From: Malacoraja senta | Lineage: Eukaryota | DNA length: 64,000 nucleotides | Direction: 5' to 3' | Assembly: GCA_038087875.1 (NCBI GenBank) | Contig: CM075991.1 | Coordinates: 8,558,001-8,622,000 of the forward strand | In this document: in pieces, positions 1-64,000 of the stretch | Position numbering within the stretch: position 1 is the stretch's first letter | Layout of the letters: each line of letters begins with the position of its first letter | Translations under genes and position numbers: made by a program | Notes under the pieces: generated by a model | Told to the model about the DNA's origin: nothing | The model's input: the letters and a program-made list of their open reading frames with translations, nothing else | The model's database searches: none

Positions 1-268
1 TGAGGAGGAATTTCTTTAGTCAGAGGGTGGTGAATCTGTGGAATTCATTGCCACTGGCGGCTGTGGAGGCCAAGTCTATATATACTTTTAAGGCGGAGAT
101 TGACTCTTGATTAATAAGGGCATCAGGGGTTACGGGGAGAAGGCAGGAGAATGGGGTTGGGAGGGGAAGATGTGTCAGCCATGATTGAATGGCGGAGTAG
201 ACTTGATGGGCTAATTCTGCTCCTAGAACTTATGAATTATTGTGACGGAGTTACAATCGAGGGTCTCC

Positions 269-413
269 TTCTTCCTCCTCTTGCGTATGGCGTGCACAGC
301 CTAAAGTTGTAGGACAACCTGTTCTATTTGATCTTATTTGATTGTGCACGCCGGGTTGATTGCATTCGTCGAAACAGGGCGGACCACGTGAAGGTTGCAA
401 TCTCCCACCCCAA
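269..413 (-). mobile_element. Short non-autonomous retroelement with HDV-like ribozyme head and (AAG)n tail, copy 1
   Basis: Near-identical to 19647-19773 and 34258-34400. Ends ...GCCATACGCAAGAGGAGGAAGAAGG. Confidence 0.8.
358..411 (-). ncRNA. Minimal HDV-like ribozyme fold (54 nt) at the 5' end of a short retroelement, copy 1 (intact)
   Basis: Reverse complement reads GGGGUGG(P1) GA GAUUGCA(P2) ACC(P3) UUCACGU(L3) GGU(P3') CCGCCCU(P1') G(P1.1) U-UUCG-A(P4) CGAA(J4/2) UGCAAUC(P2'). All helices pair. The G1-U wobble and the catalytic-C-containing CGAA match HDV/CPEB3 ribozyme topology. Activity untested. Confidence 0.75.
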
Positions 414-1412
414 CGGGGTCTGAGGAAGGGTCTCGACCCGGAACGTCACCTATTGCTTCTCCCCAGAGATGCCGCCAGACCCGCTGAGTTACTCCAGCTT
501 TTTGTGTCTGTCTTCAGCCTGAGTGCGACGGTCTGGGCTGACATCCCTCCGTGGAGCCGAGGACAATAGACAATAGACAATAGGTGCAGGAGTAGGCCAT
601 TCGGCCCTTCAATGTGATCATGGCTGATCATCCCCAATCAGTACCCCGTTCCTGCCTTCTCCCCATACCCCCTGACTCCGCTATTTTTAAGAGCCCTATC
701 TAGCTCTCTCTTGAAAGCATCCAGAGAACCGGCCTCCACCGCCCTCTGAGGCAGAGAATTCCACAGACAGAAGGAGTAGTTTCATGATCAGCGGCACCAC
801 GTTTCGAGGGGGGGGGGGCGTTAATCCTAGCCCTTCATCTCTTGGAAAGGTTCCCATGCAACACTCCGAAGAAGGCGATTGGAATGACCCCTGGCAGCCT
901 GGCTGATGAATCAGTTGGCTTTGCTCAGATGAATCACCCGGTCATTAACGGACTGCTGACTGGGAGACTGCTGTGGTCAGATAGCCTGACATATTCCCTC
1001 ATTGAACAGAGCTCCTTCATTTCTAACTACTTCATTGGTTGCCAAGTGCATTACGATGCCCCCAGGTCACAAGGGGCACTGGTGGGGAAATTAAACTGTT
1101 CATTAAAATAAAGTAGAATAAAAAGACGTATTACCAATGGCGACCTTAAGCCCACCTGGCTTCACAAAGGTCTTTCAGGTACAAAATCATGAGAGGAATA
1201 TATTGGGTAGGTACATAGAGTTTCCTGCCCAGAGTAGGGGAATTGAGAAGCAGAACACATTGGTTTAAGGTGAGGGGGGGGAAAGATTTAATAGGAACCT
1301 GAGGCGTAACGTTTTCAAACTATGGGTGGTCGGTGTATGGAACGAGCTACCGGAGGAGGTAGTTGAGGCAGGTAATATCGCAACGTTTAAGAAATATTTA
1401 GACAGGTACTTT

Positions 1413-1655
1413 TGTACCCGATCCTGACTATCTGTCTGTACCGAGTTTGTACGTTCTCCTGCGTGGGTTTTCTCCGAGATCTTCGGTTTCCTTCCACACT
1501 CCAAAGACGTACAGGTTTGTGGGTTAATTGGCTTGGTATAAGCGTCAAACTGTCCCTGGTGTGTGCGTTGGATGGTGTTAATGTGTGGAGATCTCTGGTC
1601 GGTATGGACACGGTGGGGCCGAAGGGCATGTTTCCGTGCTGTATCTCTAAACTAA

Positions 1656-1686
<31 letters not shown>

Positions 1687-1690
1687 CTAA
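1413..1690 (+). mobile_element. HE1-type SINE (5'-truncated) within a CR1 fragment
   Basis: V-domain and long (CTAAA)n tail. Confidence 0.8.
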
Positions 1691-1959
1691 GACAGGTTTA
1701 GAGTGATAAGGGCCAAATGCAGGCAGGTGGGTCTGGTATAGATGGGACTTGTTTGCCGATATGAACAAATTTGGGATGAAGGATCTGTTTCCAATCTGTA
1801 AGACTCTATGACACCATGAAAGGACGTCAGTTGTCCTTACCTGGCATTGAGGATATGTGACCCAGACCACTAAAATGGGGGAGACTTTTTGAAATGACTT
1901 AGCAAGATACTCACTTGTAACTACTGCAGGACATCAGCGGCTCAAGAAGATGGAAGGTG

Positions 1960-2432
1960 ATCCCAGGAATGAGTAAGTTAACCAATGTTGAGGGTGTGTC
2001 TGCAATCTACTCGCTGGAGTTTAGAAGAATGAGGGGGGGGACCTCATTGAAACATGCAGAATAGTGAAAGGCTTGGATAGAGTGGATGTGGAGAGGATGT
2101 TTCCACCAGTGAGAGAGTCTAGGACTAGAGGTCATAGCCTCAGAATTAAAGGATGTTCTTTTAGGAAGATGAGAAGAAATTTCTTTAGTCAGAGGGTGGT
2201 GAATCTGTGGAATTCTTTGCCACTGAAGGCTGTAGAAGCCAAGTTAGTGGATATTTTCAAGGCAGGGTTGGATAGATTTTTGATTAGTACAGATGTCAAA
2301 GGTTATGGGGAGAAGGCAGGAGAATGAGGTTAGGAGGGAAAGATAGATCAGCCATGATTGAATGGCAGAGTGGACTTGATGGGCCGAATGGCCTAATTCT
2401 ACTATCACTTATGACCGTATGATCTTATGACC
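1960..2432 (+). mobile_element. CR1/HER1 LINE 3' fragment
   Basis: ORF2 C-terminus KGLDRVDVERMFP..SRTRGHSLRI..RRNFFSQRVVNLWNSLP. Confidence 0.9.
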
Positions 2433-2485
2433 TTTTCAAGAGCAACTAGAGAAGTGCACTAAATGTTATCCTGAGCAATGATGCT

Positions 2486-2597
2486 CAAAGATCCTATAGC
2501 GGAGCAAGATTGACCACTCCTGCTAAAAGCATTAGGCTGACGTGTAGTACGCAAAATATTTACACGACACGATGACCTGTTGGAAGAAAAGATCCTG
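2486..2597. mobile_element. Left-end fragment of a related CAAAGAT-TIR element
   Basis: Begins CAAAGATCCTATAGCGGAGCAAGATTGACCACTCC. Confidence 0.6.
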
Positions 2598-3223
2598 TCT
2601 GAAAAAAGGTTTGAGGAAGGGTCTCCACCCGAAACGCCACCCATTCCTTCTATCCAGAGATTCTGCCGGTCCCGCTGAGTTACTCCAGCATTTTGGGTCT
2701 ACCTTCAATTTAAACCAGCACCTGCAGTTCTTTCCTACACACATTGAGAAGGGGTGCAGATGTATTGAGGAAAGGTTAGTATTCAGGAGTGGATCATACC
2801 ATAGTTACCCAACCAGATGCAACTAAATTTAAGGTAGCTCTTTCTTCCCAAAAACCCTTTCTGGCTAAGTCCTCCCTCCACCACCTCCAGTTTAAATTCC
2901 ATTTGGAATATTTTGGAGGACCAAGAAACCAAGAACCAAGAACCAAGCGGTGAATGTGATAACTCTCTCAAGGTCAATGTTGGTAAAAAGCTATAATGTG
3001 GATAAGTGTAGAGAGTTTTTTTTCTTTCAATCCCTTACTGAGGTACAGTGTAATTTGTTTTAGTTTACTCAGGCAAAGGACAAACCGTCTCAGGGATGTA
3101 AATACCCTCTAGGTGGTGTTGAGCTGCCTTCTTGAAACACTGCAGTGTCTGACATGAAAGAGCTCCCATGGTGTTGCTGTGGGAGGTGTTTGGGGGAGGC
3201 CTGGATAGAGTGGATGTGGAGAG

Positions 3224-3631
3224 CAAAGATCCTATAGCAAGCAAGATAGACCACTCCTTCTAAATGCAATGGGCTGACATGTAGTACGCAACGGAGCGGA
3301 ATGTGGGCCTTTTTTTCATCCATTTCAATAACCCGACCCGACCCGACCCGACTCGCAGTGTAATCAACGTTGTGGGGGAACAGTTTGTGTTAATAAATTG
3401 TAATTCTGAAAATGAGGAGAAGATTTTTACCAAAGAACTTTGATTTTTACGAGGATGTTTCCGTAACCGGCTTCCGTCTCCGCACTAGTATCTTTGCTCC
3501 GCTGTGGGATCTTTGGTGCGGAGACGGAAGACGGTTACGGAAATGGGGCCGAAAATGACCCGTGAATCTGCCCATGACCGTACTACGTCTTTTTCGTTGA
3601 GTGGTCTATCTTGCTCGCTATAGGATCTTTG
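3224..3631. mobile_element. Non-autonomous DNA transposon with ~33-bp TIRs (probably hAT)
   Basis: TIRs CAAAGATCCTATAGCAAGCAAGATAGACCACTC / GAGTGGTCTATCTTGCTCGCTATAGGATCTTTG. A second copy lies at 62949-63326. Confidence 0.8.
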
Positions 3632-5073
3632 ATGCTGCTTATTCCAGAGAAGACTCGTTATTGTCACGTGTAACAGCATCAGCTGATCATCCAAAGAATC
3701 AAAGGGGAGTACGGCAAGTGATAGGTGGATACAAGGGTGTGGGAGTGGGCGTGGGGAGGGGGGAGGGGGTAGAGGGGTAGATTGGCAGATGGTTGGACAA
3801 AGGCCAGAGATGAAAAGACAACAAGTATGAGAAGGAGTGAATGGTTGAGGAGGTGTGGATTGTGAAGCCAGGCTTTGTCCTGCTCCCACCTCTCTTCCAA
3901 CTTTCTCCCCTCTCCCTCACCGTAATCAGTCTGAAAAACAGTCCCGTGTGTAATTCTCTGCCACAGAAGGCAGTAGAGACCAATTCACCGGATGAATTTG
4001 AAAGAGAGTTAGATAGAGCTCTTGGGGCTATCAGAATCAAGGGGTATGAGGAGAAGGCAGGCACGGGTTACGGAATGTGGATGATCAGCAATGATCACAA
4101 TGAATGGCAGTGCTGGCTCGAATGGCCGAATGGCCTCCTCCTGCACCTATTTTCTATGTGTCTATGTTTCCATGTTGCTATCTATGTTCTCCAGAGATGC
4201 TGCCTGACCCATTGAGTTACTGAGTGTTTTTTTGTTAGCCAGCATCTGCAGTGGGTCTGACTAATACAGCGATATATTTTATGTCCATTTAATGAGCAGG
4301 TAGTGGTTGGGTTTGATATCTCACCTACTGTGAAAGACAGTGTAGTGCTCCTTCAGCATTGCTTGGGAATATCAGTCAATATTGGCAATAATGGAAATAA
4401 GCTAACACAAAAGCTTACATCGCTTGTAACGCCAGAGACCCAGGTTCAATCCTGACTGCAGTTGCTGTTTGTGCGGAGTTTGCACGTTCTCCCTGTAACC
4501 TGCACGGGTTTTCTCCGAGATCTCCGGTTTCCTCCCACACTCCAAAGCCGTACAGGTTTGTAGGTTGATTGACTTGGTATGAATGTAAATTGCCCCTAGC
4601 GTGTGACGGATAGTGTTAATGTGCGGGGATCGCTGGTCGGCACGGATTCGGTGGGCCGAAGGGCCTGTTTTCTGCGCTGAAATGCATCCAGGCTAGATCC
4701 CTCTCTGAGCACAAGGGGCTGATGCATATTTGAATGTAAATGTCCAATATAACATCGGCACCAAGTGCACGTGTTATTCATGCATCATCTTCCTAACAGT
4801 GCAAATCGTGCGTGTCAGTGAGGTTAATCTGATTTCCGAGGATCAATGACCATTTATTGCAAGCCTTGTCGACGATGAACAGCAAATGAAATTAAAACTT
4901 CCACCGAGCGAGCATGTCGACGTACTGCGATTCCATGTGAGTGCAGGGATTGGCAGTGGAAAGTCTGGTTTGGGATTGTCTCCTCCCCCCCCACCCCCCG
5001 CCCCCCCCCACACCCCCCTCCCCCACCCCCCACCCACTCCCCCCATTCCCCCCACCCCTCCAGGCATGAGAAT

Positions 5074-5382
5074 AGGCACGGTGGCGCAGCAGTAGAGTTG
5101 CTGCCTTACAGCGCCAGAGACCAGAGTTTGATCCTGACTTAGGGTGCTGCCCGTACAGAGTTAGTATGTTCTCCCCGTGACCTGCACGGGTTAATTCGAG
5201 ATCTTCGGTTACCTCCCACACTCCAAAAGACATAATGGTTTGTAGGTTAATTGGCTTGGTATAAATGTACAATTTCCCCTAGTGTGTGCAGGGTTGCGTT
5301 TATGTGCGGGATCTCAGGTCGGCACGGACTCAGTGGGCCAAAGGGCCTGTTTCCGCGCTGTATCTCTAAACTAAACTGAACT
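5074..5382 (+). mobile_element. HE1-type tRNA-derived V-SINE, full length
   Basis: A-box GGTGGCGCAGCAGTAG, B-box GAGTTTGATCC, V-domain ...GTTCTCCCCGTGAC..., CR1-like tail with (CTAAA)n. Confidence 0.85.
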
Positions 5383-6512
5383 GAGGCACGTCCTTTGACT
5401 TTAGAGATACAGCACAGAAACTGTCCCTTTGGCCCACTGAGTCCGCGCCAACCAGCCATCACCCCCATACACTAGGACTGTCCTGCACAGGCTAGGGACC
5501 ATTGCCAATTAACCTACACACTTGTTTGGGGTGAGGGAGGACACTGGAGCATGCAGAGAAAACAAGGTACAGACAAACTCCGCGCAGACAGCACCCAAGG
5601 TCAGGATCGAACCTGGGTCCCTGGCGCTGTAAGGCAGAAACTCTACCACTGAGCCACGGTGCCGCCCGTGTACCTCATCTGCGGTCGGGCGGTCTGTTAT
5701 TTCAGCCGGTGAAGAGCTAAGGAGGACAACCAGAGTCAGGCCTCAAGGGCAGCAGAGATTCATCAGCATGATATAGGCATCAGCTGCTGTGACAGAAGAT
5801 AGGACCTTATTGTAGGCTTTTGATATCGAACTTCAGATGGATCAAAAAAGTGATGAATATTTTAGAATGAAAGTGATTTAAACTAACGGTGCTCTTAGTG
5901 CGCCTTTGTAGGCTGGAAGAAAGACACGAACACCGCTTGGAGATAGATTGAACATCAAAGGGAAGATGATTTGCTTTTGCTAGTGCCTGAGCAGGAACTG
6001 AACATTTTTGTTTTGGTGTTTTGTGGTCGGTGGAAATCAGACACACAAATGCTTTCAAGTGGAGAAAGATTTGAGGCTCCTGTATTTTTCGCTTTGAACA
6101 TATTGGATGCATGGTGGTTTTCTTCATCTGCTGTACGATCTGAGTGAAAGATCTGATCGGTTACAGAACAGCCTGACAGGAGAACTGCCATCTCCAATCT
6201 CGGCAGCAACCCGCCACGTCTGTGGACAAATCCAACGCTGCGACAGTGATTGTACTTCAAAGGTAACCAGCGCTGGGATGAGTGTGTAAGGAGCTACATA
6301 TACGTGTAAGTAGTTCTGTGCTCTTCGCTGGTCTGTGTCCTAAATATCTGCCATTGGGAAGGACAACAGGACTCCTGCAAAAGGACCCAATTACAGAAGC
6401 ATGGAAGTTTGATTTCAACAGAAGAGACACAGCGCAGAAAACAGGCCCCGCGGCCCACCAAGTCCGTGCCGACCAGCGATCACTCCGTACACTAACTCTA
6501 TCCTACACACTA

Positions 6513-7500
6513 ATAATAATAATAATATTACATTTTATTTGTGGGCGCCTTATACCAAAGTCTCAAGGACACCTTACAGAGTTTAACAAGTAAGAAACAT
6601 ATAGTCGGAGTAAAATAAATTATAAAGACATCACCAATACACAAATTAAAGACAGAATTCGATCCAAAGAAACACAAAAAAAAAAATCAGAAACACAATG
6701 TGAAGAGAGAGCAGCGGCAGCTAAACCGCGCCAGCGTCCACTCTCCCTTCCGACCGCCATCTTGGACACAGACTAAAATAGACACTACACACAAAAATCA
6801 TCCCCCCACAATGGTTACCACTGTGGGGGAAGGCACAATGTCCATTCCCCATCCCCAGTTCTCCCAAAGTCAGGCCTATTGAGGCCTCCGCTGTTGCCTC
6901 TACGGAGGCCCGATGTTCCTGGCCGTTCTCACCGTGTGCTGTTGTCCTCTCAGGGCAGTCCTCTCAGCGGCTGGGCCACCTGGAACGGCCGCATTCCTTA
7001 CCGGAGGGCCGCGGCTTCCGAAGCCGACAAGGCCGCGCCGGTTTGGAGCTCCCAGGCTCCCGATGTTGAAGTCGGCGCCGCCCGCTCCTCTCCGCAGACC
7101 CACAGCCCGGAGGTGTTGACCTCGGCGGTCACAGCTCACCGGAGCTCCAGCGCGTTGATCCAGCGCGGCAACCCAGGCAAGGCATCGCCCGCTCCGCTCC
7201 GCGATAGCGCTCCAGCGCTGTGCCGCCACCGAAGCTGAGCTGCTGGGCGGTCCCCGCCAGGAAACGGCGCTCCACGCCCGCTGGTAGGCCACGAGGATGG
7301 GTCGACGGGGCAGCCCGGAGAAAAAGCTGCCTCACCGACCAGGTAGGGACCTAGAAATATAGTTACCCCCTTCGCCCTACATTAAAAAGTCGATTTCTCC
7401 CACAGACAAGACACAGGACTCACTAAAACTACAAACAAAAGTGAGTTAAACGGACGGCTGCTGATTAGCAGCCGTTCCCCAAGATGGCTCCTCCTCCTCC
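6513..7500 (-). mobile_element. ~990-bp non-coding GC-rich retroelement with an L2-like 3' tail and (TAT)n end, inserted into a SINE
   Basis: Minus-strand end TGTAAGGTGTCCTTGAG...AATAAAATGTAATATTATTATTAT. ACACTA is duplicated at both junctions. The host SINE is split (6425-6512, 7501-7540). Confidence 0.65.
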
Positions 7501-7638
7501 ACACTAGGGGCAATTTACAAATTTTACCAAAGCCAATTTACTGACGGAGGGTCTCGACCCGAAACGTCGCCTATTTCCTTCTCCCCACAGATGCTGACTC
7601 ACCTGCTGAGTTTCTCCAGCATTTTTGTCAACCTGTAA

Positions 7639-7984
7639 AGGGCCTGTCCCACTGTACGAGGTAATTCCAGAGTAACTCCCGAGTTTTCCCCTGATTCGAA
7701 CTCGGAGAATGTCCGGAGCATTCGTGGATGTCTCGTAGAGGCTCGTACGAGTAACGGTAGGTACTCGGGAAATCCGGTAAACTCGTGACGTTTTTTCAAC
7801 ACCGTGAAAAATGTCCACGAGTAAAAAAATACTCGTGATGAAATAGATTGTTACTTTTTACTCGTACGAGCCGCTACGAGACATCCACGAACTCCTACCG
7901 ACCCGCTACGGACATTCTCCGAGTTCGAATCAGGGGAAAACTCGGGAGAACTCTTGAATTACCTCGTACAGTGGGACAGGCCCT
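7639..7984. mobile_element. PIF/Harbinger-type MITE with long TIRs
   Basis: Termini AGGGCCTGTCCCACTGTACGAG...CTCGTACAGTGGGACAGGCCCT. TAA TSD on both sides. Confidence 0.85.
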
Positions 7985-7987
7985 TAA

Positions 7988-8289
7988 GTTTAGTTTAGTT
8001 TAGTTTAGAGATACAGCGTGGAAACATGCTCTTCGGCCCACCGAGTCTGTACCGACCACTAATCAACCGTACACCAACACTATGCCACACACTTTACAAT
8101 TTGTACCGAAGCCAATTTACCTACAAACCTGTACGTCTTTGGAATGTGGGAGGAAACCGGAGCACCCGGAGAAAACCCACGCGGTCACAGGGAGAACATC
8201 CACATGTACAGACAGCACCCGTAGTCAGGATCGAACCTGGGTCTCTGCCGCTGTAAGGCAGCCACTCTACTGCTGCGCCACCATGCCCC
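7988..8289 (-). mobile_element. HE1-type SINE
   Basis: Full consensus on the minus strand. Confidence 0.85.
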
Positions 8290-8547
8290 TCGATGTTCAG
8301 TGCTTTAATGGGCAGTGGCAGAATAATGATGTTACCAGATCCATAATCCAGAGGGCTGGACTGAAGATCACAAGGCACAAAAGGGACACAAATTGCTGGA
8401 GTCAGACAGCATCTATGGAGAACTTGAAAAGGTTCCATTTCGGGTTGAGAACCTTCTTCAGACTTCTTCAGTAGGGAGTGGGGGGAGAAGAGGGAAAGGG
8501 GAGAGGCAGGCAATGCATGGCTAATAACAGGTCAACATAAGATGCTG

Positions 8548-8928
8548 AAGACTCCTCCTAGCAGGTAAACCAGATCACTTCCACCTGACGTGGTCTGCAT
8601 TTATAGAATTATTACAAATATAGGATGCAAAGGTACCTTAAAAAAATTGAGGTCAGGTAATGGGGGATGATAGTTGAAGAGTTGGTATGTCCCATTTGCG
8701 TAATGCTCATAAAAATATTTGTTTCTCTATTTTTCCTCTTTCTCTTTCTCCTTCTTTTCTAGGGTCTATTTCTTAACTCTTTTTCTTTTGTTTTTAATTT
8801 TGTTCTTATAGGGTCTTCGTCCTTTTTTGTTGTCACATTTTCTACACTCTCACTTTTTCCTTCACTTTCTTCTTTCTTTCAATCTTATCCTTTCCTCTTA
8901 AAAATATATATATATATTAAAAAAAAAA
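8548..8928 (+). mobile_element. 5'-truncated L1-type LINE 3' end with poly(A) and 14-bp TSD
   Basis: Translates RLLLAGKPDHFHLTWSAFIELLQI*, then a pyrimidine-rich UTR and poly(A). TSD AACATAAGATGCTG at 8534-8547 and 8929-8942. Confidence 0.75.
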
Positions 8929-9204
8929 AACATAAGATGCTGGAGTAACTCAGCGGGACAGGCAGCATCTCTGGAGAGAAGGAATGGGTGACGTTTCGGG
9001 TCGGGAAGAAGTCTGCAGAAGGCTCAGAACCCAAAATGTCACCTATTCCTTTTCTCCAAAGATGCTGCCTGTCCCGCTGAGTTACTCCAGCATCTTATAT
9101 CTACTGTATCTTCAATGTAAACCAGCATCTGCAGTTCCTTCCTGCACAATGAACAATGGAGTTTTAAGTACTCAAATGTGTCATTTATTAAGTTTCTCCA
9201 GTCA

Positions 9205-9387
9205 TTCAAGCACTGGTGGTGCTGAAGTTATGTTAATAGAGTCACACCCAAAGTCTGGATGAAGTCTACATGAGTTCAAATCCAGCTCGGGCAGCTTCAA
9301 ACACTGGTGGTGCTGAAGTTATGTTAATAGAGTCACACCCAAAGTCTGGATGAAGTCTACATGAGTTCAAATCCAGCTCGGGCAGCT
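9205..9387. repeat. 91-bp near-perfect tandem duplication at the head of an old SINE-like element
   Basis: CACTGGTGGTGCTGAAG at 9211 and 9302. Confidence 0.9.
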
Positions 9388-12329
9388 GGGGAAATTAAAT
9401 TAAAGCAATTCAATACATTTGGAATAAAAAGATAGCAACACAAATCTGTGGGATTATTGTAAAAACCCTTCAATCACAGTAACATTGTTCAAGAAAGAAA
9501 ATCAGCCATCCATAACCAGCCTGGCTTATGGATGACCTCTGACCCGCCAATGCGTTTAACCTTTAACCAGCCTCTGCAAAGGGCTGCTGAGTTCACAGTG
9601 CTGCACATTTTCGGAACCAATTAGGGGGAGAAAGCAAATGCTAGCCTTGGCCTAGCTGCCCACATCCCGTGAATAAATAAGAACAGTGAGATTTGTTGGT
9701 TTAATATCTATGTTTGAAGATACTGACAATTCTCAAGGGCAGAATGAGTGGGAATTTAAGAGTCTGTGGCATTTTGGAATGGAACCCAAGTGCAAAATAC
9801 TTTCTTTACAAACGTCGACCTCCCCAAGGAGAGGACGTGCCTGCATTAAGATGTCTTCAACGCTGCTAGTAGTTGACCTAAGGTGACTGGTGTCCGTACT
9901 TCCAAGTAGCCAGTGGATGGTTCTATTCCAATCAAGCAGAGGAAGAGGAGCCCCACGTAGACAAACTGTCAACAAAATAAAGTTTGGAAACAAGGGACTG
10001 CAGATTGTGGTTTAGCTCAGCTCTGTTCTGGGGTACAGCGCGGAAACAGGCCCTTTGGCCCACTGAGCACAATGACCAGCGATCCTTGCACACTAACACT
10101 ATCCCACACACAATAGACAATAGACAATAGGTGCAGGAGTAGGCCATTTGGCCCTTCGAGCCAGCACCGCCATTCAATGTGATCATGGCTGATCATCCCC
10201 AATCAGTACCCCGTTCCTGCCTTCTCCTCATATCCCCTGACTCCGCTATTTTTAAGAGCCCCATCTAGCTCTCTCTTGAAAGCATCCAGAGAACCTGCCT
10301 CCACCGCCCTCTGAGGCAGAGAATTCCACAGACTAGGGATAATTTACAATTTTACCGAAGTCAATCAACACAACACAACAAACCCGTGTATCTTTGGAGA
10401 AAGGGAGGATTCCGCAGCTCCCGGAGAAAACCCACGCAGGTCATGGGGGGAGAACGTACAAACTCCGCACAGACAGTGTAGTCAGGATCGAAGCCGGATC
10501 TCCACCGCTGTGCCACAGTGCCGCCCCTGTATTCGATGCCTCCTTCTATTCACCCACAGCTTTTGCCTGCATCTTCCAATTAGCAATTTATGACATTATG
10601 CAACAACGGAATATAAAATGAATAGCAACACAAACTCAATCAGCAAACAACACAGATCTACCACTTCCTTCCTGGACTGTTAATAATTGGATATGTTCAT
10701 TAAAGAAAACTAGTCGTTCTGTACATTCTGGAGAGCAATAAATTGAGCTCTCAATTCACATCTTTCTCCAAAAGTTACTGCTCCGGTATCAAAAAGAACA
10801 ACACAACCTACTTAGTTTTGTTTAATTTGAAATCTTCCTTGCAAGAAAACAGGAGAAATGCCAGACCCAACAGTGCAATTAACAACGCGCTCTGAAATTG
10901 GCAGAACAAGCTATACAAAATGCATTAGGCTGCTTTAAGGCTTTAAAATTTTCAAGGTTAATGATGTTTTATTGTGGACCAGTTTATTGAGGGAAGGGAA
11001 CAGTGACTCAACGCCAGGTAACATTTGCCAGCAGTACATGGTGAATGTTGATGTGTTAGGTGTTGAGGGAGGAAAGATTAATTTTGCAAGGAGCTGAACT
11101 CAGTGTCCTCAGGATCAGCATTGGGAGAAGTTCCCTTGTATCACACGCTAGGATCAGTGACTTGGAGCCAATGCTGGGATCAATCACCCACTGCCAACAT
11201 CTGGGTCAGTCCCACACGAGTTCACAAGTTATAGGAGTAGAATTAGGCCATTCGGCCCATCGAGTCTACTCCGCCATGCAATCATGGCTGATCTCTGCCA
11301 CCTAATCCCATTTTCCTGCCTTCTCCCCATAACCCTTGGCACCCGTTCTAATCAAGCATTTGTCTATCTCTTCCATAAAAATATCCACTGACTCTCTAGG
11401 TGCCTCCGGTCGGTTCGATCACCCAGTGCCCACACTGGAGAAAACTAGACGCATAAAGCTGGAGTAACTCAGCGGGTCAGGCAACATCTCTGGATAGAAG
11501 GAATAGGTGACGTTTCCGGTCGGTTCACGACCCCAGTTTGAAGAAGCATATCGACCTGAAACGTCATCTGTTCCATTTCTGCAGAGATGCTGCCTGACCC
11601 GTTACGTTACTCCAATTTTATGTGTTCACCTTCGGAATAAACCAGCATCTGCAGTTCCTTCCTACACTGGAGAAAACTACTTGGGGACAACATTGGGATC
11701 AATCCCAATGGAGAAATATTGGCGTTACTTTTGAAGGATGACATTATTTCACCAGAAATAATATTGTCAATAATCCCGAAGGTTCAACAATCAAATCAAT
11801 CCGTCAGAGTAACAATGGAATCAACCACGAAGGAATAACATTGATGCGAATCCCCCAGGAGTCATACTGGGGACAATCTTGGAATAGCATTGGTGTTAAT
11901 TTTTCAGTGAGATCTTTGGGTTAATTCTAAGGGCTTACGTTGGGCTTGGAATCCATTGGCAATGCAACAATCACTCTCCTTGTTCTTACACTGTTAGAAC
12001 ATCTCCCTGTCAAGGATTGGGGTCATTGTGCACCGTAGAGGAAAGCACATTGAATTTATTAAATGATGTACCGTTTATCCTGCTTGCCCTTCAAACTGAA
12101 GTGCAACTGAAGTCCCGCCAGCTTTGCTAATTAAGACGGCCACAGGCATCATGTGCTTTGTAGAATTCCAATCCACATCCGAATGGTGTATCTACTCACT
12201 CGTCCTATCTTGCCTGCCCTCTGTGTCTCTCCAAAGAAGACTGATTATCACTCCACTGATGCCATACCATAGTCTGCAAGCTGAGAGATATTGAAATCAG
12301 AGCCAGAACTCTTTTCAGCAGGTTCGAGC

Positions 12330-13148
12330 AAGGATATTTGCAGGATGTTTCCAGGACTCGAACGTCTGGGCTACGGGGAGAGGTTGAATACGCTGGGATT
12401 ATATTTCTTGGAGCGTAGGAGAATGTGATCTTATAGAGGTGTATAAAATCACAATAGACAATAGACAATAGACAATAGACAATAGGTGCAGGAGTAGGCC
12501 ATGTGGCCTTTCGAGCCAATGTGATCATGGCTGATCATCCCCAATCAGTATCCCGTTCCTGCCTTCTCCCCATATACCCCGACTCCGCTATTTTTAAGAA
12601 CCCTATCTAGTTCTCTCTTGAAAGCATCCAGAGAACCTGCCTCCACCGCCCTCTGAGGCAGAGAATTCCACAGACTCACCACTCTCTGTGAGAAAAAGTG
12701 TTTCCTCGTCTCCGTTTTAAATGGCTTACTCCTTATTCCTTACTCCTTATTCTTAAACTGTGGCCCCTGGTTCTGGACTCTCCCAACATCGGGAACATGT
12801 TCACAAGAGGAATCGATCGGGTAGACGCACAGGGTCTCTTGCCCAGAGTAGGGAAACCGAGAACCAGAGAACATAGGTTGAAGGTGACGGGGGAAAGATT
12901 TAATAGGAATCTGAGGGGTAACTTTTTCACACGAAGGGTGGTGGGCGTATGGAACGAGCTGCCAGAGGAGGTACACGAGGCTGAGACTATCGCAACGTTT
13001 ATGACACAATTAGACATGTACATGGATAGGACAGGTTTAGAGGGATATGGGCTAAATGCAGGCAGGTGGGACTAGTGTAGCTGAGACATGTTGGTTGGTG
13101 GGGGCAAGTTGGGCCTGTTTCCACACTGTATCACTCTATGACTCTAAT
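12330..13148 (+). mobile_element. CR1 3' fragment with an antisense CR1 fragment nested at 12452-12800
   Basis: TRGHSL/RVV..WN.LP motifs on both strands. ATCACAA/TTCACAA at the junctions. Confidence 0.8.
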
Positions 13149-13711
13149 GCGACGAGATCTTTCACTTGAGAGAGTGGATTCAGAGGCAAGGGCGCTACAC
13201 AATGAGACACGGCTAAAAGGCAACGCCAGCAGTGAAGCGACACTCCCTCAGTAAGGCACGGCAGTACCTGCTTCCCAGTGGGAACTGCACCCAACAACTC
13301 AGAGGGCTGCTCATTCACCCACGATCGGCTTTATACAAATAGATAACCTAGGCAGATTATAGTGCTTGCTCTGACATTAGGAAGTTAATTTTTGTAGTGA
13401 GCTTATCAATTAGATTGATTAGCTTCTCTAAGCAAAATCAGTATCAGTATTTCTTTTGAGCCTCAGGGAAAAGACTTTGATTTGGTCTACTGTCAAATTT
13501 AAGATTCATGAAATCTGACAATAACAAACTAGTGGCAATTTTTGTTTTCTCCCTGTGTCAAACTCAAAAAACACATTGATCAAAGTATTTCAAGGTCAAG
13601 AAATAAAGATTTGAAGGCTGGAAATCATCATCATTCATGCTGACTGCATCTGTATCTTTGTCTCCCCTTCTCCTGCCTCATTCATGACCAACTATTTTAA
13701 TTTGCCAATTG

Positions 13712-14002
13712 TTTAGATTAGTTTAGAGATACAACATGGAAACAGGCCCTTCGGCCCGCGCCGACCAGCGATCCCCGCACATTAACACTTTCCTACACCC
13801 ACTAGGGACAATTTTTTTACATTCATTTACTAAGCCAATTAACCTACAAACCTGTACGTCTTTGGAATGTGGGAGGAAACCGAAGATCTCGGAGAAAACC
13901 CGCGCAGGTCACGGGGAGAACGTACAAACTCCGTACAGACAGCACCCGGGTCTCCGGCGCTGCATTCGCTGTAAGGCAGCAACTCTACCGCTGCGCCACC
14001 GT
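13712..14002 (-). mobile_element. HE1-type SINE
   Basis: Consensus match. Confidence 0.8.
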
Positions 14003-14302
14003 ATTTCCAGAGGAGGAAGGAAAATCATCAGCTTGAGTTTCAAACAAAATGGCCTGAGAAATTTCATTGAGTGGTGCGTCAATCTCGTGTGTTTAGACTT
14101 TACCTTTAGACTTTAGACATTAGAGATACAGTGCGGAAACAGGCACTTCCGCCCAGCGAGTCCGTGCCGACCAGCGATCTGCCCGTTCATTAACATGATC
14201 CTATGCATCCTGAAAACAGACAAAAATACACACACGGTTTTGTCGCGAAACGGAACAATGAAATTCTTACTTGCAGCCGCACAACAGAATATGTAAACAT
14301 CG

Positions 14303-14620
14303 TAGACACAAAATGCTGGAGGAACTCAGCGGGTGAGGCAGCATCTCTGGAGAGAAGGAATGGGCGACGTTTCGGGTCGAGAGACTGATGTCAGGGGAGG
14401 GGGTGGGACAAAGACAGAATGTAGTCGGAGACAGTAAGACTAGTGGGAGAACTGGGAAGGGGAAAGGGATGGAGAGAGAAAGCAAGGGCTATCTGAAGTG
14501 AGAGAAGCCAATGTTCATACCGCTGAGGTGTAAGCTGCCCAAGCAAAATATGAGGCGCTGGTCCTCCAATTTGCGCTGGGCCTCACTCCGACAATGGAGG
14601 AGGCCCAGGACAGGAAGCCC
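14303..14620 (-). mobile_element. PLE 3' fragment (endonuclease C-terminus plus pseudo-LTR)
   Basis: Translates VLGLLHCRSEAQRKLEDQRLIFCLGSLHLSGMNIGFSHFR*, followed by the pLTR consensus. Confidence 0.8.
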
Positions 14621-15598
14621 TGTAAACATAGTACTCCGTAAAAGCCATAATGAACAATAACAAACAAAAAAATGCAATAAATCATGGGAGGAATAGATCG
14701 GGTAGATGCACAGAGTCTCTTGCCCGGAGTAGGGGAATTGGGAACCAGAGGACATACGGTAGGTTTAAGGTCAGGGGGAAACAATTTAATAGGAATCTGA
14801 GGGTTAACTTTCTCACACAAAGGGTGGTGGGTGTGTGGAACAGGCTGCCAGAGGAGGTAGTTAAGGCTGGGACTATCCCAATGTTAAAGAAACAATTAGA
14901 CAGGTACAAGGATAGGACATGTTTGGAGGGATATGGACCCAATGCAGGCAGGTGGGACTAGTATAGTTGGCTGGTGTGGTCAAGTTGGGTCGAAGGGCCT
15001 GTTTCCATGCTGTATCACTCTATGACTCTAAATGTTCAGTATACATATATATAAGTGTGGTCTCAGTGGGCTGAAGAGCTTGTTTCCATGCTTTGTCTCC
15101 AAAATAAATTAAACAATGGAAGTTCCCTACTCAAACTCTGCACCGTTTTACTTCAGTGATGTTTGCCTGTGGCAAAACATTTGCTTTGTGTGTTGTTGGG
15201 GTTGCTGTTTACTGCTGCTGTGAATTGTTCACTTTGAACATGCCCTTGCATTTTGGCTCCATTGCCCGCTGGGCTGTGTTCGTGTTGGCCTAATATGGAC
15301 ACGGTGCTGAGACTGGTCGATTTCAGATGCGGGGCAAAGTGTGGGGGATTGACCAGCAAAGATATGTTCCTGTTGACGTCTGCCTAAAACCTCGTGGAAC
15401 ACCATGGAAGCTCGAGGGTCTGCCTGGTCTTACTTACGGCTTCCATTTATAATGCCACTATTGTCTATTTAAACACAAGGAACTGTAGATTCCGGTTTAC
15501 AAAAGAAGACTGGAGTAAATGCTGGAAAAGTGGCACAGTGGCGCAGCGGTAGAGTTGCTGTCTTACAGCGCCAGAGAACTAGGTTGTATCCCGACGAA

Positions 15599-15834
15599 AG
15601 GGCCTGTCCCACTTTCACGACCTAATTCACGACCTCTGCCGAGTTTGCCCTTGACTCATACTCGCAGCATGGTCGTCACGAGGTCGTAGGAGGTCGTAGG
15701 TAGGTCGTAGCAGGCCGTGATGCTAGTCGTAGGTACTCGTGGCATCAAGTAGGTCGGGCGTTTTTCTAGCCTGATGAAAAATGTCCACAAGTAAAAAAGG
15801 TTGTGAATTAGGTCGTGAAAGTGGGACAGGCCCT
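15599..15834. mobile_element. Harbinger-type MITE nested in a SINE
   Basis: TIR AGGGCCTGTCCCACTTTCACGACCTAATTCAC. Flanks GAA/TAA. The host SINE resumes GGGTGCTGCC. Confidence 0.85.
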
Positions 15835-18074
15835 TAAGGGTGCTGCCTGTATGGAGTTTGTACGATCTCCCCGTGACCTGCGTGGGTTTTCTCCGGTATC
15901 TCTGGGTTCCTCCCACACTCCAAAGACTTACAGATTTGTAGGCTAATTGGCTTGGTAAAATATTGTAAATTGTCCCTGGTGTGTGTGGGATAGTGTTTGT
16001 GTTAGACAGGTACAGCACATGGATAGCACAGGTTTGGAGGGATATGGACCAAATGTAGGCAGGCGGGACTAGTGTAGCTGGGGCATGTTGGCCTGCGTGG
16101 ACAAGTTGGGCAAAAGGGGCTGTATCTCTAAACTAAACAAAACTAAACGGAACTCAGCAGGTCAGGTAGCATCTCTGAGAGCACGGATAGGCGATGTTTT
16201 GGGTGGTGACCCTTCTTCAGACTGATTGTGATGCGGGGTAGGGTAGAGGGGGGAAAGATGGAAGAGAGGAGGGTTCGAACAAAGCCTGATAACATAGAAC
16301 TAGTTATAGAGTTGTAGAGTAATAGTGGAAACAGGCCCTTCGGCCCAACTTGTCCACACGTCAACATGCCCCAGCTGCACTAGTCCCACCTGCCTACGTT
16401 TGGTCCTTATCCCTCCAAACCCATCCTATCCATGTACCCGTCTAACTGTTTCTTAAACATTGAGATAGTCCCAGCCTCAACTACCTCCGCTGGCAGCTTG
16501 TTCCATACACCCACCACCCATTGTGTGAAAAAGTGACCCCTCAGATTCCTATTAAATCTTTTCCCCCTCACCTTAAACCTATGTCCTCTGGTCTTCCATT
16601 CACCTACTCTGGGCAAGAGACTCTGTGCATCTAGTGTGAACGGGAGTTTCGATGGTTGGCGTGGACTTGGTGTGCCGAAGGGCCTGTTTCCATGCTGTAT
16701 CTTTTAATCAAGTGACCACAGAGTTAGGCCAACAAAGGAAACTGCTGCCTCCGCTGTCAAGTGGCCCTTCGCTGTTTGCTTCCGAACTCTCATGGGGCAG
16801 CAGAGATAATTGGAGGAAAATGCTGTGAAGATGTATTTCAGCTGGTCATTGGGAAACCGGCACTCTGCTGGCTTGTATGGTTTGAATCCACAGTGAACCC
16901 TGCACAGAGGGTCTTTTATTTGAGAGAGTTTGAAATGGTGATATTGCGAACAGCATTTACTTCAAAGAGCCCCCCTGTTTAATTCACAAGCAGCGATGCC
17001 CTGGGTTTGTGCCTCGGAGTCTCGATAAATTTATTGCTGCATCTCTCGCAAGGGTGTAATTTCAGTTTGCAGGTTTCTCCGGCTGACCTCCTCCTTCGGG
17101 ACTTACGAATAAAATCATCCGCAGCAGAGGGTTTTAAGGTCTCTCTCTCATCTTGTCTGACAGGTGTTAAGGGCCACAAGCTGAACGAGTTTGGTCAGAA
17201 TAAATCCAGAGCCTTGGGGACAGGAGAACACAGCAGTAGAAGTGCCTGGAATTCAGGATAATTCAACACTGAGACACAGTATCCCTGAGAGTGTACAATA
17301 CAGAGGGCTTAAGAAATGGAAATATCGTGTTGCTACAATCGGTAGAATTTGCAGACTGTGCAATGAGGAAATTGACAATGCGGATACGAGTAGGGGTTAA
17401 GAAATAAAAATCGCTTTTTCTGCTGCCAGACAATTTTAAGTTTCCTCTATTTCGTAATTATTCCGGATAATAATGCAAGACCTGTTTTTCCGCTTTATCC
17501 CTCAGGTTCTCAGCCTGAGCTCACAAGCAATTGAACAAACTAATTCCGGCTCGATGGTTCAACAGCTTACTTCAGTCCAAATCTCAGAAGAGCAGCCTGA
17601 CATTTTTCTATTTCCTGCCCTTTCTGTCCCCAAGATTCTCTGGAGGAAACTGTCGATTCCTGTGTCAACTGATGCGCTATGTTAGAGATAATGTGGCGTT
17701 GAGAATCAGATTGCGCTCACTTCATATAACAGCCTTATTGTCAGTAGCGAAGGGTGTGGGTTTAGGTGTGTAGGATACACTGAAGGTAGACACAAAAAAA
17801 ATCTGGAGTAGCTCAGTGTCAGGGTCAAGCAGCATCTCTGGAGAAAACAATAGGTGATGTTTTGGCTTCAGACTGAAGAAGACTGTCTGAGGAAGTATCT
17901 CGACCCAAAATGTCACCAATTCCTTTTGTCCAGAGATGTTGCCTGACCCGCTGAGTTACTCCAGCTTTTAGGTGTCTGGGCTGGGGGTTACTTGAAAGGT
18001 GTGACCCAATCCCGGAAAGTTATGATTAGTGTCTTAATTTCTTCTCAATGCTTAATCAGCTTCTCAATTGCTTA

Positions 18075-18699
18075 AGCCCCTGTCCCACTTAGGCGATTTT
18101 ATCGGCGACTACAGATGACTTGGCTGTCGCCACATAGCCAAGGGGTGACGCCTGTATAGTCGTGAGTAGTCTCCTCAAAAGTCGCCTAAAGAGTCGTAAC
18201 GTTTTTCTGGTCGCTGCTGGATTTTGAAATGTTCAAAACTTTTCGGCGTCTTTGGGCTTGACGTAGCTTGGTCTTCTCCTGTCGATGGTGCTGTCGGAGG
18301 TCGTCGCCAGGATGACGCAGGTTGTTGCCACCGGGTGCTGACTTCGGTGAATTCCATTGGCGACTACCTACGCCAACTTACGGCGTCAGGTGCCGGTGAC
18401 TGAATTGTCATCAGTTGTCGCCGACAGGGTCGTTGCTTGTCGTAGCTTGTTACAGGTGGAGGTAGGTTGACTTCCGTTGTCGTAGGTTGTCGCCTGTGTG
18501 GTCGTAGGTGTGTTCGTAGGTGGACGTCCTAATGTGTCGCCGGTTGTCGGGAGCTTGACGTCGACAAGGTGGTAGGTTGTGCTAGCTTGTCGTAGACATT
18601 GTCGTAAGGGGCGTCCAGTCGCCGCTTTTTCGTCGACCTGCTACGACTGTGACAGTCGCCGGCAGTCGCCGAAAAAGTCGCCTAAGTGGGACAGGCCCT
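18075..18699. mobile_element. Harbinger-type MITE, 625 bp, CpG-rich with GTCG/GTCGTAGG repeats
   Basis: Termini AGCCCCTGTCCCACTTAGGCGA...TCGCCTAAGTGGGACAGGCCCT. TTA on the left flank. Confidence 0.8.
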
Positions 18700-18837
18700 T
18701 TTACTTACTGAGTATCAGATCTGTCTCTGCTCTCTCCTATGTAAAAGGGTTAGCAGTGGGTCAGATATACCAGATTACTTCAAAATGCTGGAGTAACTCA
18801 GCGGGATAGGCGGCATCTCTGGAGAGAAAGAATGGGC

Positions 18838-18865
18838 GACGTTTCGGGTCGAGACCCTTCTTCAG
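18838..18865 (-). ncRNA. Minimal type I hammerhead ribozyme core in a PLE pseudo-LTR (representative consensus copy)
   Basis: CUGAAGA-A-GGGU(CUCG)ACCC-GAAA-C-GUC. The palindromic ACGU at stem III is typical of PLE hammerheads. Confidence 0.7.
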
Positions 18866-19646
18866 ACAGAGAGTCAGGCGAGAGGGAGACACAAATTTAA
18901 GGAAGGGTAAGGTGTGAAAACAAGACATCAGAAGAGATGAGGTTCATGGAAAATGTGGAATAGATCATTGTTAGCGAGGAGAAGGTGTCAACAAAGCAAA
19001 CAGATCAAATGTAATCGGGGACAGTCATACTGGTTGGAGAACTATGATGGGGGTGGGATGGAGAGAGGGAAAACAAAGGTTGCTTGAAGTTAGAGAAGTC
19101 AATACCAAAGAAGGGTCTCGACCCAAAACGTCGCCCATTCCAACGCTCCAGAGATGCTGCCTGTCCCGCTGAGTTCATCCAGCATTTTCTGTCCATCCAC
19201 TGTCACAAATAATCGGCTCAGAATTTTGAAGCGCAGGAATGTTAAAAGAAAAGTCACCGAGCAATGAATCAATTTGCTCGATGTGCTTCCTGCATTCCTA
19301 ATGGGATAAGTCACCCTACTCACCAGCATATAATCTATCCGATACGGTTACGCTCTGGAGTAAAGCCTCCAGTTCAGTGTCACTTGTTCAATCTTCTGTT
19401 GCGGTTAACAAACTGTCTGCAAGGATCACCATTTTCTTCAGATAGCTGTGACAATAAAAGACCTTTGAACCGTTGAATCCAAATTCGTCCCAACAGAGCA
19501 GGAGACCGAGTGCATGGACTGGACTGGACTGGACTTTGAAAATGGCGCCAGAACCTGGCGACTCCAGCGTGGTGGTCTCAGTGGACAATTTCTGTACACC
19601 TTGCTAATCTGTATTTACGTGTGGCTATACTTTACTGAACTGTGTG

Positions 19647-19773
19647 TTGGGGCGGGAGATTGCAACCTTCACGAGGTCCGCCCTGTTTCGACGAATGCAC
19701 AATCAAACAAGATCAAACAGAACAAGTTGACCTACAACTTTCGGCTGTGCACGCCATACGCAAGAAGACGAGG
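19647..19773 (+). mobile_element. HDV-like-ribozyme-headed short retroelement, copy 2, with 13-bp TSD
   Basis: TSD ACTGAACTGTGTG at 19634-19646 and 19774-19786. P1 GGGGCGG/CCGCCCT starts at 19649. A short deletion between two TGCA motifs damages P2'. AAG-type tail. Confidence 0.85.
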
Positions 19774-20109
19774 ACTGAACTGTGTGCGAAAAAATAATTT
19801 TGCTGCGCATTCGTGCAAGTGACAACAAATGCAACGTGGACCATTGACCATTGAGTTGTACAAATCCTTCTTCATTGTCAAATATATGTTCACCCATCTC
19901 ACCACCCAGAAGGCCAAGGTCAGTGTGCATGGGGTAAGCCCACCACTTTCAAGTGACGTGGGAATATATTGCCAATCCTTTATTGTTGCTGGGTCTAGGT
20001 CTGGGAACCTTTCCCCAACAGCAGATGGATTGCAGCAACTAAAAGAGGTTGCTCAGCGCCGTCACCTCGAGCGATCTCGAACAGGCATTAAACGGTGGCC
20101 GCTCCTAGG

Positions 20110-20247
20110 TGTCCAGACAGAAATGTCTGGGAGTGGGCTCAACTGGGGAGAACTCGAAAGAACTTCCAACAACCGAGTGAGCTGGAGGACATTTGTCAAT
20201 GGCGTATCCTCCCTAGAGGAGCAAGGGGCTTAAGAAGAAGAAGAAGG
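20110..20247 (+). mobile_element. 5'-truncated RTE LINE 3' end with (AAG)n tail
   Basis: Translates as ...SGLNWGELERTSNNRVSWRTFVNGVSSLEEQGA*, an RTE-like C-terminus, followed by AAGAAGAAGAAGAAG. Confidence 0.75.
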
Positions 20248-20269
20248 AGCTCACATGAATAAATCCAGT

Positions 20270-20297
20270 CTGAAGAAAGGTCTCGACCTGAAACGTC
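20270..20297 (+). ncRNA. Minimal hammerhead core in a PLE pseudo-LTR with a compensatory stem II change
   Basis: CUGAAGA-A-AGGU(CUCG)ACCU-GAAA-C-GUC. An A-U pair replaces the consensus G-C. Confidence 0.65.
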
Positions 20298-20460
20298 ACC
20301 TATTCCTTTTCTCCTGAAATGCTGCCTGACCCGCTGAGTTACTTCAGCATTTTGTGTCTATCTTCAGTTTAAGCCAGCATCTGCAGTTCCTTCCTGCACA
20401 ATATAAGTGTATATTTAGTTTAACTAAGGTGTGGAGCGTTGAAGGATTTTCCATCAGTGC

Positions 20461-20613
20461 CAGCCTTGGCTTAAGGGATAGGATCATCCATCTCCAAATC
20501 AGAAGGTATTCCCTTTCGGTCCACTGAAGACAGTCCTGCCTAATCTCGGGTGGCCTCTCCAGTAGGTGCCAAGGTGTGCCACCCTATCAGAGGTGCTGCC
20601 TCTCAAATGAGAT
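20461..20613 (+). mobile_element. Degraded ancient Deu-domain (SacSINE1/AmnSINE-like) SINE fragment
   Basis: CAGAGGTGCTGCCTCTCAAATGAGAT and upstream blocks resemble the Deu domain. Recognised from memory only. Confidence 0.4.
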
Positions 20614-20922
20614 TTAGTTTTGTTTTGTTTAGAGATACAGCGCAGAAAAAGGCCTTTCGGCCCACCATGTCCGCGCCAACCAGCGATCCCTGCATACTAA
20701 CACCATCCTACACACAATTAGGGACAATTTACAATGTCATCAAGCCAATTAGCCTACAAAGCTGTCTGTCTTTGGAGTGTGGGAGAAAACTGGAGATCCC
20801 AGGGAAAACCCGCACGGTCACAGGGAGAACGTACAAACTCCCAAACATTCAGCACCCTTGGTCAGGATTGAACCCGGGTCTCAGACGCTGTAAGGCAGCA
20901 AATCTACTGGTGTGCCACCATG
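20612..20922 (-). mobile_element. HE1-type SINE
   Basis: Consensus match. Confidence 0.8.
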
Positions 20923-21343
20923 TGTTAAACCAAAGCTCTGTCCATTCTCTTGCATTAAAAAAAAAATCCCCTTTGTAACAATTTATAGATCGAGAATTCT
21001 CTCTGGTGTCTTAAGTCATTATTTGTCCCTAAACCACTATAATTAAAATAGATTAAATCATTTACCACAATGCTGCCTGGGCAAGCATGCAGTGCACAAA
21101 TTGGCAGTTGTATTTCCTACTTTATAAGTGGGGTCTTTCTTCAGAAAGAGACTTCATTTATTGTAAAACACTTGGCAACTTCCTGGGATTGTAGTAAGGG
21201 CTGTGCAAAAAATGGCAGGATTACTTTCTGTTTGTAACCATTTTGTGTTGTTACTGAAAGAAGCATACAACGTGTTGGAGTAACTCAGTGGGTCAAGCAG
21301 CATCTCTGGAGAACATGGACAGGTGAAGAAGTCTGAAGAATGA

Positions 21344-21381
21344 GGATGGAGGCGTGGGTTCGAATCCCACTTCTGACACCA
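21344..21381 (+). pseudogene. 3' 38 nt of mature tRNA-Leu (CAA-like) including CCA; an extended PBS, not a tRNA gene
   Basis: GGATGGAGGCGTGGGTTCGAATCCCACTTCTGACACCA covers part of the variable arm, the T-arm, the acceptor 3' strand and CCA. Confidence 0.85.
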
Positions 21382-21593
21382 TGTAAATAATGATGTTACA
21401 CAGCCTGGAGTTTAGTCATCTTTAATTGTTACACATAATATAGTGGTACAGCAGGTTGTTAGTTGCTAGTTCATCATCGCTACTTCCAGGACTACCCAGT
21501 GTAGGAAGTGGGTTTTAATATAAAGCGTACAGTAAGGTGGGGTTAGTGATGCTACTCTACTATGATTGGTTCACATGCAATAACCAATCGACA
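21382..21593 (-). mobile_element. Single LTR (~212 bp, TGT...ACA) of a probable Gypsy-type retrotransposon
   Basis: Minus strand starts TGTCGA and ends TTTACA. It has CCAAT, TATA-like and AATTAAA motifs and is followed directly by the PBS TGGTGTCAGAAGTGGGAT. Confidence 0.65.
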
Positions 21594-23184
21594 GGCCCTG
21601 AACAGAAACGTCACCTATCCATGTTCTCCACAGATGCTGCCTGACCCGCTGAGTTACTCCAGCACTCTGTGAAACGTCACCTATCCATGTTCTCTACAGA
21701 TGCTGCCTGACCCGCTGAGTTACTCCAGCACTTTGTGTCCTTTTGCATGAACTAGCAGTTCCCTGTTTCTACTAGGTTGCAAAACATATTTGGCTAATAA
21801 AGTATGATTATGAATAAGATTATGACGATTATGATTATGATTACTGAACTTGAAAATGCCAGATTACATATGTCGTTCTCAAGAAGTTTTTTTTTCTGTG
21901 GTAGCAATTGTGACCCTAAATACAAAGAGTGCCGATGCTTATTGTAAGATAAATGACACAAAGTGCTGGAGTATATTTATTCACTGGAATTTAGAAGACA
22001 CATAAGATTCTTAAGGGATTGGACAGGCTAGATGCAGGAAAAAATGTTCCCGATGTTGGGGGAGTCTAGAACTAGGGGGTCACAGTTTAAGAATAATGGG
22101 TCGGCCATTTAGGACTGTGACGAGGAAAATCGTTTTCACCCAGAGAGTTGTGAATCAGTGGAAGTCTCTGCCACAGAAGGCAGTGGAGGTCAATTCACTG
22201 GATGTTTTCAAGAGAGAGTTAGATTTAGCTCTTCGGGCTAAAGGAATCAAGGGATATGGGGAGAAAGCAGGAACGGGGTATTGATTTTGGATGATCATAT
22301 TCAATGGCGGTGCTGGCACGAAGGGCTGAATGGCCTACTCCTGCACCTATTCTCCATGTTTCTAGTAACTCAGCAGATCAAGCGGTATCTCTGGAGAACA
22401 TGGTGATGTTTCCGGTGTGACTCTTCTTCAGACTGATTGTGATGGGGTGGGGGGGGGTGGGGGGGGGGGGGTCTGACAAGGTGAGATAGTTGCAAGGGGG
22501 GGGGTGAGATAGTTGGAAGACAAGTAGGAGCAGGACAAAGCCTGGCATTGATAGGAGGCTTTTTCAATCGCAGCACTGATAAAAACTGAACACACAAGGC
22601 TCTCACCATACATTTGTGGGTTGCAAACTCGTTGGGTTCGATGTGTGTGCAACTGTGTCTAGAAGTCACCTAATGTTTATGCATGTTTTTTTACAAAATA
22701 AATTATTTCTCGTATCTGTGATATTACAGTAAATTTAACACATGCAAATGAATATTTTTCAAACTGCTTTCATTAACAGATAATGTTAGGATTTTAATAA
22801 TTTTGTAATGACTGTGGGATAATTTCAACAACATACAGAAGTCGGAAATATGAAGTTTAACTTGGACCAGCGGGGATAAATTATATTTTTCCGCTGGTGA
22901 ATTAAATCTTCTGCGTGGCTTTGCAGAGGAAAGAAAATGTGCGCATCGAGGTGCATAGGGCATAAGAAATAGGTGTAAGATCAGGATGTTAAAGAAGGAA
23001 CTGCAGATGCTGGAAAATCGAAGGTAGACAAAAATGCTGGAGAAACTCAGCGGGTGCAGCAGCATCTATGGAGCGAAGGAAATAGGCAATGTTTCGGGCC
23101 GAAATCCTTCTTCAGATCAGGTTGCAGGGTTTAATCAAGCAACTTCAGATCAGGGGCAAAATGGTTTTGATGCACAATTAAGGA

Positions 23185-23475
23185 TGACATGGTGGCACAG
23201 CGGTAGAGTTGCTGCCATGCAGCGCCAGGGACCCGGGTTCGATCCTGACTATGGCTGCGGTTTGTATGGAGTTTGTACGTTCTCCCTGTGACCTGCGTGG
23301 GTTTTCTCCAGGAGCTCTGGTTTCCTCCCACTCTCCAAAGACGTACAGGCTAGTTGGCTTCGGTAAAATTGTGTGTTGGATAGTGCTAGTGTAAGGGGTG
23401 ATCATTGGTCGGCACGGACCCGGTGGGCCGAAGGGCCTGCTTCCGTGCTGTATCTCAAAACTAAACTAAACTAAA
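23185..23475 (+). mobile_element. HE1-type SINE
   Basis: A and B boxes (GGTTCGATCC), V-domain, tail. Confidence 0.85.
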
Positions 23476-24003
23476 GAATAAAGTTCATTTATAGAGTCGT
23501 GGAGTGATACAACATGGTAGCAGCATTTTCAGTCCAATTCATCCACACCGACCAAGATGCTTCAATTATTTGCCCCTTCTGGTCCAAATCCCTTGAAACT
23601 TTTTTCAATGCTTGTACCATTTCATATTTCCAGCAGCTCCGATGGTTTGCTTTTTATAGGTTGTGTGGGGGTTTGATTGCTGCTCATAACTGTCCACAAT
23701 GTTGATCTGTGTGCCTGTATGGAGGAGGACACCCACGCGGTTGCAGGGCAAATGTGTAAACTCCAGGCACGGGAACTTCTGAAATGGAAACAGTGAATGC
23801 TGAGAGCGCTCAGCGTGGCGGGGGGGAACCGCGGAGAGAAGAAGCAGGCAGCGCAGAAGATTTGGGATTGAACCCAGGTCATTGGAGCTGTGAGGCAGAA
23901 GCTCCACCAGCTGTGACATCGTGCCACCCTTTATCGAAGACGGTGTGTGTTTCTTCAACAATAGGATTGAAGGAGTTTTAACCACAAGTGGGTTTAATGA
24001 AAG

Positions 24004-24146
24004 CAGGTGGAATAAAAAACTTGTGGTGCAATGGGGCAGCTGGTAGAGTTGCTGCCTCACAGCACCAGAGACCGGACAGGTGGAATAAAAAACTTGTGGT
24101 GCAGTGGGGCAGCTGGTAGAGTTGCTGCCTCACAGCACCAGAGACC
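24004..24146. repeat. 73-bp tandem duplication spanning a SINE 5' junction
   Basis: CAGGTGGAATAAAAAACTTG at 24004 and 24077. Confidence 0.9.
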
Positions 24147-24451
24147 AGGGTTCGATCCTGACCTTGTGTGCTGTCTGTGCGGAGTTTGCATGTTCTCCCT
24201 GTGACTGTGTCGACTTCCTCCCCGGTCAACAAAAGAATTTCACCGTCCAGTTGCATAGGTGACAAATAAAGAACTATTGAACCATTGACGATTTTCAATT
24301 AGAAGAGTGTTATGTCTCTGTAACTTATGGCTGGTTTAGTTGAAGATAGACACAAAATGCTGGAGTAACTCAGCGGGACAGGCAGCATCTCTGGAGAGAA
24401 GGAATGGGTGACGTTTCTGGTCGAAACCCTTCTTCAGACTGATGTCAAGCT

Positions 24452-24768
24452 AGTTTAGTTGAGATTAGTTTAGAGGTACAGCAGGGAAACAGGCCCTTCG
24501 TCCCATCAAATCCGCACCGACCAGCAATCCCTGCACATTAACACTATCCTACACACACTAGGGACAATTTTACATTTACACCAAGCCAATTAACCTACAA
24601 ACCTGTGCGTCTTTGGAGTGTGGGAGGAAACCGAAGATCTCAGAAAAACCCCATGGAGGTCACGGGGAGAAGGTACAAACTCCGTACAGACAAGCACCCG
24701 TCATCAGGATCAAATCCAGGTCTCTGGCGCTGTAAGGCAGCAACTCTACCGCTGCGCCACTGTGCTGC
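24452..24768 (-). mobile_element. HE1-type SINE
   Basis: Consensus match. Confidence 0.85.
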
Positions 24769-26452
24769 CGGCTACTTTGAGATGTTTGAGGTCATCCTAA
24801 GCCTAGGTAGCTCAAATCAAATTTATCAAAAAATAAAATACCAATCAAATGAACGTGGCTTTCCTTGCGTCTACAAGAAGCTGAAACTCATGTGGGACAA
24901 TCTCGTGCATCATCAGTCGCTCTGGATATAATTTCTCAGTCTTGAATAATTATCTTTAAGCAGCTTACACATGCCTGAGTGATTCGCTTTTTTTTTTGTG
25001 CAAAACTTTACCCAAGGAATTCAAGCTTCTCATCGCAGGGTTACAAGAGTGAATATGCTCCAAGCAACACAATAGTTTACTTGCAACATATTTCTTATCT
25101 GCATAATCCATTCCGATAAGGTGTCAAATTAGTATGTTAATGATGAAATCCTGTTAGCTCATACAGTCAGAATACCAGGCAGATAATTTATCTGTCGCAG
25201 GCAATGCATTAGAAGTATTCGGCTGTAATTTCTGCAGGCCAATCTCATTCTAATATTTGCCAAATGCTTAATGATTCAAATTTAGTCCTTGCAAGAAAAA
25301 TGACAGACATTTTCTTCTCCCCGTTGGGTAAATTAAACTCACTTCATCAAATGGGTTTCTCTGGGTTAATAAAGATTGCTCCATCTGGGTGGGACTGCTG
25401 TAGTAAGTGATCAAGCTCGTCTGGTTTTGTATGGAACCAGACTTGTGAAGAATCCTGCAAACAATCTTAGGTTTTGTCCTCATTCCGCAGCAGAGACTGG
25501 GTACTCTGAAGAGTTTAGTTTGGTTTAGAAATATAGCGCGGAAACAGGCCCTTCAGCACCCCCGAGTCCGCGCCGACTTCCCACCATCCAGTCCATCTTC
25601 GCAGTGCGTTGCACCAGGAAGGATATGAAGAATTGTCAAGGATGCCTGGCTCAGCCTCAGTTAGGGTATTTTGTAAAGGTGTAGGATGCTGGTTCAAACC
25701 AAACATAGACACAAAAAGCTGGAGTAACTCTACGGGTCAGGCAGCATCTCTGGAGAGACGGAATGGGTGACGTTTTGGGTTGAGATCCTTCTTCAGACGT
25801 AAGGGTGTCAAGGGTTACGGGGAGAAGGCAGGAGAATGGGGTTGCGAGGGAAAGATCGATCCTCCATGATTGAATAACGGGGTAGCCTTTTTAGGTATAT
25901 TCTGACCCTGGACTGCTGTGCGGAGTTTGCATGTTCTCCCTGTAACAGCGTGGATTTCCTCCCTGATCCCAACGACGTGCGGATTTGCAGGTTAATTGTC
26001 CTCTGTAAATTTGTACCTAATGGATCGGCCATGATTGAATGGCGGAGTGGACTTAATGGGCCGAATGGCCTTAATTCTGCTCCTGGAATTTATGAACTTA
26101 TCAACTTTCACACTGGACATTCCCTTTTCTCTCTATTAATTTCAGGGAGAAGATACAGGAGTTTGAAAGCCCAGACATCCAGACTTAGGAACAGCTTTTA
26201 CCCCACAGATGGCCATCATGTTTAATGTTTTATGTGTCATTCCTAACTGTCACTGTATGTCATGTTGTCACTTGCGGGTGGAGCACCAAGGCAAATTCCT
26301 TGTATGTGAATACTTGACCAATAAACTTATTCATTCATTCATTCAGACTCCAGAACCGGTCACCTCTTTCACAACTACTTCCCAAAGGTGCTGTCTTATT
26401 CTCTTATTCAAAACTCTGCCTCATTCAGTTATTTTGCTATCATACATTTAAT

Positions 26453-26777
26453 CTCCCTGTTGGATTGCAACCTTGTCGTGGTCGGGGAGCTTGTGTGTCT
26501 CAGTGACCCCTAGAGCTATGCCAGCGGGAGATTCGTCTCCTGTTAGGGTCTCCCATGCTGGACAGGTGGAAGGGTAGAGGCGAGACGAAGAGCGATCCAC
26601 TGGTCCTCCAGGTTGGAGGTTGAGCACAGGGCTAACAACCCTGTCTCGTAAAACAAATATGTTACAGAAACAGCAACTGAAGGAATCAACACTACTGGCC
26701 GTGATGGACCCAGAACAGACAGGATTGGAGGACCTTCGTTGCTGCCCTACATGCCAGGAGGCATAATAGGCAGTATA
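26453..26777 (+). mobile_element. Bipartite (internally deleted) RTE-clade non-autonomous retroelement
   Basis: RTE-like 5' UTR (ACCTTGTCGTGGTCGGGGAGCTTG...) joined to an RTE-like ORF end (QNRQDWRTFVAALHARRHNRQ). TSD ACATTTAAT at 26444-26452 and 26778-26786. Confidence 0.75.
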
Positions 26778-27942
26778 ACATTTAATATTAATCTATTAAA
26801 AACATAAATATTAAATATTTTTACATTTTAAATATATTTTTTGCACTCTTTCAGATTGCACACCAATCTTTGCACCATTCAGCTGTTTTGCATTCATGGT
26901 TGCATGCATTGTGTTTATCATCACTGTTTGCATGTTGTTAACTCTATGAGCTTCATGCAAACAAGAAACTTCATTGCACTCTGGTGTAAATAACAGTAAA
27001 CTAATCCTAATGTGAATCCGAATTCTGTGCCGACCGTCAGCAGTCCATGGACACAAACCCTACAATAATTCTATTTGCTTTAATCTCCCCACATTCTCAT
27101 CAACTCTCCTGAGATTCTATCACGTAACTGCATGCTGGGGGCGACTTTATAGAGGCCAATTAACCTGCTCTAGATATTTCAGCACATTCAGCCCATCGGG
27201 TCTACCCTGCCATTCAATCATGGCTAACCTTTCTTTCCCTCTCCACCTCAAAGGAAGGGAATGGACAGAAATCATAACCAATTTTGTTTCCAGAGCTACC
27301 CGCACAAGCAGTAGATATTGGCAAGAGCTGTAACTCTGGACAGCGAGGCAGCTTTTCTGTACATTGGTTAATTGAAAGCATCTGGGTCAGCATTGGTAAC
27401 ACGGAGCTCAAATCCTTTAGCATCTGCTCTTATCAACCTGTATAAGCAGTGTCTCCAGTTAAGTATGGTGACCCAATTCAGTCACATGCTTTTGCCAGTT
27501 CTTTTTACGTGGCAGAACTATTGTTCGGCTGCATTTGGAGTATTGCATGCATTTGGAGTATTGCATTCCCCATTACAGGAAGGATGCGGAGGTTTTGGAG
27601 AGAGGGCAGAAGAGGTTTACCAGAATGATGCCTGGATTAGAGGGGATTATTTACAGGTGGAGGTTGGACAAACTTGGGTTGTTTCCTTTGGAGATTTGGA
27701 GGCTGGCGGCAGAATCAATAGAAGTTTATAAAGTTACGAGAGGCACAGATAGGGTAGACAGTCAGAACCTTTTTCCCCGGGTGGAAATGTTAAAGACTAG
27801 AGATCAGAGCGAGAAAGTTTAAAATAGATGAGCTGGGCACGTTTTTTTACAGAGAGAGTAGGTGCCCGGAATACACTGTCTGGGAACATGGTGGAAGCTG
27901 AGAGTGATGCTTACGATGTTTACGATGTATGGATAGGCACAT

Positions 27943-28275
27943 GAGTGTGAAAACGCACATGCACACCACCAGATTCAGGGACAGTTTCTTCCCGGCTGTT
28001 ATCAGGCAACTGAATCATCCTACCACAACCAGAGAGCGGTGTCGAACTACTATCTACCTCTTTGGTGACCCTCGGACTATCCTTGATTGGTCTTTGCTGG
28101 CTTTACCTTGCACTAAACGTTATTCCCTTATCATGTACAGTACCTATACACTGTAAATTAATCGATTGTAATCATGTATTGTCTTTCTGCTGGCTGGTTA
28201 GCACACGACAAAAGCTTTTCACTGTACCTCGGTACACGTGACAATCAACTAAACTGAAACTGAAACTGAAACTGA
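27943..28275 (+). mobile_element. Rex1/Babar-like LINE 3' end
   Basis: Translates SVKTH..TTRFRDSFFPAVIRQLN. Tail GTACACGTGACAAT...(CTGAAA)n. Confidence 0.7.
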
Positions 28276-28530
28276 TCAGCAAATATATTGTGGGCTGATG
28301 AGCTTGTTCCTGTGCAACACTGTTCTATGTTCTGTATGTATTTGGATCTATGTTTTCTCCCTGGCCTAGTTACTCATACAGCCTTTCAACCTGGTGGAAC
28401 AGGTACAAAGAGATCAAAATTGCTGGAAAACCTCAGTAGGTCAGGCAGCATATGTGGAAGGAAACGGACGGTGAACATTTCAATTCGAGTACTGTACTCA
28501 GCGTGTAGAGGTAAGATAATCAGAGTAATG

Positions 28531-28850
28531 GGCGACACTGTGGCGTAGCGGTAGAGTTGTTCCCTCACAGCACCAGAGACCAGGGTTCAATCCTGACTAC
28601 GGGTGCTGTCTGTACGGAGTTTGTACCTTCTCCCTGTGAACTGCGTGGGTTTTCTCCGGGTGCTCCGGATTCCACCCACATGCCAAAGATGTACAGGTTT
28701 GTCGGCTAATTGGATTCGCTTAAAATTGGAAAAAACAAATTGTCCCTCGTGTGTGTAGGATAGTGTAAGTGTTAGGGGGGGTGGGGGGATCGCTGGTCGG
28801 CGCGGACTTGGTGGGCCGAAGGGCCTGTATCTCTCAAGTGTAAAGTGTAA
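28531..28850 (+). mobile_element. HE1-type SINE
   Basis: Consensus match. Confidence 0.85.
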
Positions 28851-29233
28851 TGAGGCCTGAGGCTGGGTGTAATGAGGCTGGGTGTCGGGTGACGAGGATC
28901 AAGCATTGAAGGTTGGTCAAACAGATACAAATTCCACTTGCATGAATAAACCTCATCACTTCTGCAGATTTGAACAAAAACATGCTCGACTGCTCCACAG
29001 CAGACAATTCGCATAATCTTTAAATAAGAGTCAGAACAGGGGTCAGCTTAAAGATTATTCAGAATTGCTGAATATTCAGTCTCATCAGCTGGATGCTGTG
29101 TATTGTAAATGTTGGTTTGTTTTGACACAAGTTAGATGGGATCAGCAGAAGAATTATCCTTCTCATACTTCAAAGGCTCCTTAGATAACGTGCTTGCTTC
29201 ATTTTTCTCCTGATTAATTGCATCTCTGAAGAA

Positions 29234-29565
29234 TAGCCCTGTCCCACGGTACGAGTTCATTCCAAGAGCTCTCCCGAGTTTAAAACAAATCAAATTTGTG
29301 GTAAGCACGGAGAATGAACGTAGCGGGTACGTCGGAGCTCGGGGACGTCTCTTCGCGGCTCGTAACGCTAACGGCAGGTACTCGGGAAGACTCGCTAACG
29401 GCAGGTAAGCTCGGGAATACTCGTGAAGATTTTTCAACATGTTGAAAAATGTCCACGAGAGCCCCGAGTACCGACGAGCGGCCATTACCGTAAATCTCCC
29501 GAAGTTCGAATCGGGGCAAACTCGGGAGAGCTCTTGGAATGAACTCGTACCGTGGGACAGGGTTT
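29234..29565. mobile_element. Harbinger-type MITE inserted in a hammerhead core
   Basis: TIR CCCTGTCCCACGGTACGAGTTCATTCCAAGAGCTCTCCCGAG. GAA TSD at 29231-29233 and 29566-29568. Confidence 0.85.
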
Positions 29566-29697
29566 GAAGGGTCTCGACCTGAAACGTCACCCATTCCCTC
29601 TCTCCAGAGACGCTGCCTGTCCCGCTGAGTTACTCCAGCATTTTGTGTCTATCTTCGGTTTTAAACCAGCATCTGCAGTTCCTTCCTACACATTGCT

Positions 29698-29851
29698 TCC
29701 GTCAGTCTGCCCCAGGGCAGCTGTGGCTACAGAAGTAGCTCACCACCACCGAGTGTGACTGAGGAGTGAATGAATAATGCGATGTAAAGCGCCTTGGGTA
29801 TTAGAAAGGCGCTATATAAATCCCATCCATTATTATTATTATTATTATTAT
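29698..29851 (+). mobile_element. 3' part of an L2-tailed SINE
   Basis: CCCCAGGGCAGCTGTGGCTAC...TGTAAAGCGCCTTGGGT...AAAGGCGCTATATAAAT followed by (TAT)n. Confidence 0.65.
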
Positions 29852-31244
29852 AATGTGTGGGTGCCAAGTATTCTATGATTGTATCCAGGTTTCAACGGTT
29901 AGGGTTGAATTTTATCACTGAAATGTATAAAGATTACTTATTATATTGCACACACGAACCAAATCAACGTACTTGCATCAGATGTGTGGGCTCAGATTGG
30001 AAACCTTATTTTGCATCACTTTATTATCCATTACCTTCCAGGATTTGTAGTTTAGTTTAGTTTATTGTCACGTATCGAGGCTGCATGCTTACCAGTCAGC
30101 GGAATATATGATTACACTAGAGCCATCCACAGTGTACAGATTCAGGCGAATGGGAATCACTCAGTGGGTCAGGCAGCATCTCTGGAGAAAAGGAATAGGT
30201 GACGTTTTGGGTCAAGACCCTTCTTCAGACTGAAAAAGGGTCTCGATCTGAAACGTCACCAATACCTTTTCTCCAGAGATGCTGCCTGACCTGCCGAATT
30301 ACTCCAGCATTTAGTGTCTATCTTTGGTGCAAATCAACATCTGCAGTCCCTTCTGACACTTCTGACAGCACTCACGTGTATTTGAGTACACATTGGAGAC
30401 CCTCGGACTAATTGGACTTTAATTACTGGACTTTATCTTGCATCAAACGCTAATCCCTTTATGAATAGCGCTTGATGCAAGATAAAGTCCAGTGAATGTC
30501 CAATTAAAGATAGTCCGAGGGTCTCCAATGTGTACTCAAATACACATGAGTTTGTAGGGTTAATTGGCCTTCTGCAGAACTGCCCCAAGTGGATAGGGAG
30601 TCAATGGTAATTCACAAGAACGTAGAACTAGTGTGAATGGGTGATTGATAATCGGTGTGGACTCAGTGGGCCGAAGCTCGAGCTCTATAACTAAAACTAA
30701 ACACAATAGTGCCGCTCCAGGAAGGCTGGAGAGTGACCACAGCAGAAGATGAGCGCTGGACACAGAAAGCTGGAGTAACTCAATTGATCAGACGGCATCT
30801 CTGGAGAAAAGGAACAGGGTGACGTTTCAGGTCGAGACGTGTGGGCTTCAGTCTTGACCCCTTCAGTTCAGTCTCTCTGCCTCAGAGGGCGGTGGAGGCA
30901 GGTTCTCTGGATGCTTTCAAGAGAGAGCTAGATAGGGCTCGTAAAAATAGCGGAGTCAGGGGATATGGGGAGAAGGCAGGAGCAGGGTACTGATTGGGGA
31001 TGATCAACCATGATCACATTGAATGGCGGTGCTGGCTCGAAGGGCCAAATGGCCTACTCCTGCACCTATTGTCTATTGTCTCTGGAGAACAGGGAATAGG
31101 AGACGTTTTGGGTCGGGACTTCCATATCTCTAGACTCCCTCTCCCCTGACTCTCAGTCTGGAGAAGGGGCTCGACCTGAAACGTCACCCATTCCTTCTCT
31201 CCAGAGACACTGCCTGTCCCTCTGAAAGTGGGCGAGGCAGCAAT

Positions 31245-31277
<33 letters not shown>

Positions 31278-31454
31278 GCAGCCAGGCCACAGATGTGAAG
31301 GCAGGAGGAGGAGGAGGAGGGGGAAAGATAGGGGAAGGCCCTTCATCTCAGTTTAAAGGTTTAGTTTGTTATCATGTGGTCGGCGAGAAGCTTTCGCCCA
31401 TCCCATAGTGAGACAGACAGACGATGCTCAGCGGGTCAGGCAGCATCTCTATGA

Positions 31455-31878
31455 GTTGAGTTTAGAAGGATGAGAGGGAATCTCGTTGAAACATATAAGA
31501 TTGTTAAGGGCTTGGACACGCTAGAGGCAGGAAACATGTTCCCGATGTTGGGGGAGTCCAGAACCAGGGGCCACACACAGTTTAAGAATAAGGAGTAAGC
31601 CATTATCAACAGAGATGAGGAAACACTTTTTCTCACAGAGAGTGGTGAGTCTGTGGAATTCTCTGCCCCAGAGGGCGGTGGAGGCCAATTCTCTGGATGC
31701 TTTCAAGAGAGAGCTAGATAGGGCTCTTAAAAATAGCAGAGTCAAGGGATATGGGGAGAAGGCAGGAACGGGGTGCTGATTGGGGATGATCAGCCATGAT
31801 CACATTGAATGGCGGTGCTGGCTCGAAGGGCCAAATGGCCTACTCCTGCACCTATTGTCTATTGTCTATTGTCTATTC
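31455..31878 (+). mobile_element. CR1 3' fragment with (TATTGTC)n tail
   Basis: ORF2 C-terminal motif and tail. Confidence 0.85.
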
Positions 31879-34257
31879 ACCCGAAAAGTCACCTATTCCT
31901 TTTCTCCGGAGATGCTGTCTGGCCCGGTGGTTTACCCCAGCTTTTTGTGTCTATCTTTGGTTTCCTTCCCACACAGAATATGAATGTTGTCCCTTGAACT
32001 ACATTTGGCCTCATTGACTGCAAGATATAGTAATGGAAACGCCACCCTCCAGCCTATTGGGTCCATCATCACCCATTCACACTAGTTCTATATTATCCCA
32101 CTTTCTTACCCACTCCCAGCACATTTGGGAGTCATTTTACAGCAGCCTAGAAACCCACGTGTCCTTTGGGGATGTGGGAGGAAACCAGTGCACCCGGAGA
32201 AAATCCACGCGGTCACAGGAGAGAAGTGAAAACTGCACTCCGACAGCACCCGAGGTCAGGATCGAACCGGGGTCTCTGGCGCTGGAGGCAGCGGCTCTAC
32301 CGGCTGCGTCACTGTGCCGCCCAATGTAAACATGCAGGAAGACACAGGAAGTCGAAGTCAAAGTCAAATTTATGCACCAACGACGGTGCAGTGAAATAGA
32401 TTTGCCAGCAGCGATACACTTAGGAGATCAGAGGAGGGGCAAGAGCGGGGAATTAAAATGATGAAGAATAGCCCGAGATCTCCGTGGCTGCAAGACAGAT
32501 ATGCCTCCGAGCCACCAGAACATTAGAGAACCAGATGTTTATGTGGATAACATTATCACCTCCAGCTTTTAAACCATTAATTAATTGTATTCCGACAGGA
32601 GCTGTTGTGTGTTTTGAACGATTATCTCTGGGCCAGTTCTCCAATCCTTTGCATTACATGTCGAATTTCATAAAGTCACTCAGAGTCCAACATCCCATCT
32701 CGAACCGTTTGCACTGATGGGATTTGACCTTGCATCTCTACATCAGTAGCTCAGAACTCTGGCTGCCGGCTCAATGTGTGATGATGATGATGAAGCATGA
32801 TGCCACTGCACCTTGTATCTATACGGCTGTGTACAAAAACAGTGGTTCACCGATGAAAGACTTCACTGCCCACCATCTCCTTGTTCCCTCACCGTATGGA
32901 CATGAGTCGAAGTGTTTAATAAGTACTTGTCCCTCTCCGCACACACTGGGCTCTTGTCCAAACCTAACCTCCTTTATTAGTTGTAATAAATTGGCATGGG
33001 CACCAGTGAAGGAACAACAGCTGTCCAGGGGTAACAAATGATTCTTCTCTTTCTGGGGTTTGCTTTGAACAACTGGATCCAGCAACAGTAACCTGGCTTT
33101 ACCTCGCGCTGAACGTTATTCACTCCTCATGTATCTCTGCACTCGACTGTAATCGTGTATTTTCTTTCCGCTGACTGGATAGAACGCAACAAAAGCTTTT
33201 CACTGTACCTCGGTACACGTGACGAGAAAGGAAACTGAATAACCCCCAGTTTTCTCCACTCCTCTCGGCCCCGGTTTTACCAGCAGAAGCAGCGGCTGAG
33301 GGCCTGATTCCGGGAATTCACTCCTGGCATGGACATGCAGGGAATGGAGGAGTATGGATCACGTGGATATTTTTACGGCTGAGATGGACAAATTCTTCAT
33401 TAGAATGGGTGCCATGGTTTATGGGGAGAAGGCAGGAAAGTGGGATCCAGAGGCAGAGATCAGCCATGATTGAATGGCGGGGTAGACTCAATGGGCCGAA
33501 TGGCCTCATTCCACTCCCATGACTAGTGAACGCGCAGGCAGATGAAACCAGATTATCTTGGCGTCATGTTTGATACACATATTTTGGGGCCAATGGGCCT
33601 GTTCCAGTTCTGCACTTTTCTATGTTCCATGTTCCATGTTAAAACTCTCCTTGAAACCTATTCCTTTAACCAACCCGATGGTCATTTGAATCACATCTAA
33701 TTCCACTAAAGTCAAAAGTGTCTTATTGTCGTATGTCCCAGATAGAGGAATGAAATTCTTACTTGCAGCAGCCCAACACAATATGTAAACAATTTCATAA
33801 ACGAGAGAAAAATATATCTATATATATATATACACACACACAAACACAAACAAAGAATAATATTTCAAAAAGACAAACCAATGCCCCCGTCTATGTAGTT
33901 CGGAGCTTATTTGGAGGTTGTAGTGTTAATATCGCCTGATGGCTGTAAGGAAGAAGCTGATCATGAACCTGGACGTTACAGTTTTCAGGATCCTGTACCT
34001 TCTTCCCAATAGACATAGAGTGCTGGAGTAACCCAGCGGGTCAGGCAGCATCTCTGGAGAAGAGGAATAGGTGATGTTTCGGGTCGAGACCCTTCTCCAG
34101 ACTACAGAGATGCAGCCTGACCCGTTGAGTTACTCCAGCATTTTGTGTCTATCTTCGGTATAAAGTCGGGACCCTTCTTCAGTCACCCCCAGACGGTCTT
34201 CTACCCTGTCTAGACCCTTTCATTAAAAAAAGTCCCAGTGAGGACCCCTTTTCGCGC

Positions 34258-34400
34258 TTCTTCTCTTCTTGCGTATGGCGTGCACAGCCTAAAGTTGTGG
34301 GACAACTTGTTCTATTTGATCTTATTTCATTGTTCACGCCGGGTTGGTTGCATTCGTCAAAACAGAGCGGACCACGTGAAGGTTGCAATCTCCCCCCACC
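34258..34400 (-). mobile_element. HDV-like-ribozyme-headed short retroelement, copy 3 (diverged)
   Basis: Same body and AAGAAG tail, with substitutions in P1', P4 and P2' and an expanded G run at the 5' end. Confidence 0.8.
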
Positions 34401-34416
34401 CCCCCCCCCCTCTGCT

Positions 34417-35032
34417 GGTCCACTGGTCCACTGGTCCACTGGTCCACTGGTCCACTGGTTCACTGGTCCACTGGTCCACTGGTCCACAGGTCCACTGGTC
34501 CACAGGTCCACTGGTCCACTGGTCCACTGGTCCACAGGTCCACTGGTTCACTGGTCCACTGGTTCACTGGTTCACTGGTCCACTGGTCCACTGGTCCACT
34601 GGTTCACTGGTCCACAGGTCCACTGGTTCACTGGTCCACTGGTTCACTGGTTCACTGGTCCACTGGTCCACTGGTCCACTGGTCCACAGGTCCACTGGTC
34701 CACTGGTTCACTGGTTCACTGGTCCACTGGTCCACAGGTCCACTGGTCCACTGGTTCACTGGTCCACTGGTCCACAGGTCCACTGGTTCACTGGTCCACT
34801 GGTCCACTGGTTCACTGGTCCACTGGTCCACAGGTCCACTGGTTCACTGGTCCACTAGTCCACAGGCCCACTGGTCCACTGGTCCACTGGTCCACAGGTC
34901 CACTGGTTCACTGGTTCACTGGTCCACTGGTTCACTGGTTCACTGGTTCACTGGTCCACTGGTTCACTGGTCCACTGGTTCACTGGTCCACTGGTCTACT
35001 GATCCACTGGTCCACTGATCCACTGGTCCACT
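34417..35032. repeat. 8-bp tandem repeat (GGTCCACT, variants GGTTCACT/GGTCCACA), 77 units
   Basis: 616 bp divided by 8 gives 77 units. It explains the WSTGPLVH ORFs. Confidence 0.95.
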
Positions 35033-35943
35033 GCCCCTCCTCCTCTTGGACTCCCCCCCAGACGACCTTCTTTCATATATTTTTTTTTAACTTTCCACAT
35101 ACTCGAATTCCACTACCACTGTTTTCAACTATGCAGGGATATTTTACTATATTTATGAAAAAATATATAATATAAATTCAAGCTGTGGTTGGTCAAATCT
35201 AGAAGTCAGCATGAGTCTCCGCAGAATATAATTCTCTCGGCTGGAAGCTCATCGTCGTGAAATATTGACTGTCTCTCTCTCTCTCTCTCTCTGGAAGCTT
35301 TTTCTATGTCTGTAAATTCCAGGTTTATCAGGCTGCTTAAATTTAAATGTCTCAGGGTGCTGTGATGGGATTTGAAGTCACAATGCAGCATCAGTAGTCC
35401 AGAACTCTGGCTGCTAGTTCAATATGTTATTACAGGAGGGCCTTGGTGAGACTGCTGATGAGGTTTGGTCATAAGGTCATAAGGAATAGCAGCAGAATTA
35501 GACCATTCGGCCCATCGAGTCTACCCCGCCATTCAATCATGGCTGATCTATCTCTCCCTCCTAACCCCATTCTCCTGCCTTCTCCCCATGACCTGTGCCA
35601 CCTGCACTAATCAAGAGGGTGCAGGTCCACCAGTTTGCTGTAAGAGGTCAGGCAGCCTGGAGCTTCATTCTCCAGGGTCAAGAAGAACGAGAGGGAAGAA
35701 CAACATTCCCAGTTGTCCAATGCTTTAACTTGGAGGGACAGCAATTCATATTTGGCTTGGGCAGCTTACAACCCAGAGATAGACACAAAATGCTGGAGTA
35801 ATTCAGCATGTCAGGCAGCATCTCTGGAGAGAAGGAATGGGTGACGTTTCGGGGCGAGACCCTTCTTCAGACTCCACCTCACCGATTCCTCTCCTCCAGA
35901 TATGCAGCCTGTCCCGCTGAGTTACTCCAGCATTTTGTGTCTA

Positions 35944-36375
35944 CAATAGACAATAGACAATAGGTGCAGGAGTAGGCCATTCGGACCTTCGAGCCAGCAC
36001 CGCCATTCAATGTGATCATGGCTGATCATCCCCAATCAGTACCCCGTTCCTCCCTTCTCCCCATATCCCCTGACTCCGCTATATTTAAGAGCCCTATCTA
36101 GCTCTCTCTTGAAAATATCCAGAGAACCAGCCTCCACCGCCTTGAGAATTCCACAGACTCACAACTCTCTGTGAGATAAAGTGTTTCCTCGTCACCGTTC
36201 TAAATGGCTTACTCCTTTATTCTTAAACTGTGGCCCCTGGTTCTGGACTCCCCCAACATCGGAAACATGTTTCCTGCCTCTAGCATGTCCAAGCCCTTAA
36301 TAATCTTATATGTTTCAATAAGATCCTCTCTCATCCTTCTAAACTCCAGAGTGTACAAGCCCAGCCGCTCCATTC
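35944..36375 (-). mobile_element. CR1 3' fragment inserted in a pLTR
   Basis: (CAATAGA)n tail on the plus strand. The pLTR resumes at 36376. Confidence 0.85.
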
Positions 36376-37220
36376 TCTACCTTCGATTTAAACCAGCATC
36401 TGCAGTTCTTTCCTTACCGTACAACCCAGAGGTATGAGTATTGATTTCGCTAACTCCAAGTAACCCATGAATCCCCCCTCGCTCCATCCCTCCCCCACAT
36501 AAGCTGTTTTACTTGCTTCAAAGTCATCTTGTTGAGTCTCATTATCTGTAACTCGTTTTTCACCTAGCCCACAGCTAACCTGTTGCCTTTATCACCGTAA
36601 CTTTTTTTGCATATCTTTCATTTATTTGTTCTATATCTCTCCATATCACCATCTATATCTCTCGTTTCCCTTTCCCCTGACTCTCAGTCTGAAGAAGGGT
36701 CGTTCCCCGAAACGTCACCCATTCCTTCCCTCCAGAGATGCTGTCTGACCCGCTGAGTTACTCCAGCCTTTTGTGTCTATCTTCGGTTTAAACCAGCGTC
36801 TGCAGTTGCTTCCTAAACATTCTTAAATGGTTTGACGGGTTAGATGGAGAGAAGATATTCTCCCTGACTGAGGATTCTTGGGACAGTGGGCCCAGTTGGA
36901 GAATAAGAGGCAATGTCATTTGGGATTGGATTGAGAAGTTTCTTCACTCAGAGGTAGACCAGATTAGTTGAGTTTATTGTCACGCGTACTGTGGCACAGT
37001 GAGAAGCTTTTGTTGAGCGCTATCCAGTCAGCGGAAAGACCATACATGATTACAATCGAGCCGTCCACAGTGTACAGATACATGATAAAGAGAATAACAG
37101 TTAGTGCAAGGTAATGGTGCCAGAGGTTATGGGGAGAAGGCAGGAGAATGGGGTTGAGAGGGAGAGATAGATTAGCCATGATTGAATGACAGAATAGACT
37201 TGATGGGCCAAATGGCCCTA

Positions 37221-37475
37221 AGGGCCTGTCCCACTTTCACGACCTAATTCACGACCTCTGCCGAGTTTGCCCTTGACTCATACTCGCAGCATGGTCGTCA
37301 TGGGGTCATAGGAGGTCGTAGGAGGTCGTAGGAGGTCGTAGGAGGTCGTAGGAGGCCGTGATGCTAGTCGTAGGTACTCGTGGCATCAAGTAGGTCGGGG
37401 CGTTTTTCTAGCCTGATGAAAAATGTCCACGAGTAAAAAAGGTCGTGAATTAGGTCGTGAAATTGGACAGGCCCT
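37221..37475. mobile_element. Harbinger-type MITE (same subfamily as 15599-15834) in a CR1 tail
   Basis: Same TIRs and body. The internal GGAGGTCGTA decamer is expanded. Confidence 0.85.
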
Positions 37476-37867
37476 TTCTTCTGCTCCTAGAATTTATGAA
37501 CATATGACCTCTCAGGTCCAGTAAAGTCCCATTAAATATAGGTCTCCAATGAGGTAGACAGTAACGCAGGATTGCTCTCTAGTTGTTGGTAGAATGGTTC
37601 AGTTGCCTGATAACAGCTGGGAACAAGCTGTCCCTGAATCTGGGCTGACATTGACTGACCAGACTATGTTATATGAGAGTGGCCTGGTAATCTGTGACTG
37701 TTCTCCATCCAACTGAAGCCCAATACTGTATTGGGAACCATTCTTGCTGAAGGGCCCCTCTTGAAACCTCTTTTAACCTGTACTACTCAGATCTAACGTT
37801 GGATCCACAACCCGATTTGATTTGTTCTTTTTCATATCTTTCATTCATTTGTTCTTTATACCTTTTC

Positions 37868-38548
37868 GTACTGAAAGTAAGCATGCAGGTACAGCAGGCA
37901 GTGTAGAAAGCAAATGGCATGTTGGGCTTCAAAGCGAGAGGATTTGAGTATAGGAGCCAGGAGGTCCTACTGCAGTTGTACAGGGCTCTGGTGAGGCCAC
38001 ACCTGGAGTATTGTGGCCGTTTTGGTCTCCTAATTTGAGGAAGTACATTATTGCTATTGAGGGAGTGCAGCATAGGTTCATCAGGTTAATTCCCGGGATG
38101 GCGGGACTGACATATGATGAAAGATTGGATAGACTGGGCTTGTATTCACTGGAATTTAGAAGGATGAGAGGGTAACATATAAAATTCTTAAGGGATTGGA
38201 CAGGCTAGATGCAAGAAAAATGTTCCCGATGTTGGGGGAGTCCAGAACCAAGGGTCACAGTTTATGAATAAGGGGTGGGCCATTTAGGACTGAGAAGATT
38301 AAAAAAAATTCAGCCAAAGAGTTGTGAATCTGTGGAATTCTCTGCCACAGAGGGCAGTGGAGGCCGATTCACTGGATGTTTTCAAGAGAGAGTTAGATAT
38401 GGCTCTTCGGGCTAACAGAATCAAGGGATTTGGGGAGAAAGCAGGAATGGGGTACTGATTCTGGATGATCAGCCATGATCATAATGAATGGCGGTGCTGG
38501 CTCGAAGGGCCGAATGGCCTACTCCTGCACCTATTTTCTATGTTTCTA
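37868..38548 (+). mobile_element. CR1 LINE 3' fragment
   Basis: KANGMLGF..RGFEYRSQEVLLQLYRALVRPHLEYC motif and downstream consensus. Confidence 0.9.
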
Positions 38549-38910
38549 TACCTCCAGTTTCCCTCTCCCCTGACTCTCACTGCAGAAGGGGTCTCGACCC
38601 GAAATGTCACCTATTCCTTTCCCCCAGAGATGCTGCCTGACCTGCTGAATTACTCCAGCTTTTTGCATCTACCCTATTTGTTTCAATGGACTGGAGAACG
38701 AGGAAAATAAATGCATACAAAAAACCTATTTGGGTTTTATTGAATTCTCCATTTGAATGTGATTTCCATTATCTTAAATTGACTAATAATTAGTATTTTT
38801 AATTACTTGCATTATTGTTCATATTAACAGGAGAATGTCAATTGGCCCAGAGCTTGCAACATTATTCAAAAAGATCACAGCTGACTTATTTGTAACAAAT
38901 TTGTATTGAC

Positions 38911-40850
38911 TGACATTTATTACAAATCCACTGACTCCCACAATTATCTCGACTACACTTCTTCCCACCCTGCTTCCTTCAAAGACTCTATCTCCAACTC
39001 CCAATTCCTCCGTCTTTGCCGCATCTGCACCCAAGATGAGGTGTTCCATACCATGACTTCCGAGGAATCATAGATGAGGCCCTCACTCGTGTCTCCTCGG
39101 TACCCCGCAGATCCCCCTCCCCCTAGTTGCAACAGAGACAGATTCCCCCTAGTCATTCCCCCTAGGACTGGACAAGCTAGATGCAGGAAAAATGTTCCCA
39201 ATGTTGGGCGAGTCCAGAACCAGGGGCCACAGTCTTAGAATGAAGGGGAGGTCATTTAAGACTGAGGCGAGAAAAAACTTTTTCACCCAGAGAGTTGTGA
39301 ATTTATGGAATTCCCTGCCACAGAGGGCAGTGGAGGCCAAGTCACTGGATGGATTTAAGGGAGAGTTAGATATAGCTCTAGGGGTTAGTGGAGTCAAGGG
39401 ATATGGAGAGAAGGCAGGCACGGGTTATTGATAGGGGACGATCAGCCAGGATCACAATGAATGGCGGTGCTGGATCGAAGGGCCGAATGGCCTCCTCCTG
39501 CACCTATTTTCTATGTTTCTATGTTTCTATTATCTTTCACCCCATCAGCCATCGCATACAACACATAATCCTCTGAAATTTCTGCCACCTCCAACGAGAT
39601 CCCACCACTAGCCACATTTTCCCATCTCCACCTCTTTCCGCCTTCCGCAGAGACCGTTCCCTCCTCAACTCCCTGGTTAACTCATCCCTTCCCACCCAAA
39701 CCACCCCCTCTCCAGGTACCTTCCCCTGCAGAAGATGCAACACCTGTCCATATACCTCCTCCCTCGACTCTGTCCAGGGACCCTGACAGTCCTTTCAGGT
39801 TAGGCAGAGGTTCACTTGCACCTCCTCCAACCTCATCTACTCGGCGAGACCAAACGTAGACTGTGCGATTGTTTTGCTGAACACCGTCGCTCAGTCCGCC
39901 TGGACCTACCTGATCTCCCGGTTGCTAAACACTTCAATTCTCCTTCCCATTCCCACACTGACCTTTCTGTCCTAGGTCTCCTCCATTGTCAGGGTGAGGC
40001 TAAACGCAAATTGGAGGAACAGCATCTCATATTTTGCTTGAGCAGCTTACAGCCCAGTGGTTGAATTTTATGATTTCTCTAACTTCAAGTAACCCCGGCA
40101 TTCCCTCTCTCTCTATCCCTCCCCCACCCAAGTTGCACTAGCTTCTCATTTTCACCCAACAAACAGCTTACAATGGCCTGTTTCCCTTATCATCGTAGGG
40201 AGGCAAAAATGCTGGAGAAACTCAGCGGGTGAGGCAGCATCTATGGAGCGAAGGAACATGGAAAAGTTTCGGGTCAAGACCCTTCTTCAGACTGATGTGA
40301 GAGGGGGGGGGGGGAAGAAGAAAGGAAGAGGTAGAGCCAGTGGGCTGAGGGAGAGCTGAGAAGGGGAGGAGAAAGCAGGGACTACCTGAAATTGGAGAAG
40401 TCAATGTTCATACCGCTGGGGTTTAAACTGCCCAAGCGAGATATGAGGTGCTGCTCCTCCAAATTACGGTGGGCCTCACTCTGGCCATGGAGGAGGCCCA
40501 GGACAGAAAGGTCGGATTCGGAATGGGAGGGGGAGTTGAAGTGCTGAGCCACCGGGAGATCAGGTTGGTTATTGCGAACCGAGCGGAGGTGTTGGGCGAA
40601 GCGATCGCCAAGCCTACACTTGGTCTCACCGATGTAGATCAGCTGACATCTAGAGCAGCGGATGCAATTATCATCGTTACTTTTTTGCATATCTTTCATT
40701 CATTTTTCTTTATCTCTCTACATTATCGTCTACTGTAAATCTCTCGTTTCCCTTAAACCCTAACTAGACTGAAGAAGGGTCTCGACCCATTCTTTCTCTC
40801 CAGAGATGCTGCCTGTTCCGCTGAGTTACTCCAGCTTTTTGTGTCGATTA
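38911..40850 (+). mobile_element. Penelope-like element (PLE) remnant: RT thumb, GIY-YIG endonuclease and pseudo-LTR, interrupted by a CR1 (39165-39528) and a second PLE (40197-40667)
   Basis: Translates DIYYKSTDSHNYLDYTSSHPAS..SQFLRLCRIC (PLE RT motif) and GETKRRL..FAEH..PVAKHFNSPSHS..LEEQHLIF.L (GIY-YIG). Frameshifted. Confidence 0.85.
40197..40667 (-). mobile_element. PLE 3' fragment (GIY-YIG endonuclease plus pseudo-LTR with hammerhead motif) nested in another PLE
   Basis: ORF 40382-40699 reads CIRCSRCQLIYIGETKCRLGDRFAQHL...PVAQHFN...GMNIDFSNFR. 10-bp TSD TTATCATCGT at 40187-40196 and 40668-40677. Confidence 0.85.
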
Positions 40851-41689
40851 TTTGTAACAATAGACAATAGGTGCAGGAGTAGGCCATTCGGCCCTTCGAG
40901 CCAGCACCGCCATTCAATGTGATCATGGCTGATCATCCCCAATCAGTACCCCATTCCTGCCTTTTCCCCATATCCCCTGACTCTGCTATTTTTAAGAGCC
41001 CTATCTAGCTCTCTCTTGAAAGTATCCAGAGAACCAGCCTCTGAGGCAGAGAATTCCACAGACTCACAACTCTCTGTGAGAAAAAGTGTTTCCTCGTCTC
41101 CGTTCTAAATGGCGTACTCCTTATTCTTAAACTGTGGCCCCTGGTTCTAGATTCCCCCAACATCGGAACATGTTTCCTGCCTCTAGCGTGTCCAATGTTT
41201 CCTGCCTCTAGCGTGTCCAAACCCTTATCCATATCCATCCATTCCCTGCATGTTCATGTGCCGATCAGAAGACCTTGTAGTTGTATCTGCTTCCATCTTC
41301 GCATGTGGCAGTGTGTTCTAGGCCCCCATCTGTGTCTAAAACATGCCCATTACATCTCCAATAGACCTCCCCAATCGGATCTTAAAGCTACGCCCTCTAG
41401 TTTGTGATATTTCCATATCGGGATAAAAAGGTTCCGACTTTAAAAAATCTTGTTTTACTTATAGAGGTACAACGTGGAAAAGGAGGCCTTTCGGCCCACC
41501 GAGTCCACACCGACTAGTGTCCACCACGTACACTAGCACCATCCTACACACAAGGGACAATTCACAATTCACAAAGGCCAATTAACCTTCCAAACATGTA
41601 CATTTTTGGGAGTGTGGGAGGAAACCAGAGAGCCCAGGGAAAACCCAAGCAGTCACAGGGAGAGCATGCAAACTCCGTACAGACAGCAC

Positions 41690-42072
41690 CCCTTCCATCG
41701 AGGGGATCTACCACAGTCGCTGCCTCAAAAAGGCTGGCAGCATCATCAAGGAGCCACACCATCCTGGCCACACACTCATCTCCCTACTACCTTCAGGTAG
41801 AAGGTACAGGAGCCTGAAGACTGCAACGACCAGGTTCAGGAATAGCGACTTCCCCACAGCCATCAGGCTATTAAACCTGGCTTGGACATAACACTGAACT
41901 TTACTAGCCAATACTGTTATTTGCACTTTATCAGTATATTGACCATTGTGTATATATTTATAGAATGCCTTGTAGTAAATGCCTACTATGTTCTGTTGTG
42001 CTCAAGCAAAGCAAGAATTTCATTGTCCTACCAGGGACACATGACAATAAACTCACTTGACTTGACACTTGA
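41690..42072 (+). mobile_element. Rex1/Babar-like LINE 3' end nested in a SINE
   Basis: Translates IIKEPHHPGHTLISLLPSGRRYRSLKTATTRFRNSDFPTAIRLLN. Tail ATGACAATAAA(CTTGA)n. Confidence 0.75.
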
Positions 42073-43027
42073 CGACCCCGTAGTCAGCATCGAACCTGGG
42101 ACTCTGGTGCTGCAAGGCAGCAACTCTACCGCTGGTGTTGTGCTGTTTTATGTTCTATGTTCCACAAAGACTCAACGCCAACACGCTTTCTTTCCCAGCG
42201 CTCTGAAGAGGCTAAAACGCATGGGGAAAAGAAGGCACAATAAATCTGTTATCTGATCTATCGATCTTCCGCCGACTCATCCAATTGTTGTGAGAATATG
42301 TTAGAAGGCCAGTGCCCCAAGTCTGAGCTGCATCCACAGAACCAGGCAGAATATTGAAGTACAAAATGACTGCGATCATAAATCATGGCCACAAAACCAG
42401 TTCGGTTTTGCTTATATTCAACATCAATATTCGCCAGCCCGCAGCAAACTCCACTGCAGGGGTATAACTCTCGACATTAACCACAAAAGGCCCTATGAGC
42501 GATATAAATATTATTTGAATTTTTCCTGCAGTTTAATTGGAATTGGAAAGGCCCATAAATATTCATGAGTTCTTTATGTCAATGATTGCATTGAAAACCC
42601 ATTACTCTTTCACAAACAATCCAGAGAAACAAAAACTTAATTCTGGATGTCATTCCATTTAAAGGATGTGATGGCTTTTTCACCCCCAATTAGTAGGATG
42701 ACAGAGGGGCTTATTCTGATTTGTATTCTGAGTCATGATGGGCAACATAGTTATTCCGATCTGATTAGCTCCTGGTCGAGGGAGGTTTTTTCTAATCGAT
42801 TCCAGGGCTGGACTAAGAAACCATGGGCGCCTCTGCTCGTTCCTTGCATACTGAAGTTGCTGCTTGAGATGGGGAAGCTGTGAAGCAGATTTCAGCAGCA
42901 ACCCTCCTCCCCGCAACCATAGGACACAGTGGAGGTTCAGTACCCCAGTGTCCAGCGGGTCGCCAGTAAATGGCCACCAGGTGTCGACTCCAACATCTGC
43001 AATTACTATACGCGGTCACAGTGGATG

Positions 43028-43227
43028 NNNNNNNNNNNNNNNNNNNNNNNNNNNNNNNNNNNNNNNNNNNNNNNNNNNNNNNNNNNNNNNNNNNNNNNNN
43101 NNNNNNNNNNNNNNNNNNNNNNNNNNNNNNNNNNNNNNNNNNNNNNNNNNNNNNNNNNNNNNNNNNNNNNNNNNNNNNNNNNNNNNNNNNNNNNNNNNNN
43201 NNNNNNNNNNNNNNNNNNNNNNNNNNN
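43028..43227. other. Assembly gap (200 N)
   Basis: Run of N. Confidence 1.
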
Positions 43228-43389
43228 TTCAGGGACAGTTTCTTCCCAGCTGTAATCAGTCAACTGAACCATCCTACCACAACTAGAGAGCAGTCCTAAG
43301 CTACCAACTACCTCATTGGAGTCCCTCAGACTATCTTTGATCGAAAATACAAACTCTGTAAAAATAGCACCCATAGTCAGGATTGAACC

Positions 43390-44012
43390 ATATAACCATA
43401 TAACAATTACAGCACGGAAACAGGCCATCTCGGCCCTTCAAGTCCGTGCCGAACATTATTATTATTATTATTATTATTTTTTATTTTTTATTTTATTATT
43501 ATTTTTTTTTAAATAAATACTTCCCCCTAGTCCCATCTACCTGCACTTAGACCATAACCCTCCATTCCTTTCCCGTCCATATACCCATCCAATCTATTTT
43601 TAAAGGATAAAATCGAACCAGCCTCCACCACTTCCACTGGAAGCTCATTCCACACAGCTACCACTCTCTGAGTAAAGAAGTTCCCCTAATGTTCCCCCTA
43701 AACTTCTGTCCCTTAATTCTCAAGTCATGTCCCCTTGTTTGAATCTTCCCTACTCTCAATGGAAAAAGCTTATCCACGTCCACTCTGTCTAACCCGCTCA
43801 TAATTTTAAAGACCTCTATCAAGTACCCTCTTAACCTTCTGCGCTCCAAAGAATAAAGACCTAACTTGTTCAACCTTTCCCTGTAACTTAGTTGCTGAAA
43901 CCCAGGTAACATTCTAGTAAATCTCCTCTGTACTCTCTCTATTTTGTTGACATCCTTCCTATAATTAGGCGACCAAATTGCACTCCATACTCTAGAATTG
44001 GCCTCACCAATT
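43390..44012 (-). mobile_element. CR1 LINE 3' fragment
   Basis: MLPGFQQLSYRERLNKLGLYSLERRRLRG. Confidence 0.9.
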
Positions 44013-44729
44013 CTGTTTGGTCAGCAGAATTGGATTCAGATGAGGATTTATTCCCCATCTACCATTTCCCTTGAGATGATGGTGGTGAACCGCTTGCCTG
44101 AGCCACCAACGCCCTTGACTCCCTTTAACCTGGATCTCAGGCATTGTAAGGCAGCAACTCTACCGCTGCACCACCCTAGTGTTGTGTATTCCAGCATTTT
44201 CTGTTCATGTTTTGGATTTCCAGTATCGGCAGTATTTTTTGATGTGCACCCTTCTTTCAGCATGAAAACTCAAGCAACTGCAGATGTTGATTCTTTCGTC
44301 GTTATTCATTGAAAGGCCTGAAGTTCGCCATCTAGAGAGCGGGCCTGACTCCCACCTACATCATTGGAGACATTCGAACTATCATTAGTTGGACTTTATT
44401 GGTCTTCTGTGACAATAAACGCCCTTGACTCCCTTTATCCTGTATCTGTACACTGCGGACGGCTTGATTGTAACCGTGTAGTATTTTCGCTGACTGGATA
44501 GCATGCAACACAAAAGCTTTTCACTGTACCTCGGTACGGGTCACAATAAACTAAACTCACCTATAATAGAAAAAAGGTCTCACTGTACCTTGGTACACGG
44601 ACATTAATAAAACAAACTAAGAAAAAAGTCAAGGTGGTGGCAGAGAATATTTTGTGGAATAGTGGATATGGAATGGCGTACATAGACGGTGCGCTGGAAC
44701 TATGCAGCAATGCCTCCACCAGCTACCCT

Positions 44730-45400
44730 ACAGTAGCAGTGAAGAAAGCGAATGGTATGTTAGCATTCATAGCAAAAGGATTTGAGTATAGGAGCAGGGA
44801 GGTTCTACTGCAGTTGTACAGGGTCTTGGTGAGACCACACCTGGAGTATTGCGTACAGATTTGGTCTCCAAATCTGAGGAAGGACATTATAGCCATAGAG
44901 GAGTACAGAGAAGGTTCACCAGACTGATTCCTGGGATGTCAGGACTTTCATATGAAGAAAGACTGGATAGACTCGGCTTGTACTCGCTAGAATTTAGAAG
45001 ATTGAGGGGGGATCTTATAGAAACTTACAAAATTCTTAAGGGGTTGGACAGGCTAGATGCAGGAAGATTGTTCCCGATGTTGGGGAAGTCCAGGACAAGG
45101 GGTCGCAGTTTAAGTATAAGCGGGAAATCCTTTAGGACCGAGATGAGAAAAACATTTTTCACACAGAGAGTGGTGAATCTGTGGAATTCTCTGCCACAGA
45201 AGGTAGTTGAGGCCAGTTCATTGGCTATATTTAAGAGGGAGTTAGATGTGGCCCTTGTGGCTAAAGGGATCAGGGGGTATGGAGAGAAGGCAGGTACGGG
45301 ATACTGAGTTGGATGATCAGCCATGATCATATTGAATGGCGGTGCAGGCTCGAAGGGCCGAATGGCCTACTCCTGCACCTATTTCCTATGTTTCTATGTT
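44730..45400 (+). mobile_element. CR1 LINE 3' fragment
   Basis: ORFs 44634-44927 and 44849-45307 give a frameshifted CR1 ORF2 C-terminus. Confidence 0.9.
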
Positions 45401-45529
45401 TACAATCGTTAATGGAGAAGCTAAGCCAGACTGGATTACAAATGCCTGAATTTAAGTCTGAAGTTAAGGAACCCTCAAATTGTCAATACTGCAGAGAAGA
45501 AAGGAATCGGCTGTGCTTGAAAGGCAGAG

Positions 45530-46468
45530 TAATAGACTGATACAGCGTGGAAACAGGCCCTTCGGCCCAACTTGCCCACCACCGGCCAACATGTCCCAGC
45601 TACACTAGTCCACCTGCCTGCGTTTGGTCCATATCCCTTCAACCTGTCCTATCCATGTACCTGTCTAACTGCTTCTTAAACGTTGGGATAGTCCCTGCCT
45701 CAACTCCCTCCACTGGCAGCTTGTTCCATACACACACCAGCCTTTGTGTGAAGAAGTTACCCCTCAGATTCCTATTAAATATTTTCCTCTTTACCTTAAA
45801 CCTATGCCCCTGGTCCTCGATTCACCTACTCTGGGCAAGGGACTCTGTGCGTCTACCCAATCTATTCCCTGGGATGGCGGGACTGTCATATGAGGAAAGA
45901 TTGAAAAGACTAGAGGGTTGTATTCAACTGGAGTTTAGAAGGATGAGGGGGAATCTTATAGAAACATATGAAATTATAAAAGGACTGGACAAGCTAGATG
46001 CAGGAAAAATGTTCCCAATGTTGGGCGAGTCCAGAACCAGGGCCACAGTGTTAGAATAAAGGGGAGGTCATTTAAGACTGAGTGAGAAAACACTTTTTCT
46101 CCCAAAGAGTTGTGAATTTATGGAATTCCCTGCCACAGAGGGCAGTGGAGGCCAAGTCACTGGATGGATTTAAGAGAGAGTTAGATAGAGCTCTAGGGGC
46201 TAGTGGAGTCAAGGGATATGGGGAGAAGGCAGGCACGGGTTATTGATAGGGCACGATCAGCCATGATCACAATGAATGGCGGTGCTGGCTCGAAGGGCCG
46301 AATGACCTCCTCCTGCACCTATTTTCTATGTTTCTATGTTTCTATTCCTCTCATGATTTTACACACTCTAAAAGATCACCCCTCGTCCTCCTGCGCTCCA
46401 AGGAATAGAGTCCCAGCCTGCTCAACCTCTCCCTGTAGCTCAGACCCTCTAGTCCTGGCAACATGCTC
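45530..46468. mobile_element. Nested CR1s: a plus-strand copy (45869-46340) inside a minus-strand copy
   Basis: TCTATTCC occurs at both junctions. The minus-strand consensus resumes after the insert. Confidence 0.8.
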
Positions 46469-47130
46469 CCAGGGATCTGACAAGGCCAATAATGTTGTCA
46501 GAGACTGCTTCCTCCCTGCATCCTGACGAAACTCACAGTGGAACTGCTCAATATTGAAAGCCTCTTGAATATTCCCTCGTAAAAAAATCCTTTCATAAAA
46601 AGGATTTCCATGTGTGTGAAAGTGTACTGCAGCCTCTGCTGTGGCTGTCTCTGTGGGTAGTGCAACAAGGGGTTTTGATTAATCAAGTTAAAACAGCGGG
46701 TGGTCAAAAATAGATTGCAGATCAAAATATTCAGCAATGTTGGCTTCACTGGCGAGGCCAGCACTCCCCCCCCCCCCCCCCCCCACCCCGATTGCATGGG
46801 TGAAGGTGATAGTGAACCGTTGTCAGAGAGTCAGACAGCAGGGAAACAGGCCCTTCGGCCCAGCTTGCCCATGCCGACCAAGATTCCCCATCTACACTAG
46901 TCCCACCTGCCCGCGTTTGGCCCACATCCCTCTAAACCTTTCCTATCCACATACCTGTACAAATGTATTTTAAATGTTGTTTTCGTTCCTGCCTCAACTA
47001 CTCCCCTCTGGCAGCTCATTTCATACACCCACCACCCTCAGTGTGAAAAAGTTGCCCCTCAGATTCCAATTAAATCCTTCCCCCCTTGAACCTATGTCCT
47101 CTGGTTCTTGAATCTAGCAAAGGTTTTTAA

Positions 47131-47742
47131 GGGTGGCACAATGGCGCAGCGGTAGAGTTGCTGCCTTACAGCGCCAGGGTCCCGGGTACGATCCTGACTA
47201 CAGATGCTGTCTGTGTGGAGTTTGTACGTTCTCCCTGTGACCTGCGTGGGTTTTGTCCGGGTGCTCTGGTTTCCTCCCACACTCCAAAGACGTGCAGGTT
47301 TGTTGACTAATTGGCTTGGGTAAAAATTGTAAATGGTCCCTAGTGCGTGTAGGATAGCGTTATGGCCCTGTCCCACGGTGCGAGTTCATTCCAAGAGCTC
47401 TCCCGAGTTTGCCCTGATTCGAACTCGGAGATTTACGGTAATGGCCGCTCGTCGGTACTCGGGGCTCTCGTGGACATTTTTCAACATGTTGAAAAATGTT
47501 CACGAGTCTTCCCGTGCTTACCTGCCGTTAGCGAGTCTTCCCGAGTACCTGCCGTCCCCGAGCTCCGACGTACCCGCTACGTTCATTCTCCGTGCTTACC
47601 ACGAGTTTGATTTTTTTAAAACTCAGGAGAGCTCTTGGAATGAACTCGTACCGTGGGACAGGGCCATCAGTGTGCGGGGATCGCTGGTCAGCGCTGAAGG
47701 GCCTGTTTCCGCACAGTATCTCTAAACTAACTAAAACTAAAT
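47131..47742 (+). mobile_element. HE1-type SINE interrupted by a MITE
   Basis: Consensus continues on both sides of 47363-47666. Confidence 0.85.
47363..47666. mobile_element. Harbinger-type MITE nested in a SINE
   Basis: Termini TGGCCCTGTCCCACGG...CCGTGGGACAGGGCCA. Flanks TTA/TCA. Confidence 0.85.
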
Positions 47743-48134
47743 GAAATTGTTGGTGGATAGAATGCTCCAGGATTTAGACCGAGTGACAAAGCAGGAATGG
47801 TTGATGTAGAAACAAAGAACTGCAGATGCTGGCTTACAATAAAGTTAAACACAATATGCTGGAGTAACTCAGTGGGTCAGGCAGCATCTCTGGTGAAAAA
47901 GGATGGGTGATGTTTCGGTTCGGGACCTTTCTCCTAACGGGTTAATATATTCTCAAGATGGTGTTGGGGAATATTGTGGAGAGGGCAGGACAGGGGTTGG
48001 AAGACGTTTCCCTGCATCTGATGCAGTTGCCCAACTTGAGGGTGGAGATAATGGGCCTGGGAGGTGATGTTGGGGAAGTCTAAGTGAGTAACTACAGTGC
48101 ACTTTGCACATAGTGTAGTGTGGCCGCGATGATC

Positions 48135-48593
48135 ATAAGGAATAGTAGAATTAGGCCATTCGGCCCATCAAGTCTACTCTGCCATCAATCATGGCTGATC
48201 TATCTCTCCCTCCTAACCCCATTCTCCTGCCTTCTCCCCATAACCTCTGGCACCCGTACTAATCAAATATCTATTAATCTCCACCTTAAAAATATCCACT
48301 GACTTGGCCTCTGCACCCTTCTGTGGCAATGAATTCCACAGATTCATCACCCTCTGACTAAATAAATTTCTCCTCATCACCTTCCTAAAAGAACGCCCTT
48401 CAATTCTGAAGCACGGACCTTTAGTTCTAGACTCTCCCACTGGTGGAAACATCCTCTCCACATCCACTCTATCCAAGCCTTTCACTATTCTGTATGCTTC
48501 AATTAGGTCCCCCCACCTCATTCTTCTAAACTCCAGCGAGTGCAGGCCCAGTGCCGACAAACGCTCATCATAGGTTAACCCACTCATTCCTGG
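48135..48593 (-). mobile_element. CR1 LINE 3' fragment
   Basis: ORF 48213-48587. Confidence 0.9.
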
Positions 48594-48965
48594 ATGAGGC
48601 CTTGTGCAGTGGAAGACCAGAGACCCTCCTGTGTTAAATGCAAAAACTTTCTAATGAAGATGTTTCTGCTGTTGCCTGTGGAGACGGAGGGAATCTGGCT
48701 GGGATACAGTTTGCTTATCGCAACAAGTCTTCAGGGAAGAGTTGGTCATTCTTCCAAGGTGGAGCCAGATGAACAAACATTGGCAGGGACGTGCTGTACA
48801 TTGTCATTGCCAAACCAAATCCCCTTGCCCTGCAGATAGAGGCACGGAGTATTTTACAGCAGAGGTCCCTGATTATAATCCAGAGCGGGAAAAATGACCG
48901 ATTATCCGTTCATTGGCTTCTTCCTCTGTCAAGAGTTTCACAATCAGGGGACACTGACTTAGCCT

Positions 48966-49257
48966 GGTTTAGTTTGGAGATACAGCATGGAAACAGGCCC
49001 GTTGCCCGCTGAGTATGCGCCGACCAATGACCCCCGCACACTAACGCTATCCTATACACAAGGGATTTTGCCAAGCCAATTAGCCAACAAACCTGTACGT
49101 CTTGGGAGTGTGGGAGGAAACCAGAGCACCCGGAGAAAACTCATGCAGGTCACGGGGAGAACGTACAAACTCCGTACAGACAGTAGCTGTAGTCAGGATC
49201 GAACCTAGGTCTCTGGCACTGTGAGGCCACAACTCTACCGCTGTGTGCCACCGTGCC
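48966..49257 (-). mobile_element. HE1-type SINE
   Basis: Consensus match. Confidence 0.8.
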
Positions 49258-49867
49258 GTAATGCCATACATTCATTAGTGTTATATTCGGTAATGTTGGC
49301 AAACTTATCTTATACCCAGTACCCTTACCGCTCATGTGGCCTCCTGGGCTGATATCCTTTCCCTTGTTCGAAAGGTGTCCACACCACACCCTGCCCACCA
49401 ATGTTCCACAGCGGGAGGACCCTAGACTTTGGGCGCACGGTGGTGCTACGGTAGAATTACGGTTCGATCCTGACTACGGGTGCTGCTTGTACGGAGTTTG
49501 TACGTTCTCCCCGTGACCTGCGTAGGTTTTTCTCCGAGATCCTCCCTCACTCCAAAGACGGACAGGTTTGTAGGTTAATTGGCTTGATATAGATGTTAAA
49601 TTGTCACTAGAGTGTGTCGGGTAGTGTTAGTGTGCGGGCATCGCTGGTCGGTGCGGACTCGGTGGGCCGAAGGGCCTGTTTCCGTGCTGTCTCTCAAGAA
49701 TTAAACTAAACTAAACTGTAGATCGACACAAAAAGCTGGAGTAACTCAACGGGTCAGATAGCATCTCCGGAGAGAAGGAATAGGTGACGTTTCGGGTCGA
49801 GACCAAACTGTGGTCCTCCCCCACAGAGCACTCCTACTACTAGGGTGGACACAAAATGCTGGAGTTA

Positions 49868-50298
49868 AGCCCCTGTCCCACTTAGGAGACCTAAACAGCG
49901 ACCTCTGGTGACCTTGCCCGCCACCCAAAAACAATTCAAGGTCGAGGTGACCTGCAACCTCCTACCACCTCCCACGCATATGTTGAAAACCTTCCTCGAC
50001 TATGAAGAAAACCGGCTTCGACTAGACCTGCGACTAAAAAATGATCGATTTTTAAAACGGCGACCGATTTTTAGTCGAGGCCGGTTTTCTTCATAGTCGA
50101 GGAAGGTTTTCAACATATGCGTGGGAGGTGGTAGGAGGTTGCAGGTGGTAAAATAGCAACAACCTAGATGAAGCTTCGACCACGCGGAAACCACTTTCGA
50201 CCATTAGGGAGAGTGACCAAAACCTCCAGTGACCTCATGGGTGGCGGGCAAGGTCACCAGAGGGGACTGTTTAGGTCTCCTAAAGTGGGACTGGGGCT
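49868..50298. mobile_element. Harbinger-type MITE with an internal 75-bp inverted repeat, inserted in a pLTR
   Basis: Termini AGCCCCTGTCCCAC...GTGGGACTGGGGCT. The host GCTGGAG-TAA-CTCAGCGGG is split. Confidence 0.85.
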
Positions 50299-50354
50299 TA
50301 ACTCAGCGGGTGAGGCAGCATCTATGGAGAGAAGGAATTGGCGACGTTTCGGGG

Positions 50355-50759
50355 TCCCGAAACGTCGCCAATTCCTTCTCTCCATAGATGCTGCTGCACC
50401 CGCTGAGTTACTCCAGCATTTTGCGTCTACCTTCGATTTACCAGCATCTGCAGTTCTTTCTTAAACAAGCACTCTTCAGTCTGAAGAAGGGTTTCAGCCT
50501 GAAACGTTGCCTATTTCCTTCGCTCCATAGATGCTGCTGCACCCGCTGAGTTACTCCAGCATTTTGCGTCTACCTTCGATTTACCAGCATCTGCAGTTCT
50601 TTCTTAAACAAGCACTCTTCAGTCTGAAGAAGGGTTTCGGCCCGAAACGTTGCCTATTTCCTTCGCTCCATAGATGCTGCTGCACCCGCTGAGTTTCTCC
50701 AGCACTTTTGTCTACCTTCGATTTTCCAGCATCTGCAGTTCTTTCTTAAACAAGCACTC
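50355..50759 (+). repeat. Tandem array of ~2.8 x 143-bp pLTR units, with hammerhead cores at 50481 and 50624
   Basis: GAAACG recurs at 50359, 50501 and 50644. Units are nearly identical. Confidence 0.9.
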
Positions 50760-53486
50760 CTAATACTTGTGCCCAAAGATCTTTGCTTGTGCCTGCTACC
50801 TGACTGGAATTGGATTGTATGCCTTGGGGCAAGAGAGACAAGCAAGCCAGGCAGATCAGGCCAAACATGAGACTAAATGCTGATTTAGTGCAGGGTTGAG
50901 TGAAGACATCACACAATAGTCTTTGGTGGGTCCTTGAAGAAGGCCAGTGCCTAACCAAGCAAGCTCTGGCAGGGTGAATTAATCGAGCTACTACACGCGC
51001 TTTCAATTTCAACCGCGATTGCTTTTACAGGAGGAGAGAGCACAATGGTGGAAATATTATTGCTGAAAGTAACACCTCTGCATCTCCGCACTACAGATGT
51101 TTATGCAGATTAATAAGGCATTTCTTTGTGCTTGTAGCTTGTAGATAAGAACATCACTGTGGCACAATCTTATCTTTTAATTACTGTAACAGTCGCAGAT
51201 TACGCTGCAATATTTCTAGTTGCTGCAGAGGTGTAGGAACCATTAGGTAAATTATCAATATTTTCCTGACAGCGGTTATCGTCTTTGTTACTGATCCTTA
51301 GTAACACGATCGACACTCTCTCCCTCTCTCTCTCTTTCCCCTTCTCTTTCTCCCTCACTTTTTCTCTTTCCCTATTCTCTCTCTCACCCTCACTCACACA
51401 CATAATGACTAAGGCGCCACGGTGGCGCAGCGGTAGAGTTGCTGCCTCACAGCGCTTGCAGCGCCAGAGACCCGGGTTCGATCCCGACGACGGGTGCTGC
51501 CTGTAGGAGGAAACTGGAGCTCTCGGAGAAAACCCACGCAGGTCACGGGGAGAACATACAAACTCCGCACAGGCAGCGTCCATGGTCCAGATCGAACCCA
51601 CGTCTCTGGCGCTGAAAGCGCTGTGAGGCAGCAACTGCCCGCTGCGCCACTGTGCCGCCCTATTTCAACGGTTTTAGACTGTGACAGGAAGATCAGCAGC
51701 CACATAATCCCGCATCAGATCTTTAAGATGGCAAAACCTCTCGGGGTTAAATTAAAATCCTTGCTCTGACCCTTGGAGAACCTTCCTTGTGCAGGAAGCA
51801 GCTTGCAAAGGGGCCAGAAGGGATTTCAAGAGATGATTTCGAGGTGGAAATGAATCAAATCACAGTGTTTTAGATCTGCAAATTAGGTGACTGGGGCTTA
51901 TTTCCTCGGCCACACAAGGTTATAATTACAAGCCTCATCCAGCAAGATCCTTGAAGGAATTGTACAAGCATTAAGTTACCTCTCGGAATGAAAAATGTCA
52001 CCTTTCCATTTAACACTCTGCTTGTGAGAATAGAGAAACAGACAATGGGAATATCTGACTGGGAGTCCCACTGACTCCACTAATAGAAAGAGATCAAGCT
52101 GAGGAACTACATTGGATGAATCAAAATGTGTTGTAATGTTTAGGAAGGAACTGCAGATGCTGGTTTAAACCGCAGATAGACACATAAAGCTGGAGTAACT
52201 CAGCAGGACGGGCAGCATCTCTGGAGAGAAGGAATTGGTGACGTTTCGGGTCGAGACTCTTCTTCAGACTTCAGACTTGATTAGTGATTATTCTTGATTA
52301 GTAAGTGTGTCAGGGCTTATGGGGAGAAGGCAGTAGAATGGGTTGAGAGGGAAAGATGATTGAATGGCAGAGTAAACTAGATGGACCAAATGGCCAAATT
52401 CTGCTCCGATGACTTATGAAGTTACGAATTCTTAGGGCTCTTAGGGATAGCGGAGTTAAGGGATATAGAGAGAAGGCAGGGACGGGGTACTGATTGGGGA
52501 TGATCAGCCATGATCACATTGAATGGCAGTGCTGGCTCGAAGGGCCGAATGGCCTACTCCTGCACCTATTGTCTATTATCTATAATTCGCAATTTAAAAA
52601 AATTGCAAATGAGTCAAGTCAAGTCAAGAGAGTTTATTGTCATGTGTCCCAGATAGGACAATGAAATTCTTGCTTTGCTTCAGCACAACAGAACATAGTA
52701 GGCATTGACTACAAAAACAGATCGGTATATGGACACACTGATCTGTTCTGTAGTCAATGCCTACTATGTTCTGTTGTGCTGAAGCAAAGCAAGAATTCTG
52801 CAATAATCAACAGAAAATGTTGGGAAAACATTTTCTCAAGAAGGGTCATGGGCCTGAAACATTAACTGCTTTCCCTTCATCTCCAACATGCTCAAGGCTT
52901 GTGTGGTGGATATATCAATTATAAACGCCGGATCTGGCCGCTTTACTTTTAAGATTATTTGCACATTTTGTAGCGCGTCAGGAAATCACGCTGCGTGCTT
53001 GCCTTTTGTACTCCAACCTTTTTGCTGTCTTGTCCTGCTATTAACAACGCATCCCTCTCCAACAGAACAATGGCGCCTGAAGCACACAGAAGAGGCAGCC
53101 GCAGCTGTGACAGATGCATAGACGCTCGGCAGATGACATGTAGTATGGATCCCAACAATGGCTGATCAAAGGGAGACATTGGCATCGTTTCCCAGGGGCA
53201 AGTTGAGCTACCAATGTTCTCTGGATTACAAAGAGCTTTGCTTCCAAACGGTTTATTACCCTGATCTCCGAGTAACTGTGCACGGAGTTTTTTTCGCAAA
53301 GTGTCTCACAGCTTCCCACAACCCTCTCGTGATGCACGTTCACCTTTGAAGGTATTTTGAAGCTTTGAATCCACTCGAGGCAACATGTTGTCTTCAATAT
53401 AATATCAATAGCTTCCACCACCCAATGGCTGCAAAAGTGAAGTGGCTTGTGATTAGCAAAGAAGCCTAACAACATCTTGCACTTTG

Positions 53487-54028
53487 AATCCAAATCTGAG
53501 GAAGGACATTATAGCCATAGAGGGAGTGCAGAGAAGGTTCACCAGACTGATTCCTGGGATGTCAGGACTTTCATATGAAGAAAGACTGGATAGACTTGGC
53601 TTATACTCGCTAGAATTTAGGAGATTGAGAGGGGATCTTATAGAAACGTACAAAATTCTTATGGGGTTGGACAGGCTAGATGCAGGAAGATTGTTCCCGA
53701 TGTTGGGGAAGTCCAGGACAAGGGGTCACACCTTAAGGATAAGGGGGAAATCCTTTAAGACCGAGATGAGGAAAAACTTTTTCACACAGAGAGTGGTGAA
53801 TCTCTGGAACTCTCTGCCACAGAGGGTAGTTGAGGCCAGTTCATTGGGTATATTTAAGAGGGAGTTAGATGCGGCCCTTGTGGCTAAGGGGATCAGGGGG
53901 TATGGAGAGAAGGCAGGTACGGGATACGGAGTTGGATGATCAGCCATGATCATATTGAATGGCGGTGCAGGCTCGAAGGGCCGAATGGCCTACTCCTGCA
54001 CCTATTTTCTATGTATCTATGTATCTAT
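53487..54028 (+). mobile_element. CR1 LINE 3' fragment (young, uninterrupted frame)
   Basis: ORF 53484-53939, very similar to the 44849-45307 copy. Confidence 0.9.
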
Positions 54029-54214
54029 GAAGCATGCTTCATGCATTGAAAATGCGAACATATTTTGAAAGGAGCATTAATAATTTGGCGTTAAAGAAGG
54101 AACTACAGATGCTGGAAAATCGAAGGTAGACAAAAGTGCTGGAGAAACTCAGCGGGTGCAGCAGCATCTATGGAGCGAAGGAAATAGGCAACGTTTCGGG
54201 CCGAAACCCTTCAG

Positions 54215-54323
54215 GTCCCGAGCTCCGACGTACCGCTACGTACATTCTACGTACTTACCAGAGTTTGATTTGTTTTAAACTCGGGAGAGCTCTTGTGTAA
54301 ACTCGTACAGTGGGACAGGGCCT
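54215..54323. mobile_element. Half MITE (right TIR only)
   Basis: Ends CTCGTACAGTGGGACAGGGCCT+TAA. The left part is missing. Confidence 0.7.
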
Positions 54324-54575
54324 TAAGTGTGTGGGGATCGCGGACTCGGTGGGCCGAAGGGCCTGTTTCCGTACTGTATCTCTAAACTAAATTAAATCTA
54401 TTCAACACCTTCCTTCACACTAAAATATTAATGGATTCTTCCAACAAAAACTTACAAAATGTTTGACATCTCAAGGCCTAGGAACAAAACATAAATGTTC
54501 TGCTAATGGTTCTGCAGGTGGAACAAATAGAAAGAAATTGACTTGCTTTTCCATGGTGCCTTTTGTATCTTAGCT

Positions 54576-54892
54576 TAACCTGTCCCACTGTACGAGCTAA
54601 TTCAAGAGCTCTCCCGAGTTTAAAAAAAATCAAACTCGTGGTCAGCATGTAGAATGTACGTAGCGGGTACGTCGGAGCTTGGGGACGTCTCTTAGCGGCT
54701 CGTAACGCTAACGGCAGGTACTCGGGAAACGCGGTAAGCTCGTGAAGACTCGTGAAGTTTTTTCAACATGTTGAAAAATGTCCACGAGAGCCCCGAGTAC
54801 CTACGAGCGGCTATTACCGTAATTCTCCGAGTTCGAATCAGGGGAAACCCGGGAGAACTCTTGAATTACCTCGTACAGTGGGACAGGCCCCT
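54576..54892. mobile_element. Harbinger-type MITE
   Basis: CCTGTCCCACTGTACGAG...CTCGTACAGTGGGACAGGCCCCT, followed by TAACTCAG. Confidence 0.8.
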
Positions 54893-55710
54893 TAACTCAG
54901 CGAGTCAGGCAGCATCTCTGAATAAAAGGAACAGGTGAAATTTTGGGACGAGAGCTTTCTTCAGAGTGAGAGTCAGCGGGGAGGGAAACTGGAGGTATGA
55001 GGGGGTACAAAGAACAAAAGAATGGAAGGTATGAAAAGGACAAATCAAGGGCAGCAAGGATGATCAAGGTGAAGTGGAGCCCACAATGGTCCATTGTTGG
55101 CTGTGGAAGAGGTGATAACGAGGGGGTATGAACAGTGAAACTAAGCAGGACGACAGTGAAACTAGTAGGATGACTAGAGTGGGGGAGTGAGGAGAGAGAG
55201 GGGAATGCAAGAGAAACCAATATTCTACCGCTGCGTTGTAAGCTGCCCAAGCAAAATATGAAGTGCTATTCCTCCAATTTGCATTTGGCTTCACTCTGAC
55301 AAGGGAGGAGGCCCAGAACAGAAACGTCAGAGGGGGAACAGGAAAGGGTATTAAAGTGTTTAAGAAGGAACTGCAGATGCTGGAAATTCGAAGGTACACA
55401 AAAATGCTGGTGAAACTCAGCGGGTGCAGCAGCATCTATGGAGCGAAGGAAATAGGCAACGTTTCGGGCTGAAACGTTGCCTATTTCCTTCGCTCCATAG
55501 ATGCTGCTGCACCCGTTGAGTTTCTCCAGCATTTTTGTGTACCAAGGGAATTCAAGTGTTTGGCAACCGAGAGATCAGGTAGGTCAGGTGTTCAGTGAAA
55601 GGATCGCCCAGTCTACGTTTGGTCTCGCCGATATGGACACCTCGATGTATACAGTAGATGCGGTTGGAGGAGGTGCAAGTGAACCTCTGCCGAAGATGAA
55701 AGGACAGTCA
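54893..55710 (-). mobile_element. PLE 3' fragment containing a nested palindromic pLTR insertion (55362-55543)
   Basis: Endonuclease-like DVSVLGLLPCQSEAKCKLEE. Homology to 40380-40660 continues on both sides of the insert. Confidence 0.75.
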
Positions 55711-57700
55711 GGGTTTTCTCTCTTTATGTATTGTATCTCTCTATGGTACATCTGATGTGTTTAGATAGCATGCAAAACACAGCTTATCTCAGTACATATG
55801 ACAATAATAAATCTCATCCTGAACCCGATCCTAAATCCTTGGTCAATTGACTGACCGAGACACCCAATCCATACTTAAATTCCCTTTCTTTTCTAATCGC
55901 TCAAAAAAAGTCAGTCGGCCATACAAAGAAAGGATTGTTTATTTTGCCTCACATCCTGAGGACATGTCACATCGATGACAAATTATTTTTCTGTTGGGTT
56001 TACCAATAATAAGATGGATTAATTAAATCCACAAGGATGCTTCACTTTTAGCATTGATAATTGGACATGCCAATGGAGATAAATAGATTTACTAGGTCAA
56101 TGACCGGGGGGGGCAAAGATGTAGGTAATTGGTAGAGGGATTAGAGGGACCTTGTTGTAGAGGTGATTAATTATGGTGTGTATAAGAGTTAAGGCCTGCT
56201 GTCAGGGCCGCAGATTGAAAGATTGCGATTGTTTCCGTTGCAATATTATGGCAGGCTGATTCAGTGTGAGTTTCACTTCAGTTTCGTTTGTTGTCACGTG
56301 TACCGAGGTACAGTGAAAAGCTTTTGTCGCGTGCTCTCCAGTCAGCAGAAAGACAACGCATGATTACAAGCGAGCCACACAGTGGGCAGTGCATTACAGT
56401 TGCCGTGAGGGGGAATTGGGGGGGGGGGGGGGGAGAAGAACAATGGACAATTGTGGCGGGGAGGGGGGGGGAGAACAAAAGATGGAGCAGGCGTGCTTTG
56501 TAACTTTGTCAGTGCCGTACGTGGCTGCTATTTGTATACGTTGGGTACGCAGCACAGAATCTCACTAAAGGATTCCGTACATTGACAGTACTGTACAAGG
56601 GAATAACGTTTAGTGCGAGGTAAGGCCAGCAAAGTCCGATCAAGGAGAGTCCGAGGGTCACCAAAGTGGTCGACAATAGCTCAGCACTGCTCTCTGGTAG
56701 TGGATTCTGTTAGCAAAGACGCTGCCTCAGTGACACGGGTTCGATCCTGACCTCGGGTGCTGTCTGTGTGGAGTTTGCACGTTCTCAATAGACAATAGAC
56801 AATAGGTGCAGGAGCAGGCCATTTGGCCCTTCGTGCCAGCACCGCCATTCACTGCGATCATGGCTGATCATCCCCAATCAGTACCCCGTTCCTGCCTTCT
56901 CCCCATATCCCCTGACTCCGCTATTTTTAAGAGCCCTATCTAGCTCTCTCTTGAAAGCACCCAGAGAACCTGCCTCCACCGCCCTCTGAGGCAGAGAATT
57001 CCACAGACTCACCACTCTCTGTGAGAAAAAGTGTTTCCTCGTCTCCGTTCTAAATGGCGTACTCCTGATTCTTAAACTGTGTGGCCCCTGGTTCTGGACT
57101 CCCCCAACATCGGGAACATGTTTCCTGCCTCTAGCGTGTCCTTAACAATCTTATATGTTTCAATGAGTTCTCTCTGTGACGTTGTGGGTTGCCTCTGGGT
57201 GTATCTGTTTACTCCCGCAACCCAAAGATGCGGATTTATGGGTTAATTGACCTCAGTAAATTGACTCTGACTCGATGACAAGCCCACACAGGGTGTTTGT
57301 GTATACATTGAAAGAACAATGGGTGGCACAGTGGCACAGCTGGTAAAGCTACTGCCTCATAGCACCAGAGAGTTCAATCCTCATCTTGGATGCTGTCTAT
57401 GTGGAGTTTGCATGTTCTCCATCCGATCACCCCCGGGTTTCCACTGGGTCTCCGGTTTCTTCCCACATCCCAAAGATGTGCAGATTTGTAGGTTAATTGG
57501 CCTCTGTAAATTGCCGATAGAGGTTGGTCAAAGGACAAAGGACATTTATTGTCACAATACACCAATTGGTGCAGTGAAATTTGAGTTGCCATTGCAGCAC
57601 ACCAATAAAAATTAAAAAAAACATTAGAGAATTTAACATTAAACATAAAAACATCACCCCACAATGGTTCCCACTGTGAGGGGATGCAGCAAAGTCCAGT

Positions 57701-58106
57701 CAATAGACAATAGACAATAGACAATAGACAATAGGTGCAGGAGTAGGCCATTCGGCCCTTCGAGCCAGCACCACCATTCAATGTGATCATGGCTGATCAT
57801 CCCCAATCAGTACCCCGTTCCTGCCTTCTCGCCATATCCCCTGACTCCGTTATCCTTAAGAGCCCTATCTAGCTCTCTCTTGAAAGCATCCAGAGAACCA
57901 GCCTCCACCGCCCTTTGAGGCAGAGAATTCCACAGACTCACCACTCTCTGTGAGAAAAGGTGTTTCCTCGTCTCCGTTCTAAATGGCTTACTCCTTATTC
58001 TTAAACTGTGTGTGGCCCCTGGTTCTGGACTCCCCCAACATCGGGAACATGCCTGGACTCCCCCAACATCGGGAACATGCCTGGACTCCCCCAACATCGG
58101 GAACAT
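57701..58106 (-). mobile_element. CR1 3' fragment with a 3 x 28-bp repeat at its 5' junction
   Basis: CTGGACTCCCCCAACATCGGGAACAT(GC) at 58025, 58053 and 58081. Confidence 0.85.
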
Positions 58107-59652
58107 CTCCAAAGTCCTCTTCCTCTATGTGGAGAGTGGATGTGAAAATGGGGTAACATAGAACTAGTGCAAACGGGTGATCGGTGGTCGACGTGGACTC
58201 GGTGGGCTGAAGGGCCCGTTTCCGTGCTGTATCTTTCAACCAATCAAAGAATGAGGGTTTCTAGAGCTACTTTCCCCTCCAAGCTGTTGTGTTGCGTAGG
58301 AAGGAACTGCAGATGCTGGTTTAAACCGAAGATAGACACAAAAAGCCAGAGTAACTCACCGGGTCAGACAGCATCTCTGGAGAGAAGGAAGAGGTGACGT
58401 TCCGGGTCGAGACCTTTCTTCAGACTGAGAGTCAGGGGGAAATCTTCCCCCCCAAGCTGTTATCTTGCCTTACAGCTTTATGTAAAGGAATTGAAACAAT
58501 GCCTTCTCATCTCACTTGGTGTTCGACCTTTGCATCTTTGATCAACACAGCAGTGCCAGATTTGTCAAGCGTGGAGCCGACAAACACTGCAAGTCAAAAA
58601 AATTGCAGATATCCATCCCAGACTACAAGGTGTTTCAATGTTTCACTAATCGCTGCTTCTCCGCACACACACACGCCTGGCTTTCATATTCAGAATCATT
58701 AGCTTCCTTTTATTCTATACCTTTCATGTGCTAACAGCTTATGTTCACCAGGCCATCCTGCTCGGAATATGTTGATTCCTTTTAATTCACAACAAAACGT
58801 TTCTTCCCTCAGAAGAGTCCATTTAGGTGGCAGAAATTAATTATTTTTTAACACAGTTCAGAAGACATAATTTCCCAAGAAACATTAATATTTATTGAAG
58901 GTTACCTTATATAGAAGTAGGCTCAGCGAAATCTCTAAATTATGCAAAATGTGAAAACTTCACTGATTGATGGGCAATCCATTTGCAAAGCTCGCACACG
59001 CTCTGTATGAAGAAGAGTCCTGACCCGAAACATCACCTATCAATGATCTCCAGCTAACATTGTCCAGAGATGCTCTCTGACCCACTGAGTTACTCCATCG
59101 TAGTCATAGAGCATTACAGCATGAAAACAGGCTCTTTGGTACAACTTCCTCACATGCCCCATCTACACTAATCCCACCTGCCTGCGTTTAGCCCATATCC
59201 CTCCAAACCTATCATATCCGTGTACCTCTCTCATTGTTTCTTTAACATTGCAATAGTTGTTTGCCTCAACGACCTCCTCTGGCAGCTCGTTCCATACACT
59301 CACCACCCTTTGTGTGAAAACGTTACCCCTCAGGTTCCTATTTAATCTTTCCTGCCTCACCTTACACTATGTCCTCTGGTTCCCAATTCCCCTACTCCGG
59401 GCAAGAGACTCTGTGCATCTACCCGATCTATTCCACCCATGGATTTAAACATCTCTATAAGATCACCCCACATCCTCCTGTGGTCTAAGGGATAGAATGT
59501 GCTGAGGTTCTACATGTTTCCGATCCCTGGGAAGGATTGGTTTGGGCATGTTGGCATGGACCATGCAGTTGGACAGCTCCGGAAAACATCAGACACCAAC
59601 TGGACGGTGGTTTATACCGAAAGCCTTCGAGGTAATGCAGGAAAGGGTGATG

Positions 59653-59979
59653 GTTTAGTTTAGTTTAGTTTAGAGATACAGCGCGTAAACAGGCCCTTCG
59701 GCCCACCCGGTTCCGCGCCGACCAGCGATCCCCGCACATTCACACCATCCTACACACACTAGGGACAATTTTTACATTTACCAAGCCAACCAACCCACAA
59801 ACCTGGACGTCTTTGGAGTGTGGGAGCAAACCGAAGATCTCGGAGAAAACTCACGCAAGTCACGGGGAGAACGTACAAACACCATACAGAGAGCGCCCGT
59901 AGTTGGGATCGAACCCGGGTCTCTGGCAATGCATTCGCTGTAAGGTAGCAACTCTACTGCTGCGCCACCGTGACTGCCC
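59653..59979 (-). mobile_element. HE1-type SINE
   Basis: Consensus match with a (GTTTA)n tail on the plus strand. Confidence 0.85.
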
Positions 59980-60751
59980 TATGGTGAATCTTGTTGGATG
60001 GTTCCATGTTGATAACCAAAGTCATCACCAGAACCAAAACACTAGGGTGGCACACTGGTGCTCTTCTTAACCCTGACACCCAATATAGATCTGTGTGAAG
60101 AAACAAGCAGCTGCAGATGCTGGATAATGCACAAAAAGACACAAAGTGCTGGAGTAACCCAGCGGGCCATGCAGCATCTCTGGAGAACATGGATAGGCGA
60201 TGTTTCAGGTCAAGAAGTTTTCAGGTCCGAAAAAGAGTCTCGACCCAAAATGGCACCCATCCATGTTCTCCAGAGATGCTGCCAAACCTGCACAGTTTCT
60301 CCAGAACTTTGTGTCCCTTTTGAGATCGATGTGAAGTCTACAAACTCTGCTGTGAATGGGACAGGCATTGCTTGACAGGGGAGCTCGGTAGTTTGAGCTG
60401 CTTTATGCCTCTTGTGTTTGGTTTCATTGTTTTCTTGGAGAGACACCAAGTACTTAGTGTCTAGCTGAACATTTCTCCTGTATTTTAACGACCGTGAGCC
60501 TGGGCTTTGCGCTGGCTCTGAGAATGTCCTTGAAACCTTTTCTCAGTCTCAATCTCCCTGGATGATATTTGTCAAAGTGGAATGGACAGAAGGTTGGAGT
60601 AACAGGCGTGTAGTGTGGTGGACAATGTCACCCTCACAATGAGGCTGGTTGGAGAAAACCCACATATCAGTGAGTACATGCAAACTCCACACAGACAGTC
60701 CCCGAGTTCAGGGCTGAACATGCGTCCCCAGAGTATAAAGCAGCAGTTTTA

Positions 60752-61340
60752 GTTTTTAGAGATACAGTGCGGAAACTGGTCCTTCGGACCAACTTGCCCA
60801 AACCGGCCAGCATGTCCCAGCTACACTAGTCCCACCTGCCCACGTTTGGTCCATATCCCTCCAAACCTGTCCTATCCATGTACCTGTCTAACAATTTTAA
60901 AATGTTCGGATAGTCCCTGCCTCAACTACCTCCTCTGGCAGCTTGTTCCATACACCCACCACCCTTTGTGTGAAAAAGTTACCCCTCAGATTCCTATTCA
61001 ATCTTTTCCCCTTCACCTTAATCCTAGGTCCCCTGGTCCTCGATTCACCTACTCTGGGCAAGAGACTGTGTACATCTACCTGATCTATTCCTCTCATGAT
61101 TTTATACACCTCTATAAGATCACCCCTCATCATCCTGCGCTCCAAGGAATAGAGACCCAACCTACTCAACCTCCGCCTATCACTCAGACCCTCTAGTCCT
61201 GGCAACATCCGTGTAAATCCTCTCTGTACCTTTTCCAGCTTGACACCATCTTTCCTATAACATGGTAAACACAACACTCTAAGTGCGGCCTCACCAACAT
61301 CTTATATAACTGCATCATGACCTCCCAACTTCTATATTCA
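60752..61340 (-). mobile_element. CR1 LINE 3' fragment
   Basis: ORF 60897-61277. Confidence 0.9.
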
Positions 61341-62259
61341 CGCGGGAAAATGTACAAGTATTACTGAAGCCAATTAACCTACAAACCTGCATGTCTTTGG
61401 AGTGTGGGAAGAAACCAGTGCACCTGGGGAAAATCCATGCGGACACAGGGAGAACGTATAAACTCCGTACAGACAGCACCCGTAGTCAGGATCGAACCAG
61501 GGTCTCTGTTGCTGTGAGGCAGCAACTCTACCGCTGCGCCACCGTGCTGCCCCTCACGTAGGGGCAATTTACAGAGGACAATTAACCGATCCAACCCGCG
61601 CGTCTTTGGCATGTGGGAGGAAATCGGAGCACCCAGAGAAAACCATACGGTCACAGGGAGAACGTACAAGCTCCAGCCAGAGAGGGCCCGAGGTCAGGAT
61701 TTTAACATGAGTCACAGGAGCCATGGGGGAAGATTGAGAAGATCATCGGTGCATAATGAGGAGATATCTGATATGGAATGGTCAGTGTGAACTCTACCTC
61801 ATGGTAGCAATAAAAAGTGTCCCTGAAGCAAATGAAACTTATTATTCAGCACCTGGCTCAAAGTTATTTTAATAATTTAATTACCCATATATCAAGTATG
61901 ATTAAGTCATACATCTCTAATGGAGCTTGACAGGGTTTGACCTTGAATATTTTTATTGATAAAATCAATACTCTACTGCAACGGTAAGTAAAAATTGCAA
62001 AATACATTGTTTTAATCTATTTCATTATTGCGATTATGAAAAGATGAGAATTGATTATTGAATTGATTATGAAGTGATCATGAAGTGATCATTTAGATAC
62101 TTTGATGAACACTTTGCCCTTCAAAGTGAGAGATGTCAATAGGTGTCAGAATCATGAATTTCCTCGAGGAAACAAGGAACTACCGCTGGCTTTCAACAGA
62201 AGACACGGAGTGCTGGAGTAATTCTACGGGTCAGGCAGCATCTATCGAAAAACGTGGAT

Positions 62260-62608
62260 TAAAAAATATATATATATTTTTATTTTATTAGAAGTAAGTA
62301 AAATTGTATACAATCATATTTTCATAATACATTTTATGTACAGCTTCTTATTTTTCTTTTATAATAAAGAAGAAAAAGAAAAAGAAATTAGATAATGAAG
62401 TATAGAAAAATGTGAGATATATAGTGTGTGGAAAAGAAAAATAGAAAGTGAAAGAAGAAAGTTAAAGAATAGAAAATAGGAAAAAGAGAATAAAAGAAGA
62501 AAAGGGAAGAAAAAGAAAAAAGAAGTAAGGAGATCTTATTTACAATCTTGACCATCCCTCACCCAGTCACGAGTTAGCTTTGCACCATATGATTCCAAAA
62601 AGACGAGC
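62260..62608 (-). mobile_element. Probable L1-type 3' UTR fragment flanked by a ~90-bp duplication
   Basis: Pyrimidine-rich on the minus strand, ending AATAAAATAAAAATATATAT. 62171-62259 is repeated at 62610-62700. Confidence 0.55.
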
Positions 62609-62948
62609 AAACAAGGAACTGGGGATGCTGGCTTTCGACAGAAGACACGGAGTGCTGGAGTAGCTCAACGGGTCAGGCAGCATCTCTGGAAAACGTGGAT
62701 AGGCGAAGTTTCGGGTCGAGTCCCTTCTTCGGACTGGGAAGAGGACTTCTTCAAAGTAGGCATACTTTGAGGAGATTTTGCAGTGGAGCAGACTAGCAGT
62801 TCGAAGAAGGGTCCCGACCCGGAACGTCACCTATCCTTTTTTCTCCTGAGATGCTGCCTGACCCGCTGAGATACTCCAGCACTTTGTGTCAATCTCTGGT
62901 GTAAACCAGCATCTGCAGTTCTTTGCTTCGACATCATGCAGGTAACAT

Positions 62949-63326
62949 CAAAGATAGACCACTCCTTCTAAATGCAATGGGCTGACATGTATTAAGCAAC
63001 GGAGCGGAACGTGGGCCTTTTTTTCATCCATTTCCGTAACCCGAACCGACCCGACCCGCAGTGTGATCAACGTTGCGTGGGGAACAGTTTGTGTTAATAA
63101 ATTAAAATTCTGAAAATGAGGAGAAGATTTTTACAAATAACTTTTATTTTTACGAGGATGTTTCAGTAACCGGCTTCCATCTCCGCACTAGTATTCTATG
63201 GGGATCTTTGGTGCGGAGACGGAAGCCGGTTACGGAAATGGGGCCGAAAATGACCCATGAATCTGCCCATGACCGTACTACGTCTTTTTCGTCGAGTGGT
63301 CTATCTTGCTCGCTATCGGATCTTTG
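62949..63326. mobile_element. Second copy of the CAAAGAT-TIR element with 8-bp TSD (hAT-like)
   Basis: Flanks GGTAACAT / GTTAACAT. Small deletion in the left TIR. Confidence 0.8.
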
Positions 63327-63364
63327 GTTAACATGGTCCTCTGTCTCAAAATGGCCCTGTTTGT

Positions 63365-63625
63365 AAAAGCCCAATGCTTTAAACTGACCTGTCAAACAGG
63401 CAGATCATCTTGGGCTAAATAACAGATTAAAAAGCTCCCTCTGAACGGTCCCTTCAATCATTCCCAAGGCAGGTGTGGTGTCAGTGAGATGCGGAGTAAA
63501 GCTCCCTCTGCACTGTTCCATCACACACTATGAGAGTAAATACAGCACAGGTTAAATACACAGTGAAGCTCTCTCCACACAATCCCACCAAGCACTCCCA
63601 GTGCACTACAGCTCAGGTTATATAC
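63365..63625. repeat. Degenerate ~67-bp minisatellite, ~4 units
   Basis: AAGCTC(C/T)CTC anchors recur with G at 63434, 63501 and 63568. Confidence 0.7.
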
Positions 63626-64000
63626 ATGTACATTAACTATTATTTCAATTGATAAAATGTAGTGGGAAATGTAGTGGTGAAGAACATGAGACCCCAAGGT
63701 TGGAGGTTTAGTTTATTAGTTTAGAGATACAGCGCGGAAAAAGGCTCTTCGGCCCACCGAGTCCACACCGACCAGTGATCCCCACACGTTAACACTATCC
63801 TACACAGACTAGGGACAATTGTACATTTACACCAAGCCAATTAACCTACAAACCTGTACGTCTTTGGAGTGTGGGATGAAACTGGAGCGGTAGAATTGCA
63901 GCCTTGCAGCGCCAGAGGCCCAGGTTCGATCCTGGCTACGGGTGCTGCCTGAATGGAGTTTGCAAGTTCTCCCTGTGACCGCGTGGGTTTCCTTCGGGTG

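What the first reader, a model, noticed from the sequence alone, without database searches (positions are those of the whole stretch)
269..413. A ~140-bp retroelement family headed by a complete minimal HDV-like ribozyme
Seen: the minus strand of 411-358 reads GGGGUGG-GA-GAUUGCA-ACC-UUCACGU-GGU-CCGCCCU-G-UUUCGA-CGAA-UGCAAUC. This gives P1 (7 bp, G1-U wobble), P2 (7 bp), P3 (3 bp), one P1.1 C-G pair as in CPEB3, a P4 reduced to a UUCG loop, and J4/2 CGAA, all within 54 nt. About 80 nt and an (AAG)n tail follow, and I see no tRNA A/B-box head. Two more copies are at 19647-19773 and 34258-34400. P1 position 5 varies U/C opposite G, which preserves pairing. Established: HDV-like ribozymes process the 5' ends of R2, RTE and L1Tc/Ingi non-LTR elements. 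Inference: this SINE-like parasite may cut itself out of read-through transcripts instead of using a Pol III promoter. Three copies in 64 kb suggest a high genome-wide copy number. I cannot tell whether the family is already catalogued.
Basis: partly seen in the sequence, partly recalled or inferred. Interest (0 to 1): 0.92.

Follow-up and report, generated by a model that had tools for sequence, protein, structure and literature searches.

The report
Ribozyme-headed short retroelement family
A short mobile element, present in thousands of copies in this animal genome, starts exactly at the predicted cut site of a tiny hepatitis-delta-type self-cleaving RNA fold; this kind of element is already known, and cutting itself was not shown here.

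Summary

**What it is.** It is a non-LTR, non-autonomous retroelement of about 140 bp.
- A 54-nt 5' module fits the HDV-like ribozyme architecture.
- A stable 3' hairpin follows, then an (AAG)n tail.
- Target-site duplications are 7-15 bp.

**Copy number.** The genome holds 2,978 exact matches to a pattern built on its 5' 23-mer. It holds 425 exact copies of the 54-mer.

**Evidence for the ribozyme reading.**
- The constant part of the family starts at G1, the predicted cleavage site. In 24 of 47 copies with a callable TSD, the TSD abuts or overlaps G1, and 16 more have 1-2 extra bases, 15 of them T only.
- The same boundary appears in sequence sets of four coded organisms.
- A descriptor of the fold hits nothing else in 364 kb of real DNA or in 7.2 Mb of shuffles.

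**What was not shown.**
- Rfam HDV, CPEB3 and F. prausnitzii models align in one register, but only at 11-14 bits.
- There is no covariation.
- PolyA RNA-seq shows no pile-up of 5' ends at G1.
- No LINE partner was found.

**Verdict.** This is a new member of a known kind. R2 SIDEs and NARTc/L1Tc have the same design.

The parts
358..411 (-). 54-nt HDV-like ribozyme module of copy 1 (ribozyme position r = 412 - window coordinate). P1 5' strand 405-411, J1/2 403-404, P2 5' 396-402, P3 5' 393-395, L3 386-392, P3 3' 383-385, P1 3' 376-382, G37 at 375, 6-nt P4 substitute 369-374, J4/2 CGAA 365-368 (candidate catalytic C at 368), P2 3' 358-364.
   Evidence: Sequence. Descriptor hit. Rfam sub-threshold alignments in one register. 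P1+P3 as the minimum-energy fold.
412..415 (-). Four junction bases (CGTT) between the upstream TSD copy and G1. They are not part of the family consensus.
   Evidence: TSD analysis. Variable bases before G1 in 100 unbiased rows.
289..352 (-). 3' domain: a long hairpin with a 10-bp outer stem and an inner 7-bp stem-loop. It is the likely recognition structure for the reverse transcriptase (inferred).
   Evidence: -22.7 kcal/mol, z = -3.92, 0 of 200 shuffles fold as well.
267..282 (-). AG-rich (AAG)n-type tail of copy 1, degenerate in this copy.
   Evidence: Pure (AAG)n tails in most of the copies printed.
261..266 (-). Downstream copy of the short target-site duplication AGACCC. The upstream copy is at 416-421.
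19649..19773 (+). Copy 2, a member of an older subfamily 16 nt shorter. It has two extra T at 19647-19648 and a 13-bp TSD at 19634-19646 and 19774-19786.
34260..34399 (-). Copy 3, a decayed copy. P1 is broken, a G run lies at the 5' end, and no TSD was found.

Best explanation
This is a promoter-less, non-autonomous non-LTR retroelement with three parts: a 54-nt P4-less HDV-like (CPEB3-type core) self-cleaving ribozyme, a stable 3' hairpin, and an (AAG)n tail.

**Proposed cycle**
1. A copy is transcribed as part of a longer host or neighbouring transcript (inferred).
2. The ribozyme folds and cuts immediately 5' of G1, so the RNA begins at G1 whatever lies upstream (inferred from the fold and the boundary).
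3. A LINE-encoded endonuclease/reverse transcriptase of the AP-endonuclease type nicks a loose T-(C/T)|A site. It primes on the (AAG)n tail and copies the RNA to its 5' end. Target-primed reverse transcription is shown by its footprints; the enzyme is not identified.
4. Second-strand priming uses 0-2 extra bases, mostly T, or 1-2 bases of microhomology. Junction bases therefore vary from copy to copy and are not inherited. The R2 papers describe the same pattern for elements whose ribozyme cuts at the element's own 5' end.
For: **Retroelement**
- TSDs were found in 47 of 57 local copies. Among 40 copies with a stricter TSD call, the median length was 11 bp (range 7-15).
- (AAG)n tails are present.
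- 5'-truncated copies have their own TSDs.
- The target site has T at -2 in 26 of 40, C/T at -1 in 28 of 40, and A at +1 in 24 of 40.

**Abundance**
- 2,978 exact matches to a pattern that samples about 3/4 of the 5' 23-mers, with 0 in the reversed control.
- 425 exact 54-mers.

**Boundary at the cleavage site**
- In 100 rows not chosen by their 5' end, the base before GGGTGGG is G in 91, while the two bases before G1 vary. At -1 the counts are T 52, A 26, G 8, C 5 (my hand tally).
- In the 47 copies with a TSD, the TSD ends exactly at G1 in 16 and overlaps it by 1-2 G in 8. There is one extra base in 13 (12 T, 1 C), two extra in 3 (TT), and 4 or more in 7.
- Among the 20 TSD-bearing copies of L061-L090 (chosen without regard to the 5' end), 15 abut or overlap G1 and 3 have one extra base.
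- Contigs or reads of four coded organisms lose likeness at 411 or 412 and at the tail, 279 (table 7).
- PMC8501958 (abstract) used the same argument, TSDs adjacent to the cleavage site, for twister-headed Perere-3.

**Fold**
- My descriptor asks for P1 of 7 bp with G1.U, P2 of 6-8 bp, P3 of 3 bp, L3 with a C, a G after P1, CNRA, then the P2 3' strand.
- It hits only 411..358 in the window.
- It hits 0 times in 56 dinucleotide shuffles, 7.2 Mb in all.
- In 363,713 local bases, both strands, it hits 31 element copies and nothing else.
- RF02682, RF00094 and RF00622 align in the same register. L3 (UUCACGU), CCCUGU and CGAAU are identical to the CPEB3 model consensus.

**P4 and variation**
- P4 is dispensable, and natural P4-less HDV-like ribozymes exist in silkmoth R2 and abalone (PMC3774820, passages).
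- Frequent non-CpG variants in the 54 nt across four runs are only G8A in J1/2 and G45U at the N of CNRA (table 3).
Against: - No cleavage assay was possible.
- All Rfam scores are far below the curated cut-offs: 14.4 against 44, 13.4 against 50, and 11.0 against 35 bits. E-values are 0.6-3.6 even on a 69-nt stretch, and there are 0 hits at gathering score.
- Covariation is nil. Of 19 pairs, 0 change on both sides, and the shuffle controls do as well. The family is too uniform for this test to say anything.
- In polyA RNA-seq raw reads (X24) no place passes the tool's test for many molecules beginning or ending. 262 reads run on past 411/412 into unlike flanks (tables 6 and 7; not split by strand). 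Most element-bearing polyA RNA at that site is therefore not visibly cut.
- G37 and C44 could pair around the UUCG loop and sequester the candidate catalytic C (by eye).
- Only one P1.1 pair is available.
- A form lacking the 3' half of the ribozyme occurs at 4 places on contig C1. Either the deletion recurs, or an intact ribozyme is not strictly needed.
- The descriptor was written after seeing the instance.
Confidence: 0.68

Rival explanations
1. The HDV-like fold is genuine in origin, but the 5' end of the transposing RNA is set by transcription initiation at G1 from an unrecognised internal Pol III or Pol II promoter. On this view the fold persists as a relic, or as a binding site for the mobilising protein, as the R2 protein binds the 5' pseudoknot of its RNA.
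For: - A precise 5' end at the first base is also what ordinary promoter-driven SINEs show.
- No read-start pile-up at G1 appears in polyA RNA-seq.
- A weak A-box-like match (2 mismatches to a recalled consensus) lies at consensus position 7.
- Review PMC6765202 (passages) notes that the R2 protein binds a pseudoknot within the ribozyme region.
Against: - No tRNA, 7SL or 5S likeness.
- No B box within 2 mismatches of the recalled full consensus.
- Every sequence-level requirement of the catalytic core is intact in the consensus and in 425 exact copies.
- The only frequent core variant, G45U, sits at the one J4/2 position that also differs between Rfam's HDV-class consensus sequences.
Confidence: 0.17
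2. Origin rival, compatible with the main mechanism. The element is a SIDE: an internal-deletion derivative joining the 5' ribozyme and the 3' end of one autonomous LINE that still lives in this genome.
For: - R2 SIDEs have exactly this design (PMC3414825, abstract).
- Variable-length TSDs and the loose T-rich target fit an AP-endonuclease LINE.
- An unfollowed lead: the G45U form of the ribozyme 3' half is followed by the same non-element 8-mer at two places.
Against: Patterns asked for element sequence joined to non-element sequence at four breakpoints. They returned only deletion or truncation variants of the element itself.
- 5' edge of the hairpin: 2 hits exact, 173 with up to 3 mismatches.
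- Last 17 nt: 12 hits.
- Inner stem-loop: 7 hits.
- Behind the ribozyme: 0 hits exact, 67 with up to 3 mismatches.

The 30 best reverse-transcriptase loci are one L1-like family without the tail or the motif. These tests need near-exact words and pass only 13-24% of unrelated upstream sequence when exact. A rare or diverged parent is therefore not excluded.
Confidence: 0.3
3. The resemblance to an HDV-like ribozyme is a chance feature of a GC-rich SINE head.
For: Sub-threshold Rfam scores and no covariation.
Against: - 0 descriptor hits in 7.2 Mb of shuffles and 0 outside the family in 364 kb of real DNA.
- The match starts at the very base where the family begins.
- Three HDV-class models agree on one register.
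Confidence: 0.04

Closest known systems
R2 SIDEs (short internally deleted elements) of Drosophila (PMC3414825, abstract read)
   Same: Non-autonomous element made of a 5' HDV-like ribozyme joined to a 3' end that the LINE machinery recognises. 5' junctions vary from copy to copy. Propagation is by target-primed reverse transcription.
   Different: SIDEs sit at the R2 or R1 sites of rDNA, are rare, and have an identified parent. This family is dispersed over all large contigs in thousands of copies. It has 7-15-bp TSDs at a loose target and an (AAG)n tail, and no parent LINE was found.
NARTc/L1Tc and other Pr77-bearing elements of trypanosomatids (PMC3185411, PMC3383444, PMC4035085; abstracts in search listing)
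   Same: A dispersed non-autonomous element carries an HDV-like ribozyme in its first nucleotides, which frees the RNA from co-transcripts.
   Different: There the 77 nt double as an internal promoter, the autonomous partner shares the head, and the host is a protist. Here the module is 54 nt, no promoter role is evident, and no partner is known.
Mammalian CPEB3 ribozyme, RF00622
   Same: In the Rfam alignment L3 (UUCACGU), the CCCUGU after P1 and the CGAAU of J4/2 are identical to the model consensus. Only a single P1.1 pair is available.
   Different: The score is 11.0 bits against a cut-off of 35. P4 is missing, and P1 and P2 sequences differ. CPEB3 is a single intronic copy, whereas this is a multicopy retroelement head. 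[quoted passage not shown]
P4-less natural HDV-like ribozymes (silkmoth R2; abalone ribozyme with 5 nt in place of P4), as cited in PMC3774820 (passages)
   Same: P4 is replaced by a few nucleotides, and the ribozyme sits at the 5' end of a retroelement.
   Different: Silkmoth R2 has a very long J1/2 and uses 28S sequence for P1. This one is compact (2-nt J1/2) and entirely self-contained.
Other ribozyme-headed retroelements: RTE and Baggins with HDV-like ribozymes (via review PMC6765202, passages; primary paper not held), twister-variant Perere-3 (PMC8501958 abstract), hammerhead SINE-like elements of schistosomes (review)
   Same: A promoter-less element relies on co-transcription and a 5' self-cleaving ribozyme, and TSDs lie next to the cleavage site.
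   Different: These are autonomous LINEs or use other ribozyme classes. The review states that some non-autonomous SINEs use HDV-like ribozymes, but I could not see which.

Membership tests
HDV-like self-cleaving ribozyme | P1 helix of about 7 bp whose first pair is G1.U, with cleavage 5' of G1 | tested here: met
   r1-7 pairs with r30-36, including G1.U36 and U5.G32. 96.8% of cells are paired over 31 distinct copies.
HDV-like self-cleaving ribozyme | P3 of 3 bp closed by a roughly 7-nt L3 that supplies C for P1.1, with a G directly after the P1 3' strand | tested here: met
   ACC/GGU with L3 UUCACGU. Only one C22-G37 pair is possible.
HDV-like self-cleaving ribozyme | P2 forming the second pseudoknot, with the 3' end pairing to the stretch between P1 and P3 | tested here: met
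   A 7-bp P2, r10-16 with r48-54. In the 16-nt-shorter subfamily P2 needs a 2-nt bulge.
HDV-like self-cleaving ribozyme | Catalytic C in J4/2 (C-N-R-A) directly before the P2 3' strand | tested here: met
   CGAA at r44-47. The major variant is CUAA, at 11-49% in four runs. This is met by sequence only.
HDV-like self-cleaving ribozyme | P4 helix | tested here: not met
   Only 6 nt (UUUCGA) stand there. The literature says P4 is dispensable (PMC3774820, passages), so this is not disqualifying.
HDV-like self-cleaving ribozyme | Score at or above Rfam's curated cut-off for an HDV-class model | tested here: not met
   14.4 against 44 (RF02682), 13.4 against 50 (RF00094), 11.0 against 35 (RF00622). 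No gathering-level hits.
HDV-like self-cleaving ribozyme | Compensatory base changes supporting the helices | tested here: inconclusive
   0 of 19 pairs change on both sides, and the copies are 97% identical per column. No helix variant reaches 5% in four organisms' data, other than CpG transitions that keep G.U or U-A.
HDV-like self-cleaving ribozyme | Self-cleavage, giving a 5'-OH at G1 | not testable with these tools
   The only proxy is polyA RNA-seq raw reads, which show no place where many molecules begin (table 6). This neither proves nor excludes cleavage.
Non-LTR non-autonomous retroelement (SINE in the broad sense) | Dispersed copies with variable target-site duplications and a 3' simple-repeat or A-rich tail | tested here: met
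Canonical SINE | 5' head derived from tRNA, 7SL or 5S RNA with an internal Pol III promoter | tested here: not met
   No such Rfam match at E up to 10. ARAGORN finds 0. No A/B box within 1 mismatch of a recalled consensus.
Canonical SINE / SIDE | 3' end (SINE), or both ends (SIDE), shared with an autonomous LINE of the same genome | tested here: not met
   No LINE-type continuation at four tested breakpoints. The best RT loci are unrelated. The search had limited sensitivity.
CPEB3 ribozyme family (RF00622) | Full-length match including P4, in the conserved intronic position of CPEB3 | tested here: not met
   Only model positions 13-72 match, at 11 bits with P4 deleted. The locus is a multicopy repeat.

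The most novel reading that the evidence does not exclude
The family is an independent, promoter-less SINE lineage whose only 5' function is a self-contained 54-nt, P4-less ribozyme with the CPEB3-type active site. It has been kept through several species without any LINE that shares its ends. Retroelements of this kind, rather than a virus, would then be the natural reservoir from which intronic CPEB3-type ribozymes were recruited. The sense-strand deficit in polyA RNA would reflect real cutting of host transcripts by thousands of dispersed copies.
Probability: 0.15. Interest if true: 0.8.

Novelty: new member of a known kind. Interest (0 to 1): 0.55.

Why it matters
If the 54-nt module cleaves, it would be among the smallest natural HDV-like ribozymes, and it would be present in thousands of genomic copies. 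That makes it a convenient natural system for three questions:
- How a retroelement can do without its own promoter.
- How many host transcripts carry an active self-cleaving insert.
- Whether CPEB3-type cores circulate in retroelements.

It also gives annotators a concrete rule: a repeat family whose constant part begins at G1 of an HDV-like fold. The principle itself is already established for R2, R2 SIDEs, L1Tc/NARTc, RTE and Baggins. The gain is therefore a new, abundant and compact example, not a new mechanism.

Tried and rejected
**LINE partner**
- RVT_1 search of the genome gave 159,857 first-look candidates. The 30 best loci are one L1-like family, with no tail and no motif.
- No other (AAG)n-tailed repeat end was found in window + L001-L060.
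- Negated-letter patterns at four breakpoints returned only variants of the element itself ([mis-registered by one base], 20, 21, 29, 45, 63, 68).

**Recurrent upstream context.** The context ACAATGGGACA, seen in about 10 of 100 rows, was suspected to be a longer element. It is an old 3'-truncated copy carried inside a roughly 1-kb tandem unit.

**The 'TT' start.** 27 of 31 copies begin with TT. This was an artefact of ranking hits against a query that included the TT. Unbiased rows show TT in 22 of 100.

**Covariation.** None was found. The U5C change is private to one copy.

**Rex3-type tail.** I recalled (GAA)n. The review PMC6274825 (passages) gives GCG(GAA)2(GATG)n, so there is no match to (AAG)n.

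**RNA holders.** No RNA holder was listed by the look-up of sequencing runs.

**Earlier findings of this scan.** Nothing by place, sequence or words.

**Literature.** Full-text search for 18-20-nt words of the ribozyme, as DNA and as RNA, found 0 papers. No Dfam/Repbase look-up was available, so I cannot say whether the family is catalogued.

Full report
**Observation.** I number from G1 = window 411 (r = 412 - coordinate).
- r1-7 pairs with r30-36. This is P1: 7 bp, G1.U36 first, U5.G32 inside.
- r10-16 pairs with r48-54. This is P2: 7 Watson-Crick pairs that cross P1.
- r17-19 pairs with r27-29. This is P3: ACC/GGU around the 7-nt loop UUCACGU.
- G37 follows P1 and can pair with C22.
- Six nucleotides (UUUCGA) stand where P4 would be.
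- CGAA (r44-47) directly precedes the P2 3' strand.

ViennaRNA, which cannot see pseudoknots, returns P1+P3 as the minimum-energy fold of the 54 nt. The core 30-mer and the 3' 23-mer each occur 3 times in the window, against 0 in 100 shuffles.

**It is a retroelement family.**
- A search of the window's own 1.94-Gb assembly with the 149-nt copy gave 869 first-look candidates. All 40 scored were 95-100% identical over at least 141 of 149 nt.
- A pattern built on the 5' 23-mer has 2,978 exact matches (1,502 + 1,476), with 0 for the reversed control.
- The exact 54-mer occurs 425 times.
- Copies end in (AAG)n followed by a repeat of the upstream flank.
- In 57 local copies that have both anchors, I found a TSD in 47. 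With stricter settings the median TSD was 11 bp, range 7-15, in 40 copies.
- The target is loose: T at -2 in 26 of 40, C/T at -1 in 28 of 40, A at +1 in 24 of 40.
- 5'-truncated copies with their own TSDs exist (L078, L087, L076).

This is the footprint of target-primed reverse transcription by an AP-endonuclease-type LINE. That last assignment is an inference from general knowledge of non-LTR elements.

**Where the family begins.** The first 31 copies nearly all began with TT before GGGG (27 of 31). That was a bias of ranking against a query that contained the TT.
- In 100 rows listed in contig order, the base before GGGTGGG is G in 91. The two bases before G1 vary: TT 22, AT 14, GT 8, CT 8, A at -1 in 26, G in 8, C in 5 (my hand tally).
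- Of the 47 copies with a TSD, the TSD ends exactly at G1 in 16 and runs 1-2 G into the element in 8. One extra base lies between in 13 (12 T, 1 C), two in 3 (TT), and 4 or more in 7, which are probably imperfect TSD calls.
- In the 20 TSD-bearing copies of L061-L090, which were not picked by their 5' end, 15 abut or overlap G1, 3 have one extra base, and 2 have five.
- The same edges appear in public data of four coded organisms. Reads or contigs lose likeness at 411 or 412 and at 279, the tail (table 7).

The constant part of the element therefore starts at the predicted cleavage site. It is preceded by junction bases that are not inherited. The Eickbush papers describe this pattern for R2 elements whose ribozyme cuts at the element's own 5' end: extra non-templated bases and microhomologies arise at each insertion and are removed again by cleavage (PMC3774820, passages of introduction and discussion). 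The twister-Perere-3 paper used TSDs adjacent to the cleavage site as evidence that cleavage had occurred (PMC8501958, abstract).

**Is the fold more than chance?**
- Rfam at gathering score finds nothing in the window or in three further loci.
- At E up to 10 on 200-500, the only match is RF02682 (HDV ribozyme of F. prausnitzii): end to end, 14.4 bits, exactly on 411..358.
- On the 69-nt stretch 350-418 there are four matches. Three are the HDV-class families, all in one register: RF02682 at 14.4 bits, RF00094 at 13.4 bits and RF00622 (CPEB3) at 11.0 bits. The fourth, nadA, merely sees the P2 hairpin.
- In the CPEB3 alignment L3, CCCUGU and CGAAU are identical to the model consensus.
- All scores are far under the cut-offs (44, 50, 35). 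Much of the loss is the missing P4, and P2 is not modelled.
- I wrote a descriptor of the architecture and scanned with it. It hits one locus in the window, none in 56 dinucleotide shuffles of the window on both strands (7.2 Mb), and 31 element copies with nothing else in all 363,713 local bases.
- The descriptor was written after seeing the instance, so its false-positive rate is a guide, not a P value. Even so, a full match that starts on the very base where a repeat family begins is not plausibly accidental.
- The R2 literature gives CCUCCUCGUGG as the most conserved ribozyme stretch (PMC5035012, passage). The element has CCUUCACGUGG at the same place.

**What variation says.**
- Within the genome the ribozyme columns are 97% identical on average.
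- Counting the 19 proposed pairs over 31 distinct rows gives 96.4% paired cells but 0 pairs with a change on both sides. The shuffle control does as well. There is no covariation evidence.
All 10 other near matches of its subfamily have T.
- In reads and contigs of four organisms, the variants at 5% or more inside the 54 nt fall into three groups (table 3). The first is G8A in J1/2 (2-44%). The second is G45U at the N of C-N-R-A (11-49%). The third is CpG transitions at r24/25, r31/32, r41/42 and r44/45, plus a minor C33U.
- The CpG changes inside P1 keep G.U or U-A pairs.
- No variant reaches 5% in P1 5', P2, P3, the first four L3 bases, A46 or A47.
- The 79-nt 3' domain has 9 non-CpG variable sites. 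This is a tendency, not a significant contrast.

**RNA.**
- In the one polyA RNA-seq run with raw reads (X24), the element is covered on both strands. First mate on + is about 120-205 and first mate on - is about 260-295 (table 2).
- If the library is stranded in the usual way, sense RNA is the rarer. Strandedness is my inference from the asymmetry.
- No place passes the tool's criterion for many molecules beginning or ending (table 6).
- 262 reads run on past 411/412 into unlike sequence (table 7; not split by strand).
- Bulk polyA RNA therefore gives no sign of cleavage at G1. A released, tail-less 140-nt RNA would not be in such a library, and a 3' product with a 5'-OH may be unstable. This weighs against efficient cutting of most copies but does not test the hypothesis properly.

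**The rest of the element.**
- The 3' domain folds into a long hairpin with an inner stem-loop: -22.7 kcal/mol, z = -3.9, 0 of 200 shuffles as stable. It is the likely handle for the reverse transcriptase (inferred).
- An older subfamily is 16 nt shorter. All 39 other scored hits to copy 2 are 85-94% identical over at least 118 of 125 nt.
- In that subfamily the P2 3' strand and the 5' strand of the outer hairpin stem overlap, and P2 needs a 2-nt bulge.
- A second short form, 18 nt shorter, keeps a perfect P2 (at least 14 rows).
- In the abundant long form, the extra segment lets P2 and the hairpin form side by side. That is my reading of the sequences, not a tested claim.

**Partner.** I could not find the autonomous element.
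- The 30 best RVT_1 loci, out of 159,857 first-look candidates, are one L1-like family without the tail or the motif.
- Patterns demanding element sequence next to non-element sequence returned only deletion and truncation variants of the element. They covered the 5' edge of the hairpin (2 exact; 173 with up to 3 mismatches), the last 17 nt (12), the inner stem-loop (7), and the stretch behind the ribozyme (0 exact; 67 with up to 3 mismatches).
- One lead is left. The CUAA form of the ribozyme runs into the same non-element 8-mer at two places.

**Comparison and novelty.**
- The design (5' HDV-like ribozyme, 3' recognition end, no promoter) is that of R2 SIDEs (PMC3414825, abstract) and of NARTc beside L1Tc (PMC3185411 and PMC3383444, abstracts in listing).
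- The review PMC6765202 (section on retrotransposons, passages) states several relevant points. RTE and Baggins elements carry HDV-like ribozymes and lack promoters. Hundreds of intergenic HDV-like ribozymes sit between conserved downstream and variable upstream sequence. Some non-autonomous SINEs use HDV-like ribozymes. The primary paper it cites is not held.
- The kind is therefore known.
- The new points are: a 54-nt, P4-less, self-contained version with a CPEB3-type core; genome-wide dispersal in thousands of copies; presence in several organisms' data; and no visible parent.
- Whether the family is already in Dfam/Repbase could not be checked. A full-text search for its 18-20-nt words found no paper.

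**Verdict.**
- The retroelement family is certain.
- The HDV-like fold at its first base is very likely genuine.
- Self-cleavage as the way its 5' end is made is probable (about 0.68) but unproven.
- It is a new member of a known kind, of moderate interest.

Noticed in passing
window 414-520 (-) and 34013-34170 (+): Another very abundant short repeat with long inverted arms, a hairpin-forming MITE- or SINE-like unit. Copy 1 of the element is inserted into one. Its depth in reads and contigs exceeds that of the element (bins 422-445).
   Followed up: no
window 34414-34650 and beyond: A 9-bp satellite (units of CTGGTCCAC with variants) lies directly beside copy 3.
   Followed up: no
L091 (G000:C1:41966600-41968200): A roughly 1-kb tandem unit carries an old 3'-truncated copy of the element. 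The same upstream context recurs in about 10 of the 100 rows, so part of the copy number comes from amplification of a host repeat, not from retrotransposition.
   Followed up: partly
L031-L060: The best-scoring reverse-transcriptase loci of the genome are one L1-like family with open frames up to 1,039 aa inside the loci. The table lists frames up to 1,748 aa and 159,857 first-look RVT_1 candidates.
   Followed up: partly
G000:C1:73796964, 157329319, 294047086, 339226255 (rows): The same internal deletion, which removes the 3' half of the ribozyme, occurs at four separate places on one contig. Either the deletion recurs (for example the reverse transcriptase skipping a structured stretch), or a small subfamily spread without an intact ribozyme.
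   Followed up: no
G000:C9:24867910 and G000:C2167:31656 (rows): The CUAA form of the ribozyme 3' half is followed by an identical non-element 8-mer at two places. This could be a longer element carrying the ribozyme, or a duplicated rearranged copy.
   Followed up: no
L087:1250-1510: A 5'-truncated copy of the element sits inside what looks by eye like a Tc1/mariner-type transposase remnant. This was not tested.
   Followed up: no
window 230-450, table 2: In polyA RNA-seq of a coded organism the element is covered about 1.4-2 times more on one strand than the other, while the neighbouring repeat shows the opposite slight bias. If the library is stranded, sense-strand element RNA is under-represented.
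   Followed up: partly

What the first reader, a model, noticed from the sequence alone, without database searches (positions are those of the whole stretch)
19634..19786. A 13-bp TSD fixes the element boundary two bases upstream of the predicted cleavage site
Seen: ACTGAACTGTGTG flanks copy 2 on both sides, so the insert is TT+GGGGCGG...AAGAAGACGAGG. Copy 1 also has TT just before G1. This supports mobilisation as a unit by target-primed reverse transcription, with the 5' end essentially at the ribozyme start. The shared TT is unexplained: it could be non-templated addition by RT, or the transposed RNA may not be the cleaved product. This copy has also lost part of P2' by a deletion between two TGCA motifs.
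Basis: seen in the sequence. Interest (0 to 1): 0.7.

Follow-up and report, generated by a model that had tools for sequence, protein, structure and literature searches.

The report
Tiny ribozyme-headed retroposon, ordinary insertion scar
This is one copy of a very common 140-base jumping element, probably in a shark or skate, that begins at the predicted cut site of a self-cleaving RNA; the two extra T bases in front of it are most likely added at this one insertion and are not a conserved leader.

Summary
The 13-bp target-site duplication (TSD), the TT and the 16-nt deletion are real. The element is a high-copy, about 140-nt non-coding retroposon: a P4-less HDV/CPEB3-type ribozyme fold, a 3' stem and an (AAG)n tail. 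TT is not a family feature. A third copy in the window has a G run instead. In contigs of four public runs the best-supported 5' junctions lie at G1 (343 contigs) or one T upstream (313), with unrelated flanks; no TT row is among the 24 rows shown, and 460 rows are hidden. This excludes a conserved leader. T at -1 is about 1.5-2 times enriched. Best reading: a self-cleaved RNA is inserted by target-primed reverse transcription, and one or two non-templated dA on the cDNA end read as T or TT, as described for Drosophila R2. The deletion is not shared by the family; it weakens P2 and also removes one arm of the 3' stem. The element works like SIDE, NARTc and bipartite Vingi/RTE elements. Its partner LINE, cleavage and expression are untested.

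The parts
19634..19646 (+). left TSD, 13 bp
19647..19648 (+). TT: extra bases between TSD and G1. Not in the right TSD, which is followed by CG. Inferred non-templated addition
   Evidence: junction classes
19649..19699 (+). P4-less HDV-like ribozyme fold. P1 19649-55/19678-84 (G1-U wobble); J1/2 19656-57; P2 5' strand 19658-64; P3 19665-67/19675-77; L3 19668-74 (last base A here, T in copies 1 and 3); one-pair P1.1 C19670-G19685; short loop to 19691; predicted catalytic C19692; P2 3' remnant 19696-99. Predicted cut 5' of G19649
   Evidence: descriptor scan; coordinates; sub-threshold Rfam HDV match for copy 1 (20 bits against a cut-off of 50); no match for copy 2
19699..19700 (+). junction of a 16-nt deletion between two TGCA motifs; removes the end of P2' and the 5' arm of the 3' stem
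   Evidence: 702 contigs in four runs carry the missing bases
19700..19761 (+). 3' body with inner hairpin and the orphaned 3' arm of the stem (about 19745-55); candidate LINE-protein recognition region (inferred)
19762..19773 (+). tail: four AAG units with two substitutions
   Evidence: 778 contigs leave the reference behind 19768 and continue with AAG units
19774..19786 (+). right TSD, 13 bp
19570..19633 (+). left part of the older host repeat into which copy 2 inserted; it continues after 19786
   Evidence: paralogous contigs and an element-free joint 19603->19774 in run X3; in-window paralog at 56281-56330 for the right part
267..411 (-). copy 1: full length, intact fold, TT at 412-413, no clear TSD
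34257..34402 (-). copy 3: full length, G run at the 5' end (G1 position ambiguous), no TT, no TSD found

Best explanation
Copy 2 is an insertion of a very abundant, about 140-nt non-autonomous non-LTR retroposon. Step 1 (inferred): copies are transcribed by read-through, and the HDV-like fold cuts 5' of G1, discarding upstream sequence. Step 2 (inferred): an APE-type LINE protein, Vingi about 0.55, RTE about 0.3, other about 0.15, binds the 3' stem and tail, nicks the target and reverse-transcribes the RNA to G1. Step 3 (inferred): the enzyme often adds one or a few untemplated nucleotides, mostly dA, to the cDNA end; where they are kept they read as T or TT between TSD and G1. Step 4 (shown): staggered cuts left a 13-bp TSD. 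The TT therefore belongs to this insertion, not to the element. The 16-nt deletion is not shared by the family and probably disabled this copy as a donor.
For: TSD. (AAG)n tail, and a longest terminal inverted match of only 5 nt. Summed contig depth rises from tens in the flanks to 10^5-10^6 inside the element in all 4 runs laid. 5' loose ends at G1: 72, 47, 113, 111 contigs; at T-G1: 54, 50, 102, 107; flank agreement 0.33-0.38, median loose length 189-255 nt. T at -1 makes up 43-52% of those two classes against 21-25% expected, and 33-40% after adding clipped classes. The right TSD is followed by CG; an element-free paralog and an in-window paralog go on the same way, so TT is not target sequence. 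L3 sits at nt 20-26 from G1, the same register as in the Vingi-2_Gav 5' end (supplement of PMC5786205) and as in mouse Cpeb3, whose primer is placed 18 nt from the cleavage site (PMC10919898). Precedent: where R2 cleaves at its own 5' end, junctions vary by non-templated bases made afresh at each insertion (PMC3774820 passages). R2 reverse transcriptase adds 1-5 nt and uses pyrimidines very poorly for this (PMC8594491 passages).
Against: Cleavage was not tested. Rfam matches are below threshold or absent. No partner LINE was found. One search shows 6 loose-end rows per run, hides 460, and gives no ranking rule, so the TT class is only bounded indirectly. One search does not pair 5' and 3' flanks, so T at -1 could be the last base of the TSD in many copies. 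Alignment clipping at the variable base 19653 can inflate the T class; I corrected for it only in X3 and X5. X1 and X2 are one study and organism, and X1 may be the window's own sample. The addition bias comes from an R2 enzyme in vitro, not from Vingi or RTE.
Confidence: 0.65

Rival explanations
1. Target-site or microhomology bias. The excess T at -1 is mostly target DNA (top-strand cut after T, or an added dA annealing to a target T). TT in copy 2 is then a rarer addition, or repair filler put in by a host polymerase.
For: The RTE-like element at 26453 has T at -1 as the last base of its 9-bp TSD. Microhomology priming is the published model for R2. PMC11331408 leaves open whether the R2 protein or a cellular polymerase adds extra bases.
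Against: In copy 2 itself TT is outside the TSD.
Confidence: 0.15
2. A subfamily is copied from an uncleaved RNA that starts 1-2 nt upstream of G1, from an internal promoter as in L1Tc Pr77, so T or TT is templated.
For: 2 of 3 window copies have TT; T at -1 is enriched; Pr77 is both promoter and ribozyme (PMC4035085 passages).
Against: 343 contigs start at G1 with no T, and 313 have T but not TT. Copy 3 has a G run. No leader consensus appears.
Confidence: 0.1
3. The TSD was 14-15 bp, and the left copy's last bases (C or CG) mutated to T or TT after insertion.
For: The copy is old: 7 mismatches in 113 aligned bases to copy 1, and contigs spanning both junctions exist in a second organism (records 17 and 24). 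CG is mutation-prone.
Against: It needs one non-CpG change plus an added T, or two adjacent changes, beside an otherwise perfect 13-bp match.
Confidence: 0.08
4. It is not a retroposon: a DNA-transposon MITE, a tRNA-SINE fragment or a chance duplication.
For: Copies 1 and 3 show no clear TSD.
Against: No terminal inverted repeat and no A/B-box pattern; no tRNA; tandem tail and discrete ends; the fold descriptor hit 0 times in 12 Markov controls.
Confidence: 0.02

Closest known systems
R2 SIDEs and R2/R1 hybrid SIDEs of Drosophila (PMC3414825, passages read)
   Same: Non-coding; HDV-like ribozyme at the exact 5' end joined to a LINE-type 3' end; 5' junctions differing by 0-2 non-templated bases are reported for R2 there; 14-bp TSD in the hybrids.
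   Different: Those are rDNA-specific; the R2 SIDE of D. willistoni is 529 bp with a large ribozyme. This element is dispersed, about 140 nt, P4-less, with an (AAG)n tail.
Bipartite non-autonomous LINEs of the Vingi, Ingi (RIME, NARTc) and RTE clades (PMC5786205, passages and supplement searches)
   Same: Short, ORF-less, begins at a ribozyme. Vingi 5' ends printed in the supplement start with a G run and share the L3 heptamer, the P1'-GT junction, the CGAA linker and the register from position 1.
   Different: P2 and P3 differ from the printed Vingi heads and instead match the RTE-like element at 26453 (19 of 21 nt). P4 is missing. The 3' end was not matched to any LINE. That paper does not discuss sharks (0 hits).
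Minimal (P4-less) HDV-like ribozymes: drz-Mtgn and theta (PMC10879173, passages)
   Same: Double pseudoknot without P4; catalytic C first in J4/2.
   Different: Reported as about 99% from phages, often behind tRNAs. Here it heads a vertebrate repeat.
Mammalian CPEB3 ribozyme (PMC10919898, passages)
   Same: Same L3 at the same distance from the cut.
   Different: CPEB3 is a single intronic, conserved locus. It has a P4 and a different P1-P3 (recalled). No Rfam CPEB3 match here.

Membership tests
non-autonomous non-LTR retroposon (SIDE/NARTc type) | flanked by a TSD | tested here: met
   13 bp for copy 2; none clear for copies 1 and 3
non-autonomous non-LTR retroposon (SIDE/NARTc type) | dispersed, many copies, discrete ends, no coding capacity | tested here: met
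   3 copies in 64 kb; 19798 contigs laid in 4 runs with sharp ends; 127-145 nt
non-autonomous non-LTR retroposon (SIDE/NARTc type) | 3' poly(A) or tandem tail, no terminal inverted repeats | tested here: met
   (AAG)n; longest inverted match 5 nt
non-autonomous non-LTR retroposon (SIDE/NARTc type) | 5' boundary at the ribozyme cut site | tested here: met
   dominant 5' loose ends at 19649 and 19648
non-autonomous non-LTR retroposon (SIDE/NARTc type) | 5' and 3' ends shared with an autonomous LINE | not testable with these tools
   no genome held; no hit in genome or viral contigs; no Pfam hit in 150 of 164 less-repetitive frames
HDV-like ribozyme | nested double pseudoknot: 7-bp P1, 3-bp P3, P2, P1.1 | tested here: met
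   3 of 3 copies; 0 hits in 12 Markov controls. The descriptor was written after I had seen the copies. In copy 2, P2 is weakened (-5.0 against -8.9 kcal/mol)
HDV-like ribozyme | catalytic C at the start of J4/2; G1 wobble | tested here: met
   C19692 and G19649-T19684; the same in copies 1 and 3
HDV-like ribozyme | Rfam model score at the gathering threshold | tested here: inconclusive
   copy 1: RF00094 20 bits against 50, RF02682 14 against 44; copy 2 none. The models are 74-89 nt and include a P4 region absent here
HDV-like ribozyme | self-cleavage 5' of G1, lost on C-to-U change | not testable with these tools
   needs an in vitro assay
Vingi-derived element | 5' end homologous to a Vingi 5' UTR | tested here: inconclusive
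   by-eye comparison with printed alignments: L3, P1' end and register shared, P2 and P3 not
Vingi-derived element | 3' end homologous to a Vingi 3' UTR | not testable with these tools
   Kojima 2011 not held; the 3' motif had 0 hits in the supplement searched
tRNA-derived SINE | tRNA-like head with A and B boxes | tested here: not met
animal retrozyme (hammerhead type) | hammerhead ribozyme, tandem repeats (from abstracts listed) | tested here: not met
   the fold is HDV type and copies are dispersed singles; one head-to-tail joint seen in X5

The most novel reading that the evidence does not exclude
A 140-nt vertebrate retroposon present in something like 10^4-10^5 copies is headed by a P4-less ribozyme, a form reported almost only from phages. 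It is mobilised by Vingi, whose 5' ends look like the CPEB3 ribozyme. CPEB3 would then be an exapted Vingi head. The family's thousands of 5' junctions would be an in vivo record of dA-biased non-templated addition by an APE-type LINE enzyme.
Probability: 0.3. Interest if true: 0.7.

Novelty: new member of a known kind. Interest (0 to 1): 0.4.

Why it matters
The family is of moderate interest. It is a very small ribozyme-headed retroposon with a minimal fold in a vertebrate, and it was not found in the papers searched. It offers thousands of natural 5' junctions for asking how APE-type LINEs finish integration. Vingi and RTE proteins are being developed for gene insertion, and junction analysis is named there as an open need (PMC13708176 passages). 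A tie to Vingi also bears on where the CPEB3 ribozyme came from.

Tried and rejected
Rfam at gathering scores: 0 matches in the window. Minimum-energy folding shows no signal (z between -0.39 and 0.86 for 5 of 5 stretches), as expected for a pseudoknot. The metagenome scan gave 1 locus, L001, a chance 20-mer inside a bacterial-looking ORF; rejected. Viral contigs: 0 and 0. Genome contigs: 0. No Pfam family in 150 of 164 less-repetitive reading frames, so no host gene or partner ORF was located. No RNA holder was listed; this is no evidence on expression. Table 3 lists no differences between 19631 and 19688, although both other window copies differ there; I take this to be a filter and drew nothing from it. 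TSDs for copies 1 and 3 were not found. Earlier scan notes had no look-alike stretch. Paper searches listed no paper on this family; Vingi with CPEB3 gave 0 papers, and the head motif gave 0 papers. Repbase, Dfam, Kojima 2011 and Ruminski 2011 could not be read, so the family may already be catalogued there. bioRxiv supplements were closed.

Full report
Setting. The window is a repeat-rich vertebrate stretch: 54% is masked by self-BLAST, and it holds CR1-like ORF ends. I read the repeats as the HE1/HER1 landscape of sharks and rays. That label is recalled: PMC3747384 lists HE1/HER1 for sharks and rays (passages), but no call matched sequences to them. No genome is held.

Observation. The 13-mer lies at 19634-19646 and 19774-19786 and nowhere else, even with one mismatch; 0 of 100 shuffles gave two matches. 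It is the best duplication around copy 2, leaving TT before G19649 and a 12-nt tail. Random placements gave 13 nt or more in 206 of 20000 trials. Both end motifs find three copies, not two. Copy 1 has TT but only a 6-nt exact duplication, a length reached in 5.6% of random trials. Copy 3 has a G run and no TT. The 16-nt deletion between two TGCA motifs is confirmed.

Anatomy. A descriptor for the HDV fold found all three copies plus one other element at 26453, and 0 hits in 12 Markov controls (written after I had seen the copies). The head is 59 nt in copy 1: 7-bp P1 with a G1-U wobble, 7-bp P2, 3-bp P3, 7-nt L3, one C-G pair for P1.1, no real P4, then the predicted catalytic C. Rfam gives only sub-threshold HDV matches for copy 1 and none for copy 2. 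L3 lies at nt 20-26 from G1. It lies at the same place in the Vingi-2_Gav 5' end printed in the supplement of PMC5786205. It also does so in mouse Cpeb3, where a primer holding that loop is said to start 18 nt from the cleavage site (PMC10919898). This supports G19649 as the cut position, by analogy only. After the head come a stem of 10 or more pairs enclosing an inner hairpin (-22.7 kcal/mol in copy 1) and an AAG tail. In copy 2 the deletion lowers the P2 duplex from -8.9 to -5.0 kcal/mol and removes the stem's 5' arm; the rest folds at -8.4. Copy 3's P2 is also weak (-4.2). There is no terminal inverted repeat, A/B box or tRNA.

I laid 4 of the 24 listed runs on 19545-19900 at 85% likeness: organisms A, A, B and C, 3 studies; X1 may be the window's own sample. 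19798 contigs were laid. Summed depth climbs from tens in the flanks to 10^5-10^6 within about 19649-19772; the tool warns this is not a copy number. Three copies in 64 kb would suggest 10^4-10^5 or more per genome, a rough extrapolation. 5' loose ends lie at 19649 in 72, 47, 113 and 111 contigs, and at 19648 in 54, 50, 102 and 107. The loose parts are long and unrelated (agreement 0.33-0.38). So at least 656 contigs lack TT, and there is no conserved leader. No row at 19647 is among the 24 shown. 460 rows are hidden and the ranking is not stated, but rows of 41 and 48 long-flank contigs were shown in X3 and X5, so the TT class is probably smaller than those. Other 5' rows shown were 19654 (54, X5) and 19657 (41 in X3, 48 in X5); these are clipped at internal variants, and the 19657 consensus again has T before the G run. 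At the 3' end 778 contigs leave behind 19768 with more AAG units. 702 contigs carry the 16 bases missing in copy 2, so the deletion is not a family trait.

T at -1. Among the 19648 and 19649 classes, T-G1 makes up 43-52% against 21-25% expected for 27-33% T. Adding the clipped classes as non-T still gives 33-40% (largest p 3e-4). Runs are not independent, and clipping bias is only partly corrected. The enrichment is about 1.5-2 fold. The data cannot say whether that T is usually outside the TSD (added) or inside it (target bias). For copy 2 it is outside: the right TSD is followed by CG. An element-free paralog of the host repeat in X3 matches 28 letters from 19774 on, and an in-window paralog continues likewise. 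X3 also holds contigs across the 5' junction (19572-19673, ungapped, 10 differences) and the 3' junction (19747-19900). I read these as the orthologous insertion in organism B, which would make it old; the two letters at 19647-48 in that contig are not shown.

Mechanism. Shown: TSD, tail, discrete ends at G1 or T-G1, fold potential. Inferred: read-through transcription, self-cleavage at G1, capture by an APE-type LINE protein, and addition of untemplated dA at the cDNA end. PMC3774820 (passages) reports that R2 elements cleaving at their own 5' end have variable junctions with non-templated bases, made anew at each insertion because cleavage removes them from the next template. PMC8594491 (passages) reports 1-5 nt additions by R2 reverse transcriptase and very poor use of pyrimidines, which would give T or C on the sense strand. 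PMC11331408 (passages) finds extra bases in only a minority of join events and leaves a cellular polymerase possible. Copy 3's G run does not fit purine addition to the cDNA and is unexplained; it abuts an 8-bp satellite. I give this account 0.65. Target or microhomology bias gets 0.15, a templated 1-2-nt leader 0.10, decay of a longer TSD 0.08, and not a retroposon 0.02. That the element is a ribozyme-headed non-autonomous retroposon I put above 0.9.

Comparison. It works like R2 SIDEs (PMC3414825, passages), NARTc and RIME (PMC4035085, passages), and the bipartite Vingi/RTE elements of PMC5786205 (passages and supplement searches). Membership in the general class is met on four features; the fifth, a shared autonomous partner, could not be tested. 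Vingi is favoured by L3, the P1'-GT junction, the C-G P1.1 and the G-run start. Against it, P2 and P3 match the RTE-like element at 26453 in 19 of 21 nt, whose 5' part resembles RTE-3_Crp and RTE-14_Lch in the same supplement. A hybrid origin is possible. That second element is a useful comparator: its 9-bp TSD abuts the predicted cut site with no extra base, and its P1.1 is reversed (G-C). P4-less folds are reported as about 99% from phages (PMC10879173, passages). PMC6765202 (passages) notes that HDV-like ribozymes with conserved downstream and varied upstream sequence were already seen in many genomes. All other papers were seen as search listings only.

Novelty and verdict. Ten paper searches listed nothing on this family. 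Repbase, Dfam and two key papers were out of reach, so it may be catalogued there. The flagged feature is real but ordinary, and the TT puzzle is best explained as a per-insertion addition. New member of a known kind; interest 0.4.

Noticed in passing
window 26453-26777 (+): A second ribozyme-headed element of about 325 nt: HDV-like fold with C at position 1, reversed P1.1 (G-C) and a long P4; 5' part like RTE 5' UTRs; a 9-bp TSD abuts the predicted cut site with no extra bases. Single copy in the window; likely a bipartite non-autonomous RTE.
   Followed up: partly
supplement of PMC5786205 and PMC10919898: The 5' end of Vingi-2_Gav matches a mouse Cpeb3 ribozyme primer in 14 of 15 bases at the same distance from position 1, and resembles the whole CPEB3 ribozyme (rest recalled). 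This suggests CPEB3 is an exapted Vingi head; 0 papers hold both words.
   Followed up: partly
window about 34415-35030: An 8-bp satellite array of about 600 bp directly upstream of copy 3, whose 5' end is a G run.
   Followed up: no
window 19648-19768, runs X1, X2, X5 (table 5c): One head-to-tail pair of elements with 7 bases between (X5), and a partial head followed 18 bases later by a new head (X1, X2); both restart at T-G1.
   Followed up: no
window 19689-19690: CpG decay in the short loop of the ribozyme: C>T about 2-11% and G>A about 4-19% of depth across the four runs, pointing to an old family. The predicted catalytic C is also in a CpG.
   Followed up: no
window 15238-15420 (+): A loose HDV-like descriptor hit that appears only with relaxed settings; probably chance.
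   Followed up: no

What the first reader, a model, noticed from the sequence alone, without database searches (positions are those of the whole stretch)
50355..50759. 143-bp tandem array of hammerhead-bearing monomers, retrozyme-like
Seen: ~2.8 near-identical 143-bp units, with CUGAAGA-A-GGGU(UUCR)GCCY-GAAA-C-GUU cores at 50481 and 50624. Established: minimal PLE hammerheads have a palindromic ACGU stem III and are proposed to work as dimers, and non-LTR retrozymes are tandem hammerhead monomers that yield small circular RNAs. Inference: a read-through transcript could form a double hammerhead in cis and release a 143-nt monomer or circle.
Basis: partly seen in the sequence, partly recalled or inferred. 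Interest (0 to 1): 0.72.

Follow-up and report, generated by a model that had tools for sequence, protein, structure and literature searches.

The report
Locally duplicated Penelope retrotransposon end
This short tandem repeat is an ordinary leftover of a very common jumping gene in a cartilaginous fish, copied locally at one spot, and is probably not an active self-cutting circular-RNA element.

Summary
The array is real: 143-bp period, 2.8 copies, minimal type I hammerhead cores at 50481 and 50624. The unit is not a dedicated retrozyme monomer. It is the 3' end (pLTR plus tail) of a very abundant Neptune-type Penelope-like element (PLE): 54 fragments in this window, tens of thousands of contigs per public run, some copies directly downstream of a GIY-YIG ORF end. 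It has a head-to-head inverted arm, split by a later MITE, and a 15-bp target-site duplication. The linker between units begins with 7 nt of that target, so the 143-nt junction is specific to this locus. The middle copy is a chimera of its neighbours. This fits local build-up (re-insertion at its own 3' end, then unequal exchange), not rolling-circle copying. Activity is doubtful but untested: 2-bp stem I, GUU site, CpG decay in one core, a linker complementary to the core, and an unstructured predicted circle. It meets the loose 'two cores in tandem' definition of a non-LTR retrozyme, a kind already reported in a chondrichthyan and traced to PLE pLTRs. Low interest.

The parts
49827..49841 (+). 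Left copy of 15-bp target-site duplication (AGCACTCCTACTACT)
   Evidence: 14 of 15 identical to 50753-50767; these are the only two 15-mers within 2 mismatches in the window, both strands; 7 of about 3000 random window pairs gave such a match
49844..49865 (-). Outer part of the inverted pLTR arm; ends at about unit position 96, without the tail
   Evidence: self-BLAST; alignment
49868..50298 (.). MITE-like DNA element with about 60-bp terminal inverted repeats and an internal palindrome (49950-50146), inserted into the arm with a 3-bp duplication; PIF/Harbinger-like label is recalled
   Evidence: TIRs 92% alike; related TIR ends at 8 other places in the window
50299..50355 (-). Inner part of the inverted arm, head-to-head with copy 1; junction lies in hammerhead stem II
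   Evidence: predicted hairpin with copy 1, mean pairing probability 0.96
50356..50467 (+). Copy 1: 5'-truncated pLTR plus tail, no CUGA core, has GAAACGUC; 5' part matches the arm's subtype
50468..50479 (+). Linker 1: AGCACTC (first 7 nt of the target) + T + TCAG (natural 5' end of the family); its UCUUCAG is complementary to the CUGAAGA core
50480..50610 (+). Copy 2: chimera, 5' half like copy 3 and 3' half like copy 1; core at 50481 with two CpG transitions (50496 in loop II; 50500 turns G10.1-C11.1 into G-U); predicted cut after 50508
50611..50622 (+). Linker 2, identical to linker 1
50623..50752 (+). Copy 3: full pLTR end of the younger subtype; intact minimal core at 50624 (GUU, predicted cut after 50651); tail about 50720-50752
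50753..50767 (+). Right copy of the target-site duplication (AGCACTCCTAATACT); single-copy flank follows
   Evidence: flank depth 26.3 from one contig in run X1
40382..40699 (-). C-terminal GIY-YIG endonuclease fragment of the parent PLE, followed about 90 nt downstream by a pLTR copy (40192-40291); supporting locus, not part of the array

Best explanation
The array is a non-coding remnant of a Neptune-type Penelope-like retrotransposon, built up at one site. SHOWN: the unit is the family's hammerhead-bearing pLTR end plus tail; the insertion has an inverted arm and a 15-bp target-site duplication; the linker contains target sequence; copy 2 is a chimera. INFERRED order: (1) a heavily 5'-truncated copy inserted by target-primed reverse transcription as inverted arm plus direct copy, duplicating 15 bp; (2) a copy of a younger subtype inserted at the 3' junction of the first, duplicating 7 nt of target and giving a head-to-tail pair; (3) unequal exchange or slippage with patchy conversion duplicated a 143-bp segment, making copy 2; (4) a MITE landed in the arm at some time after step 1. 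The hammerhead cores are passengers. At most they cleave weakly if the region is read through; no propagating 143-nt circle is expected.
For: Dispersed family: 54 hits in the window; 79,047, 71,454 and 59,313 contigs laid in three runs against one flank contig in X1. ORF link: GIY-YIG C-terminal fragments lie just upstream of pLTR copies at 40291 and 14376. Relatives of the fragment include RT plus C-terminal GIY-YIG proteins (P0118, P0036, P0013; 3 of 7 scanned had both domains) with a CX2-5CxxC linker (5 of 5 examined). PLE hallmarks: two 3' ends 33-36 nt apart (loose ends at 50716-50719 and 50752; 23 of 51 window hits end at unit 81-100 and 16 of 51 at 121-140); 10 head-to-head pairs among 54 hits. 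The same layout of direct pLTRs, adjacent inverted pLTR, optional tail and TSD is described for PLEs, as is insertion into or next to existing copies. Letters behind 50752 vary (agreement 0.36) in all 4 runs, so AGCACTC is not family sequence. A 116-bp perfect run at offset 143 and a switch of diagnostic sites near unit 60-74 mark the duplicated segment. Catalytic G12 and G16.2 show G>A in about 10% and 7% of summed depth in X1, like non-catalytic CpG sites at 6-8%: no sign of selection on the core in dispersed copies.
Against: The empty site was not seen: no record bridged the insertion and no genome is held, so the TSD and the order of events are inferred from one sequence. Copy 1 is patchier than a single crossover predicts (younger-subtype letters at unit 59-60, older at 74-89). 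Copy 3's core is one of only 2 of 28 fully intact cores in the window. Other head-to-tail junctions of the family exist at a few contigs per run (50752 back to 50620 in 3, 7 and 7 contigs). The folding penalty has no positive control, and blocking the linker did not restore stem II, so inactivity is not shown.
Confidence: 0.78

Rival explanations
1. One insertion event: the PLE reverse transcriptase jumped between several pLTR RNAs of two subtypes and briefly copied the nicked target, laying down the arm and all three copies at once.
For: A single 15-bp TSD brackets everything; the copies are mosaics of two subtypes; template jumps and self-priming are proposed for PLEs.
Against: Both linkers are identical and lie inside a 116-bp perfect run, which needs the same jump twice; a DNA-level duplication gives this directly.
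Confidence: 0.08
2. Same local origin, but the two cores form a working double hammerhead in read-through RNA and release some 143-nt monomer or circle (a newborn retrozyme).
For: The nested double-hammerhead topology is possible and the hammerhead pairs alone cost only +0.5 kcal/mol. Minimal PLE hammerheads show low cleavage as dimers, and one is protein-assisted. The family is present in poly(A) RNA of a relative, 7,589 of 7.3 million reads.
Against: Stem I is 2 bp, the site is GUU, and core 2 has G10.1-U11.1. Core nucleotides pair with the linker at P 0.68-0.99. The constrained fold is 32 kcal/mol above the ensemble, uncalibrated. The circle is no more structured than shuffles, z +0.41. 8 of 9 Xenopus dimers tested showed no cleavage. 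No host gene or promoter was identified.
Confidence: 0.08
3. Member of a rolling-circle non-LTR retrozyme family whose 143-nt unit includes the linker; the 7-nt match to the target reflects priming by microhomology.
For: Two consecutive cores; the array ends exactly in AGCACTC, as microhomology priming would give; TSD longer than 4 bp, as reported for non-LTR retrozymes.
Against: The linker occurs only in this array within the window. At most 13 of 79,047, 16 of 71,454 and 10 of 59,313 contigs and 0 of 7,589 RNA reads ran over the ends of the stretch that began in the linker region. Rolling-circle copying should give uniform units, not subtype mosaics. The core is minimal, not canonical.
Confidence: 0.03
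4. The third copy is an assembly artefact from merging two alleles of a two-copy locus.
For: Copy 2 is a chimera with a 116-bp perfect overlap; no read spanning the array was seen (the stretch laid held only copy 3 and the last linker).
Against: Copy 2 has two private CpG transitions found in neither neighbour, as expected of a real ageing copy.
Confidence: 0.03

Closest known systems
pLTR remnants and partial tandems of EN+ Penelope-like elements, Neptune/Nematis type (PMC3846280, PMC8557442)
   Same: Direct pLTRs with an adjacent head-to-head inverted copy, a 30-40 bp tail on one end only, a TSD, 5' truncation, a parent ORF with C-terminal GIY-YIG and CX2-5CxxC linker.
   Different: No ORF sequence at this locus; the tandem unit carries 7 nt of host target; a third copy arose by local duplication.
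Minimal PLE hammerheads (PMC4209133)
   Same: CUGANGA core, extra nucleotide between 9 and 10.1, G10.1-C11.1 (copy 3), palindromic 15.2-16.2 with no loop 3, mostly single dispersed motifs, pairs on opposite strands.
   Different: Stem I is 2 bp (like the D. virilis variant) rather than 4-5 bp; stem II is 4 bp rather than 6-8; this subtype has GUU.
Vertebrate non-LTR retrozymes, operational sense (bioRxiv 10.64898/2026.07.22.740005)
   Same: Tandem with at least 2 consecutive type I cores; few units; PLE pLTR origin with local amplification, which is the route that preprint proposes; found there in its one chondrichthyan.
   Different: The junction here is locus-specific, so this is a single array rather than a family; activity untested.
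Classical metazoan non-LTR retrozymes of coral, mussel and axolotl (PMC7229834)
   Same: Head-to-tail hammerhead-bearing units, GC below 50%, TSD longer than 4 bp.
   Different: Those mostly have canonical type I ribozymes, units of about 170-400 nt, thousands of copies in tandem repeats and highly self-paired circles shown by northern blot; none of this is seen here.

Membership tests
EN+ PLE remnant (Neptune/Nematis type) | Unit is a pLTR lying downstream of an RT-GIY-YIG ORF | tested here: met
   For family copies at 40291 and 14376, not for this locus. Pfam GIY-YIG on the fragment itself is below the curated cut-off (17.6 vs 22.6 bits); RT+GIY-YIG architecture is seen in relatives at 45-54% identity
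EN+ PLE remnant (Neptune/Nematis type) | Adjacent inverted 5'-truncated copy, head-to-head | tested here: met
   49844-49865 plus 50299-50355; 10 such pairs in the window
EN+ PLE remnant (Neptune/Nematis type) | Optional 30-40 bp tail, often on one end only | tested here: met
   Arm ends at unit 96, direct copies at 130-131; family ends at 50716-50719 and 50752
EN+ PLE remnant (Neptune/Nematis type) | Target-site duplication | tested here: met
   15 bp, 1 mismatch; empty site not seen
EN+ PLE remnant (Neptune/Nematis type) | CX2-5CxxC motif upstream of GIY-YIG | tested here: met
   In a window fragment at 39697-39849 and in 5 of 5 homologues examined; does not separate Neptune from Nematis
EN+ PLE remnant (Neptune/Nematis type) | RT phylogeny or named Repbase/Dfam family | not testable with these tools
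   No RT of this family in hand; no repeat library available
Minimal PLE hammerhead | Conserved core, G10.1-C11.1, palindromic ACGU | tested here: met
   Copy 3 fully; copy 2 has G10.1-U11.1
Minimal PLE hammerhead | Helix I of 4-5 bp | tested here: not met
   Positions 1-4 pair in 24, 25, 3 and 4 of 28 window motifs; the array has 2 bp
Minimal PLE hammerhead | Self-cleavage as a dimer | not testable with these tools
   Folding only
Non-LTR retrozyme (operational) | At least 2 consecutive units with a hammerhead motif and MFE below -5 kcal/mol | tested here: inconclusive
   Two cores, MFE -5.2 to -11.2, but the MFE structures are not the hammerhead fold; the authors' descriptor was not available
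Non-LTR retrozyme (classical) | Same monomer and junction repeated at many loci | tested here: not met
   Linker is target-derived and single-locus in the window; at most about 0.02% of laid contigs could carry it; a direct genome count was not possible
Non-LTR retrozyme (classical) | Canonical type I hammerhead | tested here: not met
   No stem III loop, 2-bp stem I; no Rfam hammerhead match
Non-LTR retrozyme (classical) | Highly self-paired circular monomer | tested here: not met
   -22.7 kcal/mol vs shuffles -24.0 +/- 3.3, z +0.41, 56% paired
Non-LTR retrozyme (classical) | Monomer and circle RNA in vivo | not testable with these tools
   Only a poly(A) library of a relative was laid, which would lose circles

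The most novel reading that the evidence does not exclude
The locus is a datable snapshot of retrozyme birth: a PLE end re-inserted at its own 3' junction and was then duplicated, creating a new 143-nt unit with captured host target whose two cores cleave in cis, perhaps with help from PLE protein, and release a circle. In a genome with one such hammerhead fragment per 1-2 kb, many independent newborn tandems would exist and could be compared.
Probability: 0.08. Interest if true: 0.5.

Novelty: new member of a known kind. Interest (0 to 1): 0.15.

Why it matters
As it stands, little: it is one of very many pLTR remnants. Its use is as a clean worked example. The TSD, the target-derived linker and the chimeric middle copy show nucleotide by nucleotide the 'PLE end, then local amplification' route proposed for vertebrate non-LTR retrozymes. 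It also warns that tandem-plus-motif pipelines will count such one-off arrays as active retrozymes. If the dimer did cleave and circularise, it would be a testable case of a retrozyme arising de novo.

Tried and rejected
Rfam: nothing at gathering score; near the locus only miRNA-like hits caused by the long hairpins and 3 weak unrelated hits. No whole genome is held, so no genome-wide count. The run search listed no RNA holder on record; this is no evidence either way. RNA of a relative (X22) showed equal depth on both strands, 96% of laid reads running on into unlike sequence, no start or end pile-up, and 0 reads for the listed go-back joints of 96, 97 and 133 nt; 102 joints were not shown and poly(A) selection loses circles, so this is not counted against circles. 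I first read TTCAG in the linker as a fold-back stub of the core; one search showed TCAG is the natural 5' end, so only AGCACTC plus one T is foreign. The idea that the linker alone blocks the ribozyme was rejected: with linkers forced unpaired stem II still did not form, and natural-context copies also have mostly paired cores (0.01-0.82 unpaired). The idea that splicing at the AG before the core extends stem I was rejected: the putative upstream exon at 40291 also ends in CAG. Host gene search: 69 of 91 ORFs of at least 100 aa were scanned and 0 had a Pfam hit; short exons would be missed. TSD search on 9 other head-to-head pairs: 1 clear (19 bp), 2 borderline (11-12 bp, 1 mismatch), 3 short 7-8-mers not trusted, 3 none. 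Earlier scan findings: nothing in 3 look-ups. The Lunse et al. paper on PLE hammerhead dimers was not held. A search for GUU and G10.1-C11.1 rates found 0 papers, so their effect on activity is recalled.

Full report
1. Observation. TRF reports an array at 50356-50759, period 143, 2.8 copies, 95% matches. Two cores, CTGAAGA-A-GGGT-TTCR-GCCY-GAAACGTT, start at 50481 and 50624. Copy 1 starts inside stem II and has no CUGA. The motif is far above chance (20 matches, shuffle mean 0.00), but 18 of the 20 matches lie outside the array. Rfam gives no hammerhead match; the call rests on the core consensus, with standard numbering recalled.

2. The unit is a PLE pLTR end. BLAST of one unit gave 54 hits in the window, mostly 71-95% alike. 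Laying public runs on 50600-51300 gave 79,047, 71,454 and 59,313 contigs in X1, X2 and X4, almost all on the unit, while the flank in X1 is one contig at depth 26.3 with 1 difference in 537 letters (summed depth is not a copy number). The copy at 40291(-) follows an ORF end (40382-40699) with a weak GIY-YIG match (E 0.0048, below cut-off). Its best named relatives are cartilaginous-fish gene models, mostly skates (5 hits among 52 candidates), so the host is probably a skate or ray (inference). [quoted passage not shown] A second ORF end precedes the copy at 14376. The family has two 3' ends 33-36 nt apart, the PLE tail signature, and 10 head-to-head pairs among 54 hits.

3. Anatomy of this locus. 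The insertion extends left of the reported coordinates. An inverted arm (49844-49865 and 50299-50355) faces copy 1 and is split by a MITE-like element at 49868-50298 with a 3-bp duplication. A 15-bp duplication brackets everything (49827 and 50753, 14 of 15 identical, the only such pair in the window; null 7 of about 3000). The 12-nt linker is the first 7 nt of that target, one T, and TCAG. In all 4 runs, loose ends fall behind 50752 with variable letters and before 50619 with a pyrimidine-rich consensus, so TCAG is family sequence and AGCACTC is not. The junction occurs only in this array within the window. At most 10-16 contigs per run and 0 of 7,589 RNA reads ran over the ends of the laid stretch. 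Other tandem junctions of the family exist, with periods of 96, 97 and 133 nt, in 1-7 contigs per run where seen.

4. Mosaic copies. The window holds an older subtype and a younger one (23116, 54212, 55475, 55461). The arm and the 5' part of copy 1 are of the older type and copy 3 is of the younger. Copy 2 matches copy 3 over unit 1-73 except two CpG transitions, and matches copy 1 thereafter; the longest perfect run at offset 143 is 116 bp. Copy 1 itself is patchy, so conversion or a further template is needed.

5. Mechanism. Inferred order: first insertion with inverted arm and 15-bp TSD; a younger copy inserted at its 3' junction, duplicating 7 nt of target, in line with reported insertion into or beside existing copies; local duplication of 143 bp; MITE insertion at some time after the first step. 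The empty site was not seen, so the order is not shown.

6. Could it cleave? The double-hammerhead topology is nested and its pairs alone cost +0.5 kcal/mol. Against: stem I is 2 bp here and across the family (24, 25, 3, 4 of 28 motifs pair at positions 1-4); the site is GUU; core 2 has G10.1-U11.1 (effects on rate recalled; one search found no paper); core nucleotides pair with the linker at P 0.68-0.99; the constrained fold lies 32 kcal/mol above the ensemble; the circle is unstructured (z +0.41). Limits: no positive control, tertiary contacts and protein help are not modelled, blocking the linker did not restore stem II, and copy 3 is one of 2 of 28 fully intact cores. In X1, G12 and G16.2 show about 10% and 7% G>A, similar to 6-8% at three non-catalytic CpG sites. 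RNA of a relative fits passive read-through but cannot exclude circles.

7. What is known. PMC4209133, parts 1-2 of 4. PMC7229834, parts 2-3 of 6. PMC11167929, parts 1-2 of 4. PMC3846280, PMC8557442, PMC6765202 and PMC6155905, passages only. Lunse et al.: not seen, known from a review passage. Searches for this family in sharks or skates listed no dedicated description; Repbase and Dfam could not be searched, so absence from print is not claimed.

8. Verdict. It works like a PLE partial tandem with passenger hammerheads. It is a PLE remnant by the 5 features that could be tested. It is a retrozyme only in the loose operational sense and fails 3 tested features of the classical family. New member of a known kind; interest 0.15. 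The boldest reading not excluded, a newborn active retrozyme, has probability about 0.08.

Noticed in passing
window, whole: Hammerhead-bearing pLTR fragments occur about once per 1.2 kb (54 hits); only 2 of 28 recognisable cores are fully intact.
   Followed up: yes
window 36376-36819 (+): Small partial tandem: a tail end, a decayed ORF end with its downstream spacer, then a full pLTR with core at 36689.
   Followed up: partly
window 39697-40200 (+) and 40192-40699 (-): Two PLE endonuclease fragments face each other tail to tail; the first retains the CxxC linker.
   Followed up: partly
window 40292-40399 (-), 14385-14490 (-), 36460-36687 (+): The spacer between ORF end and core looks intron-like (donor-like site at the stop codon, pyrimidine tract, CAG one base before the core), recalling the D. 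virilis arrangement; splicing not tested.
   Followed up: partly
window 21605-21737: Another local tandem of a pLTR fragment (66-bp period, 2 copies, no core), showing such duplications are common.
   Followed up: no
window 11429-11679: Head-to-head pLTR pair flanked by a 19-bp duplication with 1 mismatch.
   Followed up: partly
window 7640-7983, 15600-15833, 18075-18698, 37222, 54890, 49868-50298: MITE-like family sharing GGCC(C/T)GTCCCAC-type terminal repeats, several with internal GGTCGTAGGA repeats; superfamily label not tested.
   Followed up: partly
window about 49435-49690 and 51410-51660: Two SINE-like copies resembling the elasmobranch HE1 family (name recalled, no call).
   Followed up: no
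window 34415-35033: 8-bp minisatellite (CTGGTCCA, 77 copies) that creates the window's longest open frames.
   Followed up: no
proteins P0001-P0005: Several annotated cartilaginous-fish gene models end in this PLE endonuclease fragment, probably annotation chimeras or exonised repeat.
   Followed up: no
joint 50664 back to 50631: A recurrent 34-nt go-back joint spanning stem II to the cut-site region in 16, 7 and 9 contigs and 8 RNA reads; possibly a short internal duplication subfamily.
   Followed up: no
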